DNA of 64,000 nucleotides from the sequence record MT884006.2. The stretch is one strand, 5' to 3'. This stretch comes from Escherichia phage vb_EcoM_bov9_1. This document shows, one piece after another, positions 1-64,000 of the stretch (position 1 is its first letter; each line of letters begins with the position of its first letter). The position numbers and the translations under genes were made by a program. Below the pieces are notes generated by a model, which was not told the origin of the DNA, did not search any database, and was given only the letters and a program-made list of their open reading frames with translations.

Positions 1-11
1 AATTTTCCTTA

Positions 12-2189
12 TTAGGCCGCAAGGGCCTTCATAGTTTTAGCGATTTGGGAGACTTCATCATCGCTTAAAGAGCTGCGATAACCGATGAAGTCGGAAACAA
101 TACGGAATTTCTTGGTAAACTCAGCAACCATTTTATCACTGTTTTTTGAAGCATTATTTGATAATACATCAAAAAGATTAGTTACTGTCCAGATGTCATG
201 ACCGATGGTATCTTTTCCACCATTAAAATATACACCGCGCAATGAACTAACTATATTAGCGAGTCGTGTATATTCTTCAGAAACTTCATCGGTACTGAAG
301 TACTTCATCATAAAATCTAGTTCAGGATGCTTGATAATTTTATCAATATATCGTTGAGCTGAACTTGAATAACCTACATACTTATCATAATCTACATCAT
401 CAAAAGCATCTACATATAAATCACGCAAAGCTTCAAAAATACATTGGCACTGACCGAGTTCTTTTACCTTTTTCTGTAAAAGCGGACGAATAACATAAAA
501 TTCATTAATGCCAATAAGATTAGCCATACGAATCAAAATATTCATAGATGGATGACAAAGTGATGTAGTACCATCCATAGAGAAAATATCAGAACGATGC
601 ATGTATGCTACATAACCAGTAATTTCATCTGCTTCTGATGTGAGCGTAAATAATTCCTCTTTTTCCCAGCGCCCGTCTTTAATTTCAAACTTAAACGCTG
701 TGGCAGCTTTAGGACGAGGAGCTTTACTTTTAACTACCTTTGGAATATAGCTTTTAACTAAAGCTTCAATTTCTGACAAATAATGAATGTTAACTTCATC
801 ATTTTCAAACATTGCCATAATATCAGGAAGTAAATCAATCTGTGATTCTACTTCCGGATTAATAAACAGAAGACGCTCATTGTGATGAATATTTAAGGTG
901 TTATTAAATTCACTATCATCTAACGCACGTGCTAATCCACGGACAATATTGACACGATTTTTAATATTATCAATAACGATATTAATTTTTGTTGTATTAA
1001 TACCAAACAGACGATAACTTGATGCAACGGCTGAAGTTTCATGACTTTGCTTAATGCGTTTCAGTCGAGGGTCAAGATTTACTTCATACACAACTCCTGC
1101 ATTGCATAACTTACTGTCAGGTTCAAACATGCTCTGCATCTTTTTATATGACAGATTTTTAGTCGTGAATTTGACTGAATTACTAATCATATAATCTCGA
1201 GCAGAATATCCCATCTTCATCAATTCACGATATGTGTGACGAGGAGATGTAGATTCTTTAAATCGCTTTACATCTTCATTAAATGCTTTCTCACTGAGTT
1301 CTTTAACTCGTTCAATAATATTTTTACGAGTACGATCATCCAGTGAAAGAGCCTCACGAGATGGAGCAATATCAAGTGAACCCATTGGAAACTTAATGTA
1401 ATTCACTTCATTGCGAATGCTTAGCCAGTTACGGTCTCTAATAACACCATCGATAGGATAAACAATACCGCCATAGATAGCATATAATCCACCACGATCT
1501 GGCCAGTATCTTTCTGGATTTACACCGTAATAGTCATCAAAATCCGGAAAATAATCAATTTCGCGGTCAAGACCATTAATGATAGCCAAATCTTTGAACG
1601 GTCGCATGATATAAGAAACTTCATAAGCAAAGTTTCTAAAGTCTTTTTCTTCAACTGGAACTACGATTTCAATACCAGTTTTATCATCTGGACCCATTTC
1701 TTTTACGAATGTAGGTTTAATCTGTGGGCCATCACCATCCATGTAAGCTACATAACCACGAATTTCACCTTTATGATACGAAGTAATACTAAACGTATCA
1801 GTATAACTAAACGGAGATTTAGAACCTAAACCAAATCCGCCAATAAAGTCATTAGATTCGGCTTTAGATGAACTGAAGTATGAATTATACAACCCAGGAG
1901 AATTATCATCACCCTGAATATCAAAATCACTCATACCCGGACCAAAATCTCGACAAACAAATCGCGGATCTAATCGTCCTGGAACTTGAATGATAAATTT
2001 TTCAGGATTTCCATTGAGAGCATGGGCATCAATCATGTTGGTAATCAATTCACGGACTACTGCGCGAATCTTGTTTGTATACAAATCAGATGACAGAATT
2101 TTAAATACTTTAGGAGATGCTGTGATGCTAAATGCTTTTGATTTAGAACCATTACCAAGAATTGTTTCTTTTTCAGTGGTGATAATCAT
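12..2189 (-). CDS. rIIA: rIIA protein (membrane-associated; N-terminal GHKL-type ATPase-like fold)
   Basis: 725-aa ORF; N-terminal motifs [24 protein letters not shown] resemble the GHKL ATPase fold; length and position as first minus-strand gene match T4 rIIA. Confidence 0.9.
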
Positions 2190-2199
2190 AATTTCCTCA

Positions 2200-2403
2200 T
2201 TAATTCATATTACGCTTAATAACTTCAGCAACTTCTAGTAATTCATCTTTAGTTGCGGTGTCGGATTGAATTTTATCTCTAATATCTTTAAAGCGGTTTT
2301 TAAATTCTTCGGCTTCTCCCATATCGAAAAAGCGTTGAATGATTCTATATTCTCGATGAACTGCTTTATCAAAAAGTTCTAAATTTACTTTATATGATTT
2401 CAT
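2200..2403 (-). CDS. small acidic protein downstream of rIIA (rIIA.1-like)
   Basis: 67-aa ORF co-directional with rIIA, 10 nt gap; synteny with T4 rIIA.1. Confidence 0.55.
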
Positions 2404-2428
2404 TCCAATATCCTCATTTGCCCAATTA

Positions 2429-2458
2429 ATTATACCACATCCTTGTGGTAAAGTAAAC
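2429..2458 (-). promoter_or_regulatory. T4-type early promoter (GTTTAC -35, TGgTATAAT extended -10 on minus strand)
   Basis: plus strand shows attatacca...gtaaac with about 18-nt spacer, i.e. reverse complement of the early promoter consensus; lies between gene 39 stop and the rIIA.1 start. Confidence 0.6.
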
Positions 2459-4278
2459 TACTGGCTCATCCATTCTTTACGAAGGTCAGCATTATCCCCC
2501 ATGAGCATTTCAAAAAGCTCTTTCCAGTTCTCAGGAAGTTTAACAACATCATATACTGGGTTTTGAATCATCTCACGATATTCAGATTTTTCCAAAGAGC
2601 CAAGTCCCTTAATATAACGGATGCTATGTTTAGGTAGAGCATCTTTGGCACTCTCATATTCAGCGACTGTATAAAACCATTCTTGTTTTTTACCGACCTG
2701 AGCGATGATTACAGGAGTTTTGACAAAACGAATTCGTCCTTGCTCAAACAATTCTGGCCAATTACTAAAAAATCCGAGCAGAGAAGGATAAATGCTTCCT
2801 AAACCATCATGGTCAGCATCGGTCATAATAGCAATATTATGATAATTCAAGTTTTCAGCTTTTTCACCAAGAACTAATCCAGTGATTGCGCAAATATCAA
2901 ATAGTTCTTTGTTTTTAAGCATATCAGCATATGACATACCCCAACTGTTGAGAACTTTACCACGCAATGGATAACCACCATGAAGTTCTTTATCACGAAC
3001 ATCAATAAGATATCCGATAGCAGAATCACCCTCGGTTAAGAACAATGTAGTATCAGCATCTTTACCACAAAGATTCGCTTTAATATGTTTATGAACCTTA
3101 GCTTTAGAAGCCTTTTTAGCTGCTTTAGTTTCTGCTGCTTTTTCTGCTGCCAATTTACGAGCCAAGGCAGCTTCAATAATCGGCATTAGAATTGCTTCAT
3201 TATTTAGAATAGCACGTGAAATCTTTTTAGCATCAAGCTGAATATGACTACGGATTTCACCAAATGGAGAAGTCAAACGCTCTTTAGTTTGAGAATCAAA
3301 TCGCATGTTTTTCATATCACGAACAAACATAACGATAGTCAAACATTCTTTAACGCGTGCTTTAGTTACATCAATTTTGAACTTACGTTTGATTTGTGGA
3401 ATAAGGTCTTCACAAATATCATCCATAACACAGTCAATGTGATGGCCACCATTCTTAGTATGAATGTTATTGACGTATGTTAATTGACGAAAACCATCCG
3501 GTGAACGACCAACCGCAATAGAACAATTTTCTTGTTCTTGAACGATAGCATGCTCATCATATTGGCGTGCATATTTCTTAAAATTGCCCTGAACCTTTTT
3601 ACCATTAAAGGTAAATTGAATATCAGGATAAACTACTGCAAGTGTCTGGAGACGATCTAGTGTAATGTCAAGATAAACTTGGGACAGCTCATTAGTTTCA
3701 AATGACATAAAATCAGGAATGAAAGTAACACGAGTTCCTTTCCATTTTCCAGGAATATCTTCCCATGATTTATTTTCCATGCCGTTTGAACAACGAACTA
3801 CAATATTATTTTGACCATCACCAGTTTCACCGACAAACATCACAGAAAAAATGTTTGTCAAACTAGAACCAACACCATTCATACCGCCAGTGACGCGTTC
3901 TTTATCATCACCAAAGTTACCACCTGCTTTTGGAATAGTCCATGCAGCAACAGGACCAGGAATTTCTTCACCGGTAGGTGTTTTAACCATTGCCTGCGGA
4001 ATACCACGACCGTTATCTTCAACTGTTACTTGATTGTTTTTAATAGTAACATTAATTTTATTTGCGAATTTAAACTTAGTACGAATACCTTCATCTACTG
4101 AGTTATCGATAATTTCATCAATAAGCTTAACAAGACCAGGTACATACTGAACACTTTCCCATTTACCAAACAGAAAGCGCTCATGCATTTCATTAGCTGA
4201 AGAGCCAATGTACATGCCGCTACGCTTTTTGATGTGTTCAATATCACTCAGAATTTTAATTTCATTCTTAATCATCAC
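2458..4278 (-). CDS. 39: DNA topoisomerase II large (ATPase) subunit, unsplit gp39 (contains the region that is separate gene 60 in T4)
   Basis: 606-aa ORF; GyrB/ParE-like GHKL ATPase motifs (IIDNSVDE, EDNGRGIP, GGMNGVGSS) followed by TOPRIM-like region (LFLTEGDSA); contiguous reading frame. Confidence 0.9.
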   Translation of the reverse strand: MMIKNEIKILSDIEHIKKRSGMYIGSSANEMHERFLFGKWESVQYVPGLVKLIDEIIDNSVDEGIRTKFKFANKINVTIKNNQVTVEDNGRGIPQAMVKTPTGEEIPGPVAAWTIPKAGGNFGDDKERVTGGMNGVGSSLTNIFSVMFVGETGDGQNNIVVRCSNGMENKSWEDIPGKWKGTRVTFIPDFMSFETNELSQVYLDITLDRLQTLAVVYPDIQFTFNGKKVQGNFKKYARQYDEHAIVQEQENCSIAVGRSPDGFRQLTYVNNIHTKNGGHHIDCVMDDICEDLIPQIKRKFKIDVTKARVKECLTIVMFVRDMKNMRFDSQTKERLTSPFGEIRSHIQLDAKKISRAILNNEAILMPIIEAALARKLAAEKAAETKAAKKASKAKVHKHIKANLCGKDADTTLFLTEGDSAIGYLIDVRDKELHGGYPLRGKVLNSWGMSYADMLKNKELFDICAITGLVLGEKAENLNYHNIAIMTDADHDGLGSIYPSLLGFFSNWPELFEQGRIRFVKTPVIIAQVGKKQEWFYTVAEYESAKDALPKHSIRYIKGLGSLEKSEYREMIQNPVYDVVKLPENWKELFEMLMGDNADLRKEWMSQ

Positions 4279-4321
4279 TTATCCTCGTTTGGTTTCGGGA
4301 ATATTATACTCCGGTAATCAT

Positions 4322-4345
4322 AAAGCTAAAGGCCCGAAGGCCTTT
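4322..4345 (-). terminator. intrinsic terminator hairpin (GGCC-UUCG-GGCC in RNA) with U-tract
   Basis: plus-strand aaaggcccgaaggcctttt immediately downstream of the stop of the 4345..4614 ORF. Confidence 0.5.
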
Positions 4346-4614
4346 TATTTAAAACGAATAGTTGAATCCTTAAAGAACAGCCCAGAACATACTGTTCCTT
4401 CTACTTTCTGCCCAGTAGGTCCAATAGCACGAAATCCAGTATGTTGGAAATCATTTTCAGAACAACCGAACCAATTATATCCAGTGATTTCAATATTAGT
4501 AAAACCACCTGAAGACAAAACTTTGGTTGCATTATCAGCATCAGTACATCCTACTAAAGACACTGCTAATACTAATGCTGCAATAGAACGATTAATATAT
4601 TTCATAATTTTCAC
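4345..4614 (-). CDS. predicted lipoprotein (signal peptide plus lipobox LVGC)
   Basis: 89-aa ORF, N-terminus MKIMKYINRSIAALVLAVSLVGC typical of lipoprotein signal peptide. Confidence 0.55.
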   Translation of the reverse strand: MKIMKYINRSIAALVLAVSLVGCTDADNATKVLSSGGFTNIEITGYNWFGCSENDFQHTGFRAIGPTGQKVEGTVCSGLFFKDSTIRFK

Positions 4615-4982
4615 TTAAATTTAATGGCTTGAAGAAGACTAATAATTCTCAAGCGACTTCTTTCATCTTTAACTGTAAAAGAAAGAGGGTCACCAGATTT
4701 CATAGTAATAGTACATTCAAAATCAAAATCTTCGGAAACTTCTTTGAAGAAGTCAAATTCTTCATCATAAATTAGAACATTACTCTGACAACTATGAAGA
4801 ATTTTTCCATCATTTCCAGATGCTGTACTAATCATTGTAACATTATGACCTTTCATATCTTCAACGATAAATTCACTAGTCAATATTACAGCATTAATAG
4901 AACTATTCCTATTACTAGCAGAAAGTAGATATTTCTGTTCTTCACCTTCACGAATGCAATATTTCTTACCGATTTTAAACAT
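4611..4982 (-). CDS. hypothetical protein
   Basis: 123-aa ORF in co-directional array, 4-nt overlap with the downstream gene. Confidence 0.5.
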   Translation of the reverse strand: MFKIGKKYCIREGEEQKYLLSASNRNSSINAVILTSEFIVEDMKGHNVTMISTASGNDGKILHSCQSNVLIYDEEFDFFKEVSEDFDFECTITMKSGDPLSFTVKDERSRLRIISLLQAIKFK

Positions 4983-4984
4983 AA

Positions 4985-5161
4985 TTACCCTTTAAGTAAG
5001 TCGTAAAAACCACCATTCACATGCTTAGGAGCAGAAGGCCGACGAGTAGACAAATGATGACATTTAGGGCAAACATCATTTTCTCGTTCAGAAATCTTTT
5101 TAATTTTTTCATATTCATGCCCGCAATCTTCGGATTGGCATTTATAATCATACATTGGCAT
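4985..5161 (-). CDS. small zinc-ribbon protein (CxxC...CxxC)
   Basis: 58-aa ORF not in the supplied track (below the size cutoff): MPMYDYKCQSEDCGHEYEKIKKISERENDVCPKCHH...; fills the gap between flanking genes; coordinates hand-derived. Confidence 0.4.
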   Translation of the reverse strand: MPMYDYKCQSEDCGHEYEKIKKISERENDVCPKCHHLSTRRPSAPKHVNGGFYDLLKG

Positions 5162-5163
5162 AA

Positions 5164-5583
5164 TTATTCCTTAAAGTGTGCTTTCAGCATTTGATACAAG
5201 GACCATGCCTGTTCATTATTTTCAATAGTAACTTTCATGACAGGAAATTCTGTGAAATCTTCTATTTGTTCTTGCTCTTCCTGCTCTTGTTCTTCAGCTG
5301 CCTGGTATGGATTTTCCACTTCATCAAAGAATTCAGCTTCGCTAGTAGAAAGCCAAATAAAATCTTCATCCAAAATATCTTTACCGTAGGATAATGCCAA
5401 TCTTCCAGTAGATGTCACAATTTTAGTAGGACGACCAAGATAGTCAATATCTATAACTTTAAAAGGTTCCATACCTAAACGTCGTGCATAAATTCCGTTT
5501 TCAGTATGGTCTTTAATAAAAGCTTCTTGAGCTTGTTTATTTTTAAATTGATACCATTTATTAACTTCAAATTTAATAGCCAT
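5164..5583 (-). CDS. hypothetical protein with acidic [10 protein letters not shown] linker (position and size compatible with T4 goF)
   Basis: 139-aa ORF; assignment by size and synteny only. Confidence 0.5.
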
Positions 5584-5798
5584 TAATAAATTTCCTTCCA
5601 GTAAGTTGTTCCATCTTCAGTAATTTCACGAAATACACCATAAATTGGTTGTTTATCACCAACCTTTTCATACACATAAACCGAAGTCAAGTGAGTAAAC
5701 TTGATGGTGTGTTCCTTTTGAACTACTACCAAATCTGGATTGAATAATACATCTTCAAATTCGTCATTAGTGCAGTTCTGAACAATTTTACGTTTCAT
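5583..5798 (-). CDS. hypothetical protein (size and position compatible with T4 cef)
   Basis: 71-aa ORF, stop/start overlap with the upstream gene. Confidence 0.45.
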
Positions 5799-5811
5799 TA
5801 CAATTTCCTCA

Positions 5812-6093
5812 TTAATTGAACAGTGGAGCGATGCGTTTCAGAAGAGTAGCAGCACCTTTAGCGAATTTTACATCATGAAAAACAGTTTCTTCTTCCGTTA
5901 CAACACGAGCTTTAATGTTTTCACAATCCCAATTTTTGCGAACAATCTTCAAAAGCTGCAGTAAATCTTTACATTCAGCAATATCGATAACACATCCACG
6001 AGAATCTTCCATTATCGCACGATAACCGTAAGCCATACCATAATCGTTGAAAGATTGCTCGATGATAATTAAGTTTTCCATTTTATTCTCCAA
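5812..6093 (-). CDS. hypothetical protein (N-terminus MENKMEN shared with two other genes in the window)
   Basis: 93-aa ORF preceded by the repeated leader cassette. Confidence 0.5.
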   Translation of the reverse strand: MENKMENLIIIEQSFNDYGMAYGYRAIMEDSRGCVIDIAECKDLLQLLKIVRKNWDCENIKARVVTEEETVFHDVKFAKGAATLLKRIAPLFN

Positions 6094-6178
6094 GTTATTT
6101 TCTGTATCAGTAGTTGATATTGATATAGTACCATAATCAACTACTGATGTATATAGTTTTATGAAAAAATTTTAAACT

Positions 6179-6670
6179 TTATGCATAGCGAGCTTTGCTG
6201 TAGTGTTTAATCCAACTTTCAGGAATGACTTTGTATGTTCCTAAAAATACCGCGTTGTATAACTTAACGCCATCTTCTACCCATTGATCGGTAATGTATG
6301 CACACATAGCGCGAGTACGGTTAACAACACCTTCCTCACCTTCAGTAAATTCAAACTCATAAGGAGCAACGAACTTGATAGCTTGACCGAGTTTCCACTT
6401 AAAGTCTACACCTACATGCGAAGTATCAATCGTTTCAATTCCTTTAGCAGGAACAGCTTTCAAAAACGCAGATTCAAGAAATTTCGCACGAACATAGCCA
6501 AACTGAGGTTTAGACTTTCCATCTTTAGGAATGATACGCACTTTTACTTCAGAATCTTCATCTTTAGCACCGTGTTTAAGCTGAATGCTTACAACTTCGA
6601 CCAATTTTCCTGCTGCTTTAGAACGGGATTTATCAGATACACGAGCAATTTCACCAATATTAATAATCAT
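6179..6670 (-). CDS. motB: MotB-like protein (tandem paralogue 1)
   Basis: 163-aa ORF; size and synteny match T4 motB; shares the segment ITDQWVEDGVKLYNAVFLGTYKVIPESW with the neighbouring 180-aa ORF. Confidence 0.45.
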   Translation of the reverse strand: MIINIGEIARVSDKSRSKAAGKLVEVVSIQLKHGAKDEDSEVKVRIIPKDGKSKPQFGYVRAKFLESAFLKAVPAKGIETIDTSHVGVDFKWKLGQAIKFVAPYEFEFTEGEEGVVNRTRAMCAYITDQWVEDGVKLYNAVFLGTYKVIPESWIKHYSKARYA

Positions 6671-6746
6671 AGTTATCTCTCACTTGTTAAAAAGATTTTA
6701 TACTCCACAGGACCATTATACTCTGGTCCCAAGAGTTTGTAAACTA

Positions 6747-7289
6747 TTAATTCAAAATAGCTACCACTGCACTACGAGGTACTACGCTAAAATCACCTGC
6801 ATGAACAACGTTCAGAAGTTCAACACCATCTTCAATCCACTGGTCTGTTACCCAACCACAGACCGAAATAAATGGGGTCTTAATAGCTACTGCACGAGTC
6901 AAAAGGTCAGTAGGATCAACTTCTTTGAAGAGGATAAGCTCTGCTTCAAAGACTATAGTTTTAATTACTTCATCATTATCTAAGCGTTGTGCTCGAATCA
7001 CATAAGCTTTATTCTTATCATGCCAATTACTTTTTGAAAAACTTTTAACCACAAACTCGCCTTCACCAAAAACATTGGTCAATGCTTTATAACCCAAACT
7101 TAGTTCAGTAGTTTTAATTTCAGTTTCAACCAGTTTGTAGATTTTACCAATTTCGATGGTCCGAGCAGTCATAAAGGTTTCCTTAATTTCTAATGGTTTA
7201 ACAAGAGTGCCGTACATGCTTGCTATATCCATGTCAAGCAGCTTATATACAGGATTCGGTGCGTATTCAGGATTATAATTAAATTTCAT
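6747..7289 (-). CDS. MotB-like paralogue (tandem paralogue 2)
   Basis: 180-aa ORF; C-terminal segment VTDQWIEDGVELLNVVHAGDFSVVPRSA similar to the 163-aa neighbour. Confidence 0.5.
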   Translation of the reverse strand: MKFNYNPEYAPNPVYKLLDMDIASMYGTLVKPLEIKETFMTARTIEIGKIYKLVETEIKTTELSLGYKALTNVFGEGEFVVKSFSKSNWHDKNKAYVIRAQRLDNDEVIKTIVFEAELILFKEVDPTDLLTRAVAIKTPFISVCGWVTDQWIEDGVELLNVVHAGDFSVVPRSAVVAILN

Positions 7290-7291
7290 AA

Positions 7292-7834
7292 TTATCTCAT
7301 TTCAATAAAATCTACAAGTTCAGCATGGGATTTGCGGAACATTACTTGGTGCCCGCCAATGATAACTTGGTCATCTGGCACTTCGTATACAGCAAGATAA
7401 AATCCTTTAGAAGATAATTCTTCACGCTCTTCTCGTGTGAACCATCTCATCATATCATATTCACTAGCGAAAGCAAAATGATAAAGAGCTATAAACCATC
7501 CAGGAATATAATGATCTACGCCTACATATTCTTCTTTCTCAAAGTTAGTATTAATTGCTATATTAGCATTTTTAACTAATAATTTGTCTTCGCGCGGAAG
7601 AGGAATTCTTTTGTTATCATTACTATGATGCATAAAATTAGGTCTATCATAACCTACGTGTAATAACCACTCTTCGCTCCATGAATCTATTATACTCCTG
7701 TATGGCGTTATTTGAACACAAAGATTTCGACGTATTGTTATAGCATCTTCACAATTAAGAATACTAAAAGATGATTCAACACGATAAATTTTCATTTTAT
7801 TATCCTCAGTAGCTATGGTGTTATAATACCACAA
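7292..7834 (-). CDS. hypothetical protein
   Basis: 180-aa ORF with own early promoter upstream. Confidence 0.5.
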   Translation of the reverse strand: MWYYNTIATEDNKMKIYRVESSFSILNCEDAITIRRNLCVQITPYRSIIDSWSEEWLLHVGYDRPNFMHHSNDNKRIPLPREDKLLVKNANIAINTNFEKEEYVGVDHYIPGWFIALYHFAFASEYDMMRWFTREEREELSSKGFYLAVYEVPDDQVIIGGHQVMFRKSHAELVDFIEMR

Positions 7835-7853
7835 CTAACCGAGGAAGTAAACA
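7822..7853 (-). promoter_or_regulatory. T4-type early promoter
   Basis: plus-strand ttataatacc...gtaaac (minus strand GTTTAC-18-TATTAT) just upstream of the 7292..7834 ORF. Confidence 0.5.
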
Positions 7854-7858
7854 ACTTT

Positions 7859-8542
7859 TTATCGTTTTGTTGGAAGAGACAGAGGATCGCATTCTTCCTC
7901 TGACGGAGCATCTTCAAGACCCATAGCATATCGCAAAGCATACTTCATCATCAGGATGTCTTTCGCGCAGTCATGAATAGAATCATGTGCAACGAATCCA
8001 TCTAAAGTTCCCTTTGGAAGAGGACATGTGGTCATATCACGAACAAGCAGAAGTGCTTCAATTCTGGTACGAATATCACGCTGATTCCAGAATTTACAAG
8101 GTTCTAACTTAAACGTATCAAGCTCATTCTCGGAAACGCCGTTAAGACGTTGAATATCGCGAATGAGATCGATTAAAATTGGAAAATCAAATGACATTCC
8201 ACGACACCAACCCTGAGATTTCCAAGGATCGATATTATGCGCATTGATGTAATCATTAAATTTTGCAATACCGTCGATAGTGCTTACATCTTCATCTGAT
8301 GGTGCAATATTTTTTCGAGCTTCAGGAGATTGGTTTTTCCACCATTCGATAGTGCTTTTAGTAAAAAGACGATGTCCTTTTTGACGTTTTAAATCAAATT
8401 TGATTTTAATGCCACGTGAAACTAGTTCATCGAATGTTTCAACAACTTCCGGGTTAGGGTCAAAAGCAATTACAGCCAAATCAATAACAGCTGCTTTTTC
8501 ACCGCTTCCCATTGTTTCAAAATCTATAATAAAATCAAACAT
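7859..8542 (-). CDS. dexA: exonuclease A (DEDDh 3'-5' exonuclease)
   Basis: 227-aa ORF; N-terminal DFETMG exonuclease motif and later HDxxxD-type motif (AHDSIHDCAKD); size equals T4 DexA. Confidence 0.8.
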   Translation of the reverse strand: MFDFIIDFETMGSGEKAAVIDLAVIAFDPNPEVVETFDELVSRGIKIKFDLKRQKGHRLFTKSTIEWWKNQSPEARKNIAPSDEDVSTIDGIAKFNDYINAHNIDPWKSQGWCRGMSFDFPILIDLIRDIQRLNGVSENELDTFKLEPCKFWNQRDIRTRIEALLLVRDMTTCPLPKGTLDGFVAHDSIHDCAKDILMMKYALRYAMGLEDAPSEEECDPLSLPTKR

Positions 8543-8799
8543 TAAATTTTCCTTGCTAAATCGCGAATTTGACCTACAGTATAATCTTGGATATAAACTT
8601 TATTGATAGGCTCATCAATAAATTTTGCCATAGATTCAATGTCTTTTTGTATTTCTTCAAGACTGTATACTATCTTTAAAGCTTTTTCGCGAATAGTAAT
8701 ATTTTCAGGACCCTGATTTTCTTCAATGACAGCTTTAACATTTGTCATAAGAGATTTAAATTGGTACCAACTTAATTCAATCATTAATAATCGCCTCAT
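8542..8799 (-). CDS. small hypothetical protein (member of a tandem triplet)
   Basis: 85-aa ORF. Confidence 0.45.
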   Translation of the reverse strand: MRRLLMIELSWYQFKSLMTNVKAVIEENQGPENITIREKALKIVYSLEEIQKDIESMAKFIDEPINKVYIQDYTVGQIRDLARKI

Positions 8800-9037
8800 A
8801 AAGATAGCTAATTTCGCCTAAAACATAATCATTAATTGTAACAGTTTTCACTTCACCGCAAAAGAATTCTAACGCAATTAAATCTCGTTCAATTTCTTCT
8901 AATTGAAGCATCAACTTACTAGATTCAATTTTTACAGTTTCACGATTTTTACCATGAGCAATTTCATAAATTTCGCTAACTTTATCCTGAAGAAGATAAA
9001 ACTGATCTTTAGTTATTTCCACGAATAGCTTCCTCAA
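8777..9037 (-). CDS. small hypothetical protein (member of a tandem triplet)
   Basis: 86-aa ORF; similar pattern (LEEIE-D ... DY-LG-I) to the neighbour. Confidence 0.45.
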   Translation of the reverse strand: MRKLFVEITKDQFYLLQDKVSEIYEIAHGKNRETVKIESSKLMLQLEEIERDLIALEFFCGEVKTVTINDYVLGEISYLYEAIIND

Positions 9038-9269
9038 ATTTAATTAGTAATTTACAGACACTTTCATCTAATGTAATTACCGTATCTGTATTACTGTGAT
9101 ATGATTGTTTTTCAATTCGTTTAATTGCTAATATAGTATCACTTATAAGATAAAGCTTATGAAGGAGCTCAGCTCCTGTTACCATAACATTAAGATTATC
9201 TTGCTTATTAGTATGCTTCCTTATACCATCTATTAGACGATTTAAATATTTTGAATTGATGTTAATCAT
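9009..9269 (-). CDS. small hypothetical protein (member of a tandem triplet)
   Basis: 86-aa ORF. Confidence 0.45.
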   Translation of the reverse strand: MININSKYLNRLIDGIRKHTNKQDNLNVMVTGAELLHKLYLISDTILAIKRIEKQSYHSNTDTVITLDESVCKLLIKFEEAIRGNN

Positions 9270-9275
9270 ATATCC

Positions 9276-10595
9276 TCACACATAAAACACATCATAACGA
9301 CCACGAGTGACACCAACATAAAGAAGCTGCTGAGCTAATTCAGCATCTGCATAATGAATACAAGGCGTATAAATGAAAGCACGGTCTACAGACATACCCT
9401 GCGCTTTATGGAATGTTGATGCAGGAAGTGCTTTCACTTTACTAAACTGTGATTTAGCATCCCAAAAATCGCTCCACGGAGCTTTTCCGCCTTTGTTCCA
9501 ATTTTTATAAGTTTCTGCCGTTTTACCTAAAAATAGGTTAAACTTATACAATTCTTCATCGGATGAAATTATTTTAATCTTTTCACGATAATATTCATCA
9601 TCGCCGTAAGTTTCTACTGTTAAGTCCCAATGACGAATTAGATATTCTCCAGGAACACCACGAGCTTTAACAAACGTTGATGTATACTCTGCTTCTATAA
9701 TACGAACTAATTGTCCGTTATTAAAAATAATTTCTGATACAGGCTTTCCATCAATTTTATATGTTTTAATTAACGGTTCTTGCATTACAATAATTTCACC
9801 GACAATAAAGTCTTTATCAGTTTCAAAAATCTTTTTACGAATAATATTGTTTAACTTATCAACAGATTTATTCGTAAATGCCATTACGCGATTTTCAAAC
9901 AAATCATCTAGTGATTTGACGATTGAAAAATAATTTACCATAAAATCGCGTAAAGCGGTATCACCAGTAAATCCACGTACTCCATGCCCGTCAACAACTT
10001 TATCATAAATCCACTTACCGTTGCGAACATCAGTAGCTACATCAATAATAGGAGCATTACTGCGTTTAACTTCAGTGAGTTCACACTGATAAAAATCTTT
10101 GTGTGTAAAGAATGGACTGATATAAGCAGTATTTTCTCCTGGGTCAACAGGTCTAATTTGCTTATTATCGCCTATTCCAATTATAGTACACCACGGTGGG
10201 ATAGTTGAAAGCAAAATTTTGAAGAGCTTTCTATCATACATTGACACTTCGTCGCAGATTAATACCCTGCATTTAGCTAAATCTGGTACTTCCTTCTGTT
10301 CAAAAAGAACGTTTTCTTCATATGTTACTGGGTTAATTTTAAGAATACTGTGAATAGTACTCGCTTCTTTCCCCGACAGTTTTGAAAGAATCTTTTTAGC
10401 TGCATGTGTAGGAGCTGCCAAAATGATACCAGTTTCGCCCGTAGATATTAAAGCTTCAATGATGAACTTAGTAAGAGTAGTCTTACCAGTACCAGCAGGT
10501 CCATTAATAGTTACATGATGTTTCTTTTCTTTAATAGCCCTCATAACGATGTTAAAGGCATTTTTCTGACCTTCGGTCAAATCATCAAATGTCAT
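9276..10595 (-). CDS. dda: Dda DNA helicase (SF1B)
   Basis: 439-aa ORF; Walker A GPAGTGKTT, Walker B LICDEVSM, SF1B motifs; sequence recognisably Dda. Confidence 0.95.
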   Translation of the reverse strand: MTFDDLTEGQKNAFNIVMRAIKEKKHHVTINGPAGTGKTTLTKFIIEALISTGETGIILAAPTHAAKKILSKLSGKEASTIHSILKINPVTYEENVLFEQKEVPDLAKCRVLICDEVSMYDRKLFKILLSTIPPWCTIIGIGDNKQIRPVDPGENTAYISPFFTHKDFYQCELTEVKRSNAPIIDVATDVRNGKWIYDKVVDGHGVRGFTGDTALRDFMVNYFSIVKSLDDLFENRVMAFTNKSVDKLNNIIRKKIFETDKDFIVGEIIVMQEPLIKTYKIDGKPVSEIIFNNGQLVRIIEAEYTSTFVKARGVPGEYLIRHWDLTVETYGDDEYYREKIKIISSDEELYKFNLFLGKTAETYKNWNKGGKAPWSDFWDAKSQFSKVKALPASTFHKAQGMSVDRAFIYTPCIHYADAELAQQLLYVGVTRGRYDVFYV

Positions 10596-10903
10596 CGTAA
10601 ATTCCCTGCAATTGGTATACTAACAATACGCCCAGTATCTAAAATTCGCCGATATAATCTTTGTGTGTCTACATCAGGCTTAACGTGTTTAACTTCTATT
10701 TTATTAAACCAAAACTTGCGTGGAGTTTCAACTAATCTTGGAATTCCCATACCTAAAGCTAGTCGATACTGCTCTTTAAGAGTGGTAAATACTCTATCAG
10801 CAATCTCCCTTTCAAAAAATACAGCAGGACGATGTTCATCAAGAGGAACAGGCACCGCAAATCCATCTTTATCTCTATACACTATCGCATATACATAAAC
10901 CAT
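10592..10903 (-). CDS. hypothetical protein (dda.1 position)
   Basis: 103-aa ORF, 4-nt overlap with dda start. Confidence 0.5.
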   Translation of the reverse strand: MVYVYAIVYRDKDGFAVPVPLDEHRPAVFFEREIADRVFTTLKEQYRLALGMGIPRLVETPRKFWFNKIEVKHVKPDVDTQRLYRRILDTGRIVSIPIAGNLR

Positions 10904-10904
10904 A

Positions 10905-11651
10905 TTATCCTCGGATAAGTTTAAAAATTGAACAATTTAGCGGGTATCCTCTTTTCAGTTTAAGTTTATCAATAAAAGACAAGTTTTGATACCGCTCTAC
11001 ACCTTGAATAATTTTATCACACATATCATATTGCATTTCTGCTTCTGACAACTTTTTCACAATTTTCCAATCTGAGCCTTTAAGAAGAACGTTCAGTTTA
11101 ACAACTTCAGCACCTTCTGCTATACGAGAACCATCAATACGAGCTTTAAGTGCTATAATCCTTAGCTTAATGTCAGAGGTCTGTTTTGATTTAGAAAGCT
11201 GAGAAATGTGCTCAATTCGGTTTTCACGTTTTTTCTGTATAGCTTTAATTTGATTATAAGTCTTTTTGATTTTAGCCCATTTCTTTTCATCTAAATTTAG
11301 TTTATGAACTTTTTTCGCAGATGAACGACCAATTCGCAAAGCAAATAAATCACGCTTTTCAATCAACTCTTCTAAAGTATAATCAGAACGAAATGTATTA
11401 TACTTTTTCTTTACTGCAATAACATTCCCTTTAATGTATCCAACGTTATTATCAAAACGTTCTAATGATAATTTCTCTCCTTCAACACGATTATCAAAAG
11501 GTTCTCCTGAGTAAGCACAAACTTTCTGATCTAAAATGTTCTTAATGTAATTGAAGTCTAAGTTAAAATCTTTAGAACGTCTTTTTGCAGATGCCTGGGT
11601 ATGCTCTAGACGACGTTTAATTTTACGAATTTGGTTATTAGACAGCTTCAT
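10905..11651 (-). CDS. srd: basic protein at the srd position
   Basis: 248-aa ORF; size and synteny with T4 srd; identification by position only. Confidence 0.45.
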   Translation of the reverse strand: MKLSNNQIRKIKRRLEHTQASAKRRSKDFNLDFNYIKNILDQKVCAYSGEPFDNRVEGEKLSLERFDNNVGYIKGNVIAVKKKYNTFRSDYTLEELIEKRDLFALRIGRSSAKKVHKLNLDEKKWAKIKKTYNQIKAIQKKRENRIEHISQLSKSKQTSDIKLRIIALKARIDGSRIAEGAEVVKLNVLLKGSDWKIVKKLSEAEMQYDMCDKIIQGVERYQNLSFIDKLKLKRGYPLNCSIFKLIRG

Positions 11652-11773
11652 ATTTTTCTCACATCTTACGGACGGTTAACTACTTATACTATAACATTTT
11701 TACTTTAACTTGTAAACAACTTTATGAAAAATGCTTTAAAACTTTCATGGTATAATGAATCTAAGTCCTTCCA

Positions 11774-12376
11774 TTATAGATTAAATCCTTCAAAATCAAG
11801 AGTATAGATAGTGTATGTTGAATACTTTTTGTACTCATATCTATCTGCAATTCTAAATACACTTCCAGCTGGTATCATTACTTCTTGTTCATCTGAAACT
11901 AATTCCATATTACGATAACGATGACTATCCGGAAACTTAAAGTTTGGATTGTATTCTTTACAGCGTAGAGCTTTTATAGCATACTCCTGGAAATTGAATA
12001 CCATAGGAGCTTTGAATTCAAAAATAACTTGTGTGTTATATTCTAAACCAGAAGCAAAATGTAGAGCTATATTTTTATCATATGAAGCTGATACTACTTT
12101 ATCAAATGTAATAATATCAATTCCTTGATTTAATACTTGTTTAGTCTCAGCTGGAACACCTCTCCAAAGAGGTTTATCGTTTGGTTCCAAACGAGATTTG
12201 ATTATTTCATTTAACCAAGTATGGTCATCTGGTTTATTAGTAATACAATGAATTAAAAGTTCAATTTCAGATAAATTAAACCCTTCAGAAAGTAATTCTT
12301 CACGAATAGAAGCACGCACCGATGCATCCATTGATTTTATTTTAAAATCTTTTAGTTGCATTACTGAGTATTTCAT
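11774..12376 (-). CDS. modA: ADP-ribosyltransferase ModA
   Basis: 200-aa ORF, size and position equal T4 ModA; tandem with a 207-aa paralogue. Confidence 0.65.
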   Translation of the reverse strand: MKYSVMQLKDFKIKSMDASVRASIREELLSEGFNLSEIELLIHCITNKPDDHTWLNEIIKSRLEPNDKPLWRGVPAETKQVLNQGIDIITFDKVVSASYDKNIALHFASGLEYNTQVIFEFKAPMVFNFQEYAIKALRCKEYNPNFKFPDSHRYRNMELVSDEQEVMIPAGSVFRIADRYEYKKYSTYTIYTLDFEGFNL

Positions 12377-12996
12377 TCAACTACCTCAATATCATAAACT
12401 TTAAATGTTCCAAATGAATCGTGTAATTTTTCTTTTGAAATAGAAGTTATTCTATACTTTCCAATTGGAATCATCCATTCCTGTTCACGCACAATCATCA
12501 TTAAGTTATCAGTACGCTCTGAATCTAATCCATCAGTATCTTCATACGTGTACTTAAACTCAGTATTAGGAGAAGAAAGTATAATATCGCTGATATGGTC
12601 AGAATAATTAAAAGCTTTATCAGTTTTTAAGCGAAGTATTGTTTCAGTGAAATATTCAGCATAAGAAAAAGAACACGCTGTATGCAAACTAGTAGTAAAT
12701 GAATCTACCCTGTTCGTTGAAAACACTTCTCCAACTTGTAAATCTTTAATGAGTTCTTTTGTCGATTTTGATATACCACGATATAATTGATAAGGCGATT
12801 TAGTTAAATGCTTTTTAATGATTTTATTCAACTGTCTGTGAAGAGCTTCATTCTTTTTGGCTTCCATACATTGCCAAAGAATTGATTGTTCAAAATCAGT
12901 AAACTTTTCACAAACCTTTTTATACATATCATGTTGAAAATCAACGCTTTCAGCTTTTATAGATAACTGTTCAACATCTGCAAGATTAATAATCAT
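12373..12996 (-). CDS. modB: ADP-ribosyltransferase ModB
   Basis: 207-aa ORF, size and position equal T4 ModB; 4-nt overlap with modA. Confidence 0.65.
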   Translation of the reverse strand: MIINLADVEQLSIKAESVDFQHDMYKKVCEKFTDFEQSILWQCMEAKKNEALHRQLNKIIKKHLTKSPYQLYRGISKSTKELIKDLQVGEVFSTNRVDSFTTSLHTACSFSYAEYFTETILRLKTDKAFNYSDHISDIILSSPNTEFKYTYEDTDGLDSERTDNLMMIVREQEWMIPIGKYRITSISKEKLHDSFGTFKVYDIEVVE

Positions 12997-13022
12997 GATA
13001 GCCTCCGTATACTTCAGAAGCT

Positions 13023-13052
13023 ATCATATCATCGTTAGAAAGGAAAGTAAAC
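13023..13052 (-). promoter_or_regulatory. T4-type early promoter
   Basis: minus-strand GTTTAC-18-TATGAT upstream of modB. Confidence 0.45.
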
Positions 13053-13063
13053 AACTTTTTGAA

Positions 13064-13246
13064 TTATTTTGCCCAGGGAGCCCAAGGCGGAGGGTCAAGA
13101 TGGTATGAAGCTAGTTCTTCTAGAAGAGCATCTGGGGCTTCAATTCCATAATTCTGTAATACTATACGGTATTCTTTCTTATAATCACTAGAATCATTCT
13201 GGATATTCGTAGAATGATTATCTTCTAACATCTCAAATAAATCCAT
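13064..13246 (-). CDS. hypothetical protein
   Basis: 60-aa ORF. Confidence 0.4.
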   Translation of the reverse strand: MDLFEMLEDNHSTNIQNDSSDYKKEYRIVLQNYGIEAPDALLEELASYHLDPPPWAPWAK

Positions 13247-13254
13247 ACTAATTC

Positions 13255-13725
13255 CTAGCGATAAAAACCAAATTGACGATTAGCTTCAATAATCTTTCTT
13301 TCTTCTTCGGACATTCTCCAGCGTAGTCCAACATCAAAATGAGCCCAGACCATCTTAACAAATGCATTTATATCTTTAATATCTTCAATAATGAATGTTT
13401 TACTTTTAGAAGGTTGACTCGCTAATTTAACTTTATCATCTTCAAATAGGTCAAAAAGACCATATTCATGAGCTCTTTTATAGCCTTTAATAGTTAAAGC
13501 TTCAGAAGAAGAAAACGGTGAATCGGTATTATGCAAAATATCTTCAGTATGCTTTATAATTAGAATAACATTTTCTGGATATTTTCTTTCTTTTATATCT
13601 TTAATTAAACTATCTGGATTTTCTGCTAAAGGAATAATCAATGAGCAATTTTTATCAAGCGTATTTACTGATTTACCTTCTTTAGACATAAATTCTATTG
13701 AATAATGTTTTGCTACTTCAATCAT
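13255..13725 (-). CDS. hypothetical protein
   Basis: 156-aa ORF. Confidence 0.5.
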
Positions 13726-13726
13726 G

Positions 13727-13894
13727 TGATTTCCTTTTGCCTACTAATGGACCGTCAGGAACTTTGTTTTCCTGAATGTATTTCTCATTTTCTTCCATCA
13801 TTTTACTGCCAATTTTACTGCCAATTTTAAGAAGCAAATCCAAGGCTTCATTTGCTTTAGCCTTTGCCTCTTCTAACGTCATATCTTTGGTCAT
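13727..13894 (-). CDS. small hypothetical protein with KIGSKIGSK repeat
   Basis: about 55-aa ORF not in the track; start overlaps the upstream stop (ATGA), stop overlaps the downstream start; coordinates hand-derived. Confidence 0.3.
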
Positions 13895-14094
13895 GATTTA
13901 TCACCATAGATGTCTCTCATCAATTTAAGCGCTGAGCGTTCTAATTTCTTTTCTTTCTCAGCACTAATCATTGATTTCATCCATTCTTCTGATTCGTTCT
14001 GCATTTCTTTATTTGCTTGTTCAACCCAACCATCGTCAATATACATTGAGTTTGGTCTATTGAACCATTCAAGAATCTTCTTGAGAGCTTTCAT
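13891..14094 (-). CDS. hypothetical protein
   Basis: 67-aa ORF. Confidence 0.4.
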
Positions 14095-14566
14095 TTATTT
14101 TACCTAAAACAATAGTATGGACACCGTCAAATTTATGAATTTTTAGCAAATTTGGATTTAACTTATTCCATAAAGAGGTAATAAAATATGATAGCGCACT
14201 TTCGTCCGTAATTATAAATTTATTTCCCTTATCAATTTTCCAGTCATATATTGAATCATATGAATAGAAGGATAACGGTTTATTATTATAATATGCTTCA
14301 GCAACATCAATATAGTTAGATTTAGTAAATGCTTGAATTGACATAAATGGAGAATTTTGTACAGTTTCAATAATTCCGATCTTTTTAAGTTTTATTTCAA
14401 CATCTTCTGGAACTGGCATTGAAATAAAATCTTCTACTAGATACATGTTATTGTCATATCTTTTATCAATCATTACTGCTACTGTAATTGGAACATCCTT
14501 GACAAACGCCATACTAATACTATTGATAGACATTTCAAACAAAATTGCTTCCATAATTTTCCTCAA
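14069..14566 (-). CDS. hypothetical protein
   Basis: 165-aa ORF. Confidence 0.5.
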
Positions 14567-14904
14567 TCACAAGATGTAGATGAACAACCAGAATCACAAG
14601 AACTTCCACATGAATCACCTGCCCATACATGAACAGGAACATTTGTATCATATGAATCAGAACTAGACTGTGTATTCTGTGCATTAGATGATGTAGTAGG
14701 TACTGACCAACGCCAAGGATTTTTATAATATTCTTGGGCTTCTTCATAAGTCATAGTAACTGCTTCTACTGTTCCATCTCCCATATAAACATATTCAACT
14801 ACAGTTAAAGGAAGATAGTCATTTGAAATAGGAACTACACCTTCTCCGGGAGTTGTAGAGAAAAAATCTGTAAAGAAATTTTTAAACCAATTAAAGATAA
14901 ACAT
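14563..14904 (-). CDS. hypothetical protein with Cys/Ser-rich C-terminal tail
   Basis: 113-aa ORF ending [18 protein letters not shown]. Confidence 0.5.
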
Positions 14905-15110
14905 TACAAAAAGCCTCTTTTGAATTCGACCTGCTTCTCACCATAATCATATCGAATCTCTGCATTAAATTCGACAGAACCATCTGCGTACATCATAAAT
15001 GAATGTACAACAACTTCTGTAGACCATGGTTGCAATTCATATTTCTTCATTACATGTCGTGAAATGATAATATCTAAATCTTCATTTGGTTTAATCCAGC
15101 GATTTAACAT
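14904..15110 (-). CDS. hypothetical protein
   Basis: 68-aa ORF. Confidence 0.45.
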   Translation of the reverse strand: MLNRWIKPNEDLDIIISRHVMKKYELQPWSTEVVVHSFMMYADGSVEFNAEIRYDYGEKQVEFKRGFL

Positions 15111-15136
15111 AGTGCTCTCCTCTATAAGATAATTCT

Positions 15137-15166
15137 ATTATACCATACTCATTTTGGAAAGTAAAC
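15137..15166 (-). promoter_or_regulatory. T4-type early promoter
   Basis: minus-strand GTTTAC-18-TGgTATAAT. Confidence 0.55.
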
Positions 15167-15171
15167 CGGTA

Positions 15172-15200
15172 GAATGAAAAAAGGACTCCCTAGGGAGTCC
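15172..15200 (-). terminator. intrinsic terminator hairpin downstream of soc
   Basis: inverted repeat ggactccc-ta-gggagtcc followed on the minus strand by a U-tract. Confidence 0.55.
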
Positions 15201-15208
15201 TTGAATTA

Positions 15209-15445
15209 TTAACCACCTATTTCTGTAGGCGTAAACATTGCAGCATTCTTAGTTTTCCAAGTTGCTGCATCGGAAACTACATCAGAATAAGCTGCTTTTT
15301 CTGACGGAAAGATTTGATAATGAGAATCTGCAATACGGTGTTCATTTGAATATACATCAAATGCTACAGAAACTTCCATACCTTTAACTTCTTTGCCTTC
15401 ACCTGCTGGATGAGTAAAGGTCTTGATGTTAACGAAACCACCCAT
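15209..15445 (-). CDS. soc: small outer capsid protein Soc (RB69-like variant)
   Basis: 78-aa ORF; YVNIKTF...VSVAF...HYQ-FPSEKAAYS signature of Soc; closer to my recollection of RB69 Soc than of T4 Soc. Confidence 0.8.
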   Translation of the reverse strand: MGGFVNIKTFTHPAGEGKEVKGMEVSVAFDVYSNEHRIADSHYQIFPSEKAAYSDVVSDAATWKTKNAAMFTPTEIGG

Positions 15446-15476
15446 AATAAACTCCTTTATTGTTTAATTACAGGTG

Positions 15477-15484
15477 TATTTATA
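15477..15484 (-). promoter_or_regulatory. late promoter TATAAATA for soc
   Basis: plus-strand tatttata (minus strand TATAAATA) about 30 nt upstream of the soc start. Confidence 0.5.
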
Positions 15485-15486
15485 AC

Positions 15487-15627
15487 TTACAATTTAGCGG
15501 CTTTCCAGAGTTGTTCAATAATCTCTTGGTCTATTTCTTTAGTTATTTCATTACGTAATAAAGCAGTAAGGGCTTTCGCCCTTTTCTTATTCAACTTTTT
15601 GAGTTGGCGTTTATTTAAACGGGACAT
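15487..15627 (-). CDS. small basic hypothetical protein
   Basis: 46-aa ORF not in the track; start overlaps the gene 56 stop (TAATG); coordinates hand-derived. Confidence 0.3.
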   Translation of the reverse strand: MSRLNKRQLKKLNKKRAKALTALLRNEITKEIDQEIIEQLWKAAKL

Positions 15628-16145
15628 TAATAACCTCGGTCTTGACGTGCGAAATTTTCAGCATTTTTCAGATAATAAAGTTTAAAGATTTCTTCTGCTG
15701 TAAGACCAAGACCCTGGAACATATTCAGAACGAAATGAAGAATATCAATCATTTCAAATTTAATTTCTAACTGGTCTTGTGGAGACAAATCAGTAATCAG
15801 AGTTTCACGACGTTCACCATGCTGCGACTTCCAAGGTTTCCATACAGCAGATGCGTCTTTTTCACCATTACTCATACCACCAAGAGAAGTCAGAAGTTCA
15901 CGGAATTCATCGTCAATATAATCTTTCTGATTACGCAACCAATCAACAACTTCACCGGCAGTAGCTAAGTCATCAGGATGACGATTATATTCAGGTTTAT
16001 CTTTAGCTAAACGAACCTGCAAAGATTTCTGCATATCAAGCATTACCTGCAGCGGGTCTTTTTCATCGCCGAGAATATCCCAATATTCATTTTGAGCTTT
16101 ATCAGCGCCTTCAATCAGTTGTGAACATTCGTTAAAGTAAGCCAT
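15627..16145 (-). CDS. 56: dCTP/dCDP pyrophosphatase gp56 (MazG-like)
   Basis: track ORF 15627..16238; start set at internal MAYFNECSQ to give about 172 aa, matching T4 gp56; MazG-like EExxE-type acidic motifs. Confidence 0.8.
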   Translation of the reverse strand: MAYFNECSQLIEGADKAQNEYWDILGDEKDPLQVMLDMQKSLQVRLAKDKPEYNRHPDDLATAGEVVDWLRNQKDYIDDEFRELLTSLGGMSNGEKDASAVWKPWKSQHGERRETLITDLSPQDQLEIKFEMIDILHFVLNMFQGLGLTAEEIFKLYYLKNAENFARQDRGY

Positions 16146-16216
16146 TATTTTTCCTTTCAATTCATGGGTTAGTAGATTAATTATACAATAAATATATAAA
16201 GCAATAAGGAGGACAT

Positions 16217-16417
16217 ATGGTACAAAAATTAATGGCACTTGTTAATGCCATCAAAGGTAATAAGAAACGTATAGCTTTTACTATTTCTGCTATGGTAGGA
16301 ATTTTACTCTGGAACTTTATTTTATCACCAATTGCAATTGCGCATGGTGTTAATATTCCAGTAGTTACTCTTGATACATTCGTAGATCTAGCATTTGCTT
16401 TAGTTGGGTTAATTTAA
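16217..16417 (+). CDS. small hydrophobic protein on the plus strand (candidate)
   Basis: 66-aa ORF with strong SD (aaggagg) 4 nt before ATG; two predicted hydrophobic helices; sits in the 56-61 intergenic region antisense to nothing. Confidence 0.4.
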   Translation: MVQKLMALVNAIKGNKKRIAFTISAMVGILLWNFILSPIAIAHGVNIPVVTLDTFVDLAFALVGLI

Positions 16418-17442
16418 ATCTTGGCATATTTAGATAGCCGCATTTTAGCCATCAACCCCTGGGCAATATTATTTTTCATATATTCCATAATTTGTTCAGG
16501 GGTTGCACCTTCCTTTCTAATCATATCATTGACATCTTTTGATTTCCAGGGAGATTTATCCCAAAACATAACCCTTTCTCCTGCATCAACTAATTTAGTC
16601 ATTCGCTTGATAGTGTCAGGGTGACGAGGTTCATTATCTAAAACCCACACTCGTCTATCTTTAAATGGAACAACTTCTAGGTCTAATTGACCACCCGTAA
16701 TAGCTATACCATTTTCAATAAAAAGTGAATCTATAGGTCCTTCTAGAACATATACATCGCCATCTTTAACTCGTTCGACTCCATATATTTTTGTTGCCTC
16801 AGGATAAGCTTTAATAGTGATATATTTTTGAGGAGCATCTTTCTTTAATGCACGTCCTTGAAAAGACTCAGCTTTTCCATTAGCATTATAAATTGGAATA
16901 ACAAGACGAGGCTCAGAAATTTCCTTTTTGTATGTTCCTGGTGCTATGCTATTAACTAATTTAGGCCATTCAGTTGTAAACCAAAGATATTTCCATTTAT
17001 CCTTTGGAATACAACGAGCTTTTACATATTTTATAATTGGATGGTCTTCCGCCAGTTTATCTAATCTAACACATGACGGAAGAGATTTAATTATTTTCTT
17101 CTCAGGTTGTTTAGGAAGTTCTTTAGGTTTTTCTACTGGACGACTTTTACCTTTTTCTTTTCTTATTTCAAAGATATACTCACGATATAAATCAGGTTCA
17201 AACTCCTTTAAATATATTCCGATTGGTGCATGATAGTTACAGTTATAACAATGAATATTTCCTTCATTATTATCACCATAATACCATCCACGAGCTTTAT
17301 TCTGATCGGTTTTTGAATCTCCGCAAACAGGGCATCTAAACCGCAATTTAAAAGTTGAACTATTATTTACTTGTGTGAATTTAGGTAAATGAGCCAATGC
17401 ACGATACGCAAACTCATTATCAATCCAAGGTATTGATGACAT
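16414..17442 (-). CDS. 61: DNA primase gp61
   Basis: 342-aa ORF; N-terminal zinc ribbon CPVCGDS...CYNC and TOPRIM-like core; size equals T4 gp61. Confidence 0.9.
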   Translation of the reverse strand: MSSIPWIDNEFAYRALAHLPKFTQVNNSSTFKLRFRCPVCGDSKTDQNKARGWYYGDNNEGNIHCYNCNYHAPIGIYLKEFEPDLYREYIFEIRKEKGKSRPVEKPKELPKQPEKKIIKSLPSCVRLDKLAEDHPIIKYVKARCIPKDKWKYLWFTTEWPKLVNSIAPGTYKKEISEPRLVIPIYNANGKAESFQGRALKKDAPQKYITIKAYPEATKIYGVERVKDGDVYVLEGPIDSLFIENGIAITGGQLDLEVVPFKDRRVWVLDNEPRHPDTIKRMTKLVDAGERVMFWDKSPWKSKDVNDMIRKEGATPEQIMEYMKNNIAQGLMAKMRLSKYAKI

Positions 17443-17610
17443 TTTTACTCTTCTTTTTCTTTAGATTCCTCTTTTTTCTTTTTAGGAATCTGTTCAGGAC
17501 CTTTATTTACTACAGCACCTGACGTTGTTCCAGTAGAGATATTTTCAGGATTACCACCTGAATCTCCAGCAACCATATCTTCTTTAATAAATTCTTTATA
17601 TGTTTTCATA

Positions 17611-17967
17611 TTAACCTCTATTCATAAAAGCATTAAAAATTTGGTCATCAATCGATGGAATAGCAACTTTTTCTGCATCATTTAGCAAATCATTAATTTC
17701 ATCAGATAGCATAACACATGTACCTTTATTTCCTGTAATTGTTACTGCACAATTACGAACGTTTTCTTTATTAAATTTTAGGTTAATATTTTCGTAATGA
17801 AAATCCTTTAATGCCGAATATATCTTTAAAATGAAATTGTCTTTTACTACAATAAACCCAACCTCACTATTAAAACGTGGTTCATGGAAACTGTAATAAA
17901 CCTTTTCATCTATAAAATCGTATGAAATTTTTTCCATTTTTAAATATGAAAATTCAGAACTATACAT
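17611..17967 (-). CDS. hypothetical protein (61.1 position)
   Basis: 118-aa ORF; C-terminus SIDDQIFNAFMNRG shared with the next gene. Confidence 0.5.
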   Translation of the reverse strand: MYSSEFSYLKMEKISYDFIDEKVYYSFHEPRFNSEVGFIVVKDNFILKIYSALKDFHYENINLKFNKENVRNCAVTITGNKGTCVMLSDEINDLLNDAEKVAIPSIDDQIFNAFMNRG

Positions 17968-17968
17968 A

Positions 17969-18616
17969 TTAACCTTTATTCATAAAAGCATTAAAAATTT
18001 GATCGTCAATAGAAACTTTTACTTTAGGCTGTTCTTCAAACGGTAATTCATATCCACATATTACAATTTTGTGATCGATACCAAAATACACAGAAGCAAT
18101 ATGATTAATATTATTTTCAGTGAAATCTAAATCAACATCAATATCTTTTTGACCACAGCCCAAAGGATAATTAATACGAATAATTCGATTATCTTTAACA
18201 AATATTCCACCGACATACTCTGTGCTGCGTTTAAAGTTTACACGTTTCCTAAATGAAAAATATTCAGGTTCTTTATGAGCCCGACTCATAGGACACAATG
18301 AGTAGCTAGAATAAGAGATGTCAAATCCTACACCTTCAATATGAATATGAGCCAACGTGTCATGATTAAACCAATTATAATCATATGCCAAATCCATTAT
18401 ATTGTAATATGTGAAAGGCACCGGATTAACATCATGTGTTGTACCTTTAAAATCTGCCCAGGCAACGATTTCGTTATCTTTAACAATTACAAAAATTACA
18501 CCGATATGGTATCCATTATTATTTTCATTCGGCGTTATATTATAACATTGCGCATTAGGAAATTTACCATATTTAAACGGCGCGTTTTTGTGCATGTAAT
18601 AAATCATATTATTCAC
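17969..18616 (-). CDS. hypothetical protein (61.2 position)
   Basis: 215-aa ORF; C-terminus SIDDQIFNAFMNKG. Confidence 0.5.
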   Translation of the reverse strand: MNNMIYYMHKNAPFKYGKFPNAQCYNITPNENNNGYHIGVIFVIVKDNEIVAWADFKGTTHDVNPVPFTYYNIMDLAYDYNWFNHDTLAHIHIEGVGFDISYSSYSLCPMSRAHKEPEYFSFRKRVNFKRSTEYVGGIFVKDNRIIRINYPLGCGQKDIDVDLDFTENNINHIASVYFGIDHKIVICGYELPFEEQPKVKVSIDDQIFNAFMNKG

Positions 18617-18902
18617 CTGTGATTTCGGTTACGATATTTTTGTTATTAAAGTTTTTATCGCAATACAAAACATAGTTATACTGCATCACACCACCTGATT
18701 TAAGCTGTTTTTGTACTTCAGCTTTCATTTCAGGACGATCACGCTCAACGATATTCATAATATCCGCTTCAATTTGAGTTTCAACTTCAGTCTGATCTGC
18801 AGTCATAGACCATTCACATAAATCTTTATCATAACCTGCCATAGCAGGCTGAGCAGCACAAGAAGCTAAAGCAAAAATTGTAGCAAAGATAAATTTTTTC
18901 AT
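18609..18902 (-). CDS. sp: Spackle periplasmic protein (superinfection exclusion, lysozyme inhibitor)
   Basis: 97-aa ORF with signal peptide MKKFIFATIFALASCAAQPAMA; size and position between 61 and 41 match T4 sp (61.3). Confidence 0.7.
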   Translation of the reverse strand: MKKFIFATIFALASCAAQPAMAGYDKDLCEWSMTADQTEVETQIEADIMNIVERDRPEMKAEVQKQLKSGGVMQYNYVLYCDKNFNNKNIVTEITGE

Positions 18903-18930
18903 GATAATCTCCTCAGTAGTTTATGTTTAT

Positions 18931-18960
18931 ATAGTATCTCAATTTCCAACAAAAGTAAAC
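18931..18960 (-). promoter_or_regulatory. T4-type early promoter
   Basis: minus-strand GTTTAC-18-TACTAT upstream of sp. Confidence 0.45.
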
Positions 18961-18962
18961 AG

Positions 18963-19220
18963 TTATTTTAAAACTTCTGCGTAATCACATGTTACAAACT
19001 GTTTCTCTAACTTGACGATTTTACGAAAATACCTTTTACACTGACGAATCTGTCGCTTCGTAGGACGTACAGCAAACTTAATAAATTCCACTCGACCAAA
19101 TGGAGGACTTTCTTCTGCTGGAATATCTAGCACCAATTCCCACGTATCTGCAATAAGTGCTTTGAATTGAGTATTTTTCCTGACGTTATACGGAGTAGGT
19201 TTAAATAAAACAATATGCAT
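18963..19220 (-). CDS. small basic protein (61.4 position; candidate RNA-binding anti-defence factor)
   Basis: 85-aa ORF rich in K/R. Confidence 0.5.
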   Translation of the reverse strand: MHIVLFKPTPYNVRKNTQFKALIADTWELVLDIPAEESPPFGRVEFIKFAVRPTKRQIRQCKRYFRKIVKLEKQFVTCDYAEVLK

Positions 19221-19221
19221 A

Positions 19222-19404
19222 TTATCCTCGGCAATCTACTTCACATACTTTCTTGTCATCAATGAAAGCTTTAACTAATGCTTTATTAACTTCAGCATAT
19301 TGAGTAGTAGCCCATTGAACGTCATCTTTCATCATTGTGATTTCTTTAGTAAACATACTTTCATTCTTAAACCACCCCATAAAAACTACCTTTACCAATT
19401 CCAT
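19222..19404 (-). CDS. dmd: Dmd antitoxin (inhibitor of RnlA/LsoA-type RNases)
   Basis: 60-aa ORF immediately downstream of gene 41; size, position and sequence agree with T4 Dmd as I recall it. Confidence 0.7.
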   Translation of the reverse strand: MELVKVVFMGWFKNESMFTKEITMMKDDVQWATTQYAEVNKALVKAFIDDKKVCEVDCRG

Positions 19405-19433
19405 AACAATCTCCTCATTTAACCAACAAGACT

Positions 19434-19463
19434 ACTATACCATAGTCTTGTCAGCTTGTAAAC
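19434..19463 (-). promoter_or_regulatory. T4-type early promoter
   Basis: minus-strand GTTTAC-18-TGgTATAGT between gene 41 stop and dmd. Confidence 0.5.
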
Positions 19464-20890
19464 TAAAATTTTAATTCATTTGCCAAAGCATCTAACTGAG
19501 CTCGAGTCGATTCGTTTCTTTGATAGCGATTCTGCTCAGCTTGTATCTGTTGTGAACCTGCTACCTCACTCACTTCAGTTGGAGTAGAATCTTGTTCAAT
19601 TTCTACCCATTTCTGATTTCCTTTTTGAACACCCATCAAAAACTTATTCCACTTATTCTTATCACCATATCGTGATTTGATTTGCTTAATGAGTTGTTGT
19701 TCAGCAGCTGCTAGCTCCTCGGTTTCAATGACCGCAAGCATAAAATCAGCTGTTGCTGGAAGACCGGCAGATTCTGCGATATCACTCATGTTAACATCAG
19801 AAGAATCCCAAGCTTGTTTACCAACCTGTGCTGCAGTCCAAAGAACAGTTTCGGTTTCAACAGCCAGAGCACGTAATTCCTCTGCAATGGCTTTAACAGT
19901 TGTGTAACTATTTTCTGAATAAACTCTAATGCGACAAGATTTACAAATACCTAGATAGTCGACAATAATGATTGTTGGAACAAAATTCTTCTTGAGCTTT
20001 AATTCATTTAAAAGTGATCGAAATGTATTAGCGTCTGCTCCACCAGTAGGATATTGCTTAACGATTAAACGACCGAGAGTAGATTTCTCACGCCATTTTT
20101 CCATTTTTCCTTTATACTCGGCATAAGAAATATGTCCATCATCAATGTCATCAAGAGAAACATCGAGCATGTTAGCATCAATACGTTTAGCACAGACTTC
20201 TTCTGCCATTTCCATGGAGATATAAAGAACGTTATGACCAAGCTGCAAATAATCTGCTGCTAATGAACAAAGTCCTAATGATTTACCAACGTTAACGCCA
20301 GCCATTAAAACGTTCAGTGTTCCTGTTTCAGCTCCGCCTTTAGTAATTTTGTTTAGAATTCTGAGTTTAAATGGAACCTTACGAGCTTTATTCATATAAG
20401 ATAGCCAACGTGCTTCGTAGTCATCCATCCAGTCATGACCAACGTAGCTATCAAATGAAATTGATAATGCTTGCCGCATGATGTCAGGAATAGCACCAAC
20501 ATCCGGCATTTTCTTATTTCGTTTTTCCGGAGGAAGCTCAGCATTAGTTTGAATTTCGATTATTTTAGACGTAGCATTAAACATCGCCCTTTGCTGAACA
20601 TATTTTTCTGTTTCTTTTACTAACCAGCTGTGGTCTTCCGGAGAATCAGCCAGTTTTGAAATAAGTGTTTTTACACCAGAATATTCTGTTTCAGTAAATG
20701 AACTATTTTCTAATGCAACATTTAACGCATTAATAGATGGAACGCTATGATACTCATTAACATGAGATTTAATTAATTTGAATGTATTTTTAGCTGGACC
20801 ACTTTCAAAATATTCTGAATCCATATATGGCCAAACTTTTGAAAAATAAGCTTGATCAAATATGAGATGAGAAAGAATAATTTCTACCAC
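19463..20890 (-). CDS. 41: replicative DNA helicase gp41 (DnaB-like)
   Basis: 475-aa ORF; Walker A GVNVGKS and DnaB-family motifs; size equals T4 gp41. Confidence 0.95.
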   Translation of the reverse strand: MVEIILSHLIFDQAYFSKVWPYMDSEYFESGPAKNTFKLIKSHVNEYHSVPSINALNVALENSSFTETEYSGVKTLISKLADSPEDHSWLVKETEKYVQQRAMFNATSKIIEIQTNAELPPEKRNKKMPDVGAIPDIMRQALSISFDSYVGHDWMDDYEARWLSYMNKARKVPFKLRILNKITKGGAETGTLNVLMAGVNVGKSLGLCSLAADYLQLGHNVLYISMEMAEEVCAKRIDANMLDVSLDDIDDGHISYAEYKGKMEKWREKSTLGRLIVKQYPTGGADANTFRSLLNELKLKKNFVPTIIIVDYLGICKSCRIRVYSENSYTTVKAIAEELRALAVETETVLWTAAQVGKQAWDSSDVNMSDIAESAGLPATADFMLAVIETEELAAAEQQLIKQIKSRYGDKNKWNKFLMGVQKGNQKWVEIEQDSTPTEVSEVAGSQQIQAEQNRYQRNESTRAQLDALANELKF

Positions 20891-20899
20891 ACTTACTCC

Positions 20900-21268
20900 T
20901 TAAAAGAATTTAAATTTTTTCTTTGACCTTTTATTAAATGCATCTTGTAGTTGCATTGTAATACATTTTTCTACATGAGGAGCTAACTCAGCTTTTCTTT
21001 CTTGGTCAAGAACAGCAAAGTCCATTACAACCTTTCCATCAACCCAATCCAGTTTAGTTACATACACTATATGTGTAGAACCATCTTCTAGTTTAATGAC
21101 AATCTCCTGGATAACATTTTCCATAGCGGATTTAATTATCTTAAGAGACTCATTAAAAAGACGTTCTTTTCTTTCTTCTTCCCCCTCCGAAGAGGGGGAT
21201 TCATCGATAATTTCTAGATCTAAATCTAAATCTAAATCATCTTTATTCATTAAATTCTTCCATATCAC
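20900..21268 (-). CDS. 40: gp40 head vertex assembly factor
   Basis: 122-aa ORF between 41 and uvsX; true start may be an internal Met because the annotated start overlaps the uvsX 3' end. Confidence 0.55.
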   Translation of the reverse strand: MIWKNLMNKDDLDLDLDLEIIDESPSSEGEEERKERLFNESLKIIKSAMENVIQEIVIKLEDGSTHIVYVTKLDWVDGKVVMDFAVLDQERKAELAPHVEKCITMQLQDAFNKRSKKKFKFF

Positions 21269-22424
21269 TTAACTGTTCGAGGTCAGTTTCTAAATCAGCA
21301 GCTGATTTACTTTTACTTTCTGGAGATTTAAATTTTTCAACCTTTGAGTTAATCAATTCATCAACTTCAGCTTCAACAATTTCATTGCTATCAATAGCAC
21401 CTAACTGATAAGCACGTTTAATAGCATCTCGGAATGGTTGATGCTTAAATAAAGGACCCCAGAATGTAGTGCAGTTGGTATCTTTTGCACGCCAAGATTT
21501 TTCTTCGCGAATCATCTCACCGGTTTCTTCATCAAGAAATTCACGAGCATACCAACCGTTCTTAGGTTTTACCACGAATCCTAATTCTAGAGCCATATCT
21601 AACAATCCAGAATAAGGATCGATACCACCATCAAATTTAACATCAATAAAGAATTTACTTTTTTCTTTAACGGTACGAGATTTTTCTACATTTAGAACAA
21701 ATTGATACCCCTGAAGATCAGAACCATCTTTAATCTGGCGTTTACCGATAATGAATACGGTATCAGCCGAATACATTACGCCTGTACCACCTGTCATCAC
21801 GGTTTTACTAAACATTTCAATTGTTTCAATTGTATGGTTAACCGCAACACATGGAATATTTTTAATGCTAAAATAAGGAGTAACAATACGGAATAATGAC
21901 TTCAGTGATTTAGCACGAGTCATATCTGCCACAGATTTTTCATTCAAGGCATCTTCCGTTTCTTTCTTAGAAGCCATATTACCAATTGAATCGATGAATA
22001 CAATAACCTTTTCACCACGCTCAATAGCTTCAAGCTGATTCACCATATCAATTTTCAGCTGTTCAACTGACTGGATTGGTGTATGAATTACTCGTTCCGG
22101 GTCAACTCCCATGGATCGCAAATAAGCTGGAGTAATACCAAATTCGCTATCATAGAATAGACAAACCGCGTCAGGATATTTGTTCAAATATGCCGCAACC
22201 ATAGTCAAAGACATATTTGATTTAAAGTGTTTAGAAGGCCCTGCGAAAATAGTTAAACCAGACTGCATACCGCCATCAATCGCACCAGAAATAGCAATAT
22301 TAAGCATTGGGATTTTTGTACGAATTACATCCTTTTCATTAAAGAATTTAGATGTAGTCAGTTCAGCAGTCATTTTAGAAGTGGAAGCTTTAATCAAACG
22401 GGATTTTAAATCTGCAATAGACAT
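21243..22424 (-). CDS. uvsX: UvsX recombinase (RecA family)
   Basis: 393-aa ORF; Walker A GPSKHFKS, RecA-like core; sequence recognisably UvsX. Confidence 0.95.
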   Translation of the reverse strand: MSIADLKSRLIKASTSKMTAELTTSKFFNEKDVIRTKIPMLNIAISGAIDGGMQSGLTIFAGPSKHFKSNMSLTMVAAYLNKYPDAVCLFYDSEFGITPAYLRSMGVDPERVIHTPIQSVEQLKIDMVNQLEAIERGEKVIVFIDSIGNMASKKETEDALNEKSVADMTRAKSLKSLFRIVTPYFSIKNIPCVAVNHTIETIEMFSKTVMTGGTGVMYSADTVFIIGKRQIKDGSDLQGYQFVLNVEKSRTVKEKSKFFIDVKFDGGIDPYSGLLDMALELGFVVKPKNGWYAREFLDEETGEMIREEKSWRAKDTNCTTFWGPLFKHQPFRDAIKRAYQLGAIDSNEIVEAEVDELINSKVEKFKSPESKSKSAADLETDLEQLSDMEEFNE

Positions 22425-22501
22425 TCATTTTTTCCATAGGCATCATTATATTTTCCTCACTGGTTAAAGATAGAGTAATTATAACACAATAAATTTAGGC
22501 A

Positions 22502-23350
22502 TTAATCAACTGCTATCGGATGAATAGCATTAAACTTATGAAATGCTTCTGATTTTTCTTTACGAGAAACACACATGCGAAGAACCTTTAATGGCTCGTC
22601 TTCTTCACCCAACGATTTTCGTTTTTCAATATTAGAAGTTTTCCAACGAGCTTGCTCTGGAAACTCTCTATTGATTTGCTCAAGCGCTCTATTATGTTTA
22701 GAATTACTACGAATTGAACTGCACCCGCCAGGAGCTTGTGCTTTTCCAGATACAACCAGATATTTGAACAAGGCCAAATGCGGATAACCTTGATTAATTA
22801 AATTGAGAAATGCATACATATCTTCACATAAATCAATTTTTCCATACCCAATTTGTTCTGTCGTAAGTTTTCCGAGGTCATACCATGTATTCGTGAATCC
22901 ATATGAATTTTCACGATAATTACCCCAAGATGAAGTAATTTTAAAAATAGGTAGACGAGCATGGCCATGATAATACCCACAATCCATGGCATCCTCAACA
23001 TATTGAATCAATTCATAGAACTGTTCACGAGTCAATTGATTGACTTTATCCACACAACGACGATCATCTCTTTTTCGCATTGAACTCATACGAATAGTAG
23101 TATCATCGTCAATCATCCAGATTCGTTGACCTGCATACATGTCAGTAATTGCTTTACGAGTACCGGCAATTCCGTTTACATCATCAGGAATAGTTATAAT
23201 TTTAGCTCTAGACCCATAGGCATCATAATAAGCTTTTTCTTCGTGTTCACGCACTACAATATGTGGTTCATAATCAGTCGGAAACATATCAAGGGCAGAA
23301 ACTGCCCCTACACGTTGATAGCTTGGAATTACGAATTGAATCATTTCCAC
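22502..23350 (-). CDS. putative glycosyltransferase with DxD motif at the beta-gt locus (not T4 beta-gt)
   Basis: 282-aa ORF between uvsX and 42; WMIDDDTTIR motif suggests a GT-A-type sugar transferase; no resemblance to my recollection of T4 beta-glucosyltransferase. Confidence 0.5.
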   Translation of the reverse strand: MEMIQFVIPSYQRVGAVSALDMFPTDYEPHIVVREHEEKAYYDAYGSRAKIITIPDDVNGIAGTRKAITDMYAGQRIWMIDDDTTIRMSSMRKRDDRRCVDKVNQLTREQFYELIQYVEDAMDCGYYHGHARLPIFKITSSWGNYRENSYGFTNTWYDLGKLTTEQIGYGKIDLCEDMYAFLNLINQGYPHLALFKYLVVSGKAQAPGGCSSIRSNSKHNRALEQINREFPEQARWKTSNIEKRKSLGEEDEPLKVLRMCVSRKEKSEAFHKFNAIHPIAVD

Positions 23351-24081
23351 TCACCGTTATAATCTTTTTTCACAATATGAGTTTCGCCAGTATTCCACCA
23401 ATGATCAACCAAGTAAAAATGACGAGAATATACATGAAGACTTCCAACATTCCATATAATAGAACCTGCTTTATACTGACGAGTTGAATCGCCTGCATTC
23501 AAATCAGATACTAATTTATCTAATACGTATTTTTGCCATGCATAATCATTACGGAATCCGAAGACCACGTCATTTGAGCGCATGCTTACTACTGCATTGA
23601 CTTTCTTATCACGAATCAGGTACTGTACTGTATTAGTACACATGAAATCTGACATACCATCTTTATTGTAGTCAAATTGCATGGATGGACGAGTATAAAT
23701 CATGATACCACGTCGAGAATCAGGATTTTGACCAAGTTCAGCTAAACACATATCATACTGAGCATAGTTATCTTCTGACCAGATAGCCCAACCGTAATTC
23801 GAGTTAATTTCACCTTTAGAAGATGCTACTTGTTGCCAAATCTTCGGTGTTTCACCCGGAATATCTTTAACGAACAAGCTCTTAGATTTATACCATTCAA
23901 GTTCACGCTGAATGTATTCATCATTAAGAGCGCCAAAAATAAACGGTTCATCTGCTACAAATGATGCGCCAATAATTTCAATAGTTTTAACACCAGTTTT
24001 ATCAACTACGAAATCTTTTTCTTTTAATGCAAGCCCCAAATGAAGACGGATTTCTTCAACTGTCATAGAGTCACTAATCAT
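23341..24081 (-). CDS. 42: dCMP hydroxymethylase gp42
   Basis: 246-aa ORF; thymidylate-synthase-like fold motifs; size equals T4 gp42. Confidence 0.9.
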   Translation of the reverse strand: MISDSMTVEEIRLHLGLALKEKDFVVDKTGVKTIEIIGASFVADEPFIFGALNDEYIQRELEWYKSKSLFVKDIPGETPKIWQQVASSKGEINSNYGWAIWSEDNYAQYDMCLAELGQNPDSRRGIMIYTRPSMQFDYNKDGMSDFMCTNTVQYLIRDKKVNAVVSMRSNDVVFGFRNDYAWQKYVLDKLVSDLNAGDSTRQYKAGSIIWNVGSLHVYSRHFYLVDHWWNTGETHIVKKDYNGEWK

Positions 24082-24088
24082 TTAAACC

Positions 24089-24238
24089 TCAATTGATACA
24101 TTCATATTTAACTTGTAACAGTAATAAACTCCAACCTAAAATAATAGTTGGAATCATAAGAGGAACCGTTACACTATAGTATATACTTATTATAACCATC
24201 AAGATTAAAAGCAACACTGCTATAATTTTGCTTTTCAT
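24089..24238 (-). CDS. small hydrophobic membrane protein (imm.1-like)
   Basis: 49-aa ORF not in the track (MKSKIIAVLLLILMVIISIYYSV...); start overlaps the imm stop; coordinates hand-derived. Confidence 0.35.
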   Translation of the reverse strand: MKSKIIAVLLLILMVIISIYYSVTVPLMIPTIILGWSLLLLQVKYECIN

Positions 24239-24486
24239 TCTTTCTCTCTGATGATAATTACTTGATTTGGCTGTGCAGACTTTTTGGTTTCACCCGCAAT
24301 TGACCAAATAAATGTAATAAACCAACCAATAATTGACCAGTTAAACAGTAAAGATGTGAAAAAGATTCCTACTGTCGATTTTGACCCACGCATCAAAGCA
24401 ATAAACCATGGAAGCATGTATATAATAATAGCCAACACGCCTGAAACTAAAACCATAAAAATTGAACCTGCTACTAAAGTTTCCAT
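24235..24486 (-). CDS. imm: Imm superinfection immunity membrane protein
   Basis: 83-aa ORF with two hydrophobic helices; size and position after gene 42 match T4 imm. Confidence 0.75.
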   Translation of the reverse strand: METLVAGSIFMVLVSGVLAIIIYMLPWFIALMRGSKSTVGIFFTSLLFNWSIIGWFITFIWSIAGETKKSAQPNQVIIIREKE

Positions 24487-24493
24487 GTTTTCC

Positions 24494-24874
24494 TCACTTA
24501 GTCAAATTTTTTACGCATGAATTATAAGAATTCACTACATACTCCATCGGAGCATTTTTACCGGTACGCCATTGGTAATTATTAGCCCAATTAGCCCAAA
24601 TTTCGGCGCAGTAGTTTTCAATTTTTTCTTCGCGTGTAATTACATCAGAATTACGATATGCTTGAGCAGATTCATCTGGACGAATAGCTTCGTCAAAATT
24701 CGCCTGCATTTGTTCGACTGTTTGCTTTGGAGCTTCTTTATAACACTTGACATTAGGATTATAAAATTTGCTTGAACAGTTTACAATTTTTCCTACATCA
24801 GACTGATTTACTACTGGTCCTTGAGCTACACAGCCAGTAAGACCTAATGCAATAATCAAAATAGCGATTTTCAT
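24494..24874 (-). CDS. predicted lipoprotein
   Basis: 126-aa ORF, signal peptide with lipobox LTGC. Confidence 0.55.
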   Translation of the reverse strand: MKIAILIIALGLTGCVAQGPVVNQSDVGKIVNCSSKFYNPNVKCYKEAPKQTVEQMQANFDEAIRPDESAQAYRNSDVITREEKIENYCAEIWANWANNYQWRTGKNAPMEYVVNSYNSCVKNLTK

Positions 24875-24884
24875 AATAATTTCC

Positions 24885-25133
24885 TCAAATACAAGTAGTA
24901 ATTACTCCAGTAGTGCTTATGCAGGTATTACCCATTTGCACACCTAAAGATCCATTTGTATTCACATGAAGATTATCATCAATTTTAACTGATATTTTAC
25001 CATTAGTGTGAATAACAGTGCTAGATTCAATCACAGGTTGAGTATCATTTTCAACACTAACAAATGGAACTGCTGTTAATGCAACTAAACAAACTGCTAA
25101 GCATCCCATAACAATTTTCATTTTATTCTCCAA
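24885..25133 (-). CDS. predicted secreted or membrane-anchored small protein
   Basis: 82-aa ORF with N-terminal hydrophobic signal; begins MENKMK like two other genes. Confidence 0.5.
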   Translation of the reverse strand: MENKMKIVMGCLAVCLVALTAVPFVSVENDTQPVIESSTVIHTNGKISVKIDDNLHVNTNGSLGVQMGNTCISTTGVITTCI

Positions 25134-25158
25134 ATCTGTATCAGTAGTTGATAGTTGT

Positions 25159-25188
25159 ATAGTACCATGGAAGAACAGTCTTGTAAAC
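25159..25188 (-). promoter_or_regulatory. T4-type early promoter inside a repeated promoter-leader cassette
   Basis: minus-strand GTTTAC-18-TGgTACTAT; cassette also seen near 51108 and 52547. Confidence 0.5.
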
Positions 25189-25270
25189 AGTTTTGTGAAA
25201 AATTTTTTAATGAATCCAAAAGGTCCAGAATCATCTGTTTTTCACAAGTATAGATTTATATTACTTGTAT

Positions 25271-25292
25271 GAAAAAGGGACCCGGAGGTCCC
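25271..25292 (-). terminator. intrinsic terminator hairpin downstream of gene 43
   Basis: gggacc-cgga-ggtccc inverted repeat with flanking A/T tract. Confidence 0.55.
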
Positions 25293-25305
25293 TAGATTTA
25301 TTCTA

Positions 25306-28002
25306 TCAGCCAAACAGGAAGTCTAACGAAGCTTTTTCTTCATAGTCCATACCAGCCGATTCACACATACCCGCAAGCGGTTTAACAAACGATTTTTGGA
25401 ACAAAGTTGAGTAGTCAATCCAAGACAGTACATCAGAACGAATTTCTTTTGGAAGTTCTGTGCCCGACGGCCAAGCAATGCACTTGTCACCAAATGGATT
25501 TCCTTCACGCAATGGAAGAACCATTACCTTATTTCCATCCAAAATTGGAGCTACACCTAAACCGCTAACAGCTCGACGATAAGTTAGCACACCACGAATA
25601 TGGAACGGGCATTTAAATCCTGGCCAACCTTTATCATCATATTTCGCTATATCGTTCGCAGTTTTTACTTCAGCAATAACTTTATAGTCAAGTTGACGAT
25701 ATTCTTTCTCGAAGTTCTTGTAATATTCTTGGACAGACTCTTCACCTTCCTGAAGAATACGACGAATACTTTCTTCGAGAGCTTCTTGCACTGCCTTTGG
25801 TGTTGAACTCTGCTGAGTTTCCATACCCATGATTTTTAGATGCGGTTCAGCAAATCGCTTATCTTCCATATCATAAACGTTCAGAGCATAACGCTTTTTC
25901 GCTTTCCAAAATCCACCAACGCCCTTTGAACCAAGCGGAGGGCAAGAAATAGCTTCACGGTCCATATGCATCAGATGCTCGCGGTTATTCATATAATCAC
26001 ATAACTCACGATATGCAACATCAATCATAGGTTCCATCTTTTTCTTACCGAACTGATTCATGAATTCAACTAAATCGTTCTGCTCTTTGAATCGGTCAAG
26101 ACCAACTTTTTCAATAACTTTATCTACACAAACATATACCGAATCAGTATCACCTGCTGCAATGAAATCTTCACCATTAGTTCCGCATACTTTATTCAGA
26201 TATTCATTAATTTTACGAGCAATCCACTGAATACCAACTTGGCCGAAAATTGTGATAGCAGTAGCATTTCGCAAATCATAGTAACGGAAATGAATATTAC
26301 CAAGAGCACCATAAAGACTGTTAATAAGAATTTTACGGTTCAGCTGATTTGTGTTAGCAAGTGTAGCCGCTTTTTCGCATTCCTCAATCAGACTATTGAG
26401 AACAGATTCAGTATAATTCGATAGTTCATTTAAGAAATCATCACTGAACTTAACATATCGTTCAACTTCTGGTTTAGTTGAACAGGACCCTGCGCCTTTC
26501 ATAATAATCTTTTTAATAGCTTCGGCATTCATTTCTTCAGCGAACATTTTCTTTTTCCAATCTTTACGCTGGAAAAATACTTTAGCGATTTCCTTTGGAA
26601 TGATACCTTCTTGATGCTTATCATACATCCATCCATTCGGAGAACAAGAATATTCATCACTCGGTTTAGGAGCTGTTCCTGCGATATATTCATGAATTGG
26701 ATGAACTTTAAACTGCCCACGAATAGTCTCAGGACTAATGTTAACCTGACGAATAATGCTCGGATACAGAGACGTCAAGTCAAAACTCATAATATATCGA
26801 CGAGCAATTGGTTTAGGTTCAAATACAAATGCACCCGGAAAACTTTGTTTAACGTGCGAACCTTGTTGAGGAATAACCTTGTGTTCACCTTTCAATGAGT
26901 TAAAAATAATAGCATCCCAAGTTTTAATAGGACTCATTACACCAGAAAAAGGCATTTTAGCGTAATAAGACATACTTAAAACTAGATCGATAAACCCGCG
27001 AATTTTATCAATTGCTTGAACTGATTCTACGTCAATGATGTTATAACTAATGTATCGTTGATGATTAGTCTCACGAAGTTTATTAATAGGACCGTCGTAT
27101 GGTAATTTACCTTTTTTGGTTTCATGTTGAGCAACTGATTCCAAAGAGAATGACGGCAAATTAGTAAAAGCGAATTTCTTGTACAAATCTAAATAATCAA
27201 GAATAGATACGCCATCAATAGAATAAATTTCTTTGCTACCGTACATATTTTGAATTAGTTTAGATTTTACTCGACCGATTGGAGAGAAGCGTTTCATACT
27301 GCGTTCACCTAGAATCATTTTAACACGATTCATGATATACGGAACGTCAAACCCCTCAATATTCCAACCAGTAAAAATAGCAGGTCGTTTCTGTTCCCAG
27401 AGATTAATATATTCCATGAGCATATCACGCTCATTATCGAATGGCATATAAATTACTCGGTCAAGAATTTCTTGAGGAACTTCATCACCACCTTCACAGT
27501 CAAGCTTAGCAGCTAACTTTGCATCCCATTTTGATACTGAACCGTACATTGAATTCAAAAGGTCGAAAACATAAAAACGGTCATCAATTGAATCGTAATG
27601 AGTGATAGCATCAATTTCATATTCAGCTTTCATTGGGTCAGGAAATTTATCACCAGTAACCTCAATGTCACAGTTAGCTACACGAACAAATTTTCGGTCA
27701 TAAACAATTTCTGAACCATACGTATCACTGATATAAGCGAGTTTAAAATCGTTCATACCGAGAGCTTCGAGACCGATGTCTTCCATTCGCTTCATCCAAT
27801 CTCGAGCATCTTTCATTGATGGAAATTTTTGAGGAGCGCAATTTTTACCATAAATGTCTTTGTATTTTGACTCTTCCTTACAATGCCTAAACATAGTCGG
27901 AAGATATTCTACTTCACGAGTACGTTCCTTTCCGTTTTCATCAATATAACGTTCAACAATGTTATTTCCGACTGTTTCAATAGAGATATAAAATTCTTTC
28001 AT
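25306..28002 (-). CDS. 43: DNA polymerase gp43 (family B, with 3'-5' exonuclease)
   Basis: 898-aa ORF; exo motifs and polymerase motifs (SLYPSII, AAGDTDS-like); length equals T4 gp43. Confidence 0.97.
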   Translation of the reverse strand: MKEFYISIETVGNNIVERYIDENGKERTREVEYLPTMFRHCKEESKYKDIYGKNCAPQKFPSMKDARDWMKRMEDIGLEALGMNDFKLAYISDTYGSEIVYDRKFVRVANCDIEVTGDKFPDPMKAEYEIDAITHYDSIDDRFYVFDLLNSMYGSVSKWDAKLAAKLDCEGGDEVPQEILDRVIYMPFDNERDMLMEYINLWEQKRPAIFTGWNIEGFDVPYIMNRVKMILGERSMKRFSPIGRVKSKLIQNMYGSKEIYSIDGVSILDYLDLYKKFAFTNLPSFSLESVAQHETKKGKLPYDGPINKLRETNHQRYISYNIIDVESVQAIDKIRGFIDLVLSMSYYAKMPFSGVMSPIKTWDAIIFNSLKGEHKVIPQQGSHVKQSFPGAFVFEPKPIARRYIMSFDLTSLYPSIIRQVNISPETIRGQFKVHPIHEYIAGTAPKPSDEYSCSPNGWMYDKHQEGIIPKEIAKVFFQRKDWKKKMFAEEMNAEAIKKIIMKGAGSCSTKPEVERYVKFSDDFLNELSNYTESVLNSLIEECEKAATLANTNQLNRKILINSLYGALGNIHFRYYDLRNATAITIFGQVGIQWIARKINEYLNKVCGTNGEDFIAAGDTDSVYVCVDKVIEKVGLDRFKEQNDLVEFMNQFGKKKMEPMIDVAYRELCDYMNNREHLMHMDREAISCPPLGSKGVGGFWKAKKRYALNVYDMEDKRFAEPHLKIMGMETQQSSTPKAVQEALEESIRRILQEGEESVQEYYKNFEKEYRQLDYKVIAEVKTANDIAKYDDKGWPGFKCPFHIRGVLTYRRAVSGLGVAPILDGNKVMVLPLREGNPFGDKCIAWPSGTELPKEIRSDVLSWIDYSTLFQKSFVKPLAGMCESAGMDYEEKASLDFLFG

Positions 28003-28020
28003 AGATATTCCTTAGTTTAT

Positions 28021-28040
28021 AGCCCGAGTTATTAGGCTCT
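28021..28040 (-). promoter_or_regulatory. candidate gp43 translational operator hairpin overlapping the gene 43 leader
   Basis: leader reads (minus strand) ...GAGCCUAAUAACUCGGGCUAUAAACUAAGGAAUAUCUAUG, matching my recollection of the autogenous gp43 operator. Confidence 0.4.
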
Positions 28041-28061
28041 TGATATATTATACTCCAATTA

Positions 28062-28078
28062 AGGGGCCGAAGCCCCTT
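28062..28078 (-). terminator. hairpin with UUCG loop between regA and gene 43
   Basis: ggggc-cgaa-gcccc on the plus strand directly after the regA stop. Confidence 0.5.
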
Positions 28079-28080
28079 GC

Positions 28081-28449
28081 TTAATTACCAATCGTATATT
28101 TAGGAACGAGTTTCCATTCATGTTTTTGTTTAAAAGAAATAACTCGGAAGTTATTAGTTAAATCTTTCATAAAAGTTCTTTGACCAGGAACGATTTCAAT
28201 CAGTCCCCAATCTTCTAATAGCCATGCAATCGAATCACGACGAACTTCATCTTCTTCTGTCATTTCAACTTGGCGACCATCCATACGAAGCATTTCTTTA
28301 AAATGAACGATATAGTATAGTCCTTTTTTCTGAAGAATATGACAGGACTGATACAGAACTTTATCTTTATTATTAGCAATTCCCATACGAGTCAAAGTTT
28401 CTTTTACTTTCAGAAAATCTTCAGGTTTTTTAAGAGTAATTTCAATCAT
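28081..28449 (-). CDS. regA: RegA translational repressor
   Basis: 122-aa ORF; sequence recognisably RegA. Confidence 0.9.
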   Translation of the reverse strand: MIEITLKKPEDFLKVKETLTRMGIANNKDKVLYQSCHILQKKGLYYIVHFKEMLRMDGRQVEMTEEDEVRRDSIAWLLEDWGLIEIVPGQRTFMKDLTNNFRVISFKQKHEWKLVPKYTIGN

Positions 28450-28450
28450 T

Positions 28451-29014
28451 TTACCATTCCAATGCTAGTTTTTTGAGTTGTTTCTGTTCTTTTACGTTCT
28501 TAGTCACTTCTTTCAAAAAATCATCCGTGACTAATCCTTTAAGTTCTTTTAATACTAAAGGTAGTTTTCCATTTTTAGTAAGAATTGATTTATAGTTAAT
28601 TGCATCATTTGTATTAACTTGATACCGCTTAGCAAGTAACTTAATAATCAATACTTCGGTGGAATCTTCAACTAGTTTTGCCCATTTACCATATCTTTTA
28701 CCACGAGGAACTGCAGCCATTAGATAATTAAAATGAGCTTCATCACTTAAGCCTGATCCAATTAAATTCATAGCATATACAGCTGGCATGCACTCTGGAA
28801 ATTGTGATAATGCATTTTCAACCATGAATTTTGAATAATCTTTTTGAGCAATAGAGCATTTAGTTTTATTATTAATAGCTCCAATTATTTCAAAAAATTC
28901 ATTTTCAGCTTTTTCTTTAAAAGAATCAGCAGCGGATTGGACAGCTGTCCAATCTTTTGAATACCAAGCAACTTGATGCTCGTTTAATTGAATATCATCT
29001 TCAAATAAGCTCAT
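28451..29014 (-). CDS. 62: clamp loader subunit gp62
   Basis: track ORF 28451..29035; start set at internal MSLFEDD to give 187 aa as in T4 gp62. Confidence 0.8.
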
Positions 29015-29015
29015 A

Positions 29016-29975
29016 TCACTTCCACTGCATTTCACATGCTAACTGAATGAAAAGATAAACTAGATGCAATTCAGTATTAGCTGCAATACCATGATACTGA
29101 TTATTTTCGCCGACAATTTCGTACATACGAATAATACTCTGTGGAGTTACACGTGAATAGATTTCTTCGGCAAGTTTACCCACGAACCACGAATAATCGG
29201 CTGCATATTTTGGTGCTAAAGCTCTGAGTTGTTTAACATCTTTATTTTTGAGAGACTCAAGAACATCATCAATAGCACCACGATCGTTAGTAACCAGTGA
29301 TAAAATACCAGCATCCAAAACACCTTTAGATGAATAACTATCGAGCTCGCCAATAGTTTTACGAAAATCAGGAAAATTCTTTTTAACCAAAGCTGCTACA
29401 ACTTTCATATCAGCTATAGCAATACCTTCATGTTTACAGATTTCAGTCAATCGACGAATCATCTGCTTCATCATTTCAATTTTATCTTCATCGGTCGGTT
29501 GACCGAATGTGATAACTCGACAGCGTGACTGAAGTGGTTTAATAATACCATCAATATTGTTAGCAGTAATAATAATACTACAGTTTGAACTATAAGCTTC
29601 CATAAATGAACGAAGATGTCGCTGAGACTCTGCTAATCCTGAACGGTCAAATTCATCAATAACGATTACTTTTTGACGACCATCAAATGAAGCTGCACTC
29701 GCAAAATTAGTTAAAGGACCACGAACGAAATCAATTTTACAATCTGATCCATTCACAAACATCATGTCAGCATTTACATCATGGCACAATGCTTTTGCCA
29801 CAGTTGTTTTACCTGTTCCTGGAGAAGGAGAATGAAGAATAATATGTGGAATCTTACCTTTACTTGTAATAGATTTAAAGGTTTCTTTATCAAAGGCGGG
29901 AAGAATACATTCATCGATAGTAGATGGACGATATTTCTGTTCAAGAATGTGTTCTTTTTCATTTACGGTAATCAT
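29016..29975 (-). CDS. 44: clamp loader ATPase gp44 (AAA+)
   Basis: track ORF 29016..29990; Walker [11 protein letters not shown], Walker B VIVIDEFD; start set to give 319 aa. Confidence 0.9.
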
Positions 29976-30004
29976 AATTTCCTCATTCAAGTTTTAGTGT
30001 AAAT

Positions 30005-30024
30005 TATAAAGGGCCGAAGCCCTC
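30005..30024 (-). terminator. hairpin with UUCG loop downstream of gene 45
   Basis: gggc-cgaa-gccc adjacent to the gene 45 stop. Confidence 0.5.
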
Positions 30025-30026
30025 TA

Positions 30027-30713
30027 TTAAAAATCGTGGGTAGAATCAGCTTCAAGAGCTACTACATAATTCGCGTGTTCACCTTCAAATTTAGCAGCAC
30101 CTTGTTTACCTTTTGCCCAGAGCAGAAGTTTATAATTTCCTGGTTGCATTTTCATATTTGCCATATTGATAATGAAATTAAATGTATTTTCACCATCATA
30201 ATCACCAAGAGTCAAAGAATATTTAACACGGGTCAAAGCAGAATCTTCTACTTTATTAAAACCGTTAATTACGATTTTACCTTCTTTTACCGTGATAGCA
30301 ATTGTATCAATTTGCAGACCACGAGATACACGCAACAGTTGTTGAAGGTCTTCAGCTTTAATTTCAGTAACAACAGATGCTATCGGGAATGGAATTGGTT
30401 TATTAGGAGCAACTACTGTACTCGGATCGGCTGCTGGCCAAAAAATTGTTGAACGAGCATCAGCAATTTTAATATTTCCATCTTCTGACTGGGAAATTTC
30501 TGCATCATCATTAACTAGAGACAGAATACCAAGAAAACCGTTCAAATCGTAAATTGCTACATCAAAATCAATAACGTCAGAAATATTTGCTTCCGCATAA
30601 GTTGTACCATTAACTGCGCGAGTCATAATAAATTGACCGGATTTAAGCATAATACCGGAGTTAATAGTAGCGAAATTTTTCAAAATATTCAGTGTGTCTT
30701 TAGATAATTTCAT
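30027..30713 (-). CDS. 45: sliding clamp gp45
   Basis: 228-aa ORF; size and position match T4 gp45. Confidence 0.9.
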   Translation of the reverse strand: MKLSKDTLNILKNFATINSGIMLKSGQFIMTRAVNGTTYAEANISDVIDFDVAIYDLNGFLGILSLVNDDAEISQSEDGNIKIADARSTIFWPAADPSTVVAPNKPIPFPIASVVTEIKAEDLQQLLRVSRGLQIDTIAITVKEGKIVINGFNKVEDSALTRVKYSLTLGDYDGENTFNFIINMANMKMQPGNYKLLLWAKGKQGAAKFEGEHANYVVALEADSTHDF

Positions 30714-31597
30714 TTCAATTTCCTATTTACGTAATAGTTAGACCAGGACCGTACAGCACCCTGATAAGATTCGTCGTTAAACCCATTAGCTACTGCAATT
30801 TTACGAAATTTATTATAACTCGGTTTTCCGTAAGCATGCCATAAAGATTTTAATTCATCTTCATGTTCAATCCAAGTTCCTCTAGCTTTAGATTTTCTAA
30901 ATTTTGATTTGAATTCCGGTAAATTATTTCTAACAGTTGCTTGAATTGAAGCTCTCTGTCTTCTTTCAGCATTATTCCATAATTCTTTTTGAGATTTAGA
31001 AATTTTTGATCTTACACTTTCTGAACTCATTATATCACTAAACTTTTTAGCATAACTACAATCAAGATATTTCAATTTCATCTTATTTGAAAGTTTAAGC
31101 TTTTTCTCATCGGTCCAGTGATTCTTCATTGAATTAGATATTTTGTATTTTACGTCAGAACTATGTTTGTAACCTTTACGAATACCAACATAATCGGGCG
31201 TAATTTCAGATTGCGAAAGCTTTACAATTTTTCCAGTTAAAACATTTTTATATGTTCCATATCCTTTAGCGCCAATTAAAGTATTTTCATCTGCGTATGC
31301 TTTATTAAAATATTTTATATTACTTTTTGCTTTAACTTTTAATTGAAAAAATCTTTCCAATTTTCTTGGATCTAATATAGTTTCAGCTAAAATTTTGACG
31401 GTGTATTTAGTGGTTTTAATAAGCTCAAAATATTCATCACTATAACTCGATGACACGCTTCCAGTATAAATCTTTCCAGCTGAATCAATTATATTTGTTC
31501 CATCGAAAATTGCGTTAATTTTTGAACCTATATAATAACACGGAAAAATATTTTTAGCTTCCCGCTCTGGAAAGCTAATAAGATATACTAAATTCAT
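30710..31597 (-). CDS. Seg-like GIY-YIG homing endonuclease (free-standing)
   Basis: 295-aa ORF; N-terminus [22 protein letters not shown] resembles the GIY...YIG motif pair of Seg/I-TevI enzymes; Lys-rich C-terminal half with repeated short basic modules; inserted between 45 and rpbA. Confidence 0.55.
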
Positions 31598-31983
31598 TTA
31601 TTAAACTCGGCCGCAATTGTTTCCGCAACAATTTGAGCAGCAACAATTAGACGTTCATCTGCGTTACCGCAATAATCATCTTCAAGGCGTTCACCACATG
31701 AAGTCATAATAAATTTAGCACCGGCGTTTAGGGATTCTGCAGTATGTTTGCGCATTAGTTCAATCCATTTATTACTTACTTCACGATCGATAGCTTCATA
31801 ATACGCATGACGAGCAGGTGCAGATTTAATTTTGTTCTGAATAACTTCCATTGCGTTATCAGAAAGAGACAAAACCCATGCTCGACGAATTTTATTTTGG
31901 TTTTGTGGATTTGATTCAGAACGCACGTGTTTTGGCTGAATATCTTTTACATCAACAGTATAATTCACAGTAATTTTAGTCAT
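31594..31983 (-). CDS. rpbA: RNA polymerase binding protein RpbA
   Basis: 129-aa ORF; size and position match T4 rpbA. Confidence 0.75.
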
Positions 31984-31992
31984 AATACACCT

Positions 31993-32181
31993 TTAGTCAT
32001 AATAATCAGTAACAGTCCAAGCTTCATTTCTATTGGACATTATTTTTGTATATTCTGCTTTAAATGCATTCCTAAGCATAGATTCAGTAACTATATGCTC
32101 TTCATTAGAAAAATTATTTCTCAGAATATATCGTTTTATTTCAGGAATAGTTAATAGATGCTGTCCAGTTGAATATTCCAT
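31993..32181 (-). CDS. hypothetical protein (45.2 position)
   Basis: 62-aa ORF. Confidence 0.5.
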   Translation of the reverse strand: MEYSTGQHLLTIPEIKRYILRNNFSNEEHIVTESMLRNAFKAEYTKIMSNRNEAWTVTDYYD

Positions 32182-32236
32182 GTTTTTCCTCCACAGAGAT
32201 TATACTCTAATAAATTAAAGCATAATCTCTTATAAA

Positions 32237-33919
32237 TTAAACCATTACAGTAAATCGACCAACTTTCTTCATTTGAAGATGTTGACCGTATGCTTGTGGG
32301 TCATGGTCTCTATGCGAAATAACAAAAACATTAGTATTTTTTAAACTATCTAAAATAGTTGAAATAGCTTTTACACCTTCAACGTCGGTCGCTGAATCAA
32401 AAACTTCATCAAGAATTAGTGTGTTTATTTTAACACCTGAAACTTTTTCAGCAATATCACGCCAAGTAAATAAAAGAGCAATATCAATTCGTGCTTTTTC
32501 ACCTTGACTGAATGAAGCATAACTAAAATCTTCACGACCACGGGATTTAATTGTCTCATTAAATTCTTCATCTAATGTAAACACATAATCTGCTTCCATT
32601 ATTTTAAGATAATGGTTAATCTGCTTATTAAATAATGGAATGTACTTTTTAATAATAGCACCTTTAATACCAGAATCTTTGAGCATATCAGTCAAAATTC
32701 CTCGGTGGTATTTTTCCATTACTAAATTAGTTTTTGTCTTAACAATTTTATCAAGTTCTTCTTGAAGCAGTGCTATTTCATCAGCATGGTCAATAAACTC
32801 AGAAGATGCTTTTTCTATAGCCGCTTTAACTTTTTTAGCTTTATCTACCGTCGTGATTAGAGATTGCTTTTTATTGCGAATATCATTTGCCAACGACTGT
32901 TGGGTTTTAATATTATCTCGGTATTCATCAACAAGAACTTTTAAATTATCACGATGTGTTGAAAGCTGTTCAAACGAATGCGTACATTCAGAAACTTTAT
33001 CTTTAATTTTAGAAACAACTTTATCACCGGAACTTAATTGTGACAAGCAGGTTGGACATAATCCACCTTCGTGATACATATTAATGACTTTATTATACGA
33101 GTCAATTTTTGATTTAATTAAAACTGCTTCTTGACCGATTTTATTAAATGCATCAGTCGGGTCTTCATCTAAAACAATATTAACTAATCTTTCATTAGCT
33201 TCTTCTATTTCCGATTTTAGCGTTCTAGCTTCTTTTGCCAAATCATCATACATATTTTGCAGACGAGTAAGGTTGTCACCCGTTAATTTTTTCTGGCGTT
33301 CAACGTTATCATTATATATTTTAATTTGTTGGATAATACTATCTTTTTTAACATCAAGCACTTGGTTTTGTGAATTTAATTCACGTATTAGTGCTTTATT
33401 AAGCTTATCCATTTCAGCTAATGTTCCTACCTCGAGCAGGTCTTCCACGAGCTTTCTTCGCGCAGGGGTCGACAAACCCATGAAAGGGGTATACCCTGCT
33501 GTACCAAGGACAACAATCTGCTTGAAACTGGCATATGACATTCCGATAAGCTGTTCAAATTCTGCTTGGAAATCTTTACTGCTGGCAGATTCATTAAGAC
33601 GTGTACCGTTAACGGTGATTTCGAAAACGTTTGGTTTTTGTCCTCTTTTGATATAGTACTTTTTCTCATCATATTCCATCCACAGTTCAACTAAAAGTTC
33701 TTTCTTATTTGTGCTGTTTATTAATTGACCTTTCTTTACATCACGAAATGGTTTGCCAAAAAGCCCAAATGTGATGGCTTCTAACATAGTAGACTTACCA
33801 CCGCCATTTCGGCCAGTAATAAGAGTTTTTTGAACCTTATCTAGTTGAATGTCAATAGGATTTCCACCTACTGACATTATATTTTGATACCTAACTCGGT
33901 TTAGTTTAAAATTCTTCAC
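32237..33919 (-). CDS. 46: recombination nuclease subunit gp46 (SbcC/Rad50-like ATPase)
   Basis: 560-aa ORF; Walker A GRNGGGKST, central coiled coil with CPTC zinc hook, C-terminal signature and D-loop LILDEVFD. Confidence 0.9.
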   Translation of the reverse strand: MKNFKLNRVRYQNIMSVGGNPIDIQLDKVQKTLITGRNGGGKSTMLEAITFGLFGKPFRDVKKGQLINSTNKKELLVELWMEYDEKKYYIKRGQKPNVFEITVNGTRLNESASSKDFQAEFEQLIGMSYASFKQIVVLGTAGYTPFMGLSTPARRKLVEDLLEVGTLAEMDKLNKALIRELNSQNQVLDVKKDSIIQQIKIYNDNVERQKKLTGDNLTRLQNMYDDLAKEARTLKSEIEEANERLVNIVLDEDPTDAFNKIGQEAVLIKSKIDSYNKVINMYHEGGLCPTCLSQLSSGDKVVSKIKDKVSECTHSFEQLSTHRDNLKVLVDEYRDNIKTQQSLANDIRNKKQSLITTVDKAKKVKAAIEKASSEFIDHADEIALLQEELDKIVKTKTNLVMEKYHRGILTDMLKDSGIKGAIIKKYIPLFNKQINHYLKIMEADYVFTLDEEFNETIKSRGREDFSYASFSQGEKARIDIALLFTWRDIAEKVSGVKINTLILDEVFDSATDVEGVKAISTILDSLKNTNVFVISHRDHDPQAYGQHLQMKKVGRFTVMV

Positions 33920-34179
33920 AAAAGATTCCTTTTAATGTATCTTTTAGACCATTCTATCATATCATCATAATCTAAAAAGTATTCATCAAATTCAGCCATG
34001 CAAACAACACCTTGTGCTGCTTTTGATGTGATATAAATTATTCCAACATATCTAGAATCTTCTTCGGTATAATCAATATTTGCTATGAATTCATCATTAA
34101 TGTCAAATGTCGAAAACTTCACAGTATGCATCCTTAATACAAGATACAGCCATATCTCGTAATGATTTAGGTGTGTCAT
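33916..34179 (-). CDS. hypothetical protein (46.1 position)
   Basis: 87-aa ORF. Confidence 0.45.
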   Translation of the reverse strand: MTHLNHYEIWLYLVLRMHTVKFSTFDINDEFIANIDYTEEDSRYVGIIYITSKAAQGVVCMAEFDEYFLDYDDMIEWSKRYIKRNLL

Positions 34180-34366
34180 TATCTAAAATGTTGAAGTTAA
34201 AAGATACAGCCCAGTCAGTACAGACTGTAACCTTTTTAATACAATTATCTTCAACCTCTAACGGTTCAAACCAATATTCAATAATTTCTTTATGCCCAAT
34301 ATCATCTTTTACTTCGCATTCAAAATGCTGACTCATCATAACATTTTTAAATTCATCAAAAGTCAT
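34103..34366 (-). CDS. hypothetical protein (46.2 position)
   Basis: 87-aa ORF. Confidence 0.45.
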   Translation of the reverse strand: MTFDEFKNVMMSQHFECEVKDDIGHKEIIEYWFEPLEVEDNCIKKVTVCTDWAVSFNFNILDNDTPKSLRDMAVSCIKDAYCEVFDI

Positions 34367-35382
34367 TGTGTTGCCTCTACATATAGCTGGTTTGCATATT
34401 GAATAAGTGCTTCACGGTCAGAATCAGTGATGTCTGGAATTGCATTAATGTATTCTTCCATCAACGTCTGAAGAGATTGAACTTCAACTTCTTCACTGTC
34501 ATCTGACTCGACAGAGTTATCAATTTTTGACACAACTCGTAATGAATGCACAACTTTTTCTAGTTCAGATTCGAACTTCGTTAGATTTTTGTCTACTTCA
34601 GTTACTATAACACGTACTGATAGATTTGTAAAATCTTTATAGTCAATTTTTCCTTTAAATGGATAATGAATTCTACGATGCCAGGTAGTGTTGTTTGGAA
34701 TAAATTCCATTCGTTCTGTTTCTGTATCAAACATCCAGAACCCACGAGGGTCATTCTCGTCACCTGCAGTTAGTGTCCATGGTGTCCCAATATATCTGAC
34801 GTTAGCAGCCTCAGAGATAGTATGGAAGTGACCAGACCACACTTCTTTATAAGTCTTAAGGAAATCAGGTTCAAGACCATGAGATTTCATTCCTTTATAA
34901 AAATAAAATCCATTCAGCTCCCAGTGACCAACACAAAAAGAAGCAGAAGAAGTTTTGATGTGCTCAAGAATTTCACCAGTATTTTCTTCACACATCCAAG
35001 GAATTAAATCAATTAAACATCCGTCAAAATCTACTGTTGTAGGCTTATCATATACTTTAACATTGGGATATTTAGCCAAAAGCTCAGTAGAAGCATTTGG
35101 ATGCATTACATTTTTGTAGTGGAGATCGTGATTTCCTACAATAGTATGTAATGTGATTCCAGCATCATCAAGCATTTGAACTATTTCGCGAGCAAACTCC
35201 ATAGTTTTATGCGTGATTGCTTTTCGCACATCAAAAATATCGCCGTATTGAATCCATACAGTAATTCCATTTTTCTTAGAATATTCTATTGCTTGTTTAA
35301 TTCCATCAATTTGAATACCGCGAATCCACTCATCATCAGCTTTAACGCCTAAATGCCAATCACCTAAATTTAAAATTTTCAT
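34363..35382 (-). CDS. 47: recombination nuclease subunit gp47 (SbcD/Mre11-like phosphoesterase)
   Basis: 339-aa ORF; calcineurin-like motifs (GDWHLG, GDIFD, GNHD, GHxH). Confidence 0.9.
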   Translation of the reverse strand: MKILNLGDWHLGVKADDEWIRGIQIDGIKQAIEYSKKNGITVWIQYGDIFDVRKAITHKTMEFAREIVQMLDDAGITLHTIVGNHDLHYKNVMHPNASTELLAKYPNVKVYDKPTTVDFDGCLIDLIPWMCEENTGEILEHIKTSSASFCVGHWELNGFYFYKGMKSHGLEPDFLKTYKEVWSGHFHTISEAANVRYIGTPWTLTAGDENDPRGFWMFDTETERMEFIPNNTTWHRRIHYPFKGKIDYKDFTNLSVRVIVTEVDKNLTKFESELEKVVHSLRVVSKIDNSVESDDSEEVEVQSLQTLMEEYINAIPDITDSDREALIQYANQLYVEATQ

Positions 35383-35519
35383 ATATCAAGAACCGTCATT
35401 GAAATGCAAAATAAAATTATTGAAATAAATCCATCTGGAGTGCTAAAGAACCCAATCCAACATGCTCTAGTGAATAGATAAAATGCAAGAAAAAGTATCA
35501 CATATCCAAGAAATATCAT
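35379..35519 (-). CDS. small hydrophobic protein (47.1 position)
   Basis: 46-aa ORF not in the track; stop overlaps the gene 47 start (ATGA); GGAG SD upstream; coordinates hand-derived. Confidence 0.3.
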   Translation of the reverse strand: MIFLGYVILFLAFYLFTRACWIGFFSTPDGFISIILFCISMTVLDI

Positions 35520-35542
35520 TATATCAAACTCCGTATAAAGCT

Positions 35543-35561
35543 AAAGGGCCGAAGCCCTTTA
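35543..35561 (-). terminator. hairpin with UUCG loop at the a-gt stop
   Basis: aaagggc-cgaa-gcccttt. Confidence 0.5.
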
Positions 35562-36761
35562 TTTTGTAATAATGTCAAACTGTTCTTTAAAGCAGAAGCT
35601 TGAATCTTGATGCTGATACAAAAATTCATACGCTTTTTCTCGCTCACGGTCATAAAGAGCTCGGTCAGATGACAGTTCTTTAATACGTTCAAACGTTGAT
35701 TCCATATCATTTTCATCAAACCAAACGATACCGCTATCATGCGAGGTCAAAGGAGTATTATCAACACGGAATTTTAAATTTTCGCCAGTAGATTTCCAGA
35801 AAACAGGAATTGTTCCACATGCACCAAGCTCGAGATGAGTATATTCTAAAGAACGTTGTAGATATTTTTTATCCAACTTACTCAACTGATAACCAAAACC
35901 GGATTTACTCATACGTTCAAGCATTTCGCTATTTACATAACGGTCAAGAATTTGCGTTGGCAAATTAGGAGCAATTTTAATTTGGTCTACTTGATGAAGA
36001 CGATAATACTCGTATGGAATTCCTTTTTCTTTAATAGGAATGAACGCTGGAGAACGTTCCAGACCTTCCATAATAGTACTTAGTCCTGCAGGTTTAAGAT
36101 GTTTTTCATGAAAATCAAACATCTGATAAAAACCTTTCCATGTAGTCGTACGACCAATCCAACGGTTGATATTCATGTTAATTTCAGAAACATCTTTCCA
36201 GTAGGTTGACCGAACCTTCGCAATATCCATAGGAGGCTGAAAGTTATATACCGTCGGTGCTTCTTCAATATCATCAAACAGAGAAACAGTTTCTGGATAC
36301 CACTCTTTCATCAGAACTTTATTAAAATCACCATTATCAGAATGGCTAAAAATAACATCAGCTCGACGAACAGTTTCTTCTAATCCCAAATTTCGACGCA
36401 AAGAAAGAGAAGAATGGTCATGTTGATAAACTACAACACGAACAGAAGGTTTAATGTTATCAATAATTTTTTTATAGTTATTAATAGTGTCTTCTTCAAC
36501 TGAAGTAGCAGGAACTGAATTGATAATTAGAATATCACAATCATTTACCAGCTTAAGTGTTTTATCGTATTCTTTTGCCAATAAAACCGGAATTGAAAAT
36601 GATTTATAATCATGTGCACAGTTACGTGTAAATGATTTATCTTTAGCATAAACCAAAGTTACTTCATGACCATTTTTAATAAACCAATCACGTTGCTCAA
36701 GAGAAAATTTAGTTACACCACAACCTTCAAGACCTCGAGCCATAAAAATACATACTTTCAT
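35559..36761 (-). CDS. a-gt: DNA alpha-glucosyltransferase
   Basis: 400-aa ORF; N-terminus CIFMARGLEGCGVTKFSLEQRDWFIKNGHEVTLVYAKDKSF recognisable as T4 AGT; size identical. Confidence 0.9.
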   Translation of the reverse strand: MKVCIFMARGLEGCGVTKFSLEQRDWFIKNGHEVTLVYAKDKSFTRNCAHDYKSFSIPVLLAKEYDKTLKLVNDCDILIINSVPATSVEEDTINNYKKIIDNIKPSVRVVVYQHDHSSLSLRRNLGLEETVRRADVIFSHSDNGDFNKVLMKEWYPETVSLFDDIEEAPTVYNFQPPMDIAKVRSTYWKDVSEINMNINRWIGRTTTWKGFYQMFDFHEKHLKPAGLSTIMEGLERSPAFIPIKEKGIPYEYYRLHQVDQIKIAPNLPTQILDRYVNSEMLERMSKSGFGYQLSKLDKKYLQRSLEYTHLELGACGTIPVFWKSTGENLKFRVDNTPLTSHDSGIVWFDENDMESTFERIKELSSDRALYDREREKAYEFLYQHQDSSFCFKEQFDIITK

Positions 36762-36810
36762 TTAATATCCTCATTGTTTTGGTTTATTTTACCAAAAATT
36801 TATAAAGCAA

Positions 36811-36830
36811 TATAGGAGCCGAAGCTCCTA
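36811..36830 (-). terminator. hairpin with UUCG loop
   Basis: ggagc-cgaa-gctcc. Confidence 0.4.
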
Positions 36831-37001
36831 TCCGCATAATACGCCATACAAAGGCTCATTAGAGCTTCTAAATTTTATGCGCTTATATGTTATAGTTCCT
36901 TCTGCTTTAGCTTTATCATGAGACTCTTTAAAGCGTCTCATCATTTCCTCTTTAGAGGAACGAATTTTATTATAATCTATTTCAGAAGTCTGGGTGTTCA
37001 T
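36828..37001 (-). CDS. small hypothetical protein
   Basis: 57-aa ORF not in the track; coordinates hand-derived. Confidence 0.3.
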   Translation of the reverse strand: MNTQTSEIDYNKIRSSKEEMMRRFKESHDKAKAEGTITYKRIKFRSSNEPLYGVLCG

Positions 37002-37004
37002 CTT

Positions 37005-37211
37005 TCATAATTGCCACCATTTTTTGACTTGATAAGAATCAACCCACACTTTCATATTAGGGTCTGCTCTTACAATAGGAGGATTAACTTCTTTAATTGA
37101 ACTATCATGGTATTCTTTTTCAGAAATTTTCACACAAAGATGACCATTCAAAGATTCAGTAAATCCTGCATTAATTTTAAGACGCTTGAATTTTACGTGT
37201 GTAAGCATCAA
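37005..37211 (-). CDS. hypothetical protein
   Basis: 68-aa ORF. Confidence 0.45.
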   Translation of the reverse strand: MMLTHVKFKRLKINAGFTESLNGHLCVKISEKEYHDSSIKEVNPPIVRADPNMKVWVDSYQVKKWWQL

Positions 37212-37494
37212 TCATATCCTCAATTTGCGATCTAGTAGTCTTCCAAAGAATACTGATGAGTTCATCGTTATATGGCTGTTTTAGAATATCCCGACTTTTC
37301 TTGATAGCATATTCGTATTGAGCAAAATTATTGTTTTCAGCTGCGATCTGAGCGTGCTTATAAAGACGATTCAGTTCGCGTTTGTTTTTAGACAATAACT
37401 TATTTGCTTTTCTTTCTGCTTCAAGACGGTTCTTTTCTTCAATAGAAGAAATAAGCTTTTCCACTTCATCATTAATTTCGGGTTTATCAGTCAT
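37177..37494 (-). CDS. hypothetical protein
   Basis: 105-aa ORF; start probably internal because of the overlap. Confidence 0.45.
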   Translation of the reverse strand: MTDKPEINDEVEKLISSIEEKNRLEAERKANKLLSKNKRELNRLYKHAQIAAENNNFAQYEYAIKKSRDILKQPYNDELISILWKTTRSQIEDMIDAYTRKIQAS

Positions 37495-37495
37495 A

Positions 37496-37714
37496 TTATT
37501 TCTCTAATATAAAATAAAAATCATCATCTGTTAAATGATACCTGTAATTTAATTCTACACCATTAGATTTAAAAGCGGTATCATACGGATTTTCTGGATC
37601 AATATCAATGTCAAGAGCTAAAACTTCCCTAAGATACATTTTAAGTAAATAGGGAATAGCTTCAACTTCAGGTATTTCTTCCAAGAATCCGGAGAGGTTA
37701 ATCGTTAGCCTCAT
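37496..37714 (-). CDS. hypothetical protein
   Basis: 72-aa ORF. Confidence 0.45.
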
Positions 37715-38261
37715 ATAAAAAATCCAAACTAGGAGAATCGTCTACAACACTTTTCTTTTCAGCCCCCGGTGTTCTATAGGTTGATTCTTCGTAATGCGTC
37801 ATTTTATCATAGATGTCTTGAATAAAAGTTTCATCTACTAACGCAACCATATCGTCGTCACGGCTGTCATAGACATTGTGAACGAAGTAACTATATTTCT
37901 TTGCAACTTCCTTACGTTCTTTTTTAATACGTTGGACGAATGCATTAAAACAAGCTTGAGTTATATATGCATGTGGGTTTTTATATTTCGTTTCATCAAA
38001 ATTGTGAAGCCCCTTAATAGAAGCTTCTATACCATCTGCAATCATTTCTTGTTTCCAAGACTGGGTGTATCCTGAAAAGTTGAAACGTTTAGATAAGCCT
38101 TCTGCAATAAGCATAATGGCTAATCCGATAGTATCATTCTGACGAACTACTTTATTTGGGTCTTTATTATTTGCTAATTCTGTTTTCCAATCAATAATAG
38201 CTTGTAAAAGCTCTTTATTGTTTACGTAATTATATTTAGGCTTAGTTTCTGACATTTTCAC
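37698..38261 (-). CDS. 55: late-transcription sigma factor gp55
   Basis: 187-aa ORF; size and position match T4 gp55; sigma region-2-like segment. Confidence 0.85.
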
Positions 38262-38333
38262 CTCTTAGCTCAATTCATAGATCTATTATATCATAATATT
38301 TGAAGATCTATCTTAAAGCATAGAGGATATCAG

Positions 38334-38603
38334 TTATCTAAGTAAACAGTATGCTTGAAACACTTTCTCCATCATCTTTTTAAATTCATGAATATCTATA
38401 TAATGACTAGTTAAATCAGCATGATATAAAAAGTCTAAAAACTTTTCATGTGTACTAACATATTCACTTTCATTTAATTCAGAAACATGGCTTTCCCAAT
38501 ATCCAACACCAGTCTTATTTGGGAAAAATGAAATTTTCATGTATTGGTCAACATAGAAAATGCCATAATTTTCAATAGTAATAGAAATATTAATAAATTT
38601 CAT
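38334..38603 (-). CDS. hypothetical protein
   Basis: 89-aa ORF. Confidence 0.45.
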   Translation of the reverse strand: MKFINISITIENYGIFYVDQYMKISFFPNKTGVGYWESHVSELNESEYVSTHEKFLDFLYHADLTSHYIDIHEFKKMMEKVFQAYCLLR

Positions 38604-38815
38604 ACATTCATCAACTTAGCCGCTTCAAGAGCTGCATCTAGTGAATCGAATTGGTCAACATATTCAATTAATTCGCCGTAATTAGCGTATAACCACCATT
38701 GGCTAAATTCATACTCAAGGATGAATCCGTTTCCTTCAATTTGAGTTAAACCAATGCCATTTGTATTTACTTCATATCCGGCAAGACGTAAATCGTTAAT
38801 AAGAGCTTCGTTCAT
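38600..38815 (-). CDS. hypothetical protein
   Basis: 71-aa ORF. Confidence 0.45.
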   Translation of the reverse strand: MNEALINDLRLAGYEVNTNGIGLTQIEGNGFILEYEFSQWWLYANYGELIEYVDQFDSLDAALEAAKLMNV

Positions 38816-38817
38816 AA

Positions 38818-39144
38818 TTATACCTTAGTAATTTTCAGGTCTGCAAATTTTTTCTTGCGTTGATTTTTCATGCGACGAATAGTTTTATCGGAAATTTCAT
38901 GCTTTTGATAAGCTTTAGATTCTACACCAAAAGCTTTAACATCAAATTCTGACAAGATATATTGAACCAGCAATTCACGGACAGTATTGCGTCCAATCTT
39001 CTGATCATTCTGTTTCATCATCTGATGAAGCTCTTTTTCCCATTTATCCAAAATTTGAGGAGTTACAATATCGCCTTTTTCTAACAAAGAAACTACTTTA
39101 TCATATGCGTAAGAATTGATGGCGTTTTTAATTTGAATAGTCAT
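38818..39144 (-). CDS. hypothetical protein
   Basis: 108-aa ORF. Confidence 0.45.
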   Translation of the reverse strand: MTIQIKNAINSYAYDKVVSLLEKGDIVTPQILDKWEKELHQMMKQNDQKIGRNTVRELLVQYILSEFDVKAFGVESKAYQKHEISDKTIRRMKNQRKKKFADLKITKV

Positions 39145-39180
39145 ACATTATCCTCAATTGCGTTAAAATTTTATTATCCA

Positions 39181-39198
39181 AAAAGGGCCGAAGCCCTT
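39181..39198 (-). terminator. hairpin with UUCG loop
   Basis: gggc-cgaa-gccc at the stop of the 39197..39397 ORF. Confidence 0.45.
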
Positions 39199-39397
39199 AG
39201 CTAAACTGTTTGGCGCCCTTCCAGCCTTCGTACATCATTGCGGCTGATATTAATATTGCTCCTGCGCATTTTGAATATTTGTGATTCCAAAACCAGTTCA
39301 GAAAAACTTCGTCATCAATACCTTGGGCTATCATATTTTCAAAGAACTGACGACGAGCTTCGGCAATTCGCTGCGATAATTTAGATTCAGGATTCAT
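39197..39397 (-). CDS. hypothetical protein
   Basis: 66-aa ORF. Confidence 0.45.
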   Translation of the reverse strand: MNPESKLSQRIAEARRQFFENMIAQGIDDEVFLNWFWNHKYSKCAGAILISAAMMYEGWKGAKQFS

Positions 39398-39613
39398 TTA
39401 AATTTCCCAATTGCCATTTTCATCAATAAATTTAATCCAGTCATTTACTGACCACTTAGTTGTATCGCCTTTTGGAGTAACATTTAAAGTATATAGCCCT
39501 TGCTTAAAAAGCATTCGTTTGATATTCATAATTTCCTCAGCTGTAACGATAACACTCGTTTGATTTACGTTTAGCAACTCGTTGAGAAGTATTATAATCA
39601 AAATCATCGTCAA
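39398..39613 (-). CDS. hypothetical protein (start likely internal near 39529)
   Basis: 71-aa track ORF overlapping the upstream gene; internal Met MNIKRML avoids the overlap. Confidence 0.4.
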   Translation of the reverse strand: MTMILIIILLNELLNVNQTSVIVTAEEIMNIKRMLFKQGLYTLNVTPKGDTTKWSVNDWIKFIDENGNWEI

Positions 39614-39869
39614 TGTAAACTGATTTTTTCAACTTTCTTACTTCACCACGTAATTGGCGATTTAGCTCATCTTTAACTTCTGAATCAATACCTTTCATTC
39701 TACGCCATTTATCTGAGCGAAAAATGTTTTCAACCATATCTTTATGACTTACACCATCAGGAGCTTTACGCTTTCCGAAATAGTCATAATCACGTACTTT
39801 TAAATCTTTACGACGATACGTTTTACCCATGGAGTTTAATTTCCTTAGCAACTGAACTAAATGCAGCAC
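39537..39869 (-). CDS. hypothetical basic protein
   Basis: 110-aa ORF. Confidence 0.45.
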   Translation of the reverse strand: MLHLVQLLRKLNSMGKTYRRKDLKVRDYDYFGKRKAPDGVSHKDMVENIFRSDKWRRMKGIDSEVKDELNRQLRGEVRKLKKSVYIDDDFDYNTSQRVAKRKSNECYRYS

Positions 39870-40005
39870 GATCGCAAATCATGCGTTTATGTAACTTGAG
39901 TATAATATAGCAAACTTCAAAACTATTTACATGAGTAACGCGAACAGCATTACCATTAATAAGATAATACTGTCCCTTTTTAATTTCTTTATCAATCATA
40001 ACCAT
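39823..40005 (-). CDS. hypothetical protein
   Basis: 60-aa ORF. Confidence 0.4.
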   Translation of the reverse strand: MVMIDKEIKKGQYYLINGNAVRVTHVNSFEVCYIILKLHKRMICDRAAFSSVAKEIKLHG

Positions 40006-40035
40006 ATCAATTCCTCAAAGGCAATTCATGTGTTA

Positions 40036-40065
40036 ATAATACCACGGTTTGAACTTGTTGTAAAC
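40036..40065 (-). promoter_or_regulatory. T4-type early promoter
   Basis: minus-strand GTTTAC-18-TGgTATTAT. Confidence 0.5.
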
Positions 40066-40145
40066 AACTTTGTGAAAAATATTTTAGGGAATGATAAGAA
40101 AGGAACGATAGCTTAGAATGGTAATATACAGAATGTAAGAAAGAA

Positions 40146-40160
40146 AGGCCCAGAGGGCCC
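40146..40160 (-). terminator. terminator hairpin downstream of nrdH
   Basis: ggccc-aga-gggcc. Confidence 0.45.
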
Positions 40161-40163
40161 ATC

Positions 40164-40487
40164 TTAGTCTTCTATGATATCTCTATCATATCCAAGTGAA
40201 ATGAGAGTTTCTTTGAAGTGTTTAATGTTCTTTTGTCTGGAATCATTAATGAAAATGACTGGATAACGAATGTTAAGAGATGTGAATCCAGCGCGTTTAG
40301 CAAGAGATACAATCAGTTGACGATCATACTCAATCTTACCATTATTAGTAAGAACTTTATAAAAAGTAAAAGGAACATTGAGCTCCTTTAGAAGTTTTGT
40401 AACTGATTGACATCCAGGACAACGACCTACTTCATCTGGAATTCCATAGACTTCAATCTTATTCTTTAAGTTCGAGTTTTGTTCCAC
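40164..40487 (-). CDS. nrdH: glutaredoxin-like protein NrdH (CPGC active site); start codon uncertain
   Basis: track ORF 40164..40616; conserved part begins KIEVYGIPDEVGRCPGCQ; no in-frame ATG close upstream, candidate GTG start; the upstream gene ends just before. Confidence 0.6.
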   Translation of the reverse strand: MEQNSNLKNKIEVYGIPDEVGRCPGCQSVTKLLKELNVPFTFYKVLTNNGKIEYDRQLIVSLAKRAGFTSLNIRYPVIFINDSRQKNIKHFKETLISLGYDRDIIED

Positions 40488-40770
40488 GAGAAATAATTCC
40501 TTGGTAAGCCCAATAAGGAGGATTAACAGAATCCTCACCAGAGTTTTCTTCAGGAAAATAAACCTGGATAACGAAGCCGGATTCATCAAAGGTAAAATAA
40601 ACCGTAGGCAGTTCACCTAACAAATCGGCACGAGCGTTGATTTCTTCGAGGTCTTGTTCACGTCCAGCCCAGAAGCTTGGGTTCAGACTACATTCATAGA
40701 AATAATAGTCATTACCGAACATATCAAAACCATTCCAACTCTCTACTACATACCGCTCAAAACTAATCAT
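40459..40770 (-). CDS. hypothetical protein
   Basis: 103-aa ORF. Confidence 0.5.
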   Translation of the reverse strand: MISFERYVVESWNGFDMFGNDYYFYECSLNPSFWAGREQDLEEINARADLLGELPTVYFTFDESGFVIQVYFPEENSGEDSVNPPYWAYQGIISRGTKLELKE

Positions 40771-40772
40771 AA

Positions 40773-40988
40773 TTAATCCTTTTTATCAAGAACCGCATTC
40801 AGCTTGTTAGTAATTTTATCCAGACGCTCATTGAACTCACTAGAAGATAAGCCCTTTTCTGGAGAAATTAAACTAATCACGAAAAATACAACAATAAAAG
40901 GAATAAGAAAAATAGCTCCAACTGCCATAAACAGAAAGAACGTTACAGTTGTAAGAAAATCAGCTAAACCTTTACGAAATTTATACAT
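40773..40988 (-). CDS. small membrane protein
   Basis: 71-aa ORF with hydrophobic core. Confidence 0.45.
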   Translation of the reverse strand: MYKFRKGLADFLTTVTFFLFMAVGAIFLIPFIVVFFVISLISPEKGLSSSEFNERLDKITNKLNAVLDKKD

Positions 40989-41103
40989 ATTTTACCCTTA
41001 ATTGATTAACCAAGCATTGATAAGCACTAAACTATATTGCGAATAAAATTCTGGACCAAAATGAAAAATCATATCATTTATAGTGTCCATAATATAATTC
41101 AAT

Positions 41104-41574
41104 TTAATCATGTTTCCACACCCCATCGGTATTTGACCAAAGTCGCTGATTATCTGATCCTCGCCACAGCTTTTTAGTCGGAAGATTTTTCTCATACTTC
41201 CCATCAATAATAACATCAACATATTTAAGCATTTCTAGTTGTTTAATATCTTCAAACTTATATCCTGTCCACAACCAAATGCTTTTATTGGGATAAAGAT
41301 TTTTTACTGTTTGAACCACAGAGTGAATCACGTCTCTGTTATCAGGATAAAGAGGGTCACCTCCGGTTATAGTTAATCCTTCTATATAATCATTATTCAA
41401 ACATTCAATTAATTGTTCTAGTGTTTCACCAGTGAATGGAATACCATTTCTAGCATTCCATGTTGATTTATTATAACACCCTTCGCATTTATGCAAACAA
41501 CCTGTAACGAAAAGAACGACCCTGCATCCAGGGCCATTCACAAAATCGCAAGGATAAAATCTATCATAATTCAT
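41104..41574 (-). CDS. nrdG: anaerobic ribonucleotide reductase activating protein NrdG (radical SAM)
   Basis: 156-aa ORF; CxxxCxxC cluster (CLHKCEGC); size matches T4 NrdG. Confidence 0.9.
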   Translation of the reverse strand: MNYDRFYPCDFVNGPGCRVVLFVTGCLHKCEGCYNKSTWNARNGIPFTGETLEQLIECLNNDYIEGLTITGGDPLYPDNRDVIHSVVQTVKNLYPNKSIWLWTGYKFEDIKQLEMLKYVDVIIDGKYEKNLPTKKLWRGSDNQRLWSNTDGVWKHD

Positions 41575-43388
41575 TGGTGTTTAACCCTATGCATGATTTC
41601 TTTATTTTTACCGAGATTAAATCCGCGTTCGTTCGGATTTCCCAAATAACCACATGTTCTTCTTATTGTGTTCATCTTTTTAGGATCAGTTTCTCCACAA
41701 ATAGAACAAACAAATCCGTTTTCAGTAGGAGTCATTTCATGGGTACTTCCACATGTAAAACATTTATCTACTGGCATATTAACACCAAAATAATCTAAAT
41801 GTTGTGCAGCATAATCCCATACGGCCTCAAGGCCTTTCAAGTTATTTTTCATATCAGGAAGTTCAACATAAGAAATGTGACCACCTGTCGCAATGAAATG
41901 ATATGGCGCTTCACGAGAAATCTTTTCAAACGGAGTAATATTTTCTTCTACTGAAACGTGGAAACTGTTAGTGTACCAGCCTTTATCGGTAACATCTTTT
42001 ACACTTCCATATCTTTCTGTATCAAGTTTACAGAAGCGATAACAAAGGTTTTCAGCAGGAGTAGAATACAAACTAAAAGCAAACCCAGTTCTTTCAGTCC
42101 ACTGTTTAAGACGAGCATTCATTTTAGTTAAAATTTCTCGTCCAATATCACGACCGACAAGAATATTCAATTCGTGAATACCAATGTATCCTAGAGACAC
42201 TGAACTTCTGCCATTTTTAAATAACTCAATTATATCGTCATCAGGTTTAAGACGAACCCCGAATGCACCTTCTTGGTAAAGAATAGGAGCAACAGTTGCT
42301 TTAACTCCTTTTAAGGAACTAATTCTACACATCAAAGCTTCAAAACACAAATCCATTCGCTCATTGAACAATTCGATAAATTTCTGTTCATTGAACTGTG
42401 TTCCAATATAAGAATCTAATGCGATACGAGGAAGATTCAGTGTTACAACACCGAGATTATTACGTCCATCAAGAATTTCATTACCGGTTGAATCTTTCCA
42501 CACACTCAAAAAACTGCGGCAACCCATTGGAGAAACAGGAATAGATGAGCCGGTGATAGCTTTATTGTTCTTAGCTGAAATAATATCAGGATACATTCTT
42601 TTGCTTGCGCACTCTAAAGCAAGCTGTTTAATATCATAGTTCGGATCGTCTTTATAAAGATTAACACCTTCTTCAACAAACATAACAAGCTTAGGGAAAA
42701 TAGGAGTTATCCCATCACGACCAAGACCTTTAATACGATTTTTCAGAATTGCTTTCTGAATCATTCGTTCAGTCCAGTCAGTTCCTGTACCAAATGTAAT
42801 TGTTACAAAAGGTGTTTGTCCGTTTGAACTAAAGAGAGTATTTACTTCATATTCATAAGCTTGGAATGCATCGTATACGTCTTTTTCTGTTTTAGACTGG
42901 GCATAATTCAACGCATCAGTGATTTGCCATTTTTCTGCATCCTCAATATGTTTTGCATAGGTGCGTTTAACATAAGGAGAAAGTACTTTATCTACATTCG
43001 CAAAAGTCGTTCCGCCATATTGATGGGAAGCAACCTGTGCAGTAATTTGCGCCATAATTGCAGTAGCAACTCCAATTGATTTAGGAGTTTCAATCTGTGC
43101 ATTACCTAGCTTAAATCCGTTTTCAAGCATTCCTTTTAAATCTACTAAACAACAATTAGTAAATGGAAGAGCAGGGGAATAATCAATATCGTGGAAATGG
43201 ATAATTCCGCTTTCATGCGCTTTCATAATAAAAGACGGGACCATATTTTTGGCAATGTGTTTAGACACAATACCAGCCATAAGGTCCCGTTGAGTTGGAA
43301 AAACACGAGAATCTTTATTAGCATTCTCGTTTAAAAGGTCTTTATTAGTTTTATGAATCAATCCTTCAATTTCTTTTTCAATTGTCAT
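41571..43388 (-). CDS. nrdD: anaerobic ribonucleoside-triphosphate reductase NrdD (glycyl radical enzyme), uninterrupted
   Basis: 605-aa ORF; C-terminal zinc ribbon CFTCGS...CSICG and glycyl radical motif RTCGYLG; continuous frame, no intron. Confidence 0.93.
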   Translation of the reverse strand: MTIEKEIEGLIHKTNKDLLNENANKDSRVFPTQRDLMAGIVSKHIAKNMVPSFIMKAHESGIIHFHDIDYSPALPFTNCCLVDLKGMLENGFKLGNAQIETPKSIGVATAIMAQITAQVASHQYGGTTFANVDKVLSPYVKRTYAKHIEDAEKWQITDALNYAQSKTEKDVYDAFQAYEYEVNTLFSSNGQTPFVTITFGTGTDWTERMIQKAILKNRIKGLGRDGITPIFPKLVMFVEEGVNLYKDDPNYDIKQLALECASKRMYPDIISAKNNKAITGSSIPVSPMGCRSFLSVWKDSTGNEILDGRNNLGVVTLNLPRIALDSYIGTQFNEQKFIELFNERMDLCFEALMCRISSLKGVKATVAPILYQEGAFGVRLKPDDDIIELFKNGRSSVSLGYIGIHELNILVGRDIGREILTKMNARLKQWTERTGFAFSLYSTPAENLCYRFCKLDTERYGSVKDVTDKGWYTNSFHVSVEENITPFEKISREAPYHFIATGGHISYVELPDMKNNLKGLEAVWDYAAQHLDYFGVNMPVDKCFTCGSTHEMTPTENGFVCSICGETDPKKMNTIRRTCGYLGNPNERGFNLGKNKEIMHRVKHQ

Positions 43389-43858
43389 TTTAAACTCTTT
43401 CTAAGCTGCTTCTTAAATGAAGCTATTAACTGTGTTTTAGTGTCAGATTCATTATATTCAAATCCTCTTTGAAGCATCTCAGCCATCATTTCCTCTTTTC
43501 CTAAACGAGAAAATTCCTTTGATTTATCTCCAACGAAGTTAGGGTGAATATTATTTTGGGTGTAATCGGATTTTAAATAAGTAAGTAAATTTTCTAACCA
43601 TTCAAGATAATCAACACCTTGTCCCTTTAAGCCAGAACGATTAAATTTATGCTTCATTTGACCTTCTGCGGCATTGCAGAGATTACAAAGCAATCCACGC
43701 ACCTTTCCTGCTTTTGGTCCATTTAATTCATGGTCATGGTCGAGGTGATTAGCTTGAACGTCAGGATTTAGTTCTCGTTGGCAAATTAAGCATTTACCAT
43801 TTTGTGCATCATAAAATTTCTGTTTTTCTTCTTTATATAATTTGCCAGTCAATAACAT
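43385..43858 (-). CDS. 49: endonuclease VII (Holliday junction resolvase)
   Basis: 157-aa ORF; sequence recognisably T4 endo VII (CLICQ...HLDHDH...CNLCN). Confidence 0.92.
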   Translation of the reverse strand: MLLTGKLYKEEKQKFYDAQNGKCLICQRELNPDVQANHLDHDHELNGPKAGKVRGLLCNLCNAAEGQMKHKFNRSGLKGQGVDYLEWLENLLTYLKSDYTQNNIHPNFVGDKSKEFSRLGKEEMMAEMLQRGFEYNESDTKTQLIASFKKQLRKSLK

Positions 43859-43900
43859 AATAAAACCCTTACCTTAAATAGATAAGGGTATTTATTATTT

Positions 43901-44386
43901 TCAAGTATTGTAAAACATTTGATGCAATCGCTTATATTGCTGAATCATTCGGTCAGAAAAAGAAATTTGAGTTTCAAGCCATTCAATGTATTCTGCGGCA
44001 GCTTGCATCAGGTTACCTTCATAGCCATCGTTATTTTCTTGCGCAGCTAATTTAGCTAATGCGTATGAAATACGTTCACCTTGAAAATCGGCTTTAGGCT
44101 TCTGAACAACTTGATTAGTTCGCTCTACAACTTCTTCAATTTCGCCATTTTCAACGGATTCAGTATTCCATAAGCACCAATACGTAATTGGCTTATCGTA
44201 GATGTTAATAATCTTTCCATCAGAAAGTTCAATTTCAATAATTCCAGTATCAGGCTCTATATCATCTTCACATTCTTTTGCAAGTTCACGAACTTTAAAG
44301 ACAGTACCTGCACTAAGTTCCGGCCAGTAATTACACAGCCCTGTATCAGCACGATTAATTCTAAACCACTTATCTACTGTAATCAT
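43901..44386 (-). CDS. pin: protease inhibitor Pin (candidate)
   Basis: track ORF 43901..44404; start at internal MITVDK gives 161 aa as in T4 Pin; position after gene 49. Confidence 0.5.
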   Translation of the reverse strand: MITVDKWFRINRADTGLCNYWPELSAGTVFKVRELAKECEDDIEPDTGIIEIELSDGKIINIYDKPITYWCLWNTESVENGEIEEVVERTNQVVQKPKADFQGERISYALAKLAAQENNDGYEGNLMQAAAEYIEWLETQISFSDRMIQQYKRLHQMFYNT

Positions 44387-44509
44387 GTCCCATCTCCATA
44401 TCAATTAAGTCATTTATCGTTGGTTCATTATACACCGTTTCTTCATCAGTGTAAACCGGTTCTTCCGGCTCTGGCTCTACAGTTTCCCATCTAGCCGCCC
44501 ACCAAGGTT

Positions 44510-44830
44510 TTATAGCGTAATCCATTCTCTTACTGTCTGAGTTACTACACGTTCTCGAAGCTCAACCAGTTCAACGGTAGGAACTGCATAATACCAATCA
44601 GAATGGTAAGAACCTGAGCGAGATTCATTTACAGCCACATGTACATTATGTTTTGGACTAAAATAAACACACTGACGATATTGGCATTTACCATCTTGCA
44701 CCCAGTCTTCTATTTCGACAGGTTTAAGATAATCGGAAAAATCGAAATCATAGTTTTCTGAAAATGCATCATGGTCTTCAATGATTTCACTCAGAACTGC
44801 ATCAACATCTAATTTATTTTCAATAGTCAT
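44510..44830 (-). CDS. hypothetical protein
   Basis: 106-aa ORF. Confidence 0.45.
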   Translation of the reverse strand: MTIENKLDVDAVLSEIIEDHDAFSENYDFDFSDYLKPVEIEDWVQDGKCQYRQCVYFSPKHNVHVAVNESRSGSYHSDWYYAVPTVELVELRERVVTQTVREWITL

Positions 44831-44840
44831 TTTTCACCAA

Positions 44841-45050
44841 TTAATTTCGCAATTTATTAAGTTCTTCATAATCAATCCAGGATTCTAATCCTGATGGCAA
44901 ATCAGATTCAATTTCCCAAAGAAGTTCTTCAATTTTATGAAGACGATCTAGTTCTTCAGCAGGAATAGTAACCATTGACGGAGCTCTTGCTACATTAATA
45001 TCGTAAATCATATTTACCCCAGTTTGACCATACAATCGCCGTATTTCCAC
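44841..45050 (-). CDS. hypothetical protein
   Basis: 69-aa ORF. Confidence 0.4.
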   Translation of the reverse strand: MEIRRLYGQTGVNMIYDINVARAPSMVTIPAEELDRLHKIEELLWEIESDLPSGLESWIDYEELNKLRN

Positions 45051-45229
45051 TTAGAAATAGACTTTTCACCGTTAGAATAATAAACTTCAAGTTTAGCACG
45101 ATTATTTTTAATTTGAATAACCTTTGCTGTCATCAAAGTTCCATACCCATAATAAACTGCAACTTCATCACCTACATATACCGCGCTTCCGCGGTAATCG
45201 TGAATATAGTCAGTTCCTTCGAGCATCAT
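45014..45229 (-). CDS. hypothetical protein
   Basis: 71-aa ORF. Confidence 0.4.
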   Translation of the reverse strand: MMLEGTDYIHDYRGSAVYVGDEVAVYYGYGTLMTAKVIQIKNNRAKLEVYYSNGEKSISKWKYGDCMVKLG

Positions 45230-45489
45230 TTAAAATATTCTCGCAGTTGGTCAAATCCACCAATATGACTTCCATCAGGAGCAAATACTTGTGGCATTGT
45301 CAAACCAATTTGAGTATCACGACCTAGTTTAGCCAGAAGCTCAGCGATTTTCTCATCATCAAAAACACCTTTTTCCGGCATAATGTTGATAAATTCAAAC
45401 GGCTGTTTCTTCACGGTCAAAAGACGTTTTGCATTATCGCAATACACACATTTATGAATGTTGCTATCATAACCATATACTTTAAACAT
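45226..45489 (-). CDS. nrdC: thioredoxin/glutaredoxin NrdC
   Basis: 87-aa ORF; CVYC active site; size equals T4 NrdC. Confidence 0.85.
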   Translation of the reverse strand: MFKVYGYDSNIHKCVYCDNAKRLLTVKKQPFEFINIMPEKGVFDDEKIAELLAKLGRDTQIGLTMPQVFAPDGSHIGGFDQLREYFK

Positions 45490-45490
45490 A

Positions 45491-45733
45491 TTATTCCTTA
45501 ATTCCTAGTACTCGTTTAAAAGTCTCGTCGTAATCAAGACTTTGGCCCGTTTGTTCTTTATGTTTGTATATAATATCACTTACTTCTGATAGCATATTTT
45601 TATATGAACGAGTTAAAGCAGATTTAAGCACGCTGTATCTATCAGGAAATTTACCATGTTCATTATAATACGCTATTGCTAATTCACGGACTGCCTTTTC
45701 AGCAGTCTCCATATATTCTTTACGCTTTGTCAT
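45491..45733 (-). CDS. hypothetical protein
   Basis: 80-aa ORF. Confidence 0.45.
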
Positions 45734-45735
45734 TT

Positions 45736-46125
45736 TTAATCCAAAATATTATTAGGCATTGGTTGAACACTCACAAGTTCTTTAAAGAACTCAGTAGAAT
45801 CAGGCAATTTAACCATTTCCGGAGCATGCTTATTAAATTTATGTTTACAATGACGGCATTTATATTCAAGCTCTGGTTTACGCCAGTTAATCAATTGAAC
45901 TTGTTCAGTACCGCATTCAGGGCAATTAGGAACGTTTTTAGAAGCTCTTTCACGTCGTTCAACCATAGCCATAATAGCATCCCATGCTGGAGGTTTAAAA
46001 TCTAAATCGTCGCAGCCGTGAATCTTTCCACGCATTTCCATATCATCTTCCTCACCAGCCATAATAATTTTAATTAAACTGGAATTACTTGAAGCTGCAA
46101 TGTCTTCTAATAAACGCTTTTTCAT
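45736..46125 (-). CDS. zinc-ribbon protein (CPECG...CRHCKH)
   Basis: 129-aa ORF. Confidence 0.5.
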
Positions 46126-47051
46126 TTCAATACCTCAATAGCATTACGTAAACCATTTGCTTTTGCATTAAGAGCTTTTAACAATTTGGTGTGTTCTGCA
46201 ATTTGGGCTTCAACTCCAATCAAACGGGCATTGAGATATTCACGTTCTTCACTCAGATTATCAACCTTTTCTACTTTAGGCTCTTTTACAACTGTCTTAT
46301 ATGTATTAGGGTTCTTCAGTTTAATTAGAATGCGTGAACTGTATAACATTGAACCATTATCTTCGGTTTCGTCATACATTTCCACTACGTCCATAATTTT
46401 TAACATCATGCGGAGTTTATAAGACAACGAACGAATAGTTTTGTTGTGCTTATTAATTTCTTTAGCTGTCATGGTGCCAAGATTACGTGAGTAATAATAA
46501 GGAACCTGGATATTAATTAATACTGATGAACCACCTGGCTTGTGTGTTACTTCATCAGCAATAACCCAGTCCTTAACATGAACTGTATTTGTACGGTCAT
46601 CGCCCGCGGTAAATAGTTTGCGAGCATGCTTAAAAAGCATATTCACTTGGTCATTGAATTGACAAGCAAATTTATCAGCAAATTTAGTTTCAGGAATGGT
46701 AGAAAACCAATCAGCCAAATGAGTCTTTTTAACATCATTAACAATAGTAAATTCAACCAAATCGGTTATAGATGTCTCAGATTTAATGAAGCTCGGCTTC
46801 ATAAAGTTTTTAATGTTCTCATGAGCTACAGTAGAAGATAACATACGAGAACGTTTAAACCATTCAAGCAAATTGCCTAACGAATGAGAATAAGCGTTTT
46901 GAGTATCTTTACAGATATGATTTTCCTGGCTAACATATTGAAGGAAATCACGAAGAATATTATTGATTACTGCTCTGTGTCCGATCTGATAATTACGATG
47001 TTTAGTAATAAGACTGTCAAAATAATCAATATAATGTTTACGAGTTTTCAT
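46122..47051 (-). CDS. hypothetical protein with C-terminal coiled-coil tail
   Basis: 309-aa ORF ending in a heptad-like segment. Confidence 0.5.
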   Translation of the reverse strand: MKTRKHYIDYFDSLITKHRNYQIGHRAVINNILRDFLQYVSQENHICKDTQNAYSHSLGNLLEWFKRSRMLSSTVAHENIKNFMKPSFIKSETSITDLVEFTIVNDVKKTHLADWFSTIPETKFADKFACQFNDQVNMLFKHARKLFTAGDDRTNTVHVKDWVIADEVTHKPGGSSVLINIQVPYYYSRNLGTMTAKEINKHNKTIRSLSYKLRMMLKIMDVVEMYDETEDNGSMLYSSRILIKLKNPNTYKTVVKEPKVEKVDNLSEEREYLNARLIGVEAQIAEHTKLLKALNAKANGLRNAIEVLK

Positions 47052-47105
47052 GTTCTTCTCACTTGGTTAATGATTTATACTCCGAGCCATCCTTGGCTTT
47101 AAATT

Positions 47106-48137
47106 TTACTTAATTAACTGTAAAGCCTGTTCTAAACGATCAAGACGATTAACAGATTCTTCCCAAATCCTTTTAGCCTGCTCATATTCTTTCTGCGCTT
47201 TATTAGAAATTTCTAGAACTTCTTTATAAGCTTTTTCTAATGCAATAACTTCTGGACGAATTTCTACCTGTTCAGGTGAATCATCAAGACATTCCATTAG
47301 TTCCTCAAGGGTAGTTTCTTCTTTAGGAGTATTCACAATTTCATCACATTTTTGTTGGTAAATTTCTTTATTAGTCGGTGAGTACGCACACTTTACTTCA
47401 CGAAGACTAATTATAATTTTATATCCTTCCCATCCACACATATTTTTGAAAGGATATGTATGAATACTTTTTACAGTTTCCATACAGCCCAAAGCCGTCT
47501 CTAATTGATGAGTTATAGTGCTAGCAATTGAGAAAAATTTATTAATGTTCTTTTGATTAGCTGCTGGTGTAAAAAATCCATAATTCACAAAAATAGCTAC
47601 TTTATTTTTATCAAGCTCATATTCTTTTACGATAATCATATCAGAAGCCAAAGGATGAATTTGACGATAATCGCCATAACATAATTTAGAAGCTGATTTT
47701 AGAATTTGTCCTTTGAAAAGTCTGAAATTACTAATCCAACGACGAGTAAAAATATTCTCAGGGTCTTCTTTGATATTAAGATGATAAGAATTAACATCAC
47801 CGAACCAATTATATCCTACTACATCTTTGGTTCGTTTAATTTCTTTCCCAAAATTACCAAGAATATCCCGATTAACCAAATATGAAAGAAGACGAGATCC
47901 TTTAAAGGTTTTCTTAATGGCATCTTTATTTGTACGACTAGAAATTTCATGAACTTCATGAATAAATTTGCCGGAAGAAACAATACTTGCATCAATATTA
48001 TTGAGCCATTGATTGATAATAGAAAGAACACTATTTTGGCCAAACAGCGGTATAACTTTATCATCAATAACGCTATTGAATGATTTGATATATTCGTTAC
48101 GAGTCATATTAATCTCCTCAGTAGAAAGTAAGAACAT
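47106..48137 (-). CDS. hypothetical protein with C-terminal coiled-coil tail
   Basis: 343-aa ORF. Confidence 0.5.
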   Translation of the reverse strand: MFLLSTEEINMTRNEYIKSFNSVIDDKVIPLFGQNSVLSIINQWLNNIDASIVSSGKFIHEVHEISSRTNKDAIKKTFKGSRLLSYLVNRDILGNFGKEIKRTKDVVGYNWFGDVNSYHLNIKEDPENIFTRRWISNFRLFKGQILKSASKLCYGDYRQIHPLASDMIIVKEYELDKNKVAIFVNYGFFTPAANQKNINKFFSIASTITHQLETALGCMETVKSIHTYPFKNMCGWEGYKIIISLREVKCAYSPTNKEIYQQKCDEIVNTPKEETTLEELMECLDDSPEQVEIRPEVIALEKAYKEVLEISNKAQKEYEQAKRIWEESVNRLDRLEQALQLIK

Positions 48138-48165
48138 TATACCACATCCTTGTGGCGAAGTAAAC
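48137..48165 (-). promoter_or_regulatory. T4-type early promoter
   Basis: minus-strand GTTTAC-17-TGgTATAAT. Confidence 0.6.
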
Positions 48166-49184
48166 TAGTTCAGTGCATTTAGTGCGTTGTTCAGTTTAGA
48201 ACGTTGCTTCGTGAGATTTTTGACTTTTTCTTGAGCTTTTTCTAGCATCTTTTCAGCTTCTAGCACTTCATTGGTCGCTTTAACGAGTTCATCATCTACT
48301 GCCTTGATAGACTTCTCAATCGCATCCGCGTGCCATTTTTCAACAGGTTTAAGACTCGGATTTTCAATAGGAAGAAAATTCACTTTATTGAATTTCCATG
48401 CATCTTTATTGCCTGAACTATACATCCAAAATTTAGGATCGTTTGATGAGTAATTAGATAAATTTAAGTTATCTTGCACTTCTTGCTTTTTCTCTTGCGG
48501 GACTTCATCCTTTCTCAAAAAATCGTATTTAAATGAAACGATCATATCAAGTTCATATGTTGTTGTATGTTCCCAATTTCGCTCAAAACGAGGTAAAATC
48601 TTAGAATGAACAGCGGCAACAACATCCATATACTTAAATGCTTCTGTCAACTGCGATTTAAGGCATTCGCAAATTGAAAGAGAATTTTTTGTATTAGGTT
48701 TAAAGCTAATTCGTGCAGTTCTATTATTTTCTTTTAATGGTCTTACTTCCATCTGAAGAGTATAACCATCAAATTTCAGGTTCTTTAAGTTAATGTCAGA
48801 ACCTTTTAATCGACTAGCCGTCGACAAAATTTGCTTTAATTGTTTACGGAATAGAGCAATAAATCTCCATTCAATACGATAATGATTTGGATTGAAAAAT
48901 CCAGATGATAAATCGACCTTACTCTGACCAACACCTTGAACAAACAGAGGATTTTTATAATCAATAGTTTTACAGAAATCGGTGAGCTGCTCACGAGCAG
49001 TCATTTGTGTAATATATCCCGCTTTACTAAAATGACGTAACCATTCACTGCTATTCATATATTTAAAGTGAATATCACGATTAACTTTATCAGGGTCTAA
49101 ATTATTTTGGCACAAAAATGTCATAACATCACGAGTATAGCTGGCATTACGAACCATATCTTCAATTTGAGAACGAGTTTTCAT
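48165..49184 (-). CDS. hypothetical protein with C-terminal coiled-coil tail
   Basis: 339-aa ORF. Confidence 0.5.
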   Translation of the reverse strand: MKTRSQIEDMVRNASYTRDVMTFLCQNNLDPDKVNRDIHFKYMNSSEWLRHFSKAGYITQMTAREQLTDFCKTIDYKNPLFVQGVGQSKVDLSSGFFNPNHYRIEWRFIALFRKQLKQILSTASRLKGSDINLKNLKFDGYTLQMEVRPLKENNRTARISFKPNTKNSLSICECLKSQLTEAFKYMDVVAAVHSKILPRFERNWEHTTTYELDMIVSFKYDFLRKDEVPQEKKQEVQDNLNLSNYSSNDPKFWMYSSGNKDAWKFNKVNFLPIENPSLKPVEKWHADAIEKSIKAVDDELVKATNEVLEAEKMLEKAQEKVKNLTKQRSKLNNALNALN

Positions 49185-49192
49185 GGTGTTCC

Positions 49193-50095
49193 TTAAGATT
49201 TAAGTAAATCAACAATTTTAATTAACTTTTCACGCTCAGATTTAGCTTTACTACTCAATCCAGATAGTCTAAAGATTTCATCGTCATATTGTTGAATAGA
49301 AATATTCAGCTCTTCAATTTGCTTATTAAAATAATCAATTTGTTCAGAATGTTTTTCGTTACTACGAACTGGTACAGGTTTTGTAGGAAATTTAGTTAAA
49401 CTGGATTCATCCGGGCGATAAATTAAAATACAATTTGAACCAATCGGGCATTTAGCACCAGACACATATTCTAATGTTCCAGCTTCCTTTAAAACTTCAA
49501 AAGCTAAACAGAGATGATGCCCCATATTGACATAATCTGTAGAGTGAGCTCTGACGTAATAATCATCTCCACGAGTGCTAAATTTAAAGCATTTAAGGTC
49601 TTCTGTATTATTAGTTTTAAAAATCATTTGTTTATCTAAACCTTTAGCTAATCGAGCGCCTAATGCTAATAATCGTCGTTGATTTTCCCACAAATCCGCA
49701 ATCATTTGATCGAATGACAATTTCGGCATTAGTCGACCATAAAGGTCATATCCTTTATTATAATTGCGAAGGATTTCACTCGCGTTAATACGAGACAATG
49801 CTCCGATTTTATTAAGGGCTTTCATGATGCGATTAGATAAACCCATTCCAGACCCGTTTGTTCGTTGTAAATGTTTTTCTAATCCAAATCCAATATCAAC
49901 TTTAAATTTATCTAAAATTTCAGCATGAACATCTCTGTCAATAACATTCAAATCCAAAGTTGGGTTAAATCTATGAAAAAATTTATCTGGCTCTCCACGA
50001 CGAAGTACAGTCCATTCATTTAATTTTTTATTAACTAAAGATTTAATTACTGCGTTGATATTATTAATTACTACTGACATATTTTCCTCACTCAA
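49193..50095 (-). CDS. hypothetical protein with C-terminal coiled-coil tail
   Basis: 300-aa ORF. Confidence 0.5.
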   Translation of the reverse strand: MSEENMSVVINNINAVIKSLVNKKLNEWTVLRRGEPDKFFHRFNPTLDLNVIDRDVHAEILDKFKVDIGFGLEKHLQRTNGSGMGLSNRIMKALNKIGALSRINASEILRNYNKGYDLYGRLMPKLSFDQMIADLWENQRRLLALGARLAKGLDKQMIFKTNNTEDLKCFKFSTRGDDYYVRAHSTDYVNMGHHLCLAFEVLKEAGTLEYVSGAKCPIGSNCILIYRPDESSLTKFPTKPVPVRSNEKHSEQIDYFNKQIEELNISIQQYDDEIFRLSGLSSKAKSEREKLIKIVDLLKS

Positions 50096-50496
50096 TTTTC
50101 AATTTTACTAAATACACAGAATATGATGGAAAAGACTATATAAGCACCGCATACAGATTGAACTAATACCATTCCAAAGAACCAAACAATATTATCAAAC
50201 ACTGTCTGTTTTACGTCGAAAGGACGTAAACTTACAGTAATATTATCGCCTTTTTCTATTGATGAATACATCTCTGGTGAAATATATTCACTAAATCTAT
50301 AACCGTCTTTGAGTTCATATACGGCAATAAACGATAAACTAGACCCCTTTCCTTGAGTTCCTGTAAGGGTATTAACTACAGTAACATCATAATCTTTATA
50401 ATGCATATAATCATTAATTGCATAATAACCATATGCAACTACTACACATAAACAACATATCAATAAATTCAATCTTTTAATTATCAACTGTTTCAT
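50092..50496 (-). CDS. membrane protein (N- and C-terminal hydrophobic helices)
   Basis: 134-aa ORF. Confidence 0.5.
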   Translation of the reverse strand: MKQLIIKRLNLLICCLCVVVAYGYYAINDYMHYKDYDVTVVNTLTGTQGKGSSLSFIAVYELKDGYRFSEYISPEMYSSIEKGDNITVSLRPFDVKQTVFDNIVWFFGMVLVQSVCGAYIVFSIIFCVFSKIEN

Positions 50497-50551
50497 AATA
50501 ATCTCAATTAAAAGGGCTTAGAACCATTATACCATCCTTGGTATAAAGCGG

Positions 50552-51139
50552 TTATGCGAGTACCGTCTTTAACCGTTCTTCAAACTTCCGAAGAGTATTT
50601 TGGCGTTCAGCTCTTTGCTTTTTGTAAGTTTCAATACGCTCTGAAATGAGATTGTATCGTTCATTTACTGATTCTTTCATAAAATCAGGAATTTCACGAG
50701 AAGCTTTAATCTCGTCAAATTTATCAATAACAGCTTGCTCTTCAGCAATTAAGTTATCATACATCAAAATATCTTTCTTGATGAACTCAATATCTTCTTG
50801 AGTTACACGAGATAATTTAGATGCTTTATCCTTTTTGTACTGTTCGTTAGTATCACGAGACCAGTGTAATGTACGATTTTTATTCGTATTCTTGTAAATT
50901 TCTACAATACCAATCTCATCGATAATAACGATCCAATTCCAACGGGATTTGTAAATTTGTCCTCCATCAACAGTGATTTCACCTCCGATTGAGATGTCAT
51001 TAAAGAACTTGCTTTGTGCTTCAGATTTAAATTTACCATCATTGTAGTTTACCAAGTTGAAAATATCTTTAGCATTCATTTTCTGTTCCTCCGTAGTTGA
51101 TAGTTGTATAGTACCACAGAGGAACGGTCTTGTAAACAA
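50552..51139 (-). CDS. hypothetical protein with C-terminal coiled coil
   Basis: 195-aa ORF; start probably internal. Confidence 0.45.
   Translation of the reverse strand: MFTRPFLCGTIQLSTTEEQKMNAKDIFNLVNYNDGKFKSEAQSKFFNDISIGGEITVDGGQIYKSRWNWIVIIDEIGIVEIYKNTNKNRTLHWSRDTNEQYKKDKASKLSRVTQEDIEFIKKDILMYDNLIAEEQAVIDKFDEIKASREIPDFMKESVNERYNLISERIETYKKQRAERQNTLRKFEERLKTVLA
51108..51137 (-). promoter_or_regulatory. T4-type early promoter in a repeated cassette
   Basis: minus-strand GTTTAC-18-TGgTACTAT. Confidence 0.5.
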
Positions 51140-51454
51140 CTAAAAGAAACTTCTTTCACAATTTTTTCCACTGAACCACGCACTCACTGCTTTCTTAGTC
51201 TCAGGAGCAGTGTTATCCATAAACCATTCAAAGGCAGCCTTTTTATGATTCTGGAGGGCTTCTCGGGCTTTAATCTGCTCACGGTCTATTAACACTAACA
51301 TATGAGCCTTTCTTGTCACCAAGGGCTTCTTATGATTTTTTGAATACTCCCAGTCATTTGTCCATCGCATTGTCGTTGCGAATTGAAATACAGCTTCTTT
51401 AATTTTAGTTTCGTAAATTTCACGAGCCTTTGAGTATAACATCATTACCTCCAT
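51140..51454 (-). CDS. hypothetical protein
   Basis: 104-aa ORF. Confidence 0.45.
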   Translation of the reverse strand: MEVMMLYSKAREIYETKIKEAVFQFATTMRWTNDWEYSKNHKKPLVTRKAHMLVLIDREQIKAREALQNHKKAAFEWFMDNTAPETKKAVSAWFSGKNCERSFF

Positions 51455-51543
51455 TTACCAGTTTAATTCTAGTCATCTTTTTGATGGCAGTCCATATAAT
51501 CTATTTCTGAACTGCCTTTTTATCTTAGAAGGCCTCTTATGAA

Positions 51544-52524
51544 TTATTTCAGAAGAGTAACCTCAGCGATTTCTTCCCAACCGTTTTTGTCGGTCATAAT
51601 AAAGTCAGCAAGATAAAGAGCAGTACGCAGTGAAACATTGCGTAAACGATTAACATTGACTTTCATCCATGATAATGCTTTATAAGTTTCTTCATCAGAA
51701 AGACCACGCTTTTGCATCATGTCAGTTGAAAGAATAACATCTTCAACCCTGACCATAATTTCTTCATTAGTGTGAACACCCAAATCCAAATAAACTGAGC
51801 GGGACACTAATGCTTGTAAATGTGGAGCAAGTTTAGTACCACGGTCTAATTCGCGGTCAATGTCAACGTTTGTGATAAAAACAATCGTTCCTTTAAATTC
51901 AAACTCACGCTCAATGCCTTTTTCTTCTAAGTAAGAAGATGCGGTGCTCCAGCAGACTTTACGGGTCTCTCCAGTGTCCAGAGCAGCTTTCAGAAGATTA
52001 AGAATGTCCATATCAGAGAAAACATCCACATCATCAATCAAAAGGACAGAATTCTCTTCACGATTATTCCAAAGCTGCTCATAAAGACCAATACCAGAGA
52101 TTTTACCATTAATGCTTTTATATTCAATGTATCCAATATCATTTGCTTTATTTAAAGCTTTATCTAAAGAATACGTTTTACCAATACCTGCTGCACCAGA
52201 GATAATTAATGAACGAATGTTTCCGTTAATAATACCATTCGTCATCATTCCCATAACATTAAATCTTTTATTAATGCGGGTTTTCATATCTTCATACGAT
52301 TCTTTAACTTCTTCAACTTTTACACCATCATATGAAATGTCTGATTTGTAAACCCAAACACCGCGACGTTTACCGTCAATTTCAACAAAAACTTTACCAT
52401 CTCCTTGTGCATCTACCGGAGCATTATCTGGGAACCATTCGCCTAAGAGCTCAAAAGTTCCAGAGATTTCTTTACCGAAGTAGATACCCTTATTGATAGT
52501 TACAGTTTTCATTTTATTCTCCAA
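51544..52524 (-). CDS. P-loop ATPase (AAA-like)
   Basis: 326-aa ORF; Walker A GAAGIGKT and Walker B VLLIDDVD. Confidence 0.6.
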   Translation of the reverse strand: MENKMKTVTINKGIYFGKEISGTFELLGEWFPDNAPVDAQGDGKVFVEIDGKRRGVWVYKSDISYDGVKVEEVKESYEDMKTRINKRFNVMGMMTNGIINGNIRSLIISGAAGIGKTYSLDKALNKANDIGYIEYKSINGKISGIGLYEQLWNNREENSVLLIDDVDVFSDMDILNLLKAALDTGETRKVCWSTASSYLEEKGIEREFEFKGTIVFITNVDIDRELDRGTKLAPHLQALVSRSVYLDLGVHTNEEIMVRVEDVILSTDMMQKRGLSDEETYKALSWMKVNVNRLRNVSLRTALYLADFIMTDKNGWEEIAEVTLLK

Positions 52525-52546
52525 ATCCGTATCAGTTGATAGTTGT

Positions 52547-52576
52547 ATAGTACCATAAAGCTTTATGCTTGTAAAC
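52547..52576 (-). promoter_or_regulatory. T4-type early promoter in a repeated cassette
   Basis: minus-strand GTTTAC-18-TGgTACTAT upstream of the ATPase gene. Confidence 0.5.
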
Positions 52577-52604
52577 AGTTTTGTGAAAAATTTTTGAAAT
52601 AAAA

Positions 52605-52625
52605 AAGGGAGCCCGAAGGCTCCCT
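52605..52625 (-). terminator. hairpin with UUCG loop
   Basis: gggagcc-cgaa-ggctccc followed by a T-tract on the minus strand. Confidence 0.55.
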
Positions 52626-52626
52626 A

Positions 52627-53640
52627 TCATTTATAATAACTTCGGTGGTTTTCAAGATAGACCTTCTCAAGGAAGTCATCCCAGAAACTCATGTCTACTG
52701 TTTTAGGCATACCATTCTTAGAAGCTTCAGTAGATGCTGCTTCTACTTGATCGACCACATCTTCCAAAAACTCTTGAACTGTTTTAAATGGATGTTTACC
52801 CAACTTCACGTCGAGAATAAATGGAGCATCTTGGAGTGGATAAATCAAGTCGCCAGTTTTGTAAATTTCCAATAGTTGAAGTCCACCACGACAAGCATGA
52901 CTTAGTGCTTTCCAATCAATACCTTCATTAGCTTCGGCCTTACGAGCACGTTCACCATATTCAGCATCTAATTTGTTCAGTGACTGCTTAAGCTCAATAA
53001 GAGAAAGCGTTGTCTGATATTTACGACCCAGCACTGTATAGAACATTTGTGGACCTGTTTTCTCATGATTATGGAACACCCATTCACAGAATTCGTTTTC
53101 TGGAAGACGATGCTTAATATCTTCAACTTTAGTACGACGCTGCTTAATGGAACCGTCTTCTTGGTAATCAACCCATTGCTCAGGGATTTGATTAACTACT
53201 TTCAATACATCACGTAATGCAGCCAAACGAGAACCCTTGACGCCGTATTTAGAAGCTTGCTTGCGGACATATCCTAAATAGGATTTCATGTTAGTCGTAT
53301 AAAAACGAGAACGGTTGTCTTGAATAAACTTCCACACATCAGGCAAATCAGATTTAACCACTAGTTCAGGTGGAGTGTGAAGCATATCCAATGCTACAGT
53401 TTCACCATCTGCTGCTAATTTAAAGAAATACTTAAGACTATACAATTCGTGGTCAATATCATCTTTAGTGTTTTTAGATGATGTGTTGTTGGTATTTTTA
53501 CTCATATGCTCTTTAACATTTCCGATAAGAATATCACGAGCAGGAGGAACAAAGATTTCTTTAAAATCTACATCAGATTCTGGGGTAGAAGTTCCATAAA
53601 GATGACTACCAAAATAGCTTTTCATTACTGTTTTCATCAT
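52627..53640 (-). CDS. putative nucleotidyltransferase (Pol-beta-like NTase fold)
   Basis: 337-aa ORF; N-terminal GSHLYGTSTPESDVDF resembles the GS...DxD motif of Pol-beta-superfamily nucleotidyltransferases. Confidence 0.5.
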   Translation of the reverse strand: MMKTVMKSYFGSHLYGTSTPESDVDFKEIFVPPARDILIGNVKEHMSKNTNNTSSKNTKDDIDHELYSLKYFFKLAADGETVALDMLHTPPELVVKSDLPDVWKFIQDNRSRFYTTNMKSYLGYVRKQASKYGVKGSRLAALRDVLKVVNQIPEQWVDYQEDGSIKQRRTKVEDIKHRLPENEFCEWVFHNHEKTGPQMFYTVLGRKYQTTLSLIELKQSLNKLDAEYGERARKAEANEGIDWKALSHACRGGLQLLEIYKTGDLIYPLQDAPFILDVKLGKHPFKTVQEFLEDVVDQVEAASTEASKNGMPKTVDMSFWDDFLEKVYLENHRSYYK

Positions 53641-54098
53641 TCAGCCTTATATTCAATAACAGGACATACTTTAGCTTTACGAGCTTTTAAAAATTCAACG
53701 ATAATCGATTTCTTGGGTTGAATAGGAGGTAAACCTTTATTTTTCCTATCAATGTTTTCTACGTGTAAAGCATAATCCTTTTTCCATTTATAATCTTTAT
53801 ATTTTTCACGCAAATGTACAGGAATAACAAATGAACCAATAATAAGTAAAACAACCAAAAGCGCAAGTATAAATGCTGATGGAAGCAAAGTCCATAAACT
53901 ACCAAAAATAAGCCAACGCTGTAAACTTTCTGCACAAATAATTGTTAGCCCTACGAGTATAGCACACCCAAAAATAGAAACGAAAAATGTAGGGATAACA
54001 ATAGACCAAAAATATGCGCATAGTGTCTTAGGTCGTTGCCATTCATCGTTAAACAATTTGAATAATTTATAGTGCCAAGAGTTTTCATTAATAATCAT
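53637..54098 (-). CDS. membrane protein
   Basis: 153-aa ORF with several hydrophobic helices. Confidence 0.5.
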   Translation of the reverse strand: MIINENSWHYKLFKLFNDEWQRPKTLCAYFWSIVIPTFFVSIFGCAILVGLTIICAESLQRWLIFGSLWTLLPSAFILALLVVLLIIGSFVIPVHLREKYKDYKWKKDYALHVENIDRKNKGLPPIQPKKSIIVEFLKARKAKVCPVIEYKAE

Positions 54099-54100
54099 AA

Positions 54101-54622
54101 CTATCCTTTCATTGAAGGCGTAACAGTTGTTAAATACTTAATCATAGCTTCAGCTTCTGATTTTGATAGTGAAATTTCTTCACCGTTTTGGCGAATAGAA
54201 ACAAAATCTGGATGACGATCACCACCAGCTTTTAAAACACACATATAAGTATCAGCTTCGCCTTCAATATTTGAAATGATTGAAGCAGTTCCACATGAAT
54301 GCGGTTTTTGATAAATCAATACAGCTTTTCTTCCACCATTTGACTGTTCATAGGCTTTTAATACATCAAGCAAATCAGTTCTTTTATCAATAGCTAAGAT
54401 GTTATTTTCATCTTCAATGTTAAATCCTTCGGATACTTCATAAAGAGTTACCCATAAATCACCAATGTCAATAACAGCATTTACTTTTCCACGGCTTTCA
54501 AGAGTATGACAAATTTTCTTGATTTCGTCATAACTCATTTTAATAATATCATCTCCTTGACTAAGGAAGATGTCATTTTTAAATTCAACACGAATTAAAC
54601 CACTTCCACTTGAAATAAACAT
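54101..54622 (-). CDS. hypothetical protein (paralogue pair member)
   Basis: 173-aa ORF; C-terminus EAEAMIKYLTTVTPSM similar to the neighbour. Confidence 0.5.
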   Translation of the reverse strand: MFISSGSGLIRVEFKNDIFLSQGDDIIKMSYDEIKKICHTLESRGKVNAVIDIGDLWVTLYEVSEGFNIEDENNILAIDKRTDLLDVLKAYEQSNGGRKAVLIYQKPHSCGTASIISNIEGEADTYMCVLKAGGDRHPDFVSIRQNGEEISLSKSEAEAMIKYLTTVTPSMKG

Positions 54623-54628
54623 ATTTCC

Positions 54629-55183
54629 TCACTTTGAAATCATAATTGGAATGACAGAATCAAGATAAGTCTTTAGCGCAATAGCTTCGTCTTTGGTAAA
54701 TGTGACAATATGTGCTCGAGAATCATCAATTTGGCGAACAAGTACGACATCGCCATCTTCATAAGAAGTCTTGACATCCAAAGTCGTAGTATAATTTGCA
54801 GCTACTGGATTAATAATGCTAGCACCGCGATCTTTAGCCCATTGAAGTTTAGCCTTTTCGGGTGTTTCGACTGTTTCAGATTCCAAGAATTCTTTCACCT
54901 TGGCAACGAATGTTGCCCAATTGTTGATAGAAAGACACATAAATTCAGTTTCAATATTACCGCCGTAAAGGCCACGATAAAAACGAACTTGGAGGTCGCC
55001 TGTAATATTAGTTACACCGGTAACTCCTGAGGGAGCATAAGATAAAATCGCAGCCAGTTCCATAGGAAGAATAGTAATACTATCGTCTTCCTGCGTCAGA
55101 ACGTATACATTATCACGTTTTTCGATAACCAGGTCACCGAACAAATCAGTTGTTTCAATTACAGCTTTCATATTATTTACCAA
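54629..55183 (-). CDS. hypothetical protein (paralogue pair member)
   Basis: 184-aa ORF; C-terminus DEAIALKTYLDSVIPIM. Confidence 0.5.
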   Translation of the reverse strand: MVNNMKAVIETTDLFGDLVIEKRDNVYVLTQEDDSITILPMELAAILSYAPSGVTGVTNITGDLQVRFYRGLYGGNIETEFMCLSINNWATFVAKVKEFLESETVETPEKAKLQWAKDRGASIINPVAANYTTTLDVKTSYEDGDVVLVRQIDDSRAHIVTFTKDEAIALKTYLDSVIPIMISK

Positions 55184-55358
55184 TTAAAGTTTCAATATAA
55201 GAATCAAGATTTACTTTAGCTTCTTCCATAAGAGTTTTGTATTTAATCTTGTTAGCATGTCCGGAGAAAGCTGATTCATCAATAATTGTTGATGTATGAA
55301 CAGCTTTACTATACGTCTCAATTAATTCTCTTAATTTAAAAGCCTGCTCACTTGTCAT
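55173..55358 (-). CDS. hypothetical protein
   Basis: 61-aa ORF. Confidence 0.4.
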   Translation of the reverse strand: MTSEQAFKLRELIETYSKAVHTSTIIDESAFSGHANKIKYKTLMEEAKVNLDSYIETLIGK

Positions 55359-55490
55359 TACATACTCCTCTGAATCATATCAATAATGTTATTTACCAAA
55401 TTATAAGTAAACATTGGGTAATTATATTGAATCATCACATACACAACAAACAAAACTTTCATTCTCTTCTCCTTGGCAGTTGACAAGATT

Positions 55491-55520
55491 ACTATACCAT
55501 AACCTTGCCAACTTGTAAAC
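55491..55520 (-). promoter_or_regulatory. T4-type early promoter
   Basis: minus-strand GTTTAC-18-TGgTATAGT. Confidence 0.5.
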
Positions 55521-55685
55521 CATTAAATGACGTTTTCGATAAAATTCTGAAGCTTTGTATGAGCATCAACCATGATTTTCAATTCTTCTTTAGCGAAAGC
55601 CGTACCTCTTTCCCGAGCAGAATACTCATAGTCAGAAACTGCATTAGCATATTCTTCAATTAGCTTCATTAAAAACATCTGCTTT

Positions 55686-55880
55686 TCAGTTTTCATTATT
55701 CCACCTAATCATTTCAAGATATTGAACTAACTTAGCTTTGGATTTATCCAAATCTCTTTTAGCTGCTTCTATACCGTCGTATGAATATCCTTCACAATGC
55801 TCAACTGCTAATTGATATGAATCTATTTCAATATCACGTGCTAATTTAATGATTTTTTCAAACTGTTCACGTGTTAGCAT
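55686..55880 (-). CDS. hypothetical protein
   Basis: 64-aa ORF. Confidence 0.4.
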   Translation of the reverse strand: MLTREQFEKIIKLARDIEIDSYQLAVEHCEGYSYDGIEAAKRDLDKSKAKLVQYLEMIRWNNEN

Positions 55881-55882
55881 AC

Positions 55883-56122
55883 TTAAACTCTCGTATTATG
55901 ATCGATAATTTCATCAAGAAACATATCTAACGCTTCTAAAGCATTATCAACTTTAGCTTCAAATTCTTCAATACCTTTATTTGCAATGCCTGATGAAAAC
56001 CAAGCAAAGTCACTAAGTTCCTCATCTGCTTTACGAATTAAAGCTACCAATTCCTTAATTTTATCCGCTTGTTCGATACTAATCATTATTCCACCACATA
56101 TGAAAGAGAGAATATTGCACAT
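55883..56122 (-). CDS. hypothetical protein
   Basis: 79-aa ORF. Confidence 0.4.
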
Positions 56123-56319
56123 GCCATGTGAGTTGCAACTTCATCACACATATTATAGCGTTTCTTAAGAAGTTCTACAAGTTCTTCACTAGTAACTTCA
56201 TCCATGTCGACGAAAAAATCACCATTAATGATGACGTAGATATTTCCTTCTTGATTGAGTGCTTCAATTTTCATGATGTTCTCCTCTTTATCCGATAGTT
56301 GTATAGTACCACAGCTCAA
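56086..56319 (-). CDS. hypothetical protein
   Basis: 77-aa ORF; start probably internal. Confidence 0.4.
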
Positions 56320-56332
56320 ACGGAAAGTAAAC
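56303..56332 (-). promoter_or_regulatory. T4-type early promoter
   Basis: minus-strand GTTTAC-18-TGgTACTAT. Confidence 0.5.
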
Positions 56333-56347
56333 CGGTAAAATGAAAAA

Positions 56348-56365
56348 AGTCTCCCGAAGGAGACT
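56348..56365 (-). terminator. hairpin with UUCG loop
   Basis: gtctcc-cgaa-ggagac. Confidence 0.5.
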
Positions 56366-56369
56366 AATG

Positions 56370-56756
56370 TTATTCGAGGGAAAGAAGATACTTACTCTGG
56401 TAAAACATTCCAGTAATATCATCTATCGTGCTTTGGATGGCTGGAGGCATTTCTTTATAAATGCTGTTAGATTGGTCTAGTATGCAATCAATCATTTTAA
56501 TTGTGTCGGTAGGAAGTTTACTGGCATCTGGAATTGAAGGTGTGTATTTTCTACCAGAATACCCCAAATATTGCTCACCAAATTTATCAATCAAATCTGG
56601 CAACTCGGAGAAAATAAAATCGTATGCTTTGTGTCTAGCATAACTTTTAGTTTCAAAATGTGCAGAATGAAAATAAGCTTGTGCAGCCATTAATAAACCT
56701 AAGTATTCATCTGCCTTTGAAGGTTTTCCACTTTGTGAAAAGTCGCTGAATTTCAT
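56370..56756 (-). CDS. hypothetical protein
   Basis: 128-aa ORF. Confidence 0.5.
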
Positions 56757-57046
56757 TCAGTCTCCAATTTAATGTTCATAATTCTAGCGTATGATTGTGC
56801 CATCTCCGCGCCTCGCTCTATACATTCAAAATCAGAAGAGCACGGGTCATTTTTATAGGTCGTTCTCATAAAACTATAGAATTGTTCAGACGATTCTACG
56901 CTTTTATTTTCAAAAAGCATATAAACATGTCTAATACCAGATTCCATAAATTTATCAAAATGAGGATCGACATTCGCTTCAATCGATGGAGATAAAACAA
57001 ATGACAATCCTAGCATGGCAAATAGTGCCGTTGCTTTTAAGGCCAT
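56753..57046 (-). CDS. predicted secreted protein
   Basis: 97-aa ORF with signal peptide MALKATALFAMLGLSFVLSPSIEA. Confidence 0.5.
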   Translation of the reverse strand: MALKATALFAMLGLSFVLSPSIEANVDPHFDKFMESGIRHVYMLFENKSVESSEQFYSFMRTTYKNDPCSSDFECIERGAEMAQSYARIMNIKLETE

Positions 57047-57058
57047 AAAGGCCTCCTA

Positions 57059-57271
57059 TCATTTTTGTCCTGTATTTACTTTATGCCGATGTACGGCCTT
57101 AACTTTATCAAGGTATTTTTCAAAATTTCGCAATCTAGTATAGTCTGCCGGAGATTGGTTGAGTGATACTTCTCGACGCAAAGCTGAAATGATATTTCCA
57201 ACTTCCCTACGAATTTCATCTAATTGAAGCACAGTAAGATTGCGAAGTTGCTTTTCAGTTAATTGTAGCAT
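57059..57271 (-). CDS. hypothetical protein
   Basis: 70-aa ORF. Confidence 0.4.
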
Positions 57272-57313
57272 ATATACCCCTTTAGTTAGATAAACCTATT
57301 TATAACTTTTGCA

Positions 57314-57895
57314 CTAACCGAGCTTTTTAGTTAATTCATTCCAATGTTTTCTACACAAAGAAACATAAATTTCATCACCAATACAGATTTGATTACCTTC
57401 TTTAACTGGTGTTCCATCTTCCATTAATCGAGCTGTCATAATCGCTTTTTTACCACAATGACAAACTGCCTTTAGTTCAATAAGTTTATCTGCAATCGCT
57501 AAAAGTTCTTTAGAACCTTCAAATAATTTTCCAGCGAAATCAGTCCTTAGCCCATAAGCCATAACAGGAACATTATATGTATCAACAATTCGGCTCAATT
57601 GATGCACCTGTTCAGTTTTTAAAAACTGAGCTTCATCTACAAATACGCAATGAATATCTTTTTGTGCTTCAGCCCATTTATAGAACTCGAAAATATCCAT
57701 ATCATCTGTAATAATATTCGCTTCCTGCTTAATTCCAATGCGAGAAACGACTTCACAGACAGAATCGCGAGTATCAATAGCAGGCTTAAGAACTAATACA
57801 CTCATTCCACGTTCTTTATAATTATGTGCAGCAGTCAAAAGAGAAGCAGATTTTCCAGCATTCATTGCTGCATAAGTAAAAATTAAACTCGCCAT
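57314..57895 (-). CDS. tk: thymidine kinase
   Basis: 193-aa ORF; P-loop AAMNAGKS, C-terminal zinc-binding cysteines; size equals T4 Tk. Confidence 0.9.
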   Translation of the reverse strand: MASLIFTYAAMNAGKSASLLTAAHNYKERGMSVLVLKPAIDTRDSVCEVVSRIGIKQEANIITDDMDIFEFYKWAEAQKDIHCVFVDEAQFLKTEQVHQLSRIVDTYNVPVMAYGLRTDFAGKLFEGSKELLAIADKLIELKAVCHCGKKAIMTARLMEDGTPVKEGNQICIGDEIYVSLCRKHWNELTKKLG

Positions 57896-57904
57896 ATCAC
57901 CTTC

Positions 57905-58090
57905 TTAAAGCGTATTCACATAAGCTATTAATTCATTTTCTTTCTTATCAAACCGATCAGCAAATTCTTCCTGCTGTTCGGGAGATAGCGGGCCGTATTC
58001 ATCATAAAAGGTGTTTGCTTCTGTATGCTCATCTAGAAGTTCATGGATAAGCTCAAACAATTTATCTTTTTGTTCTTTGCTTAGACTCAC
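57905..58090 (-). CDS. hypothetical acidic protein
   Basis: 61-aa ORF. Confidence 0.4.
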   Translation of the reverse strand: MSLSKEQKDKLFELIHELLDEHTEANTFYDEYGPLSPEQQEEFADRFDKKENELIAYVNTL

Positions 58091-58259
58091 AGTATGTCAA
58101 TCCCCAAAAGTTTTAAAATGAATCGTTTCTGATTCATAACCGCTACGATTGAATGACCGTTAGGGTCTTTTTGACCCGATCCAATTATAAATCCTTTTTG
58201 TGCAGAAAGTTCAATCAAAACATCAAGTTCACGTAATAATTGATATTTTAAATCATCAT

Positions 58260-58472
58260 TCATTTTGGTTTACCTTCTTTAACGAAATCAGGATAAGGAT
58301 AAAATCCCGAATAAAATCCTTCACCTTTATGATTGATGCATCCTTTATTAGAACAATAGCACCAATAATCGAAATCACAAGCCATTTCATCGTTGCATAA
58401 AGCAAAAACAACCGGCCACTTACACTTTTCACAATGGGCATTTTTAAGAATACTAGTTTGGCTCATAACCAT
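58260..58472 (-). CDS. Cys-rich small protein
   Basis: 70-aa ORF with CEKCKW...CNDEMACDFDYWCYCSNKGC. Confidence 0.45.
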   Translation of the reverse strand: MVMSQTSILKNAHCEKCKWPVVFALCNDEMACDFDYWCYCSNKGCINHKGEGFYSGFYPYPDFVKEGKPK

Positions 58473-58690
58473 GTCACCTTTAAGCAGTATTCTTCTACAT
58501 GCTGTTTACGACCTTTCTTATCAATAAAGGTATATTCAACGAATGTTCCAATGTAGTCTTTATCTACATCATGTGGACTATTAATTGGACATTTAGTACG
58601 GCAAATGCGTTCCCATTGACGAATAATTACTGCCTTATTCTTTGGGTCATACTGATGTGGATAATGTATATTCATAATAACGGTTCCCAA
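58463..58690 (-). CDS. hypothetical protein
   Basis: 75-aa ORF. Confidence 0.4.
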   Translation of the reverse strand: MGTVIMNIHYPHQYDPKNKAVIIRQWERICRTKCPINSPHDVDKDYIGTFVEYTFIDKKGRKQHVEEYCLKVTWL

Positions 58691-59139
58691 TCAACAATCA
58701 CAATTTCTAATTTAGAGGAATATGTATCTAAAATCCCCTCAATAATATCCCAGTTCCCTTTACCTATGCCTGCACCAATCCTAGGCATATAGATTGTAGG
58801 TTTAATCAGTTTATTTTCACCAAACTCATTTAATTCTAACATACAATTCATTAAAGCGGAATACTCAAAATTTGGCCCCGGTTGAAATTGAGTATAAAGA
58901 TTGAAGCAGTAAGCTTTATGAGTCCTAAAGTATTTTTCATAGACTGAGTAAGAACCGAGTTTAGTTACATCGCCCCATTCTGTCTGTAATTTATCAGCTT
59001 CCAAAATTTTAGGGAAAGCTTTGGTTAATTGACCCGCTACGCCTGAACCCATAGTATGAAAACAATTGCATCCATGCGCAATATTTTTACCTTCAGCGAA
59101 AAGGGCGACAATATCGCCCTTGATATATTTTACAATCAT
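58672..59139 (-). CDS. macro-domain protein (ADP-ribose binding or processing)
   Basis: 155-aa ORF; GDIVALFAEGKNIAHGCNCFHTMGSGVAGQL resembles macro-domain signature. Confidence 0.55.
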   Translation of the reverse strand: MIVKYIKGDIVALFAEGKNIAHGCNCFHTMGSGVAGQLTKAFPKILEADKLQTEWGDVTKLGSYSVYEKYFRTHKAYCFNLYTQFQPGPNFEYSALMNCMLELNEFGENKLIKPTIYMPRIGAGIGKGNWDIIEGILDTYSSKLEIVIVDWEPLL

Positions 59140-59477
59140 CTAGTACTCAATCCTCGATTATAAGAATCTACCAAACGGTCAACCATTGAATGACAAGCGG
59201 CTTTATCTTTCTCCTCCGCAACTGAGCATTCTAAGGTATTCCACTTTTTAGCATATCGTTTTAACAATGTATCATTTTTGTATCTGCTTGATTTATCTCT
59301 TTCTCCGTCTTTATATGCATATATTAATTTCTGTGCAAATTCAGCTTGGCATGCTTTATTTTTCCCACAATAATCCGCTGCAGTACGGTTTACATACTCT
59401 CTAATTTCAGTATATGATGTATCTGCTAACGCAGAAAATGAAATTAATCCTATACATAAAACCAAAATTTTAGTCAT
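59136..59477 (-). CDS. predicted secreted protein
   Basis: 113-aa ORF with signal peptide MTKILVLCIGLISFSALA. Confidence 0.5.
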   Translation of the reverse strand: MTKILVLCIGLISFSALADTSYTEIREYVNRTAADYCGKNKACQAEFAQKLIYAYKDGERDKSSRYKNDTLLKRYAKKWNTLECSVAEEKDKAACHSMVDRLVDSYNRGLSTR

Positions 59478-60015
59478 TTACTATTTCCAAAAGTTTATTA
59501 TTTTTAAGGTAATTAGCCTTTTCTAGGACTTCAGAAGCATATTTAGAACCTGCTTTAACATTCCATCCCGAATTATAAGAGGATATTGCTTTTCTTATAT
59601 CGCCCTTATGTATATTTAACCAATAAGAAAGTTCAATGTACGCCCAGGAAGCTGAATTGGACCGTTTATTCAACATTCTTTTTATTTCAGCATCGGTCAT
59701 ATTATAACCAAGTTCCTTAACTCTTGCTCGCATAGTAGGCAAATAATTTTGGAACATTCCGTAGGCGTGATGCTTTGCTTTAGATTTTAAATTAACTCCG
59801 CCAGAGCTTTCTTGCCATAAAATAGCAGCCATTATATGACCCAATCCGCTCTTGTGGATATTTTTGTGTGTTTTATATTTTCCATCCTTAGAAAATTGTT
59901 CCCCGAATTGATACGCGTAACGCATGTTATCGAGTTGGACATTACTGAAAGTATGCTCGGAGCTATGTGCCATCATTGAAATGGCCAATAGACCAGCGAG
60001 TAGTGCTTTTCTCAT
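59470..60015 (-). CDS. lytic transglycosylase-like protein (SLT domain) with signal peptide
   Basis: 181-aa ORF; ILWQESSGG and AYGMFQ motifs typical of soluble lytic transglycosylases. Confidence 0.55.
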   Translation of the reverse strand: MRKALLAGLLAISMMAHSSEHTFSNVQLDNMRYAYQFGEQFSKDGKYKTHKNIHKSGLGHIMAAILWQESSGGVNLKSKAKHHAYGMFQNYLPTMRARVKELGYNMTDAEIKRMLNKRSNSASWAYIELSYWLNIHKGDIRKAISSYNSGWNVKAGSKYASEVLEKANYLKNNKLLEIVND

Positions 60016-60022
60016 GCTTACC

Positions 60023-60484
60023 TCATTGAGTTTTAATTACTGCTTTAGAAGCCTTTCCTGGTAAACGACGACTGTTGATAATTGCCATCCTGCATTGAAG
60101 TGACGGGTCTTTGAACTTCTCATTAGGCTTACAAACCGTAAATCCAAGCCAAAGATTTCCATCTGTGATTTCTAAACGTCCAGGACGATATTCAACCCCA
60201 TCAATAAAATCCTCGTCAATGTCAGGACGCGGAGGCATACTCAGGAATTCATTAACTTCTAAAACATGGTCTTTTATTTTATGGAATAATTCAAAAACAT
60301 ATGTCTCATCAATCTCCCGTTGAATTGCACGATCAAGAAGATGTTGAGAATATTTTAGATGAAACGATGAGACTCCTGCTGCTTTTGATGCCTCACGAAT
60401 CTCATTGTTAATTTGACGAAACTCCGACTCAAAGTGACGACGAAGCTTATTTCGACGGATAAAAACTTCTGTATTGATAGTCAT
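60023..60484 (-). CDS. regB: RegB endoribonuclease
   Basis: 153-aa ORF; size and position match T4 RegB. Confidence 0.75.
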   Translation of the reverse strand: MTINTEVFIRRNKLRRHFESEFRQINNEIREASKAAGVSSFHLKYSQHLLDRAIQREIDETYVFELFHKIKDHVLEVNEFLSMPPRPDIDEDFIDGVEYRPGRLEITDGNLWLGFTVCKPNEKFKDPSLQCRMAIINSRRLPGKASKAVIKTQ

Positions 60485-60511
60485 GTTGTTCTCCTCTTAA
60501 CTGATAGAAAA

Positions 60512-60541
60512 ATTATACCACAGCCAAGAGGAAAAGTAAAC
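60512..60541 (-). promoter_or_regulatory. T4-type early promoter
   Basis: minus-strand GTTTAC-18-TGgTATAAT upstream of regB. Confidence 0.6.
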
Positions 60542-60543
60542 AG

Positions 60544-60864
60544 TTATTCTTTAAATCTAATCAATTTATTCATAGACTTTGAAACTTCTGCACGAACCTC
60601 ATGTAAGTTTTTAAGCTGTTCAAGACGCTGCTCATAGTAAGCAATTTCATCTTCTTCGAGACAGTCCTGTGAATCTTCTTTAAGATAACGTGCATAGTCC
60701 TGAAAAGCTTTACGGACTACTTCCTGGAAGTCATCAAGACTTTGAATTTTCTTAGGAGCGGCAGATACACGACGAGGTGCAGTATAATACTCATAACCAA
60801 ACCCTGCACTTAATTGAGCCATTAGTATTTTTCCTCTGGTTGGAACACTGCACGACAAGCCCAC
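60544..60864 (-). CDS. hypothetical protein
   Basis: 106-aa ORF. Confidence 0.45.
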
Positions 60865-61124
60865 ATACTGGCTTCTTTGAGTTTCGTTTTAGCAATAGTT
60901 AACTGATCGAGGCTTTCAGCATAATTCTTCGCGAGTTCATCGTCTTCACAGCTATCAAATGCTTCCCAAAATTCATCGTATAAAGCATCAAAGATAAGTC
61001 CTAAACGAACTTCAGCGTCTTTAATAGCATTTACTTTACCGATTTTTTCGTCGGTATGTGGCTTATAACCTTTAATATCTTCAATCATATTTGACTTCCT
61101 CACCAGTGCATAAATCATATTCAA
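60822..61124 (-). CDS. hypothetical acidic protein
   Basis: 100-aa ORF. Confidence 0.45.
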
Positions 61125-61302
61125 CTAAACGAATAGGTTCATGAATGCCATATCCTTGAACAGAAATTTCTGTCGTAGGATAAATTCCATCAATATCACC
61201 CATATTCCAGGCTTCATTAAATTGCTGTTCGCCTGAATTACTAAACCACTCGGCGAAAGCATTTAGCACATCTTTAGAACCTTCAATAATTATCTTTGCC
61301 AT
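61081..61302 (-). CDS. hypothetical protein
   Basis: 73-aa ORF. Confidence 0.4.
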   Translation of the reverse strand: MAKIIIEGSKDVLNAFAEWFSNSGEQQFNEAWNMGDIDGIYPTTEISVQGYGIHEPIRLVEYDLCTGEEVKYD

Positions 61303-61664
61303 TACAAACTCTCGGTGAAGGTACGAGCAATAACGTCGCGCTGCTGTTCCGGAGTCAGAGAGTTAAAGCGAACTGCATAACCTGATACACGGATGGTCAG
61401 CTGCGGATATTTTTCCGGATGCTTAACTGCATCTTCCAGAGTTTCACGACGCAGAACGTTAACGTTCAGGTGTTGACCACCTTCAATTTTAACTGTAGGC
61501 TGTTGCTCAATTTCAATTTCACGGGCATGCAAACCGTAGAAAATTTCTGGGTCTACAAAAGAGTCCTCTTTAAAGGTTTTAGAGACAATAATTCGTGCTT
61601 GAATACCATCTTCAAAATAAATAGTACCTTTATGTGTGCCTTCAAGAATTTGATATGCTTTCAT
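61302..61664 (-). CDS. autonomous glycyl radical cofactor-like protein (GrcA/YfiD-like C-terminal module)
   Basis: 120-aa ORF; C-terminal about 60 aa ([61 protein letters not shown]) carries the RVSGY glycyl radical motif; DNA of this part is visibly more GC-rich than the surroundings. Confidence 0.8.
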
Positions 61665-61671
61665 ATAAACC

Positions 61672-61998
61672 TCAATTAGAAAATAAATTTATCCAAGATT
61701 GTTCTTTAATTAAAAATGGCTCAGAATCATATGCCATTAAACTTTGGGTGATTAGTCCTTTAAAAGGTCCATCAATAAATTCCATGGTAAAATATGGAAT
61801 TTTATTCATTAACTGTGCGTTAGGAGCAGTGCACAAAACTCTGCATCCTTTGAATACACCTTTTTGTAATTTGTATTGCTTGGGATAAAATTCGCTTAAA
61901 ATGTTGTTATTTGCCAAAATTTCAAAATGATTTACCAATTTATTTTTAATAGTTTTTGGCGAAAAATAGAGATATTCGAAAAGCTGTGTGTCTGTCAT
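61672..61998 (-). CDS. hypothetical protein
   Basis: track ORF 61672..62052; start set at MTDTQ where it overlaps the upstream stop (TAATG). Confidence 0.4.
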
Positions 61999-62537
61999 TA
62001 TTGCATTCCGATTACGAAAAACTGTGGACGAGTAATACCACCAATGCAACATTTACTATTACAGCAGTAGTGTACAGTGTCAATATGGACGCTATAAATC
62101 TTATCCATATCAGGAGATTTGACAGGCTCATCAATTATATACAAAATTCGCGAAAGCGATAAACCTCTGAACTTGCTTCCTTTATTACCAATAAAACTGC
62201 GTACAGAATCAGTAAATAAACGAAAACGTATATCATCATTAGAATAACGCGAAAATTCCTTTTTAATGTTATTTGCAGAAATTTTAGCGTAAGCTGAAGT
62301 ATTAGAAAGAACAATAACTGTTCCGCCATCATACAGCCAATTAGCAGCAAAGTTAGTCACAGCAATTGATTTACCAGATTGACGTCCACCATCTATACGA
62401 AGTGTGCAGTACTGTTTAAGTAATTCTTCAAATGGCGGGATATATTCGTTTTTACAAATTTCTTCTACTCTAGCATCAGAATGGTGTGTAAAAGCATTCA
62501 TCAGGGATAGATACGGGCCAGTTAAAAATGTTCTCAT
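61998..62537 (-). CDS. putative P-loop NTPase
   Basis: track ORF 61998..62594; start set at MRTFLTG (AAGAGAG SD upstream); Walker-A-like DGGRQSGKS. Confidence 0.45.
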   Translation of the reverse strand: MRTFLTGPYLSLMNAFTHHSDARVEEICKNEYIPPFEELLKQYCTLRIDGGRQSGKSIAVTNFAANWLYDGGTVIVLSNTSAYAKISANNIKKEFSRYSNDDIRFRLFTDSVRSFIGNKGSKFRGLSLSRILYIIDEPVKSPDMDKIYSVHIDTVHYCCNSKCCIGGITRPQFFVIGMQ

Positions 62538-62672
62538 ATTTTCTCTCTTAATTTTTGGGCCATTCCATGGCACATGAGTTGTCCATTCCTGCATTACCCA
62601 TTACCGCGCTTTGGCTCGACCTTATCACAGGTTGGCGGGAATACCTCAAATGAGGTCCAGGCTGTTCCCATA

Positions 62673-63146
62673 TTATTTGAACGATTTAACGTACTGAATA
62701 GAACCTTTACTATTTACAAAGGCAATTTTACCATTTTTATTATACATGGTAGCAGTACGTTGATAACCATAAGTTTGTTTACCAGATTGATAACCAACTA
62801 ATGCGAAATTATCTTCACCCATTTTATTCTGTTTAGCGCGAATGCGTTCATGACCATGTGCCATAAGAACCTTAGCATCACCAGTTGCAATGGATCTACG
62901 AGTTTTTTCATCTTCAACTGTATTAACAAAGTCGTCAAATGAATCAAATTTAGCATGAGATTTATTATACAGTTTTCCATCTACTGCATAATTATATCCC
63001 TGTACATCCATCTCAACTTCTGTACCATCATCCAATACAGCAGTGATTTTTTGACCTTTTTTAAATTTCAAAAGATCAGTAAAAGATTCAGCAATAATTT
63101 GAGAATTAATAGCTGCTTCAGTGATAAATTCTTGATATGTTTTCAT
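62673..63146 (-). CDS. internal-protein-like protein with capsid targeting sequence
   Basis: 157-aa ORF beginning MKTYQEFITEA, matching the N-terminal capsid targeting sequence of T4 internal proteins as I recall it. Confidence 0.55.
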   Translation of the reverse strand: MKTYQEFITEAAINSQIIAESFTDLLKFKKGQKITAVLDDGTEVEMDVQGYNYAVDGKLYNKSHAKFDSFDDFVNTVEDEKTRRSIATGDAKVLMAHGHERIRAKQNKMGEDNFALVGYQSGKQTYGYQRTATMYNKNGKIAFVNSKGSIQYVKSFK

Positions 63147-63155
63147 ATGTTTCCT

Positions 63156-63572
63156 TTAAATGTAAATATTTTTACCGTAATACTTATACCAATGTGGTTT
63201 CATTAAAATTTTTTCATCAAGTCGTTGTTGACTCAATTTAATAGCTGATTTGCATGGATTATAATCATTTTTCCATTCTACTGGAATATCGCTGATGTCA
63301 GGAACTTCAGTATCTTTTATACTGAACCCTCGTTTTAAGCATTCCGTTATAATGTCCGATTGACGCTTTCGCAAAAATTCTAACTTATCGTAAAAGAACG
63401 TAACATGACCAGAACCTAAAATAAACTCGGAAGATATTTTAAAATCTTTAACGCGCTTACCGTTTGCCACATGCTTACGAACTATACCAAAAACACGTGG
63501 CAATTCACGGTATTCTGCGATTAAATGTTGATCAGCAAGTTCAGATACTAAAGTCAAATTAATACGAGTCAT
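63156..63572 (-). CDS. denV: endonuclease V (pyrimidine dimer DNA glycosylase/AP lyase)
   Basis: 138-aa ORF; sequence recognisably T4 DenV. Confidence 0.93.
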
Positions 63573-63595
63573 TTTATCCCTCCAAGTAACTGTGA

Positions 63596-63627
63596 ATATA
63601 CTATCACAATTCTAGGAGAAAGTAAAC
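63596..63627 (-). promoter_or_regulatory. candidate early promoter upstream of denV
   Basis: minus-strand GTTTAC present; -10 region weak. Confidence 0.35.
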
Positions 63628-63631
63628 AACT

Positions 63632-64000
<369 letters not shown>

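What the first reader, a model, noticed from the sequence alone, without database searches (positions are those of the whole stretch)
24494..25133. Lipoprotein and secreted-protein genes inserted between imm and DNA polymerase
Two small genes with secretion signals lie between imm and gene 43: a 126-aa lipoprotein (lipobox LTGC) and an 82-aa protein with a hydrophobic N-terminal signal, the latter preceded by a copy of the repeated promoter-leader cassette. They are next to the imm superinfection-immunity gene, and periplasmic or outer-membrane phage lipoproteins commonly mediate superinfection exclusion or receptor masking.
Basis: partly seen in the sequence, partly recalled or inferred. Interest (0 to 1): 0.45.

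Follow-up and report, generated by a model that had tools for sequence, protein, structure and literature searches.

The report
T4 imm.1 lipoprotein plus accessory ORFan
The two small genes are real: one is the T4 gene imm.1, an exported lipoprotein of untested function that sits next to the superinfection-immunity gene imm in every T4-like phage lineage examined, and the other is a dispensable small exported protein that about a third of close relatives, T4 included, lack.

Summary
The window is the first 64 kb of Escherichia phage vb_EcoM_bov10K1, a Tequatrovirus.

**The 126-aa gene (24494-24874, minus strand)** is not an insertion. It is the ortholog of T4 imm.1 (98% identity; Pfam DUF5481, phrog_1754). 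It has a canonical lipobox (LTGC, Cys15). It is under strong purifying selection (dN/dS about 0.04).

**The "82-aa" gene** is really 78 aa (24885-25121). The TTG start is an artefact of the shared leader TTGGAGAATAAAATG. The protein has a Sec-type hydrophobic N-terminus and no lipobox. It evolves about 19 times faster than imm.1. A clean 247-bp indel removes it from T4 and from roughly a third of Tequatrovirus genomes. The repeated terminator/early-promoter/leader cassette in front of it is real and is PeSL-like.

**Main new result:** Imm.1-family lipoproteins lie next to an Imm (PF14373) gene in all 13 T4-like lineages examined. They do so in three different gene orders.

This supports a functional link between Imm.1 and Imm. 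Imm.1 is near-invariant across Tequatrovirus phages of several host genera (that they use different receptors is recalled, not tested), which argues against receptor masking. No experiment, structural match or paper assigns either protein a function. The genes are already catalogued, and interest is moderate.

The parts
25276..25293 (-). Intrinsic terminator hairpin (AGGGACCTCCGGGTCCCT followed by TTTTT) just after the gene 43 stop codon. It is the stem-loop half of a PeSL-like cassette.
   Evidence: Terminator scan. The sequence is 97% conserved with T4.
25159..25187 (-). T4-type early (sigma-70-like) promoter: (G)TTTACA, 17 nt, TACTAT preceded by TG, with an A/T-rich stretch upstream.
   Evidence: Promoter scan. 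The same sequence block recurs at four other sites in the window. It is identical in T4, where it directly precedes imm.1.
25122..25158 (-). Shared leader with the Shine-Dalgarno sequence GGAG (25128-25131). The TTG at 25131-25133 is not a start codon.
   Evidence: Alignment of cassette copies. The same 'TTG MENKM' artefact is seen at 52524 and 6093.
24885..25121 (-). orf78: a 78-aa accessory protein (phrog_4189). It has an N-terminal Sec-type signal or membrane anchor, a beta-rich Thr/Asn/Gly-rich mature part, and two C-terminal Cys residues.
   Evidence: It is absent from T4 through a 247-bp indel bounded by ATGAAAAT at both start codons.
24494..24874 (-). imm.1: a 126-aa predicted lipoprotein (lipobox LTGC, Cys15, +2 residue Val). 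Pfam DUF5481, phrog_1754. The mature part is helical with four Cys residues.
24235..24486 (-). imm: the 83-aa superinfection-immunity inner-membrane protein (PF14373). It starts 7 nt after the imm.1 stop codon, and that TGA overlaps its Shine-Dalgarno sequence GAGG.
24089..24238 (-). orf49: a small, very hydrophobic protein with probably two membrane segments (T4 Y02C family, phrog_3610). Its start overlaps the imm stop codon (ATGA). It is not annotated in this record or in NC_000866.

Best explanation
The region is the promoter-proximal part of an early-transcribed run of four small cell-envelope genes: orf78, imm.1, imm and orf49 (Y02C). It is driven by a T4 early promoter that follows the gene 43 terminator.

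**Shown**
- imm.1 is a core, strongly constrained gene.
- Its product carries a canonical lipoprotein signal. The residue after the lipid-modified Cys is never Asp.
- The mature part always contains an even number of Cys residues.
- Homologs of this lipoprotein lie beside imm in every T4-like lineage examined.

**Inferred**
- Imm.1 is exported by Sec, lipidated on Cys15 and sorted by Lol to the periplasmic face of the outer membrane.
- It folds there into a small disulfide-bonded helical domain.
- It acts together with the inner-membrane protein Imm in the immunity that an infected cell sets up within minutes against further T-even phages.
- Its target is most likely something common to all these phages or hosts, such as the penetrating tail tip or tube, or an envelope component at the injection site. 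A particular receptor is unlikely.

**orf78** is an accessory small protein. It is either cleaved and periplasmic or N-terminally anchored. It rides behind the mobile promoter/leader cassette, is gained and lost by recombination, and evolves fast. Its role is unknown. It may modulate the envelope or add to exclusion, but it is dispensable.
For: **Identity and conservation**
- The region is 100% identical to MT884007.2, and the T4 orthologs were identified.

**Export signals**
- Lipobox patterns are met in the window protein and in 19 of 20 full-length family members.
- The +2 residue is V, A, G, S or Q, never D.
- Each family member has 2 or 4 further Cys residues.
- K2, G14, C89 and C120 are invariant across 10 sequences that share only 18-43% identity with the window protein.
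- C33 and C44 are both missing in RB69.

**Selection**
- dN/dS is 0.04 for imm.1, 0 for imm and 0.39 for orf78.

**Linkage**
- Tequatrovirus: 43-(orf78)-imm.1-imm-orf49-42.
- RB69 and L010: 61.4-imm.1-imm-sp.
- L012, L014 and L015: imm.1 directly upstream of imm.
- S16, Klebsiella phi1_146043 and PS2: lipoprotein directly upstream of imm.
- SP18 and IME08: lipoprotein downstream of imm.
- L021-L027: adjacent in both orders.
- All these lipoproteins hit phrog_1754 with E-values from 1e-15 to 1e-52.
- Record counts agree. Imm is in 1001 records. The four Imm.1 sub-types are in 656, 148, 116 and 98 records, with some overlap. Klebsiella phage records number 135 for both.

**Expression**
- There is an early promoter and no terminator-like site on the coding strand between it and gene 42.
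- Spacers are short or overlapping, consistent with translational coupling.

**orf78**
- Indel structure.
- Presence in about 65% of Tequatrovirus records: 325 against 501.
- Decayed or rearranged copies exist.
Against: - No experiment or paper links Imm.1 to exclusion. A full-text search found one paper naming it, and only speculatively.
- From memory (Lu and Henning, J Virol 1989; not held in the library), plasmid-borne imm alone confers immunity. If so, Imm.1 is not strictly required.
- Imm-family genes stand alone in non-T4-like phages such as 37P2 and LZ35.
- A lipobox match is not proof. T4 Sp also matches the pattern, yet is described as a soluble periplasmic protein (PMC7677548). One Imm.1 homolog, P0018, has a plain SPase I signal instead.
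- Linkage could reflect shared early timing and shared export needs rather than a joint function.
- Structure models are weak: pLDDT 64 for Imm.1 and 53 for orf78. Fold and profile searches found no informative relative.
Confidence: 0.5

Rival explanations
1. Imm.1 is an exported envelope protein whose job is unrelated to superinfection immunity. Possible jobs include protecting or remodelling the envelope during infection, tuning lysis timing or lysis inhibition, or countering a host envelope defence. On this view it sits beside imm only because small early-expressed membrane and periplasmic genes are co-transcribed.
For: - Function is unknown in every library searched.
- Imm works without a lipoprotein partner in other phage groups.
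- The same early transcription unit also holds orf78 and orf49, so it is a general cluster of envelope proteins.
Against: - Adjacency survives three different rearrangements, including relocation of the pair away from genes 43 and 42 and inversion of the order of the two genes. Co-transcription alone would not keep them together.
- In RB69 the pair lands next to sp, the other known exclusion gene.
Confidence: 0.3
2. Imm.1 or orf78 masks the phage's outer-membrane receptor, as T5 Llp and the phi80/N15 Cor lipoproteins do for FhuA.
For: - Imm.1 is a small phage lipoprotein that the +2 rule sends to the outer membrane.
- It is expressed early.
- Llp is a precedent for this mechanism (PMC9586334, listed).
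Against: - Imm.1 is at least 95% identical in 498 of the 501 closely related (>=90% identity) records, from phages of Escherichia, Shigella, Yersinia, Salmonella, Serratia and Citrobacter. From memory, members of this group use different receptors (OmpC, FadL/OmpF, Tsx).
- There is no similarity to the Cor or Llp families. The only Cor hit was to the signal peptide of the PS2 homolog, at E = 8e-4.
- orf78 is more variable but has no lipobox in this phage.
Confidence: 0.08
3. orf78 is evolutionary cargo: an ORFan carried by cassette-mediated recombination, with little or no function and on its way to being lost.
For: - It is absent from about a third of Tequatrovirus genomes, including T4, RB32, PST and pSs-1.
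- Truncated or frameshifted copies exist in CrRp10, P0014 and CT01.
- Its dN is 19 times that of imm.1 in the same pair of genomes.
- No homolog was found outside T-even phages among 5.8 billion proteins.
Against: - dN/dS of 0.39 still indicates constraint.
- The reading frame is intact in 302 records.
- The signal sequence, the mature-part motifs and the last Cys are conserved.
- It has a strong promoter and a good ribosome-binding site.
Confidence: 0.35

Closest known systems
T4 Imm.1 (gene imm.1, NP_049661; Pfam DUF5481 / PF17578; phrog_1754)
   Same: The 126-aa protein is its ortholog. It is 98% identical, occupies the same position between imm and gene 43, and has the same lipobox.
   Different: - There is one extra C-terminal residue.
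- In T4 the early promoter and leader abut imm.1 directly, because orf78 is missing.
- The family has no assigned function. The RefSeq label 'iduronate sulfatase' has no support in the Pfam, PHROG or NCBIfam scans.
T4 Imm and Sp (spackle) superinfection-exclusion proteins
   Same: - They are expressed early, are small and are located in the envelope.
- imm is the immediate neighbour, and in RB69 imm.1, imm and sp are contiguous.
- A review states that Imm blocks passage of DNA through the plasma membrane and that Sp inhibits gp5 lysozyme (PMC9311878; PMC7677548).
   Different: - There is no sequence similarity to either protein.
- Imm.1 is predicted to be lipid-anchored, which is not how either of the others is described.
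- No exclusion phenotype is known for imm.1 or orf78.
Phage exclusion lipoproteins: T5 Llp, Cor of phi80/N15/HK022, Ltp of Streptococcus phage TP-J34 (own knowledge, apart from the T5 paper PMC9586334)
   Same: They are small phage-encoded lipoproteins made in the infected or lysogenic cell that act in the envelope against incoming phage. Ltp, which from memory targets a component of the incoming tail rather than the receptor, is the closest functional analogy to what is proposed here.
   Different: - They are not homologous.
- Llp and Cor act alone on one receptor, FhuA. Imm.1 is always paired with an inner-membrane protein and does not vary among phages of different host genera.
- The function of Imm.1 is untested.
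PeSL cassettes (promoter-early stem-loop) of T4-like phages (Arbiol et al. 2010, PMC2839356; Comeau et al. 2014, PMC4122927)
   Same: - A stem-loop terminator and a strong early promoter with an A/T-rich upstream region are repeated around the genome.
- The cassette sits next to a variable ORFan.
- The gene 43 region is named as PeSL-rich in other T4-like phages.
   Different: - The hairpin lies about 60 nt upstream of the A/T-rich block.
- The conserved block extends through the leader, the Shine-Dalgarno sequence and the ATG.
- The orf78 indel is not flanked by two full cassettes. Its right-hand boundary is only an 8-nt repeat, ATGAAAAT.
- CT01 does carry a second, partial cassette.

Membership tests
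Imm.1 family (Pfam DUF5481 / phrog_1754) | Significant match to the family profile over the full length | tested here: met
   PF17578 gives E = 1.7e-71 and 237.6 bits against a cut-off of 27, covering profile positions 1-103 of 103. phrog_1754 gives E = 5.5e-44. The protein is 98% identical to T4 Imm.1.
Imm.1 family (Pfam DUF5481 / phrog_1754) | Position next to imm | tested here: met
   There are 7 nt between the imm.1 stop and the imm start in the window. The two genes are adjacent in 13 of 13 lineages.
Bacterial-type lipoprotein (PROSITE PS51257 / SPase II substrate): the 126-aa protein | Positively charged n-region, hydrophobic h-region, lipobox [LVI][ASTVI][GAS]C with the Cys at residues 15-35 | tested here: met
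   MK-IAILIIALG-LTGC. Both regular expressions match at Cys15, and 19 of 20 full-length relatives match as well. Caveat: T4 Sp also matches the pattern, yet is described as soluble.
Bacterial-type lipoprotein (PROSITE PS51257 / SPase II substrate): the 126-aa protein | Actual diacylglyceryl modification and cleavage by LspA | not testable with these tools
   This needs globomycin sensitivity, palmitate labelling or mass spectrometry.
Bacterial-type lipoprotein: the 78-aa protein | Lipobox at a suitable distance from the N-terminus | tested here: not met
   Neither pattern matches. Cys7 and Cys11 are too close to the N-terminus, and LAVC has Val at position -1. Only the HY01-type variant P0011 gains an LAAC lipobox, through a 7-aa duplication.
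Sec signal peptide (SPase I substrate): the 78-aa protein | n-, h- and c-regions with small residues at -1 and -3 | tested here: inconclusive
   K2 and a 15-residue h-region are present. The candidate site is LTA|VPF here and ALA|AVP in most relatives. Only hand-made rules were applied because no SignalP-type predictor was available. An uncleaved N-terminal anchor is equally possible.
Cor / Llp receptor-blocking lipoproteins | Sequence membership of the Cor (phrog_1119) or Llp families | tested here: not met
   Neither window protein gives a hit in PHROGs or Pfam. The only Cor hit was to residues 1-40 (the signal peptide) of the PS2 homolog, at E = 8e-4.
Imm superinfection-immunity family (PF14373) | Match to the Imm_superinfect profile | tested here: not met
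   Only the neighbouring 83-aa gene matches (E = 7.7e-16). The 126-aa and 78-aa proteins do not. The GenBank label 'immunity protein' on the 126-aa CDS is by association only.
PeSL regulatory cassette | Stem-loop terminator plus a strong sigma-70-like early promoter with an A/T-rich upstream region, repeated in the genome and next to variable ORFans | tested here: met
   The hairpin is at 25276-25293 and the promoter at 25159-25187. There are four further copies in the window, and the one at 52513 has its own GC hairpin. The adjacent ORFan is variable. Promoter and terminator activity were not measured.

The most novel reading that the evidence does not exclude
T4-like phages encode a conserved immunity module that spans the cell envelope, rather than the single protein Imm. 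The module would consist of an outer-membrane lipoprotein (Imm.1), the inner-membrane protein Imm, and often the tiny membrane protein Y02C (orf49).

Imm.1 would be the missing periplasmic or outer-membrane partner. It would explain how Imm diverts the DNA of superinfecting phage into the periplasm, for example by engaging the incoming tail tip or the injection site. orf78 would be a strain-specific add-on to the same barrier.
Probability: 0.3. Interest if true: 0.65.

Novelty: new member of a known kind. Interest (0 to 1): 0.38.

Why it matters
How T4 Imm stops the DNA of a second phage from entering has been unclear since the gene was cloned. As far as the papers found here go, only Sp has a structural mechanism.

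A lipoprotein that has stayed beside imm through several genome rearrangements is a concrete, cheap candidate for a partner in that process. It could be tested by deleting imm.1 in T4 and scoring exclusion, and by co-expressing it with imm.

If the test is negative, imm.1 is still one of the few conserved exported T-even proteins with no known role. For annotation:

- The labels 'immunity protein' and 'iduronate sulfatase' on imm.1 rest on no evidence.
- orf78 has the wrong start in mechanical ORF calls.
- orf49 (Y02C) is missing from the T4 reference annotation and from this phage's GenBank record.

Tried and rejected
**Structure prediction.** AlphaFold2 models were made for both proteins from shallow alignments. 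Imm.1 reached pLDDT 64, and only the C-terminal helical hairpin was confident. orf78 reached pLDDT 53.

**Profile searches.** Pfam, NCBIfam, PADLOC and PDB sequence searches returned nothing beyond DUF5481.

**Exhaustive HMMER search.** A search of 1.84 billion representatives found six hits for Imm.1, all T-even-like.

**RNA.** An Rfam scan of 23300-25400 gave only a chance snoRNA hit at E = 0.29. Plus-strand ORFs antisense to the genes have no support.

**Literature.** 'imm.1' appears in one paper, speculatively. 'DUF5481' appears in none. Lu and Henning 1989 and 1993 and the Miller 2003 T4 review are not held.

**Ideas rejected**
- Cys7 of orf78 as a lipobox: the h-region before it is too short.
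- A simple PeSL-PeSL excision as the origin of the T4 allele: there is no second cassette at the right-hand boundary.

Full report
**What the sequence is.** The 1231 bases from 24080 to 25310 are 100% identical to Escherichia phage vb_EcoM_bov10K1 (MT884007.2, genus Tequatrovirus) at the same coordinates. The window is therefore the first 64 kb of that genome. All genes here are on the minus strand, in this order:

- regA
- gene 43 (DNA polymerase), 25306-28002
- a 78-aa ORF, 24885-25121
- a 126-aa ORF, 24494-24874
- imm, 24235-24486
- a 49-aa ORF, 24089-24238
- gene 42, 23341-24081

**Checking the observation.** Both small ORFs are real, conserved coding genes.

The 126-aa protein starts MKIAILIIALGLTGC.
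- It satisfies two published lipoprotein patterns, G+LPPv2 and PROSITE PS51257, with Cys15.
- tblastn finds it in 656 phage records.
- Its dN/dS against HY03 and T4 is about 0.04-0.05.

The second gene is 78 aa, not 82.
- The TTG at 25133 belongs to the leader TTGGAGAATAAAATG, in which GGAG is the ribosome-binding site.
- Two other copies of the same leader in the window give the same spurious 'MENKM' extension.
- GenBank annotates the ATG start.
- The N-terminus is signal-like. It has K2, a 15-residue hydrophobic core, and a possible SPase I site LTA|VPF, which is the more canonical ALA|AVP in most relatives. It has no usable lipobox.
- It occurs in 325 phage records. dN/dS is 0.39.

The "repeated promoter-leader cassette" is also real. 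Positions 25122-25210 match 52513-52598 (84% over 89 nt), 6082-6176, 51090-51138 and 40058-40092. It contains a T4-type early promoter (TTTACA, 17 nt, TG-TACTAT) downstream of the gene 43 terminator hairpin at 25276-25293.

**What is not right in the observation.** The lipoprotein gene is not an insertion. It is T4 gene imm.1 (98% identical), at the same place in T4 between imm and gene 43. It belongs to Pfam DUF5481 (E = 1.7e-71) and phrog_1754.

Only the 78-aa gene (phrog_4189) is variable.
- Aligned with T4, the region is 97% identical up to and including the leader. T4 then lacks exactly 247 bp.
- The leader therefore runs straight into the imm.1 start codon in T4.
- The two ends of the indel share the 8-nt repeat ATGAAAAT, because both genes begin MKI.
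- About 65% of Tequatrovirus records carry the gene (325 against 501 with a T4-type imm.1).
- The T4-type junction recurs in RB32, PST, pSs-1 and others.
- Decayed or rearranged copies exist. CrRp10 and P0014 are truncated. Shigella phage CT01 has the 5' end of imm.1 fused out of frame to the middle of orf78, then a partial second cassette, then an intact imm.1.

The cassette fits the published PeSL elements: a stem-loop terminator plus a strong early promoter, repeated, flanking ORFans and mediating their shuffling. The gene 43 region is named as PeSL-rich (PMC2839356; PMC4122927). However, the right-hand boundary of this particular indel is only a microhomology.

**The lipoprotein family and its linkage to imm.** The Imm.1 family is narrow. 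An exhaustive HMMER search of 1.84 billion representatives found six hits. A profile search of 5.8 billion proteins found 19 clusters, all from T4-like phages.

Across the family:
- The lipobox is kept in 19 of 20 full-length members.
- The residue after the Cys is never Asp. By the E. coli +2 rule (established knowledge) this means sorting to the outer membrane.
- The mature part always has two or four further Cys residues.
- In an alignment of ten members that share only 18-43% identity with the window protein, the invariant positions are K2, G14 (lipobox position -1), C89 and C120.
- C33 and C44 are lost together in RB69. This pattern is what periplasmic disulfides would give.
- One member, P0018, has an ordinary SPase I signal (…LAGFSAHA|S) in place of the lipobox. 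The periplasmic domain, not the lipid anchor, is therefore the constant feature.

The strongest result is synteny. A phrog_1754 lipoprotein (E = 1e-15 to 1e-52) lies beside an Imm (PF14373) gene in every T4-like lineage examined.

| Gene order | Lineages |
|---|---|
| Lipoprotein directly upstream of imm, in or near the gene 43-42 interval | Tequatrovirus, S16, Klebsiella phi1_146043, PS2, L012, L014, L023, L024 |
| Pair relocated elsewhere: 61.4-imm.1-imm-sp in RB69 and L010; a 61.4-like gene, then imm.1, imm and a 49-aa ORF in L015 | RB69, L010, L015 |
| Lipoprotein downstream of imm, sometimes with the small Y02C ORF between them | SP18, IME08, L021/22, L026/27 |

Record counts agree roughly.
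- Imm is in 1001 records.
- The four Imm.1 sub-types are in 656, 148, 116 and 98 records, with some overlap.
- Klebsiella phage records number 135 for both genes.
- In non-T4-like phages Imm stands alone.

Adjacency that survives relocation and inversion of order is classic evidence for a functional link. It is not proof.

**Mechanism.**

Shown:
- early promoter
- no terminator-like site on the coding strand before gene 42
- tight or overlapping gene spacing
- export signals
- strong constraint on imm.1
- conserved pairing with imm

Inferred: Imm.1 is lipidated, goes to the inner face of the outer membrane, forms a small disulfide-bonded helical domain, and contributes with Imm to the barrier against superinfecting phage. 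For the helical domain, only the C-terminal hairpin of the model is confident (pLDDT about 85). A review states that Imm blocks DNA passage through the plasma membrane and that Sp inhibits gp5 lysozyme (PMC9311878; PMC7677548).

Receptor masking is unlikely. Imm.1 is at least 95% identical in 498 of the 501 closely related (>=90% identity) records, from phages of six host genera. From memory, members of this group use different receptors. The closest functional analogy is therefore a lipoprotein that meets a conserved part of the incoming phage or of the injection site, like Ltp of TP-J34 (own knowledge). It is less like Llp or Cor.

orf78 evolves about 19 times faster than imm.1 in the same pair of genomes (dN 0.126 against 0.007). 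Its hydrophobic segment varies in length through 7-aa duplications, one of which creates a lipobox in HY01-type phages. It is dispensable. It is an exported accessory protein of unknown role.

**Limits.**
- No experiment or paper assigns a function to either protein.
- From memory, cloned imm alone gives immunity, so Imm.1 cannot be essential for it.
- A lipobox match is not proof. T4 Sp (18609-18902) also matches, and RB69 Sp keeps the Cys, yet Sp is described as a soluble 75-aa periplasmic protein.
- Structure predictions were weak, and fold and profile searches were uninformative.

**Verdict.**
- One gene is the known core T4 gene imm.1.
- The other is a catalogued accessory ORFan with a mis-called start.
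It gains none for the 78-aa protein.
- The genes are already in databases.
- The added value is the conserved Imm.1-Imm(-Y02C) module as a testable lead on how Imm works.

Noticed in passing
window 24089-24238 (-): A 49-aa, very hydrophobic ORF starts on the imm stop codon (ATGA). It is intact in T4 and conserved in the distant lineages L015, SP18 and L026. It matches phrog_3610, and its 46-aa homolog in the same position in L027 carries Pfam PF26865 (Phage_T4_Y02C). It is annotated neither in MT884007.2 nor in NC_000866. It often lies between imm and the Imm.1-like lipoprotein gene.
   Followed up: partly
window 18609-18902 (-): The spackle (sp) gene product, MKKFIFATIFALASC-AAQPAMA|GYD…, also matches the lipobox pattern at Cys15. 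RB69-type Sp (L010 4737-5030) keeps AVSC at the same position. Sp is nonetheless described as a soluble 75-aa periplasmic protein. Either the pattern gives a false positive here, or the processing of Sp deserves another look.
   Followed up: no
window 4345-4605 (-): This is the only other ATG ORF of at least 40 aa in the window that has a lipobox. It is 86 aa and starts MKYINRSIAALVLAVSLVGC. It was not identified.
   Followed up: no
L030 (Shigella phage CT01, OK018184.1) 590-1250: The locus is rearranged. In order it holds the leader, the first 100 nt or so of imm.1 fused out of frame to the middle of orf78, a partial second copy of the -10/leader cassette, and an intact imm.1. GenBank annotates a 179-aa read-through CDS here. 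It looks like a scar of recombination between the T4-type and orf78-type alleles.
   Followed up: partly
window 25070-25115 (-), orf78 residues 3-17: The hydrophobic segment varies in length among relatives through in-frame 7-aa duplications (CLVALAA). In HY01-type phages (P0011, 51 member sequences) the duplication creates an LAAC lipobox, and UniRef labels that variant 'Lipoprotein'.
   Followed up: partly
window 25210-25275 (-): Between the gene 43 terminator and the promoter's A/T-rich block lies a second small inverted repeat, ACAAGTA…TACTTGT. It is largely conserved in T4, with one mismatch in the right arm. Its purpose is unknown.
   Followed up: no
window 52513-52631 and 6082-6176 (-): These are other full copies of the promoter-leader-Shine-Dalgarno-ATG cassette. 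The copy at 52513 has its own GC-rich hairpin. They drive a 322-aa P-loop protein (starting at 52512) and an 89-aa ORF (starting at 6081). Mechanical ORF calling adds the same false 'MENK' N-terminus to both.
   Followed up: partly
L020 395-799 (Serratia phage PS2) and L023 1865-2254: In Muldoonvirus-like phages the gene 43 to imm.1 interval holds three other small genes. One of them is a signal-peptide protein of about 130 aa (…AFA|STFSC…). The slot upstream of imm.1 seems to collect exported proteins in more than one genus.
   Followed up: no
L002 3637-4014 (T4 NC_000866 imm.1): RefSeq names T4 Imm.1 'iduronate sulfatase'. Several GenBank records call it 'immunity protein'. Neither label is supported by any search made here.
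   Followed up: yes

Follow-up and report, generated by a model that had tools for sequence, protein, structure and literature searches.

Repeated T4-type early promoter cassettes in front of early genes of a Tequatrovirus

Five nearly identical segments recur in the 64,000-nt stretch of DNA from Escherichia phage vb_EcoM_bov9_1 analysed here (MT884006.2; hereafter the window), and their best explanation, which we consider very probable, is that each copy is an early promoter cassette of the T4 type and a portable, PeSL-like joint for accessory genes. As read from the sequence, the copies combine promoter elements, terminators, hairpins, an exact RegB/S1 motif, blocks shared in mosaic fashion and joints that fall within the cassette. 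The repeats are real but ordinary. The phage is a Tequatrovirus with some 500 close relatives among the phage genomes compared, and genome-wide counts were made on MT884007.2 (Escherichia phage vb_EcoM_bov10K1), whose nucleotides 1-64000 are 100% identical to the window by megablast. The minus strand carries all the annotated genes of the window but one, in the order rIIA to e as in T4, and all its early genes. Defining a T4-type early promoter as GTTTAC, 15 nt, TGn and TAnnnT, we counted 30 in the genome, all of them in early regions; 18 of these lie within the window. Each of the five copies stands before a codirectional early gene, in DNA orthologous to a T4 intergenic region, namely motB/cef for the copy at 6086, 43/imm.1 for 25123, nrdC.9/nrdC.8 for 51070, nrdC.11/nrdC.10 for 52510 and rI.-1/mobD.5 for 56262; the T4 cassettes at motB/cef and 43/imm.1 are near-identical to those of the window.

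The five copies had been listed on the plus strand in a preliminary description of the window, and all were found at the positions given there. Their 30-nt core and the 20-nt segment beginning with GTAAAC recur far above chance, shuffled sequences yielding 0.00 and 0.05 matches, respectively. A multiple alignment of the five extends from the upstream A/T tract as far as the start codon, and the copies thus align well beyond the promoter hexamers, to which the preliminary description had allowed that the likeness might be confined. Over the 20 nt that follow the -10 hexamer the mean pairwise identity is 69% among the five copies, against 33% among the other 13 early promoters of the window, and only 4 of 8568 five-promoter subsets are as alike as observed. 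The sites at 40036 and 11709 have only general promoter parts in common with the five. The core TGGTACTATACAACTATC occurs in eight copies in the genome, three of them outside the window (67801, 143817 and 160440, the last being the motA promoter). The five copies are part of one subfamily, recognizable by TACTAT and the leader ACAACTATC(AACTAC), that has at least eight members in the genome, while a sister type, TACTAT TACCCTATCAACTAC, is found at 71762, 143086 and 163577. Two further records, H69 and H70, were considered as instances of the cassette in unrelated phages and set aside: H70, at only 46.9 kb, is classified as Tequatrovirus, and the record of H69 (26 kb) is partial, unverified and not classified to family level. 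A further cassette copy appears to be present in each, lying near e.7/e.8 in H70.

Read on the minus strand, the cassette consists in order of an A/T-rich UP-like element TTTTTCACAAAACT, GTTTAC, a 15-nt spacer, TGG TACTAT, a leader, a ribosome-binding site and ATG, and the composite of A/T-rich tract, early promoter, Shine-Dalgarno (SD) sequence and start codon fits within about 100 nt in all five copies. The transcribed leader common to the copies is ACAACTATCAACTAC(TGATACAG), with ATCAACTAC... at +1 to +15. The preliminary description had read each segment as a terminator hairpin, a promoter with GTTTAC and TACTAT elements, a shared leader and a ribosome-binding site. The promoter and common leader stand in all five copies, but the ribosome-binding site is identical in three, the upstream terminator is present in only three, and the quoted spacing of 18 nt is that from GTTTAC to TACTAT, the true arrangement being GTTTAC-15-TGG-TACTAT (in the sigma-70 register, TTTACA-17-TACTAT with TG). 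TGG TACTAT is kept at identical spacing in every copy and GTTTAC is exact in four. The 6086 copy has ATATAC instead (TATACA in the sigma-70 register), which had been taken for a lost -35; the same ATATAC is found in T4, Ac3 and A6-6, with the TGn extended -10 kept, and it is thus a conserved variant and not local decay. The UP-like tract reads TTTTTCA(C/T)AAAACT in the 6086, 25123 and 52510 copies, and the A/T-rich tract upstream of the promoter is formed by a terminator T-run followed by CATTTTACCG in the 56262 copy and by AGTTTCTTTTAGTT in the 51070 copy.

At 43/imm.1 (all features on the minus strand, as in the other four loci) an intrinsic terminator hairpin, GGGACC-UCCG-GGUCCC with a U run, follows gene 43 at 25276-25293; it has a folding energy of -13.9 kcal/mol (z = -2.9) and was also detected in the terminator scan. 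It is followed by the UP-like element TTAAAAAATTTTTCACAAAACT (25189-25212), shared with the promoters at 52552, 6130, 67798 and 160437, the -35 GTTTAC (25183-25188), the extended -10 TGG TACTAT (25159-25167), the common transcribed leader ACAACTATCAACTACTGATACAGATTT (25132-25158), and the ribosome-binding site GGAGAATAAAA with the ATG of a 78-aa accessory ORF (25119-25131; CDS 24885-25121). The motB/cef cassette (6079-6176) has an UP-like element, ATATAC at 6149-6154, TGG TACTAT at 6125-6133, GGAGAATAAAA at 6081-6091 and ATG at 6079-6081. In the nrdC.9/nrdC.8 cassette (51077-51160) GTTTAC lies at 51132-51137 and TGG TACTAT at 51108-51116, before the leader, the SD GGAGG and the ATG at 51077-51079. 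The nrdC.11/nrdC.10 cassette (52510-52625) comprises a terminator (52606-52625), an UP-like element, GTTTAC (52571-52576), the 14-nt spacer palindrome CATAAAGCTTTATG, TGG TACTAT (52547-52555), the leader, GGAGAATAAAA (52512-52522) and ATG (52510-52512). Finally, the cassette at rI.-1/mobD.5 (56272-56365) has its terminator at 56348-56365, GTTTAC at 56327-56332, TGG TACTAT at 56303-56311, the leader ACAACTATCGGATAAAGAGGAG and ATG at 56272-56274.

Three of the downstream genes had been described as beginning with the same residues, MENKM. The underlying TTG GAG AAT AAA ATG (TTGGAGAATAAAATG), whose TTG lies at 25131-25133 in the 43/imm.1 copy, is instead a GGAG, a 6-nt spacer and an ATG. The GenBank record starts these genes with ATG at 6081, 25121 and 52512, as T4 does imm.1 and nrdC.10. 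That coding sequence forms part of the shared segment, the three genes being paralogues or having a common N-terminal MENKM from the TTG, has next to no chance of being correct: the frame is indeed open in all three copies, but an in-frame match is automatic because the TTG stands 12 nt before the ATG, and the region upstream of the TTG holds no SD sequence. Moreover, in RB68 and JK23 this promoter is combined with different ribosome-binding sites, and the TTG is missing. The downstream proteins are spread over six PHROG families, none with a known function, and show no similarity to one another; Pfam and PHROG searches assigned them no functions, with only weak sub-threshold AAA/STAND NTPase matches for nrdC.10. 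The true gene starts are the ATGs, as in the record, and gene callers may wrongly extend the three ORFs to the TTG.

The segment misread as coding does correspond to a functional motif. The consensus of strong RegB/S1 cleavage sites, as a citing passage of PMC3014915 gives it from Durand et al. 2006, is GGAGRAYARAA (cleavage marked after GG), and GGAGAATAAAA fits it at 11 of 11 positions. This pattern has exactly three matches in the 64 kb, all on the minus strand (6081-6091, 25121-25131 and 52512-52522; 0.5 in shuffled sequences), and all three are the supposed MENKM sites, the ribosome-binding sites of the other two copies being GGAGGAACAGA and GGAGAACATCA, without the full motif. The window also carries regB, and the protein it encodes is 100% identical to T4 RegB. 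Since GGAGAATAAAA fits the 11-nt recognition sequence, the RegB of this phage would cut there, and cleavage in these three copies would end translation after a few minutes. The resemblance to strong RegB/S1 sites extends to all 11 positions, to the location in the initiation region of early genes, to the unstructured context of the putative motif (the common leader folds at -1.9 kcal/mol, z = -0.3) and to the presence of RegB, while the cassettes differ in that only three of five have the full motif, recognized here from sequence.

The constancy of the leader calls for a separate evaluation, as the conserved (C)TATCAACTAC might be a cis-regulatory element, either a factor site or an enhancer of translation or stability, kept constant by function more than by recombination. 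We regard this as unlikely. After TACTAT, CTATCAAC is kept across several Tevenvirinae genera, while the preceding 4 nt and the spacer vary; the constancy in this cross-genus set is nevertheless there by construction, because the search pattern required CTATCAAC. The motif is also shared with the motA promoter, and its small palindrome, TATCA-N-TGATA, survives a 3-nt deletion of the loop in the 52552 copy. On the other side, many strong early promoters are without it, no factor is known for it, the common leader folded alone forms no significant RNA structure (the values given above), and an Rfam scan of the whole window at gathering thresholds returned no match. No significant structure was found either in the whole cassettes at 25123, 52510 and 56262, and given that neither these nor the leader are structured, the idea of a leader RNA element defined by structure was dropped.

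The preliminary description further proposed that the cassettes could act as portable expression modules and recombination substrates, which the gene content of related genomes supports in part: unrelated genes stand behind the cassettes and three of the five slots vary, but two are invariant and indels are not significantly enriched near early promoters. The same core is found in front of at least 12 unrelated genes in IMG/VR contigs and the genomes fetched. Across about 500 Tequatrovirus genomes, presence, absence or replacement of genes was observed at motB/cef, 43/imm.1 and nrdC.11/nrdC.10. When cassette boundaries were compared with these breakpoints, the joints at the three variable slots fell inside the cassette, namely in the upstream element with the -35, in the CTATCAA of the leader or in the ribosome-binding site. 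In the same genomes no gene-content variation was seen at nrdC.9/nrdC.8 (51070) or rI.-1/mobD.5 (56262).

Two slots serve as worked examples. The 43/imm.1 slot has three alleles: the 78-aa ORF of the window, present in roughly two thirds of the sampled records; an empty slot, as in T4; and an unrelated 83-aa ORF, as in RB68 and T2. In T4 and RB14, which are without the ORF, an 8-nt repeat, ATGAAAAT, marks the fusion of imm.1 to this same cassette (promoter, leader and ribosome-binding site). The 83-aa ORF, carried by RB68, T2, RB27 and 28 other Tequatrovirus records, is joined on the left directly after ...CAACTAC and on the right at the imm.1 ribosome-binding site; Dhakavirus IME08 has a 57%-identical homologue of it in the slot after rI.-1, preceded by a terminator/GTTTAC/TACTAT/CTATCAACTA cassette. 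The second example, nrdC.11/nrdC.10, presents modules stacked between direct repeats. JK23 has two extra ORFs and a second promoter in this slot, ACG-C40 adds to these a ModB-like ADP-ribosylase module, and AndreasVesalius has a different ORF, with joints in the upstream element with the -35, in the leader CTATCAA and in GGAGAAnAAAATG. The ACG-C40 modules lie between direct cassette repeats of 54 nt (the first 37 nt identical) and 52 nt (73% identity). At motB/cef about 205 nt of the ORF, from just after the ATG, are deleted in T4, T6 and PST, leaving an out-of-frame remnant. In Ac3 and A6-6 an additional motB-like gene lies upstream, and the block of high identity starts at the upstream edge of the cassette.

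Between the window and T4, 3 of 23 indels or replacements are bounded at 60 nt or less from an early promoter, against 1.3 for random placement, a difference that is not significant (P = 0.14). The remaining events are for the most part insertions of homing endonucleases or fall at other gene junctions, and on either side of the extra gene at 17611-17967 the repeated sequence, of 49 nt, is that of a plain gene junction. Given the two invariant slots, this P value and the other types of joint, the cassettes are one such type among several. Some joints comprise just 8 nt of microhomology, as with ATGAAAAT at T4 imm.1, which any short repeat could supply.

The block composition of the copies bears on how their likeness arose. 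Promoters 143814 and 160437 are identical in all parts compared, that is, upstream element, -35, spacer, -10 and first leader bases. Promoter 25164 has the spacer of 163577, the leader of 160437 (motA), and an upstream element and ribosome-binding site in common with 52552, while the ribosome-binding site of 51113 is common with 163577. A small set of shared blocks (upstream element, spacer, -10 with leader, ribosome-binding site) makes up the copies in mosaic fashion, and such reticulate combinations are the pattern that exchange among copies would be expected to produce. In an alternative scenario the likeness would stem only from convergence on a strong promoter and a RegB-sensitive site, with no shared descent, recombination or role in shuffling. 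T4 early promoters do share consensus beyond the hexamers (PMC2988021), the ribosome-binding-site block matches a functional 11-nt motif, spacers differ between otherwise near-identical copies (e.g., 25164 vs 52552), and the indels relative to T4 show no significant enrichment near promoters. Yet early promoters equally close to consensus, of the TATAAT type, have unrelated leaders (the 33% identity above), and the full identity of 143814 and 160437, the reticulate block combinations, the 37-54 nt direct repeats around the inserted modules of ACG-C40 and the joints of alternative alleles that fall within the cassette all speak against convergence only, a scenario that we consider distinctly improbable. 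Because the copies are mosaics of shared blocks, we attribute their likeness to functional constraint as well as to repeated recombination between copies, although convergent selection, in place of exchange, could account for part of the block sharing.

A dedicated site-specific system of the integron type, with the cassettes as its recombination sites, is a possibility of the kind raised by Arbiol et al. (PMC2839356), and mini-circles have been shown in RB49/phi1. The breakpoints here are scattered over the upstream element with the -35, the leader, the ribosome-binding site and an 8-nt microhomology, and their position at different places of the cassette argues for homology-driven exchange and not for one fixed crossover point. 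T4 is not known to have a recombinase beyond its general recombination system. Such a dedicated system thus appears highly improbable.

Under the preferred reading, that of portable early promoter cassettes, T4 orthology and the promoter sequences suggest that host sigma-70 RNA polymerase would fire these promoters immediately after infection. The patches of 40-90 nt of homology at gene boundaries would provide joints at which accessory genes can be inserted, deleted or swapped between related phages, presumably through homologous recombination by the phage's general recombination system, and genes exchanged at the cassettes would keep their own expression signals. The cassettes would also be insulated from upstream transcription, by a terminator in the 25123, 52510 and 56262 copies or by a hairpin spanning the promoter in the 6086 and 51070 copies.

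Only the former three copies have an intrinsic terminator upstream, with a UUCG or UCCG loop and a U run. The 6086 and 51070 copies have no terminator but a 13-bp hairpin that spans the -10, its 5' arm in the -35/-10 spacer and its 3' arm in the leader. In the motB/cef copy this is an inverted repeat around the -10 (6106-6118 / 6136-6148 on the minus strand; -20.2 kcal/mol, z = -4.6); at nrdC.9/nrdC.8 the arms lie at 51113-51125 and 51085-51097 (minus strand; -19.4 kcal/mol, z = -3.8), and the spacer pairs with the Shine-Dalgarno GGAGGAAC, which forms the 3' arm, such that translation should be possible only for transcripts started at the local promoter.

Of the phage's 30 early promoters, 15 have a strong spacer-leader hairpin with the -10 in its loop, and at least eight of these hairpins bury the SD. 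Promoters with the hairpin are without an upstream terminator in 14 of 15 cases and promoters with a terminator are without the hairpin in seven of eight (Fisher P = 0.035; Mann-Whitney P = 0.012). Among 142 distinct promoters from all the loci compared, 59 have a perfect spacer-leader inverted repeat of at least 6 bp, compared with 22.8 ± 3.8 in permuted pairings, and in per-sequence folds the pairing at the regB, denV and nrdC.8 promoters is kept in other genera with different arm sequences. Formal covariation in a MAFFT alignment of regB promoters found 2 of 15 pairs to be compensatory, a count that is uninformative; between lineages the arms shift register. We tentatively put forward, at slightly less than even odds in our own estimate, that T-even early cassettes come in two interchangeable insulated forms, with either a terminator upstream or a spacer complementary to their own leader or SD, each allowing expression from the cassette's own promoter only. 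In the second form, read-through RNA would fold with the -10 in the loop and be untranslatable, while locally started RNA would begin within the loop and remain free. Expression of each gene would then depend on its own promoter alone and be confined to the period of early-promoter activity. Such autonomy, if true, would let a cassette move anywhere with its gene. The ribosome-binding-site-hiding hairpins listed in a 2010 review (PMC3014915) are all late-promoter cases, those of e, soc, 49 and I-TevI; the 51070 hairpin resembles these leaders in pairing sequence upstream of the local start with the SD, but the promoter inside it is early. That early promoters appear insulated by a terminator or by a promoter-spanning, ribosome-binding-site-hiding hairpin is a side observation open to direct testing.

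The cassettes match T4 early promoters and the published PeSL model (2010, 2014), and the finding is in this sense already known: the early promoters are catalogued and the idea of portable cassettes is in print since those two papers, so that little is added to the knowledge of T4. T4 early promoters combine UP, -35, TGn and -10 elements with extra consensus regions (PMC2988021, PMC1524935), and the five copies share with them the UP-like A/T tract, GTTTAC at -36 to -31, TGn, the -10 and the position before early genes; they differ as a subfamily with TACTAT in place of TATAAT and a common leader of 15-25 nt, and one copy has ATATAC. Like integron cassettes or lambdoid "morons", they let a small accessory gene travel with its own expression signals, but there is no integrase or attC-type site, and the regulatory repeat itself is the homology for exchange. 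The closest parallel is the PeSL, made up of an AT-rich tract, early promoter, stem-loop, SD and start codon in hyperplastic regions (PMC2839356). PeSLs adjoin ORF indels and swaps, with mini-circles in RB49/phi1 (Arbiol 2010, PMC2839356), and the model was extended to PST/T4 and nt-1/KVP40 with the consensus TTTACW-N17-TAYWAT (Comeau 2014, PMC4122927). The cassettes of the window have the same composite, occur in many copies in plastic early regions, at three of the five slots beside ORF indels and swaps between close relatives, include modules between direct cassette repeats, and have a stem-loop either upstream of the promoter (25123, 52510, 56262) or spanning the -10 (6086, 51070). In the PeSLs of PST/T4 the stem-loop lies upstream of the promoter, whereas here it spans the -10 in two of the five copies and in half of the early promoters; these two copies are in turn like the PeSLs of RB49/phi1, whose stem-loops overlap the -10 and were read as terminators or attenuators (PMC2839356).

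The cassettes are each composed of an early promoter, a leader and a ribosome-binding site. At the position between gene 43 and imm.1, where the present phage carries a 78-aa ORF and T4 carries none, RB68 and T2 have an unrelated ORF of 83 aa. A homologue of this RB68/T2 ORF, with 57% amino acid identity, was found in the Dhakavirus IME08 (L016, 2394-2475). There it follows rI.-1, which is the position of the cassette slot at 56262 in the window, and is preceded by a terminator and a GTTTAC/TACTAT/AGACCTATCAACTA cassette. The RB68/T2 ORF family thus occupies the 43|imm.1 slot as well as the slot after rI.-1 in IME08, and so a single family is found in two cassette slots and two genera.

Parts of a cassette are also found elsewhere. 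Half of the 52510 cassette, comprising the -10 element, leader and ribosome-binding site, has a 95.7%-identical counterpart in a phage record otherwise unmatched by the 2.3-kb query (L055, an IMG/VR contig of 158,099 bp; NC_027344.1, Salmonella phage STML-198, 89265-89311). GTTTAC is absent upstream of the L055 copy, and an unrelated 59-aa ORF follows the half-cassette.

A strong hairpin encloses half of the early promoters of this phage. On the minus strand of the window such promoters have their -10 elements at 7828, 51113, 60517, 63603, 19439, 55496, 6720 and 6130, and others lie at genome positions 119011, 127969, 130989, 133986, 143086 and 163577. The hairpin's 5' arm resides in the -35/-10 spacer and its loop contains the -10 element, whereas the leader supplies the 3' arm, which in many cases is the Shine-Dalgarno itself. 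An upstream terminator is absent at 14 of the 15 hairpin promoters, and a single one of the eight promoters with a terminator has the hairpin. In other genera, the promoters of regB, denV and nrdC.8 retain the pairing of spacer and leader, with different arm sequences. A second promoter subfamily, whose two copies (window 2429-2460 and 48136-48167; 94% identity over 32 nt) precede rIIA.1 and nrdC.4, has a small spacer hairpin (CCACA AGGA TGTGG) overlapping the TGn. Additionally, between the gene 43 terminator and promoter (window 25235-25277), a 7-bp inverted repeat, ACAAGTA/TACTTGT, also kept in T4 and RB68, flanks TATAAATC, which differs by one base from the T4 late-promoter consensus TATAAATA.

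In the GenBank record, the eleven consecutive genes nrdC to nrdC.11 (window 45226-53637) are labelled "thioredoxin" and modA.2 to modA.4 (13064-13894) "molybdenum ABC transporter"; both labels look like names derived from the gene-name prefixes rather than functions.

Gene content differs from that of T4 at several sites. The topoisomerase large subunit is a single unsplit gene of 605 aa (window 2458-4275), in place of which T4 has gene 39, the mobA remnant and gene 60, the last containing a translational bypass of 50 nt. The window also has an additional gene of 118 aa (17611-17967), bracketed by a 49-nt direct repeat (17607-17655 and 17965-18013; 92% identity) composed of a gene end, a ribosome-binding site and an ATG. 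In T4 the gene is absent and the repeat single-copy; this indel arose through a repeat at a plain gene junction and not through a promoter. The promoter upstream of denV (63576-63640) is unlike its T4 counterpart, which is of the type CTCCTGTAG...CTACAGGAG, and exactly at this site T4 has the additional ipII and ipIII, approximately 1.1 kb. The region is that of the internal-protein locus, where cassette-like shuffling is known.

Follow-up and report, generated by a model that had tools for sequence, protein, structure and literature searches.

The window analyzed here is a 64,000-nucleotide stretch of DNA from Escherichia phage vb_EcoM_bov9_1 (MT884006.2), and it is 100% identical, with equal coordinates, to the DNA of vb_EcoM_bov10K1 (MT884007.2, Tequatrovirus). 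On the minus strand of this window, the genes follow one another in the order 46, 45.2, rpbA, a 295-amino-acid open reading frame (ORF), 45, 44, and 62; the surrounding order in T4 is 43-regA-62-44-45-rpbA-45.2-46. The original prediction had described rpbA and gene 45 as neighbors in T4, and indeed a 55-nucleotide spacer alone divides them there, as it does in most relatives. The ORF had been placed at 30710-31597, with a length of 295 residues and a stop codon overlapping the start of gene 45. Both position and length proved exact, the strand being minus, and the overlap was found as an ATGA. A second overlap, between the start of the ORF and the stop of rpbA, is a refinement beyond that first reading. 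The genes and junctions at the locus are the following.

31594..31983, minus strand: rpbA, the upstream flank
31594..31597, minus strand: ATGA, in which the rpbA stop (TGA) overlaps the ORF start (ATG)
30710..31597, minus strand: putative homing endonuclease ORF, 295 amino acids plus stop, matching PHROG 655
30710..30713, minus strand: ATGA, in which the ORF stop (TGA) overlaps the gene 45 start (ATG)
30027..30713, minus strand: gene 45 (sliding clamp), the downstream flank

Since the 55-nucleotide spacer is the common allele, the ORF constitutes an insertion or replacement relative to that allele. At the upstream junction, alleles that have the ORF and alleles that lack it are homologous up to the last one or two codons of rpbA, which ends in …ADFNR-stop in the presence of the endonuclease gene versus …AEFNK-stop in its absence. 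The GC content of the ORF is 29.3% versus 35 to 37% in the flanking genes, and the ribosome-binding sequence of gene 45, AGGAAA, falls within the 3' end of the ORF.

A total of 641 phage records matched the region; 24 of them contained the ORF (Tequatrovirus, about 4%), and the remainder had the spacer allele. A comparison of presence and absence at this interval across related phages, which had been suggested as a check on the insertion, thus showed insertion-free alleles to be the majority. Outside Tequatrovirus, the ORF was found in 10 Mosigvirus records, including AV118, and in 3 Gaprivervirus records (among them VR26 and TH15); RB69 of the former genus and VR20, VR25, VR7, and SP18 of the latter lack it. 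In all three genera it always lies at the rpbA/45 junction, with flanks that are about 98% identical. Identity is 95.9 to 99% for the orthologs within Tequatrovirus and 54 to 60% for those in Mosigvirus and Gaprivervirus; a second estimate put the amino acid identity of these divergent versions at 55 to 63%. Ratios of dN/dS were 0.06 to 0.11 among Tequatrovirus copies and 0.18 to 0.24 between genera, indicating that the protein is under purifying selection. Intact copies accounted for six of the eight sampled in Tequatrovirus; those of ESh24 and EC121 each have one single-base insertion in a homopolymer run (one of the two records is flagged UNVERIFIED), and these frameshifts may be sequencing errors or decay. 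The G2285 copy is annotated in two pieces, and the VR26 copy is annotated from an internal start, a full 295-amino-acid, GTG-initiated ORF being present there. A carriage rate of about 4% in Tequatrovirus is compatible with an element that spreads slowly or at a cost, or with sampling, but not with an efficient sweep.

The protein encoded by the ORF was divided into four parts, as follows.

31283..31597, minus strand: SegG-type GIY-YIG nuclease domain, residues 1-105
31178..31282, minus strand: linker with a predicted small beta-hairpin, residues 106-140
30908..31177, minus strand: Lys/Ser-rich helical repeat region, residues 141-230
30713..30907, minus strand: C-terminal three-helix domain, residues 231-295

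Comparison of the ORF protein with T4 SegG by blastp gave 41 identical residues out of 103 (40%) over residues 1-103, with a pairwise E value of 1e-16, and a tblastn search over 2.3 Gb of phage DNA returned the SegG match with an E value of 3e-9. PHROG 655, labeled "homing endonuclease," was matched over residues 1-294 (E = 3e-32), and PHROG 7504 was matched as well (E = 5e-18). An exhaustive HMMER search among 1.84 billion representative proteins collected 267 related clusters at E values of 1e-3 or less, that is, about that many SegG-clade clusters at 50% identity. When 145 aligned N termini of the family were used as the hhalign query against a target profile made of T4 I-TevI plus SegA-F, the two were matched with a probability of 88.9% and an E value of 2.4e-6, and Y22 was paired with I-TevI Y17, E81 with the catalytic E75, and N98 with N90. 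This match needs the combined profile of I-TevI plus SegA-F, since the probability against I-TevI alone was 1.4%, which is not significant. The claim that the ORF encodes a Seg-like GIY-YIG enzyme is therefore upheld by the SegG identity, by PHROG 655, and by an hhalign match in which Glu and Asn are aligned.

Residue conservation among the 145 relatives agrees with the motifs of this superfamily. Y5, Y22, G24, K26, Y44, S47, E81, and N98 are each conserved in at least 97% of them, and all are found in the ORF; for E81 and N98, the figures are 99% and 100%. Y5, Y22, and G24 are 100% conserved. The two conserved-tyrosine beta-strand motifs of such enzymes (GIY and YIG) are usually 10 to 17 residues apart, and their counterparts in the ORF are V4-Y5 and Y22-I23-G24. 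The ORF protein also agrees with the alpha/beta catalytic-domain fold of the GIY-YIG superfamily. A conserved Arg following YIG (R27 of I-TevI) is a defining residue of GIY-YIG nucleases. The hhalign alignment, which is unreliable in this loop, pairs D32 with R27. The family has no invariant Arg; directly after YIGS it has an invariant K26. The length of the loop in the R27 region also differs from that of I-TevI in T4 SegA-E, as seen by MAFFT alignment. Because loop length varies in this way among T4 Seg proteins, and because the active SegG (PMC2988022) is likewise without an alignable R27 equivalent, the failure to align an Arg in the ORF protein counts neither for nor against its membership.

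The PF01541 profile search proposed along with the original prediction was negative: neither the ORF protein nor five relatives matched this Pfam model at an E value of 10 or less, and the only Pfam matches of these six proteins were subthreshold ones to DUF and NUMOD3 models. Among the controls, I-TevI, SegB, and SegE matched PF01541; T4 SegG, SegF, and six more family members did not. T4 SegG and SegF are experimentally active Seg endonucleases (PMC2988022, Table 1), and since they too are without a Pfam match, the negative result is uninformative for the SegG clade, which the PF01541 model does not cover. A search of the ORF protein against NCBIfam gave no match, and SegG itself is detected by neither Pfam nor NCBIfam. 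An HMM profile built from six orthologs found nothing at an E value of 10 or less among all PDB sequences, and a Foldseek search returned no match. The invisibility of the SegG clade to Pfam and NCBIfam implies that many such genes have been deposited as "hypothetical." Indeed, many ortholog records are hypothetical or unannotated (GiZh); others are labeled "putative homing endonuclease" (PaulHMueller bas45_0164), "homing endonuclease" (SHBML-50-1, RefSeq), or "putative DNA endonuclease" (VR26_053), and the Lv5cm copy was annotated via its similarity to T4 SegG. In the literature, we found no paper on the gene or on the rpbA/45 site and no cleavage or homing assay of the protein or its orthologs. 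Further members of the nuclease family occur elsewhere in Straboviridae, at the segG site beside gene 59 and at a site beside gene 49. As a refinement of the original prediction, the nuclease domain of the ORF protein is specifically SegG-type.

The linker that follows the nuclease domain is conserved throughout the family at Y113, Y116, TG121-122, VKL125-127, and YV136-137. The C-terminal half had been described as Lys/Ser-rich with repeated short basic modules. The Lys/Ser-rich composition was borne out, and the region is in addition predicted to be helical; the repeated basic modules appeared solely as subthreshold matches to NUMOD3 (PF07460). The best of these in the ORF protein covered residues 142-158 with 9.2 bits and an E value of 1.6, below the gathering score of 20.4, and thus the proposed NUMOD check was negative for this protein. 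In the best close ortholog the E value was 0.011, and NUMOD3 was significant at the equivalent position in five relatives (P0008, P0010, P0012, P0041, and P0083). The NUMOD3-like repeats of the ORF protein look degenerate. Between genera, this repeat region has diverged the most (39 to 49% identity) and the C-terminal three-helix domain, which is presumed to bind DNA, the least (72 to 77% identity). Within that domain, residues 247-278 are 38% identical to the C terminus of T4 SegA (pairwise E = 1e-5); a fold search with the domain gave a nonspecific result, and neither the zinc finger (PF22635) nor the helix-turn-helix (PF20987) of the I-TevI type was found by Pfam or fold matching. Judged from its sequence, the protein joins a nuclease of the SegG type to a terminal module of the SegA type, a combination that looks like the product of domain shuffling between Seg lineages.

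The insertion also bears on the expression of gene 45. In T4, the start of the middle promoter P45 is tabulated at 32626 (PMC2988021, Table 1), which is inside the spacer (32591-32645) that the insertion replaces. Within the T4 spacer, the sequence closest to the promoter consensus is TTGCTTTA-N12-TAAAAT, whose predicted start is about 13 nucleotides downstream of 32626; the loss of the promoter is argued here only from the tabulated P45 start, which lies within the replaced spacer. A candidate replacement is embedded in the ORF, about 100 nucleotides before its end.

30812..30838, minus strand: candidate MotA-dependent middle promoter for gene 45, CATGCTTAC-N12-TATAAT

The start predicted for this site is near 30805, about 90 nucleotides upstream of the gene 45 ATG. 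The middle-promoter consensus is (a/t)(a/t)(a/t)TGCTTtA, a gap of 12±1 bp, and TAtaaT (PMC2988021). Perfect matches to TGCTT-N14-TATAAT numbered 3 in the window versus 0.16 expected, and matches with one mismatch or fewer numbered 18 versus 4.2 expected. The counterpart in AV118 and VR26, (A/T)TGCTTTA-N12-TATATT, has a better MotA box. Because the candidate promoter falls within the best-conserved coding segment of the ORF, its conservation is confounded with constraint on the protein. For segG, segA, and segE, embedded promoters that serve the essential gene downstream have been documented (PMC2988022). Since the insertion removed the spacer containing P45, we infer that the consensus-like MotA-box/-10 pair inside the 3' end of the ORF would have taken its place as the gene 45 middle promoter.

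For the endonuclease ORF itself, there was no evident promoter of its own and no strong Shine-Dalgarno sequence upstream, which suggests that the ORF is read from rpbA-containing transcripts; its translation is probably coupled to that of rpbA. The late-promoter motif TATAAATA did not occur near the locus and had only two copies in the window, and a generic scan for sigma-70 promoters and terminators gave results at the level of chance. A further element near the ORF start was considered for a regulatory role.

31554..31578, minus strand: 10-bp hairpin followed by a T-rich tail, 20 nucleotides into the ORF

This hairpin is restricted to the Tequatrovirus version of the ORF. It was rejected as a regulatory element, being absent in AV118 and VR26, and the folding z-score of the region was -0.97.

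Alleles of gene 45 with and without the neighboring endonuclease gene were compared in a sample of 13 carrier genomes and 12 genomes lacking the gene. In each of the three genera, the differences between the two types of allele were concentrated in the first codons of gene 45.

30684..30713, minus strand: first 30 nucleotides of gene 45, a substitution cluster linked to the presence of the endonuclease gene

Tequatrovirus: 3 of the first 30 nucleotides changed, 8 of the remaining 657 (Fisher P = 0.01)
Mosigvirus: 13 of the first 30 nucleotides changed, 12 of the remaining 657 (Fisher P = 4e-13)
Gaprivervirus: 8 of the first 30 nucleotides changed, 8 of the remaining 666 (Fisher P = 5e-8)

For Tequatrovirus, fixed changes were defined from 8 genomes with and 8 without the gene at the level of gene 45 and from 9 versus 8 in the alignment of the flanks. 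The fixed Tequatrovirus changes are at 30707 and 30705 (CTG>TTA) and at 30696 (GAT>GAC); the cluster in this genus thus consists of three synonymous changes only. The Mosigvirus and Gaprivervirus clusters include a TCT>AGY switch of serine codons and K5R. Alleles lacking the gene have ATGAAAYTBTCTAAAGAYAC in common in all three genera, and pairs of alleles of the same type differ by 0 to 1 change within this segment. No other gene-linked fixed differences were found within about 3 kb on each side (9 genomes with the gene and 8 without), and a gene-linked haplotype sought in genes 62, 44, 45, and 46 was not found. Apparent "fixed differences" at 30872-31319 in the MAFFT alignment were discarded, after direct inspection of the junctions, as an artefact of the 55-nucleotide spacer being aligned across the insertion. 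The start of gene 45 in AV118 (…TVNIL…) resembles the Tequatrovirus type (…TLNIL…). The cluster is probably the target site of the endonuclease or a co-conversion stub, and in either case it is a footprint of homing. Part of it may be a stub left by co-conversion with a divergent donor, and an adjustment of gene 45 translation initiation is a weaker alternative.

From these observations, we consider it likely that the ORF belongs to the T4 Seg class of free-standing homing endonuclease genes, with putative cleavage activity. It would be read from rpbA-containing transcripts through translational coupling. When phages with and without the gene infect one cell, the protein would bind the gene-lacking allele at or next to the segment made up of the rpbA-45 spacer and the first 10 or so codons of gene 45, and would make a double-strand break at the bound site in that allele. 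Repair templated by the genome of the carrier would then transfer the gene to the recipient, along with adjoining sequence from rpbA and gene 45. The site in the carrier would be protected because its spacer half has been replaced by the gene and its gene 45 half has been recoded. Use of the embedded promoter would also penalize loss of the element. By analogy with SegF and SegG (PMC2988022, PMC2330249), the inheritance of clamp alleles would be biased as a result. As a joint reading, we propose tentatively that the ORF may belong to one Seg lineage that occupies this site in three Tevenvirinae genera, has its target at the junction, drives clamp and rpbA alleles, and took over P45. That reading for Tevenvirinae has the enzyme recognizing the spacer plus the first 10 or so gene 45 codons, and the takeover of P45 making its loss hard.

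Other explanations of the same locus differ in how much of this account they retain. That the ORF encodes an unrelated phage accessory protein, not of the GIY-YIG superfamily, with "VY…YIGS" as a coincidence, seems to us scarcely credible. The ORF might instead be a former homing endonuclease that is retained and no longer homes, possibly as a DNA-binding regulator, a role for which I-TevI, which represses its own promoter, offers a parallel. Retention would be understandable in that the spacer with P45 has been replaced, a promoter-like site and the gene 45 ribosome-binding sequence fall inside the ORF, and deletion would remove the gene 45 promoter, the ribosome-binding site, and the translational coupling. 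The failure to find an Arg equivalent to I-TevI R27, the presence of the gene in only about 4% of Tequatrovirus records, the frameshifted ESh24 and EC121 copies, and the two-piece annotation of G2285 point in the same direction. However, retention of a promoter constrains only about 130 nucleotides at the 3' end, whereas the dN/dS of 0.06 to 0.11 applies to the whole protein, and all family-invariant nuclease residues are intact, including the equivalents of the catalytic Glu and Asn. The two frameshifts, moreover, are single-base changes in homopolymers and may be sequencing errors, and T4 SegG, with the same motifs and no alignable Arg, is nevertheless active (PMC2988022). Loss of homing thus appears improbable to us.

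A different possibility is that the endonuclease is active and has its real target farther away, the substitutions in the first codons of gene 45 being a stub or an initiation adjustment. Characterized free-standing Seg enzymes often cut hundreds of base pairs from their own genes (PMC2988022), so that one would not by default expect a target at the junction. The resemblance of the AV118 start to the Tequatrovirus type suggests imported donor sequence, and translation initiation is influenced by the opening codons of a gene, the upstream context of gene 45 having changed here. Against this, the approximately 3 kb on each side held no other linked fixed difference (9 genomes with the gene, 8 without), so a distant site would have to be identical in both alleles and would go uncut in the carrier only by other means. 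One segment of about 25 nucleotides has been recoded in three genera, including the TCT>AGY switch, and alleles lacking the gene keep one shared sequence across these genera. That the presumed DNA-binding C terminus is better conserved than the rest of the protein fits a target common to all three, and SegE provides a precedent for a possible intergenic target at the insertion locus (PMC2330249). On this evidence, a distant site seems somewhat unlikely.

When T4-like phages coinfect a cell, the survival of particular alleles is influenced by homing endonucleases of the free-standing kind. If the enzyme is active, the inheritance of the sliding clamp, of rpbA, and probably of the clamp-loader genes would be locally biased, and such a bias would be relevant to the design of phage cocktails and to mosaicism in Tevenvirinae genomes. 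The locus offers a candidate target of about 25 nucleotides, with natural and putatively resistant variants in three genera. If true, a junction-proximal target would be unusual among free-standing Seg enzymes and would make this a natural system for studying target recoding. The known workings of such elements are unchanged by the present findings. Rather, an ordinary type of element is found at a site where none has been characterized, several GenBank and RefSeq records already bearing the label of a homing endonuclease.

The closest known system is T4 SegG (gene 32.1, between genes 59 and 32), with which the ORF protein shares the motif set MN(I/L)VY…YYIGSK…Y.(G/S)S…E…YFN. Both genes are free-standing and co-oriented with their neighbors and are without a promoter of their own, and both lie directly upstream of an essential replication gene, with promoters displaced, putatively so in the present case, into the endonuclease ORF (PMC2988022). 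They differ in insertion site (59/32 versus rpbA/45 here) and in length (211 versus 295 amino acids here), and their C-terminal halves are unrelated. SegG cuts within gene 32, away from its own gene, whereas the signal here is at the start of gene 45; SegG has also been characterized experimentally, whereas the ORF protein is known here from sequence alone. T4 SegA (uvsX/beta-gt) resembles the ORF protein in the C-terminal motif …(E/D)…W…GKP…(K/R)K(I/L)A…GF…SY…, with 38% identity over 32 residues, and in its arrangement of a nuclease followed by basic NUMOD3-type repeats and then a small helical domain. Its nuclease, in contrast, is of the canonical YIG…DGYMGSG type, whereas that of the ORF protein is SegG-type. 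Compared with I-TevI, the td intron endonuclease and structural prototype of GIY-YIG enzymes, the ORF is not intron encoded, its protein is without a zinc finger or the I-TevI DNA-binding domain by Pfam, there is no alignable R27 equivalent, and identity is too low for detection by HMMER or Pfam. All of the T4 seg genes differ from the ORF in insertion site, in domain combination, and probably in its junction-adjacent target.

Within gene 46, the stretch at 32300-32700 (minus strand) contained approximately 50 differences in 400 nt compared to every one of 16 sampled relatives, with or without the endonuclease, versus only 1 to 15 differences in each of the adjoining bins. A database search revealed that this stretch is dimorphic, with 211 records at least 95% identical to the window type and 373 records at 80 to 90% identity. 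All 8 of the further endonuclease-bearing genomes sampled carried the other type, indicating that the gene 46 allele is not linked to the endonuclease gene approximately 700 bp away.

On the other side of the endonuclease gene, the initiation region of gene 45 (30690-30730) was changed in the endonuclease-bearing alleles both upstream of the AUG and at codons 3 and 6 (…AGGAAATTGAAATGAAATTATCT… in these alleles versus …AGGAAATTACATGAAACTGTCT…). In T4, the initiation region of gene 45 is a target of the translational repressor RegA. Since this region is altered in the endonuclease-bearing alleles, clamp synthesis from them might be under different RegA control. The endonuclease open reading frame (ORF) itself contains a hairpin, located 20 nt into the coding sequence and resembling a terminator or a block to translation; the hairpin was not found in the Mosigvirus or Gaprivervirus versions of the gene.

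31554-31578, minus strand: perfect 10-bp hairpin, TTAGCTTTCC-AGAGC-GGGAAGCTAA, then AAATATTTTT

Several copies of the endonuclease gene in other phages were interrupted or incompletely annotated. The copies in ESh24 and EC121 possess +1 insertions, in a T6 run and a C2 run, respectively, and the gene in G2285 (922-1811 of that locus) is annotated as two overlapping ORFs. In these copies, either the element has begun to decay or the sequencing erred in homopolymers. In VR26, a full 295-aa ORF (2501-3388) begins at a GTG that overlaps the rpbA stop codon, and the annotation covers only the final 210 codons (from 2756); in GiZh, the entire gene (3215-4094) is unannotated.

The rpbA-45-46 neighborhood also accumulates other mobile nuclease genes. 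In phage N2, an HNH endonuclease gene lies between 45.2 and 46 in the opposite orientation, and a further "homing endonuclease" follows 46; in EC121, GRNsp7, and FJ1, an 855-nt ORF is found in place of the 46.1 and 46.2 of the window.

4737-5453 and 7150-7179 of the N2 locus (L015): mobile nuclease positions
~6436-7202 of the EC121, GRNsp7, and FJ1 loci (L010, L014, and L017): region of the 855-nt ORF

When ORFs of 50 aa or longer, taken from all six frames of window positions 1-64000, were searched with HMMs built here, neither a canonical SegA-F-type GIY-YIG ORF nor a second SegG-type ORF was detected. The T4 segA and segF sites appear to be empty in this phage.

Across the 64 kb, the T4 late-promoter core TATAAATA occurred in 2 copies versus 10.9±3.5 expected from shuffles, and the middle-promoter pattern TGCTT-N14-TATAAT was enriched approximately 4-fold. 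The scarcity of late cores together with the enriched middle-promoter pattern fits a prereplicative gene region, and several of the TGCTT-N14-TATAAT matches, such as that at 35518-35542 before gene 47, lie upstream of genes with known middle promoters in T4.

Follow-up and report, generated by a model that had tools for sequence, protein, structure and literature searches.

NrdC.3 to NrdC.6 of an Escherichia phage: four tandem proteins united by sequence profiles, with a conserved C-terminal tail and a probable anti-defence role

The arms race between phages and their hosts is studied mainly in T-even phages, whose accessory genes are for the most part unexplained. One such set of genes lies in a 64,000-nucleotide stretch of Escherichia phage vb_EcoM_bov9_1 (record MT884006.2), here referred to as the window. 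A preliminary description, made from the letters of this DNA, had pointed to four consecutive ORFs of similar size, each ending in a heptad-like tail, and had proposed a family of modular proteins in which different heads are carried on a common tail. This raises the question of whether the four proteins are unrelated neighbors with a similar end or relatives of one another, and what they do for the phage.

The four ORFs are indeed present where that description had placed them, all on the minus strand, and are orthologs of T4 nrdC.3, nrdC.4, nrdC.5, and nrdC.6 (see the table); the gene order nrdC.3-.4-.5-.6-.7-.8 is identical to that of T4 (AF158101). Two start codons were revised. The start of nrdC.4 is most likely the ATG at 48107, which has a GAGGAG Shine-Dalgarno sequence 6 nt upstream, and not the ATG at 48137 of the ORF list, which falls within the -10 box of a promoter-like site (TTTACT-17-TATAAT). 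Likewise, nrdC.6 most likely starts at the ATG at 50080, with GAGG upstream, and not at the listed TTG at 50095. Both corrected starts agree with the T4 annotation. The promoter-like site itself is weak evidence, because a scan of the region gave 37 such sites against 32.7 expected in shuffled sequence, with no excess.

Features of the nrdC.1-nrdC.8 stretch discussed here (positions are those of the window; protein sizes are after start correction)
Feature	Position	Strand	Remark
nrdC.1 ortholog, 80 aa	45491..45733	-	nrdC-nrdC.1 segment 97% identical to T4 at the nucleotide level
nrdC.3 ortholog, 309 aa	46122..47051	-	60% identity to T4 NrdC.3
NrdC.3 coiled-coil tail	residues ~262-309, nt 46125-46268	-	heptad score 1.69
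nrdC.4 ortholog, 333 aa	47106..48107	-	91% identity to T4 NrdC.4
NrdC.4 tail helix	residues 285-332, nt 47109-47255	-	AlphaFold2
Sigma-70-like promoter, TTTACT-17-TATAAT with TG extension	48136..48164	-	between nrdC.5 and nrdC.4; 10/12 consensus matches
nrdC.5 ortholog, 339 aa, Pfam DUF7235	48165..49184	-	93% identity to T4 NrdC.5 over 340 aa
NrdC.5 tail helix	residues 280-338, nt 48168-48347	-	AlphaFold2
nrdC.6 ortholog, 295 aa	49193..50080	-	96% identity to T4 NrdC.6 over 259 aa
NrdC.6 tail	last ~44 residues, nt 49196-49327	-	conserved Gly (RLSGL) mid-tail
nrdC.8 ortholog, 175 aa	50552..51079	-	bas37_0203 at the same position in phage KarlGJung (Bas37)

Database profiles cover these proteins over their full length. 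The NrdC.5 ortholog matches PF23882 with an E value of 1.8e-126 and 422 bits (cut-off, 30), aligning residues 1-339 to positions 1-307 of the 307 in the profile. Full-length profile matches were also obtained for NrdC.3 (E=9e-114) and NrdC.4 (E=5e-166) to phrog_1435 and for NrdC.6 (E=3e-152) to phrog_2257; homologs of NrdC.4 bear PF26897, and those of NrdC.6 bear PF26899. No enzyme match was found in Pfam, NCBIfam, or the PDB, and no His, Cys, Asp, or Glu is conserved family-wide in the superfamily alignment described below. Sub-threshold Pfam matches (PHL domain, phage integrase SAM-like domain, and DUF3905) and the XerD-like NCBIfam matches of NrdC.3 were far under their cut-offs and were dismissed as noise. 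Many GenBank records label such proteins as thioredoxins; no thioredoxin or glutaredoxin match was found in Pfam or NCBIfam, CxxC is absent from all four translations, and the label appears to have been propagated from the nrdC.N gene names.

The tails were scored with a COILS-style 28-residue heptad score, for which the window was the sole calibration, so that the values are not formal COILS probabilities. By this measure, the last 40 residues of the four ORFs score 2.00, 1.73, 1.69 (NrdC.3), and 1.56 against a window median of 0.96, and they rank 1st to 4th among the 111 non-overlapping ORFs; four adjacent genes would take the first four ranks by chance with a probability of 108/C(111,4), or about 1.8e-5. 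In each tail the heptad register is unbroken over 44 to 56 residues, with a and d positions that are 83 to 94% hydrophobic and conserved above the other positions. Counted from the C terminus, the register is identical in all four proteins, and the superfamily alignment gives a common end motif, +R.+L..A[ILM]..L+. Within each of the four families, the tail is the lowest-entropy and best-conserved segment. AlphaFold2 models of the two proteins that were modelled, NrdC.4 and NrdC.5, each show a single continuous terminal helix of 48 to 59 residues (pLDDT about 78 to 85 over residues 285-332 of NrdC.4 and 66 to 92 over residues 280-338 of NrdC.5). The heptad-like tails that had been noticed by eye are thus borne out: a continuous heptad of at least 28 residues with hydrophobic a and d positions, the usual mark of a coiled coil, is present in all four, with the helix predicted for NrdC.4 and NrdC.5. 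Such a tail probably oligomerises; a long amphipathic helix of this kind could instead pack onto the protein's own body or onto a partner protein.

The same description had judged the N-terminal parts to be dissimilar, and by eye they are; profile comparison overturns this impression. BLASTP relates NrdC.3 to NrdC.4 (E=3e-6) and finds nothing between most pairs. With hhalign, the NrdC.3 and NrdC.4 families align at 98% probability (E=2e-13), NrdC.3 and NrdC.5 at 86.9% (E=4e-6, 235 columns), and NrdC.4 and NrdC.5 at 58.5% (E=1e-4). Direct comparison of the NrdC.6 profile with those of NrdC.3, NrdC.4, or NrdC.5 is weak (P of about 0.003 to 0.1). An exhaustive HMMER search found three metagenomic bridge proteins (P0234, P0236, and P0237), which hhalign aligns to NrdC.6 (E=5e-17), to NrdC.5 (E=7e-13, 246 columns), and to NrdC.4 (E=6e-7, 143 body columns). 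The bridge HMM matches the window's NrdC.6 at 3e-16 and its NrdC.5 at 4e-7, and an extended NrdC.6 profile matches NrdC.5 at 94% probability (E=1e-7). NrdC.6 would therefore join the superfamily by way of these three bridge sequences and transitivity.

From about residue 45 through to the C terminus, the profile alignments run collinearly, and they have three body motifs and the tail in common. Judged by these profiles, NrdC.3 to NrdC.6 are one superfamily, which would consist of ancient tandem duplicates of a single Straboviridae-specific accessory gene. Since the bodies are homologous as well and the alignments are collinear, the architecture goes back to tandem duplication and divergence and not to the joining of one tail to several different heads. 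Of the proposed family with diversified heads on a common tail, the diversified bodies and the coiled-coil-like tail stand, and the modular origin from unrelated heads does not. Searches for DNA-level repeats among the paralogs, as left by recent duplication or gene conversion, gave short matches only, most of them chance-like; an exception is the start region, which nrdC.3 and nrdC.5 have in common and where both proteins read MKTR. The neighboring NrdC.8 also has a coiled-coil-like tail (score 1.51, rank 7 of 111) and was considered as a fifth member, but its homology to the four is not detectable (P of at least 0.06 by hhalign against all four families).

The predicted structures add detail mainly for NrdC.4. 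Its model (pLDDT 84.9, pTM 0.68) shows a bundle of helices at the N terminus and an alpha/beta core, with residues 276-284 as a disordered linker before the 48-residue terminal helix. For NrdC.5 the overall pLDDT is 50, and the model is confident only at residues 156-218 and in the terminal helix; in this low-quality model, a strand-helix-strand-strand unit at 156-218 precedes the helix, with the elements in the same order as in NrdC.4. A common fold of the four families is accordingly suggested by sequence profiles and not by structure. Full-length structural matches in BFVD are proteins of about 310 to 370 aa from T4-like phages of Acinetobacter, Klebsiella, Erwinia, Serratia, Pectobacterium, and Aeromonas, and a PDB sequence search with the NrdC.4/NrdC.3 and NrdC.5 profiles returned only designed helical repeats or noise.

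A function has been reported for one of the four genes. In plasmid complementation, the T4 allele of nrdC.5 brings back infection of dsr1+ hosts (Srikant, Guegler, and Laub, eLife 2022, PMC9391042), and a literature search for later work on nrdC.5, anti-Dsr1, or DUF7235 found nothing past that paper. Dsr1 reportedly senses the major capsid protein (preprint PMC12803255). Both T4 and Bas37 can do without nrdC.3 to nrdC.6 on laboratory E. coli. In the accessible portions of the HIDEN-SEQ preprint, NrdC.3, NrdC.4, and NrdC.6 are without a significant conditional phenotype; bas37_0201, for instance, has a log2FC of -0.73 (q=0.81) in one comparison. The same preprint reports T4 nrdC.1 as a Septu inhibitor and the Bas37 nrdC.8 ortholog, bas37_0203, as a Druantia III inhibitor. 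The number of copies varies as well, with one at the syntenic site of Kanagawavirus IME523, three in Dhaka/Gapriver-like loci and in L007, and four in Tequatrovirus. NrdC.3 falls into three allelic types, at about 95 to 100%, 75%, and 60% identity, and its center is hypervariable; against the T4 allele, the center of the window's NrdC.3 is 23 to 50% identical, the N terminus 77 to 90%, and the tail 73%. Such copy-number variation and a hypervariable center are typical of arms-race genes.

Taken together, we consider it probable, though by no means settled, that these ancient tandem paralogs are non-enzymatic anti-defence binders that sit in an anti-defence island and carry diversified bodies on a conserved tail. 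In their common plan, an N-terminal helical region particular to each family would precede a shared alpha/beta core that carries the three conserved motifs; a linker, variable and in part disordered, would then lead to an amphipathic, conserved C-terminal helix of about 45 to 59 residues in unbroken heptad register. As early, dispensable accessory products of the island, the four proteins would each use the diversified body to pick the host defence protein that is bound and blocked, and the conserved tail would supply oligomerisation, for avidity or geometry, or shared docking. NrdC.5 would neutralise the Dsr1 NADase defence by direct binding, and the most likely role of NrdC.3, NrdC.4, and NrdC.6 would be the inhibition of further defence systems of the host. 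The preliminary description had suggested a common partner for the four; the data on NrdC.5 and Dsr1 point to a distinct defence target for each paralog rather than a single common one, and a shared role of the tail across the paralogs is possible.

Other explanations have to be weighed against this one. Four unrelated globular proteins might have come by a generic coiled-coil tail independently, through acquisition or convergence. The empty BLASTP comparisons for most pairs and the separate standing of NrdC.4, NrdC.5, and NrdC.6 in Pfam and PHROGs would fit such an origin, as would the similar tail of NrdC.8 without detectable homology, and coiled-coil segments are able to yield spurious compositional matches. 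However, the collinear alignments span the bodies too (NrdC.3-NrdC.5, 235 columns; bridge-NrdC.5, 246 columns; bridge-NrdC.4, 143 body columns), the families have body motifs in common and tails of the same register and end motif, and related genera carry a single syntenic copy. An origin by shuffling or convergence therefore appears largely refuted by the profile alignments, and we regard it as highly improbable.

Unlikely, but with more to recommend it, is the idea that the paralogs are early host-takeover or regulatory proteins, acting for instance on host metabolism, the nucleoid, or the timing of phage assembly, and that the effect of NrdC.5 on Dsr1 is indirect. The Dsr1 rescue is genetic only (PMC9391042); given the reported capsid sensing by Dsr1 (PMC12803255), changed levels of free capsid protein or of NAD+ could rescue infection; and the lack of a known phenotype for NrdC.3, NrdC.4, and NrdC.6 in the accessible HIDEN-SEQ material is compatible with this. 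Against it stand the flanking genes nrdC.1 and nrdC.8 with their reported anti-defence activities and the full dispensability of the genes on laboratory hosts, as well as the variable copy number, the hypervariable center of NrdC.3, and the absence of enzyme signatures. It is also conceivable, at quite long odds, that the proteins are structural-protein decoys, whose alpha/beta core, a diverged tail-terminator-like domain, would imitate a protein of the virion and fill the sensor domains of pattern-recognition defence proteins without activating them. The likeness to the tail terminator fold (lambda gpU) was not significant in Foldseek and is not accompanied by sequence similarity, and the NrdC proteins differ from tail terminators by an extra N-terminal helical domain, a coiled-coil tail, and their nature as non-structural early products. 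In an extension of this idea that is equally doubtful, the tail would assemble homo-oligomers or mixed oligomers of the co-expressed paralogs into a modular anti-sensor platform, whose diversified, tail-terminator-like cores would be non-activating decoys that plug the sensor domains of several pattern-recognition defence proteins (Dsr1 or Avs-type TPR sensors); if true, one tandem array would give broad-spectrum protection from defences that sense virion proteins.

Under the favored reading as anti-defence binders, NrdC.3, NrdC.4, and NrdC.6 become three concrete and cheap candidates for new anti-defence specificities, with a clear structure-function hypothesis that places specificity in the body and oligomerisation or docking in the tail. 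The analysis also brings three Pfam DUFs together with three PHROGs in a single family and flags a widespread mis-annotation as thioredoxin. NrdC.3 and NrdC.4 (PHROG 1435, PF26897) and NrdC.6 (PHROG 2257, PF26899) stand in the databases as separate families of unknown function; here they are joined with DUF7235. The window's NrdC.5 is 93% identical to its T4 counterpart (PF23882), matches the Pfam profile over its full length, and is encoded at the corresponding place in the genome. In PMC9391042, T4 NrdC.5 figures as an isolated uncharacterised gene, whereas here it belongs to a tandem set of four paralogs that have core and tail in common. The kind of system itself is not new. In outcome, NrdC.5 resembles DSAD1, an accessory protein of SPbeta-like phages that inhibits the SIR2 defence DSR2: each neutralises a NADase sensor-effector of the SIR2 type. 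DSAD1 is known to bind its target directly; for NrdC.5 we infer it. Similarly, the anti-defence islands of T-even phages, such as dmd-tifA-adfA, resemble nrdC.1-nrdC.8 in consisting of early, dispensable, and variable genes, several of which are validated against different defences. Mutual paralogs have not been described in the dmd-tifA island, whereas the nrdC.1-nrdC.8 stretch has four.

Scoring of the last 40 residues of all 111 non-overlapping ORFs in the window with a COILS-style 28-residue heptad score gave the four adjacent ORFs for NrdC.3, NrdC.4, NrdC.5, and NrdC.6 the top four ranks (scores in rank order, not gene order: 2.00, 1.73, 1.69, and 1.56; median, 0.96); the score was used only as a relative measure, calibrated on the window itself. 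The probability that the best 4 of 111 would be adjacent genes by chance is 108/C(111,4), or ~1.8e-5. In every one of the four tails, the heptad register is unbroken across 44 to 56 residues, with hydrophobic residues at 83 to 94% of the a/d positions, and the register at the C terminus is identical in all four (…a b c d e). Conservation is higher at a/d than at b/c/e/f/g positions; segment by segment, each family is best conserved in the tail and varies most in the linker. AlphaFold2 predicted one continuous terminal helix after a low-confidence linker for both NrdC.4 (residues 285 to 332) and NrdC.5 (residues 280 to 338). These data bear out the preliminary description of four consecutive ORFs with coiled-coil-like C-terminal tails. 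Several small ORFs (67 to 79 aa; 2200-2403, 55883-56122, and 13891-14094), unrelated in size to the four NrdC proteins, had C-terminal heptad scores of 1.46 to 1.55. NrdC.8 also has its own coiled-coil-like tail (rank 7 of 111 by heptad score) but, despite this similarity, no detectable homology to the four. In a Gapriver-like phage, NrdC.4 (323 aa; L022 7941-8912) and NrdC.8 (141 aa; L022 5606-6031) have lost most of the tail by in-frame deletions, retaining ~8 to 11 final residues (…DRLEQALELLK and …ERLKTVLA).

The NrdC.4 model was confident (mean pLDDT, 84.9; pTM, 0.68). The NrdC.5 model was poor (pLDDT, 50) because the alignment was shallow; its confident parts, a strand-helix-strand-strand unit (residues 156 to 218) and the terminal helix, come in the order seen in NrdC.4.

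Elements of the NrdC.4 model, conserved blocks of the superfamily alignment, and neighboring genes with orthologs reported as inhibitors
Feature	Position	Description
NrdC.4 model	residues 3-84	N-terminal helical bundle
NrdC.4 model	residues 88-110	three-stranded sheet
NrdC.4 model	residues 119-140	helix
NrdC.4 model	residues 158-174	hairpin
NrdC.4 model	residues 185-208	helix
NrdC.4 model	residues 212-235	hairpin, then two short helices
NrdC.4 model	residues 276-284	disordered linker, then 48-residue terminal helix
Block 1		helix, '[FL]S..xA+..L..FG+'
Block 2		helix, 'hL..[GA][AS]+L..G..+.M.FK'
Block 3		helix, 'QL..A'
Block 4	1 or 2 residues from C-terminus	tail, ends '+R.+L..A[ILM]..L+'
nrdC.1	window 45491-45733	ortholog of reported Septu inhibitor (2025 preprint)
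nrdC.8	window 50552-51079	ortholog of reported Druantia III inhibitor (2025 preprint)

The preliminary description had proposed a modular family in which diversified heads that do not look alike share a common oligomerizing tail. The conserved tail with its common register fits this proposal, but the heads are not unrelated. NrdC.3 and NrdC.4 match directly by BLASTP (E=3e-6, 24% identity over 226 residues), and PHROG 1435 fits both end to end. Once divergent homologs found in additional T-even genera had been added to the family profiles, hhalign joined NrdC.3 to NrdC.4 (probability 98%, E=2e-13) and to NrdC.5 (86.9%, E=4e-6, 235 columns, residues 57-309 versus 41-339), and NrdC.4 to NrdC.5 (58.5%, E=1e-4, 236 columns). 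Direct comparisons of NrdC.6 with the other families were weak (P of ~0.003 to 0.1). When its profile was run exhaustively with HMMER against 1.84 billion representatives, only 15 proteins matched, three of which (P0234, P0236, and P0237; 288 to 345 aa) are remote full-length relatives. A profile of these bridge proteins matched NrdC.6 (98.8%, E=5e-17), NrdC.5 (97.8%, E=7e-13, 246 columns), and NrdC.4 (92.1%, E=6e-7), and the NrdC.6 profile with the three proteins added matched NrdC.5 (94.1%, E=1e-7). A plain HMM of the bridge proteins found NrdC.6 (E=3e-16), NrdC.5 (E=4e-7), and NrdC.4 (E=0.013); the remaining window ORFs gave no hit. The superfamily alignment comprises four collinear blocks, namely, three helices and the tail. 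Taken together, the profile matches and collinear blocks argue that all four proteins are diverged paralogs and that the common tail, as judged from sequence, is inherited rather than shuffled onto unrelated heads. No DNA-level similarity between the four gene copies was found, which suggests that the duplications are old.

The array is flanked by ORFs for NrdD, NrdG, endonuclease VII, and NrdC. The window is 100% identical to MT884007.2 (Escherichia phage vb_EcoM_bov10K1), and >650 Tequatrovirus-like records match it at 80 to 99% identity. Alignment with T4 (AF158101) identified orthologs of nrdC.3 (60% identity), nrdC.4 (91%), nrdC.5 (93%), and nrdC.6 (96% across 259 aa). The starts of nrdC.4 and nrdC.6 should be placed at ATG 48107 and ATG 50080, respectively, rather than at those of the longer mechanical ORF calls; ATG 48107 is preceded by a GAGGAG Shine-Dalgarno sequence, and the alternative ATG farther upstream falls within a TATAAT box. 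With these two overlong starts corrected, NrdC.3 to NrdC.6 have 309, 333, 339, and 295 aa. A strong minus-strand GC-rich hairpin followed by a T-run (52606-52625; 8 pairs, 6 GC), directly downstream of nrdC.11, is likely an intrinsic terminator bounding the nrdC.10 to nrdC.1 transcription block. T4 nrdD contains the I-TevII group I intron, and in T4 the mobC homing endonuclease lies between nrdG and nrdD; in the window nrdD (41571-43388) is an uninterrupted 605-aa ORF, and mobC is absent.

The order nrdC.8-(nrdC.7)-nrdC.6-nrdC.5-nrdC.4-(nrdC.3) is kept in the other T-even genera examined, and copy number varies: nrdC.3 is missing from Dhaka/Gapriver-like loci, and locus L007 has nrdC.3 and lacks nrdC.4. 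Kanagawavirus phage IME523 carries one 335-aa member, related to the bridge proteins, in the syntenic slot between nrdC and nrdC.10/.11 homologs; this is very probably the 335-aa IME523 protein matched by the NrdC.4 model in BFVD. The single IME523 copy and the varying copy content thus point to the three- or four-gene array as a lineage-specific tandem expansion. NrdC.3 (46122-47051) occurs as three allelic types (~95 to 100%, 75%, and 60% identity). Compared with T4, its N terminus (77 to 90%) and tail (73%) are conserved and its center is only 23 to 50% identical, a pattern suggestive of recombinational mosaicism or diversifying selection; nrdC.4, nrdC.5, and nrdC.6 are 85 to 93% identical throughout. 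P0120 (299 aa, 167-kb contig) is a natural in-frame fusion of NrdC.5 ~145-265 to NrdC.3 ~136-309 at a short 'VN' microhomology, implying a putative deletion that removed nrdC.4 and parts of both its neighbors. In the T4 reference, NrdC.6 (275 aa; L002 AF158101 10040-10070, ~window 49300) ends without the coiled-coil tail solely through the absence of a single A (GAGCTGAATATT -> GAGCTG-ATATT). Read in the +1 frame, the sequence encoding the tail is still intact, and T4 nrdC.6 is 891 nt in the annotation used by HIDEN-SEQ (10.1101/2025.11.20.689424); a sequencing error in the reference or a frameshift specific to the strain probably explains the missing A. P0122, a 378-aa variant of NrdC.6 in Shigella phage Sf25, has an ~83-residue internal tandem duplication whose junction falls at 'QIEEL', the same site as the T4 frameshift.

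Hundreds of GenBank records label NrdC.3 to NrdC.11 (46122-53640) 'thioredoxin', a label that apparently spread through the naming of the genes as nrdC.N; NrdC.3 to NrdC.6 all lack both a thioredoxin domain and a CxxC motif. No His, Cys, Asp, or Glu is conserved across the superfamily alignment, and an enzyme-family search of the superfamily gave no match. Plasmid-expressed T4 nrdC.5, termed an uncharacterized early gene by the authors, allows a T4 deletion clone to plate again on cells with the SIR2-domain defense gene dsr1 (PMC9391042), and the Dsr1 TPR sensor is reported to recognize the phage major capsid protein (2026 preprint, PMC12803255). According to the 2025 preprint (10.1101/2025.11.20.689424), T4 nrdC.1 inhibits Septu and bas37_0203 inhibits Druantia III; its tables also class T4 nrdC.3-nrdC.6 and bas37_0198-bas37_0201 as non-essential on E. 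coli K-12, where disruptions hit at least 91% of TA sites. We confirmed that bas37_0203 is orthologous to nrdC.8, which lies two genes away from the array. Since both neighbors are orthologous to inhibitors reported there, the nrdC.1 to nrdC.8 stretch seems to behave as an anti-defense island.

NrdC.3 to NrdC.6 are most likely early accessory binding proteins, in which a diversified body would pick a host defense protein, Dsr1 in the case of NrdC.5, presumably by direct binding, and the conserved amphipathic tail would oligomerize the inhibitor or dock it to something common to all paralogs; we infer that NrdC.3, NrdC.4, and NrdC.6 may likewise act against defenses. The genes have long been annotated as T4 ORFs; every one has a DUF or PHROG entry, and a function has been published for one. 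Our literature search found no paper describing the family unification, common tail, or copy expansion. The union of PF26897, PF23882, and PF26899 (PHROGs 1435, 2351, and 2257) as one family appears to be new, as do the conserved identical-register tail and the one-to-four-copy expansion. The candidate status that three paralogs (NrdC.3, NrdC.4, and NrdC.6) gain is also apparently new. Taken as a whole, these findings offer a testable, useful extension of a type of system that is itself already known, rather than a new type.
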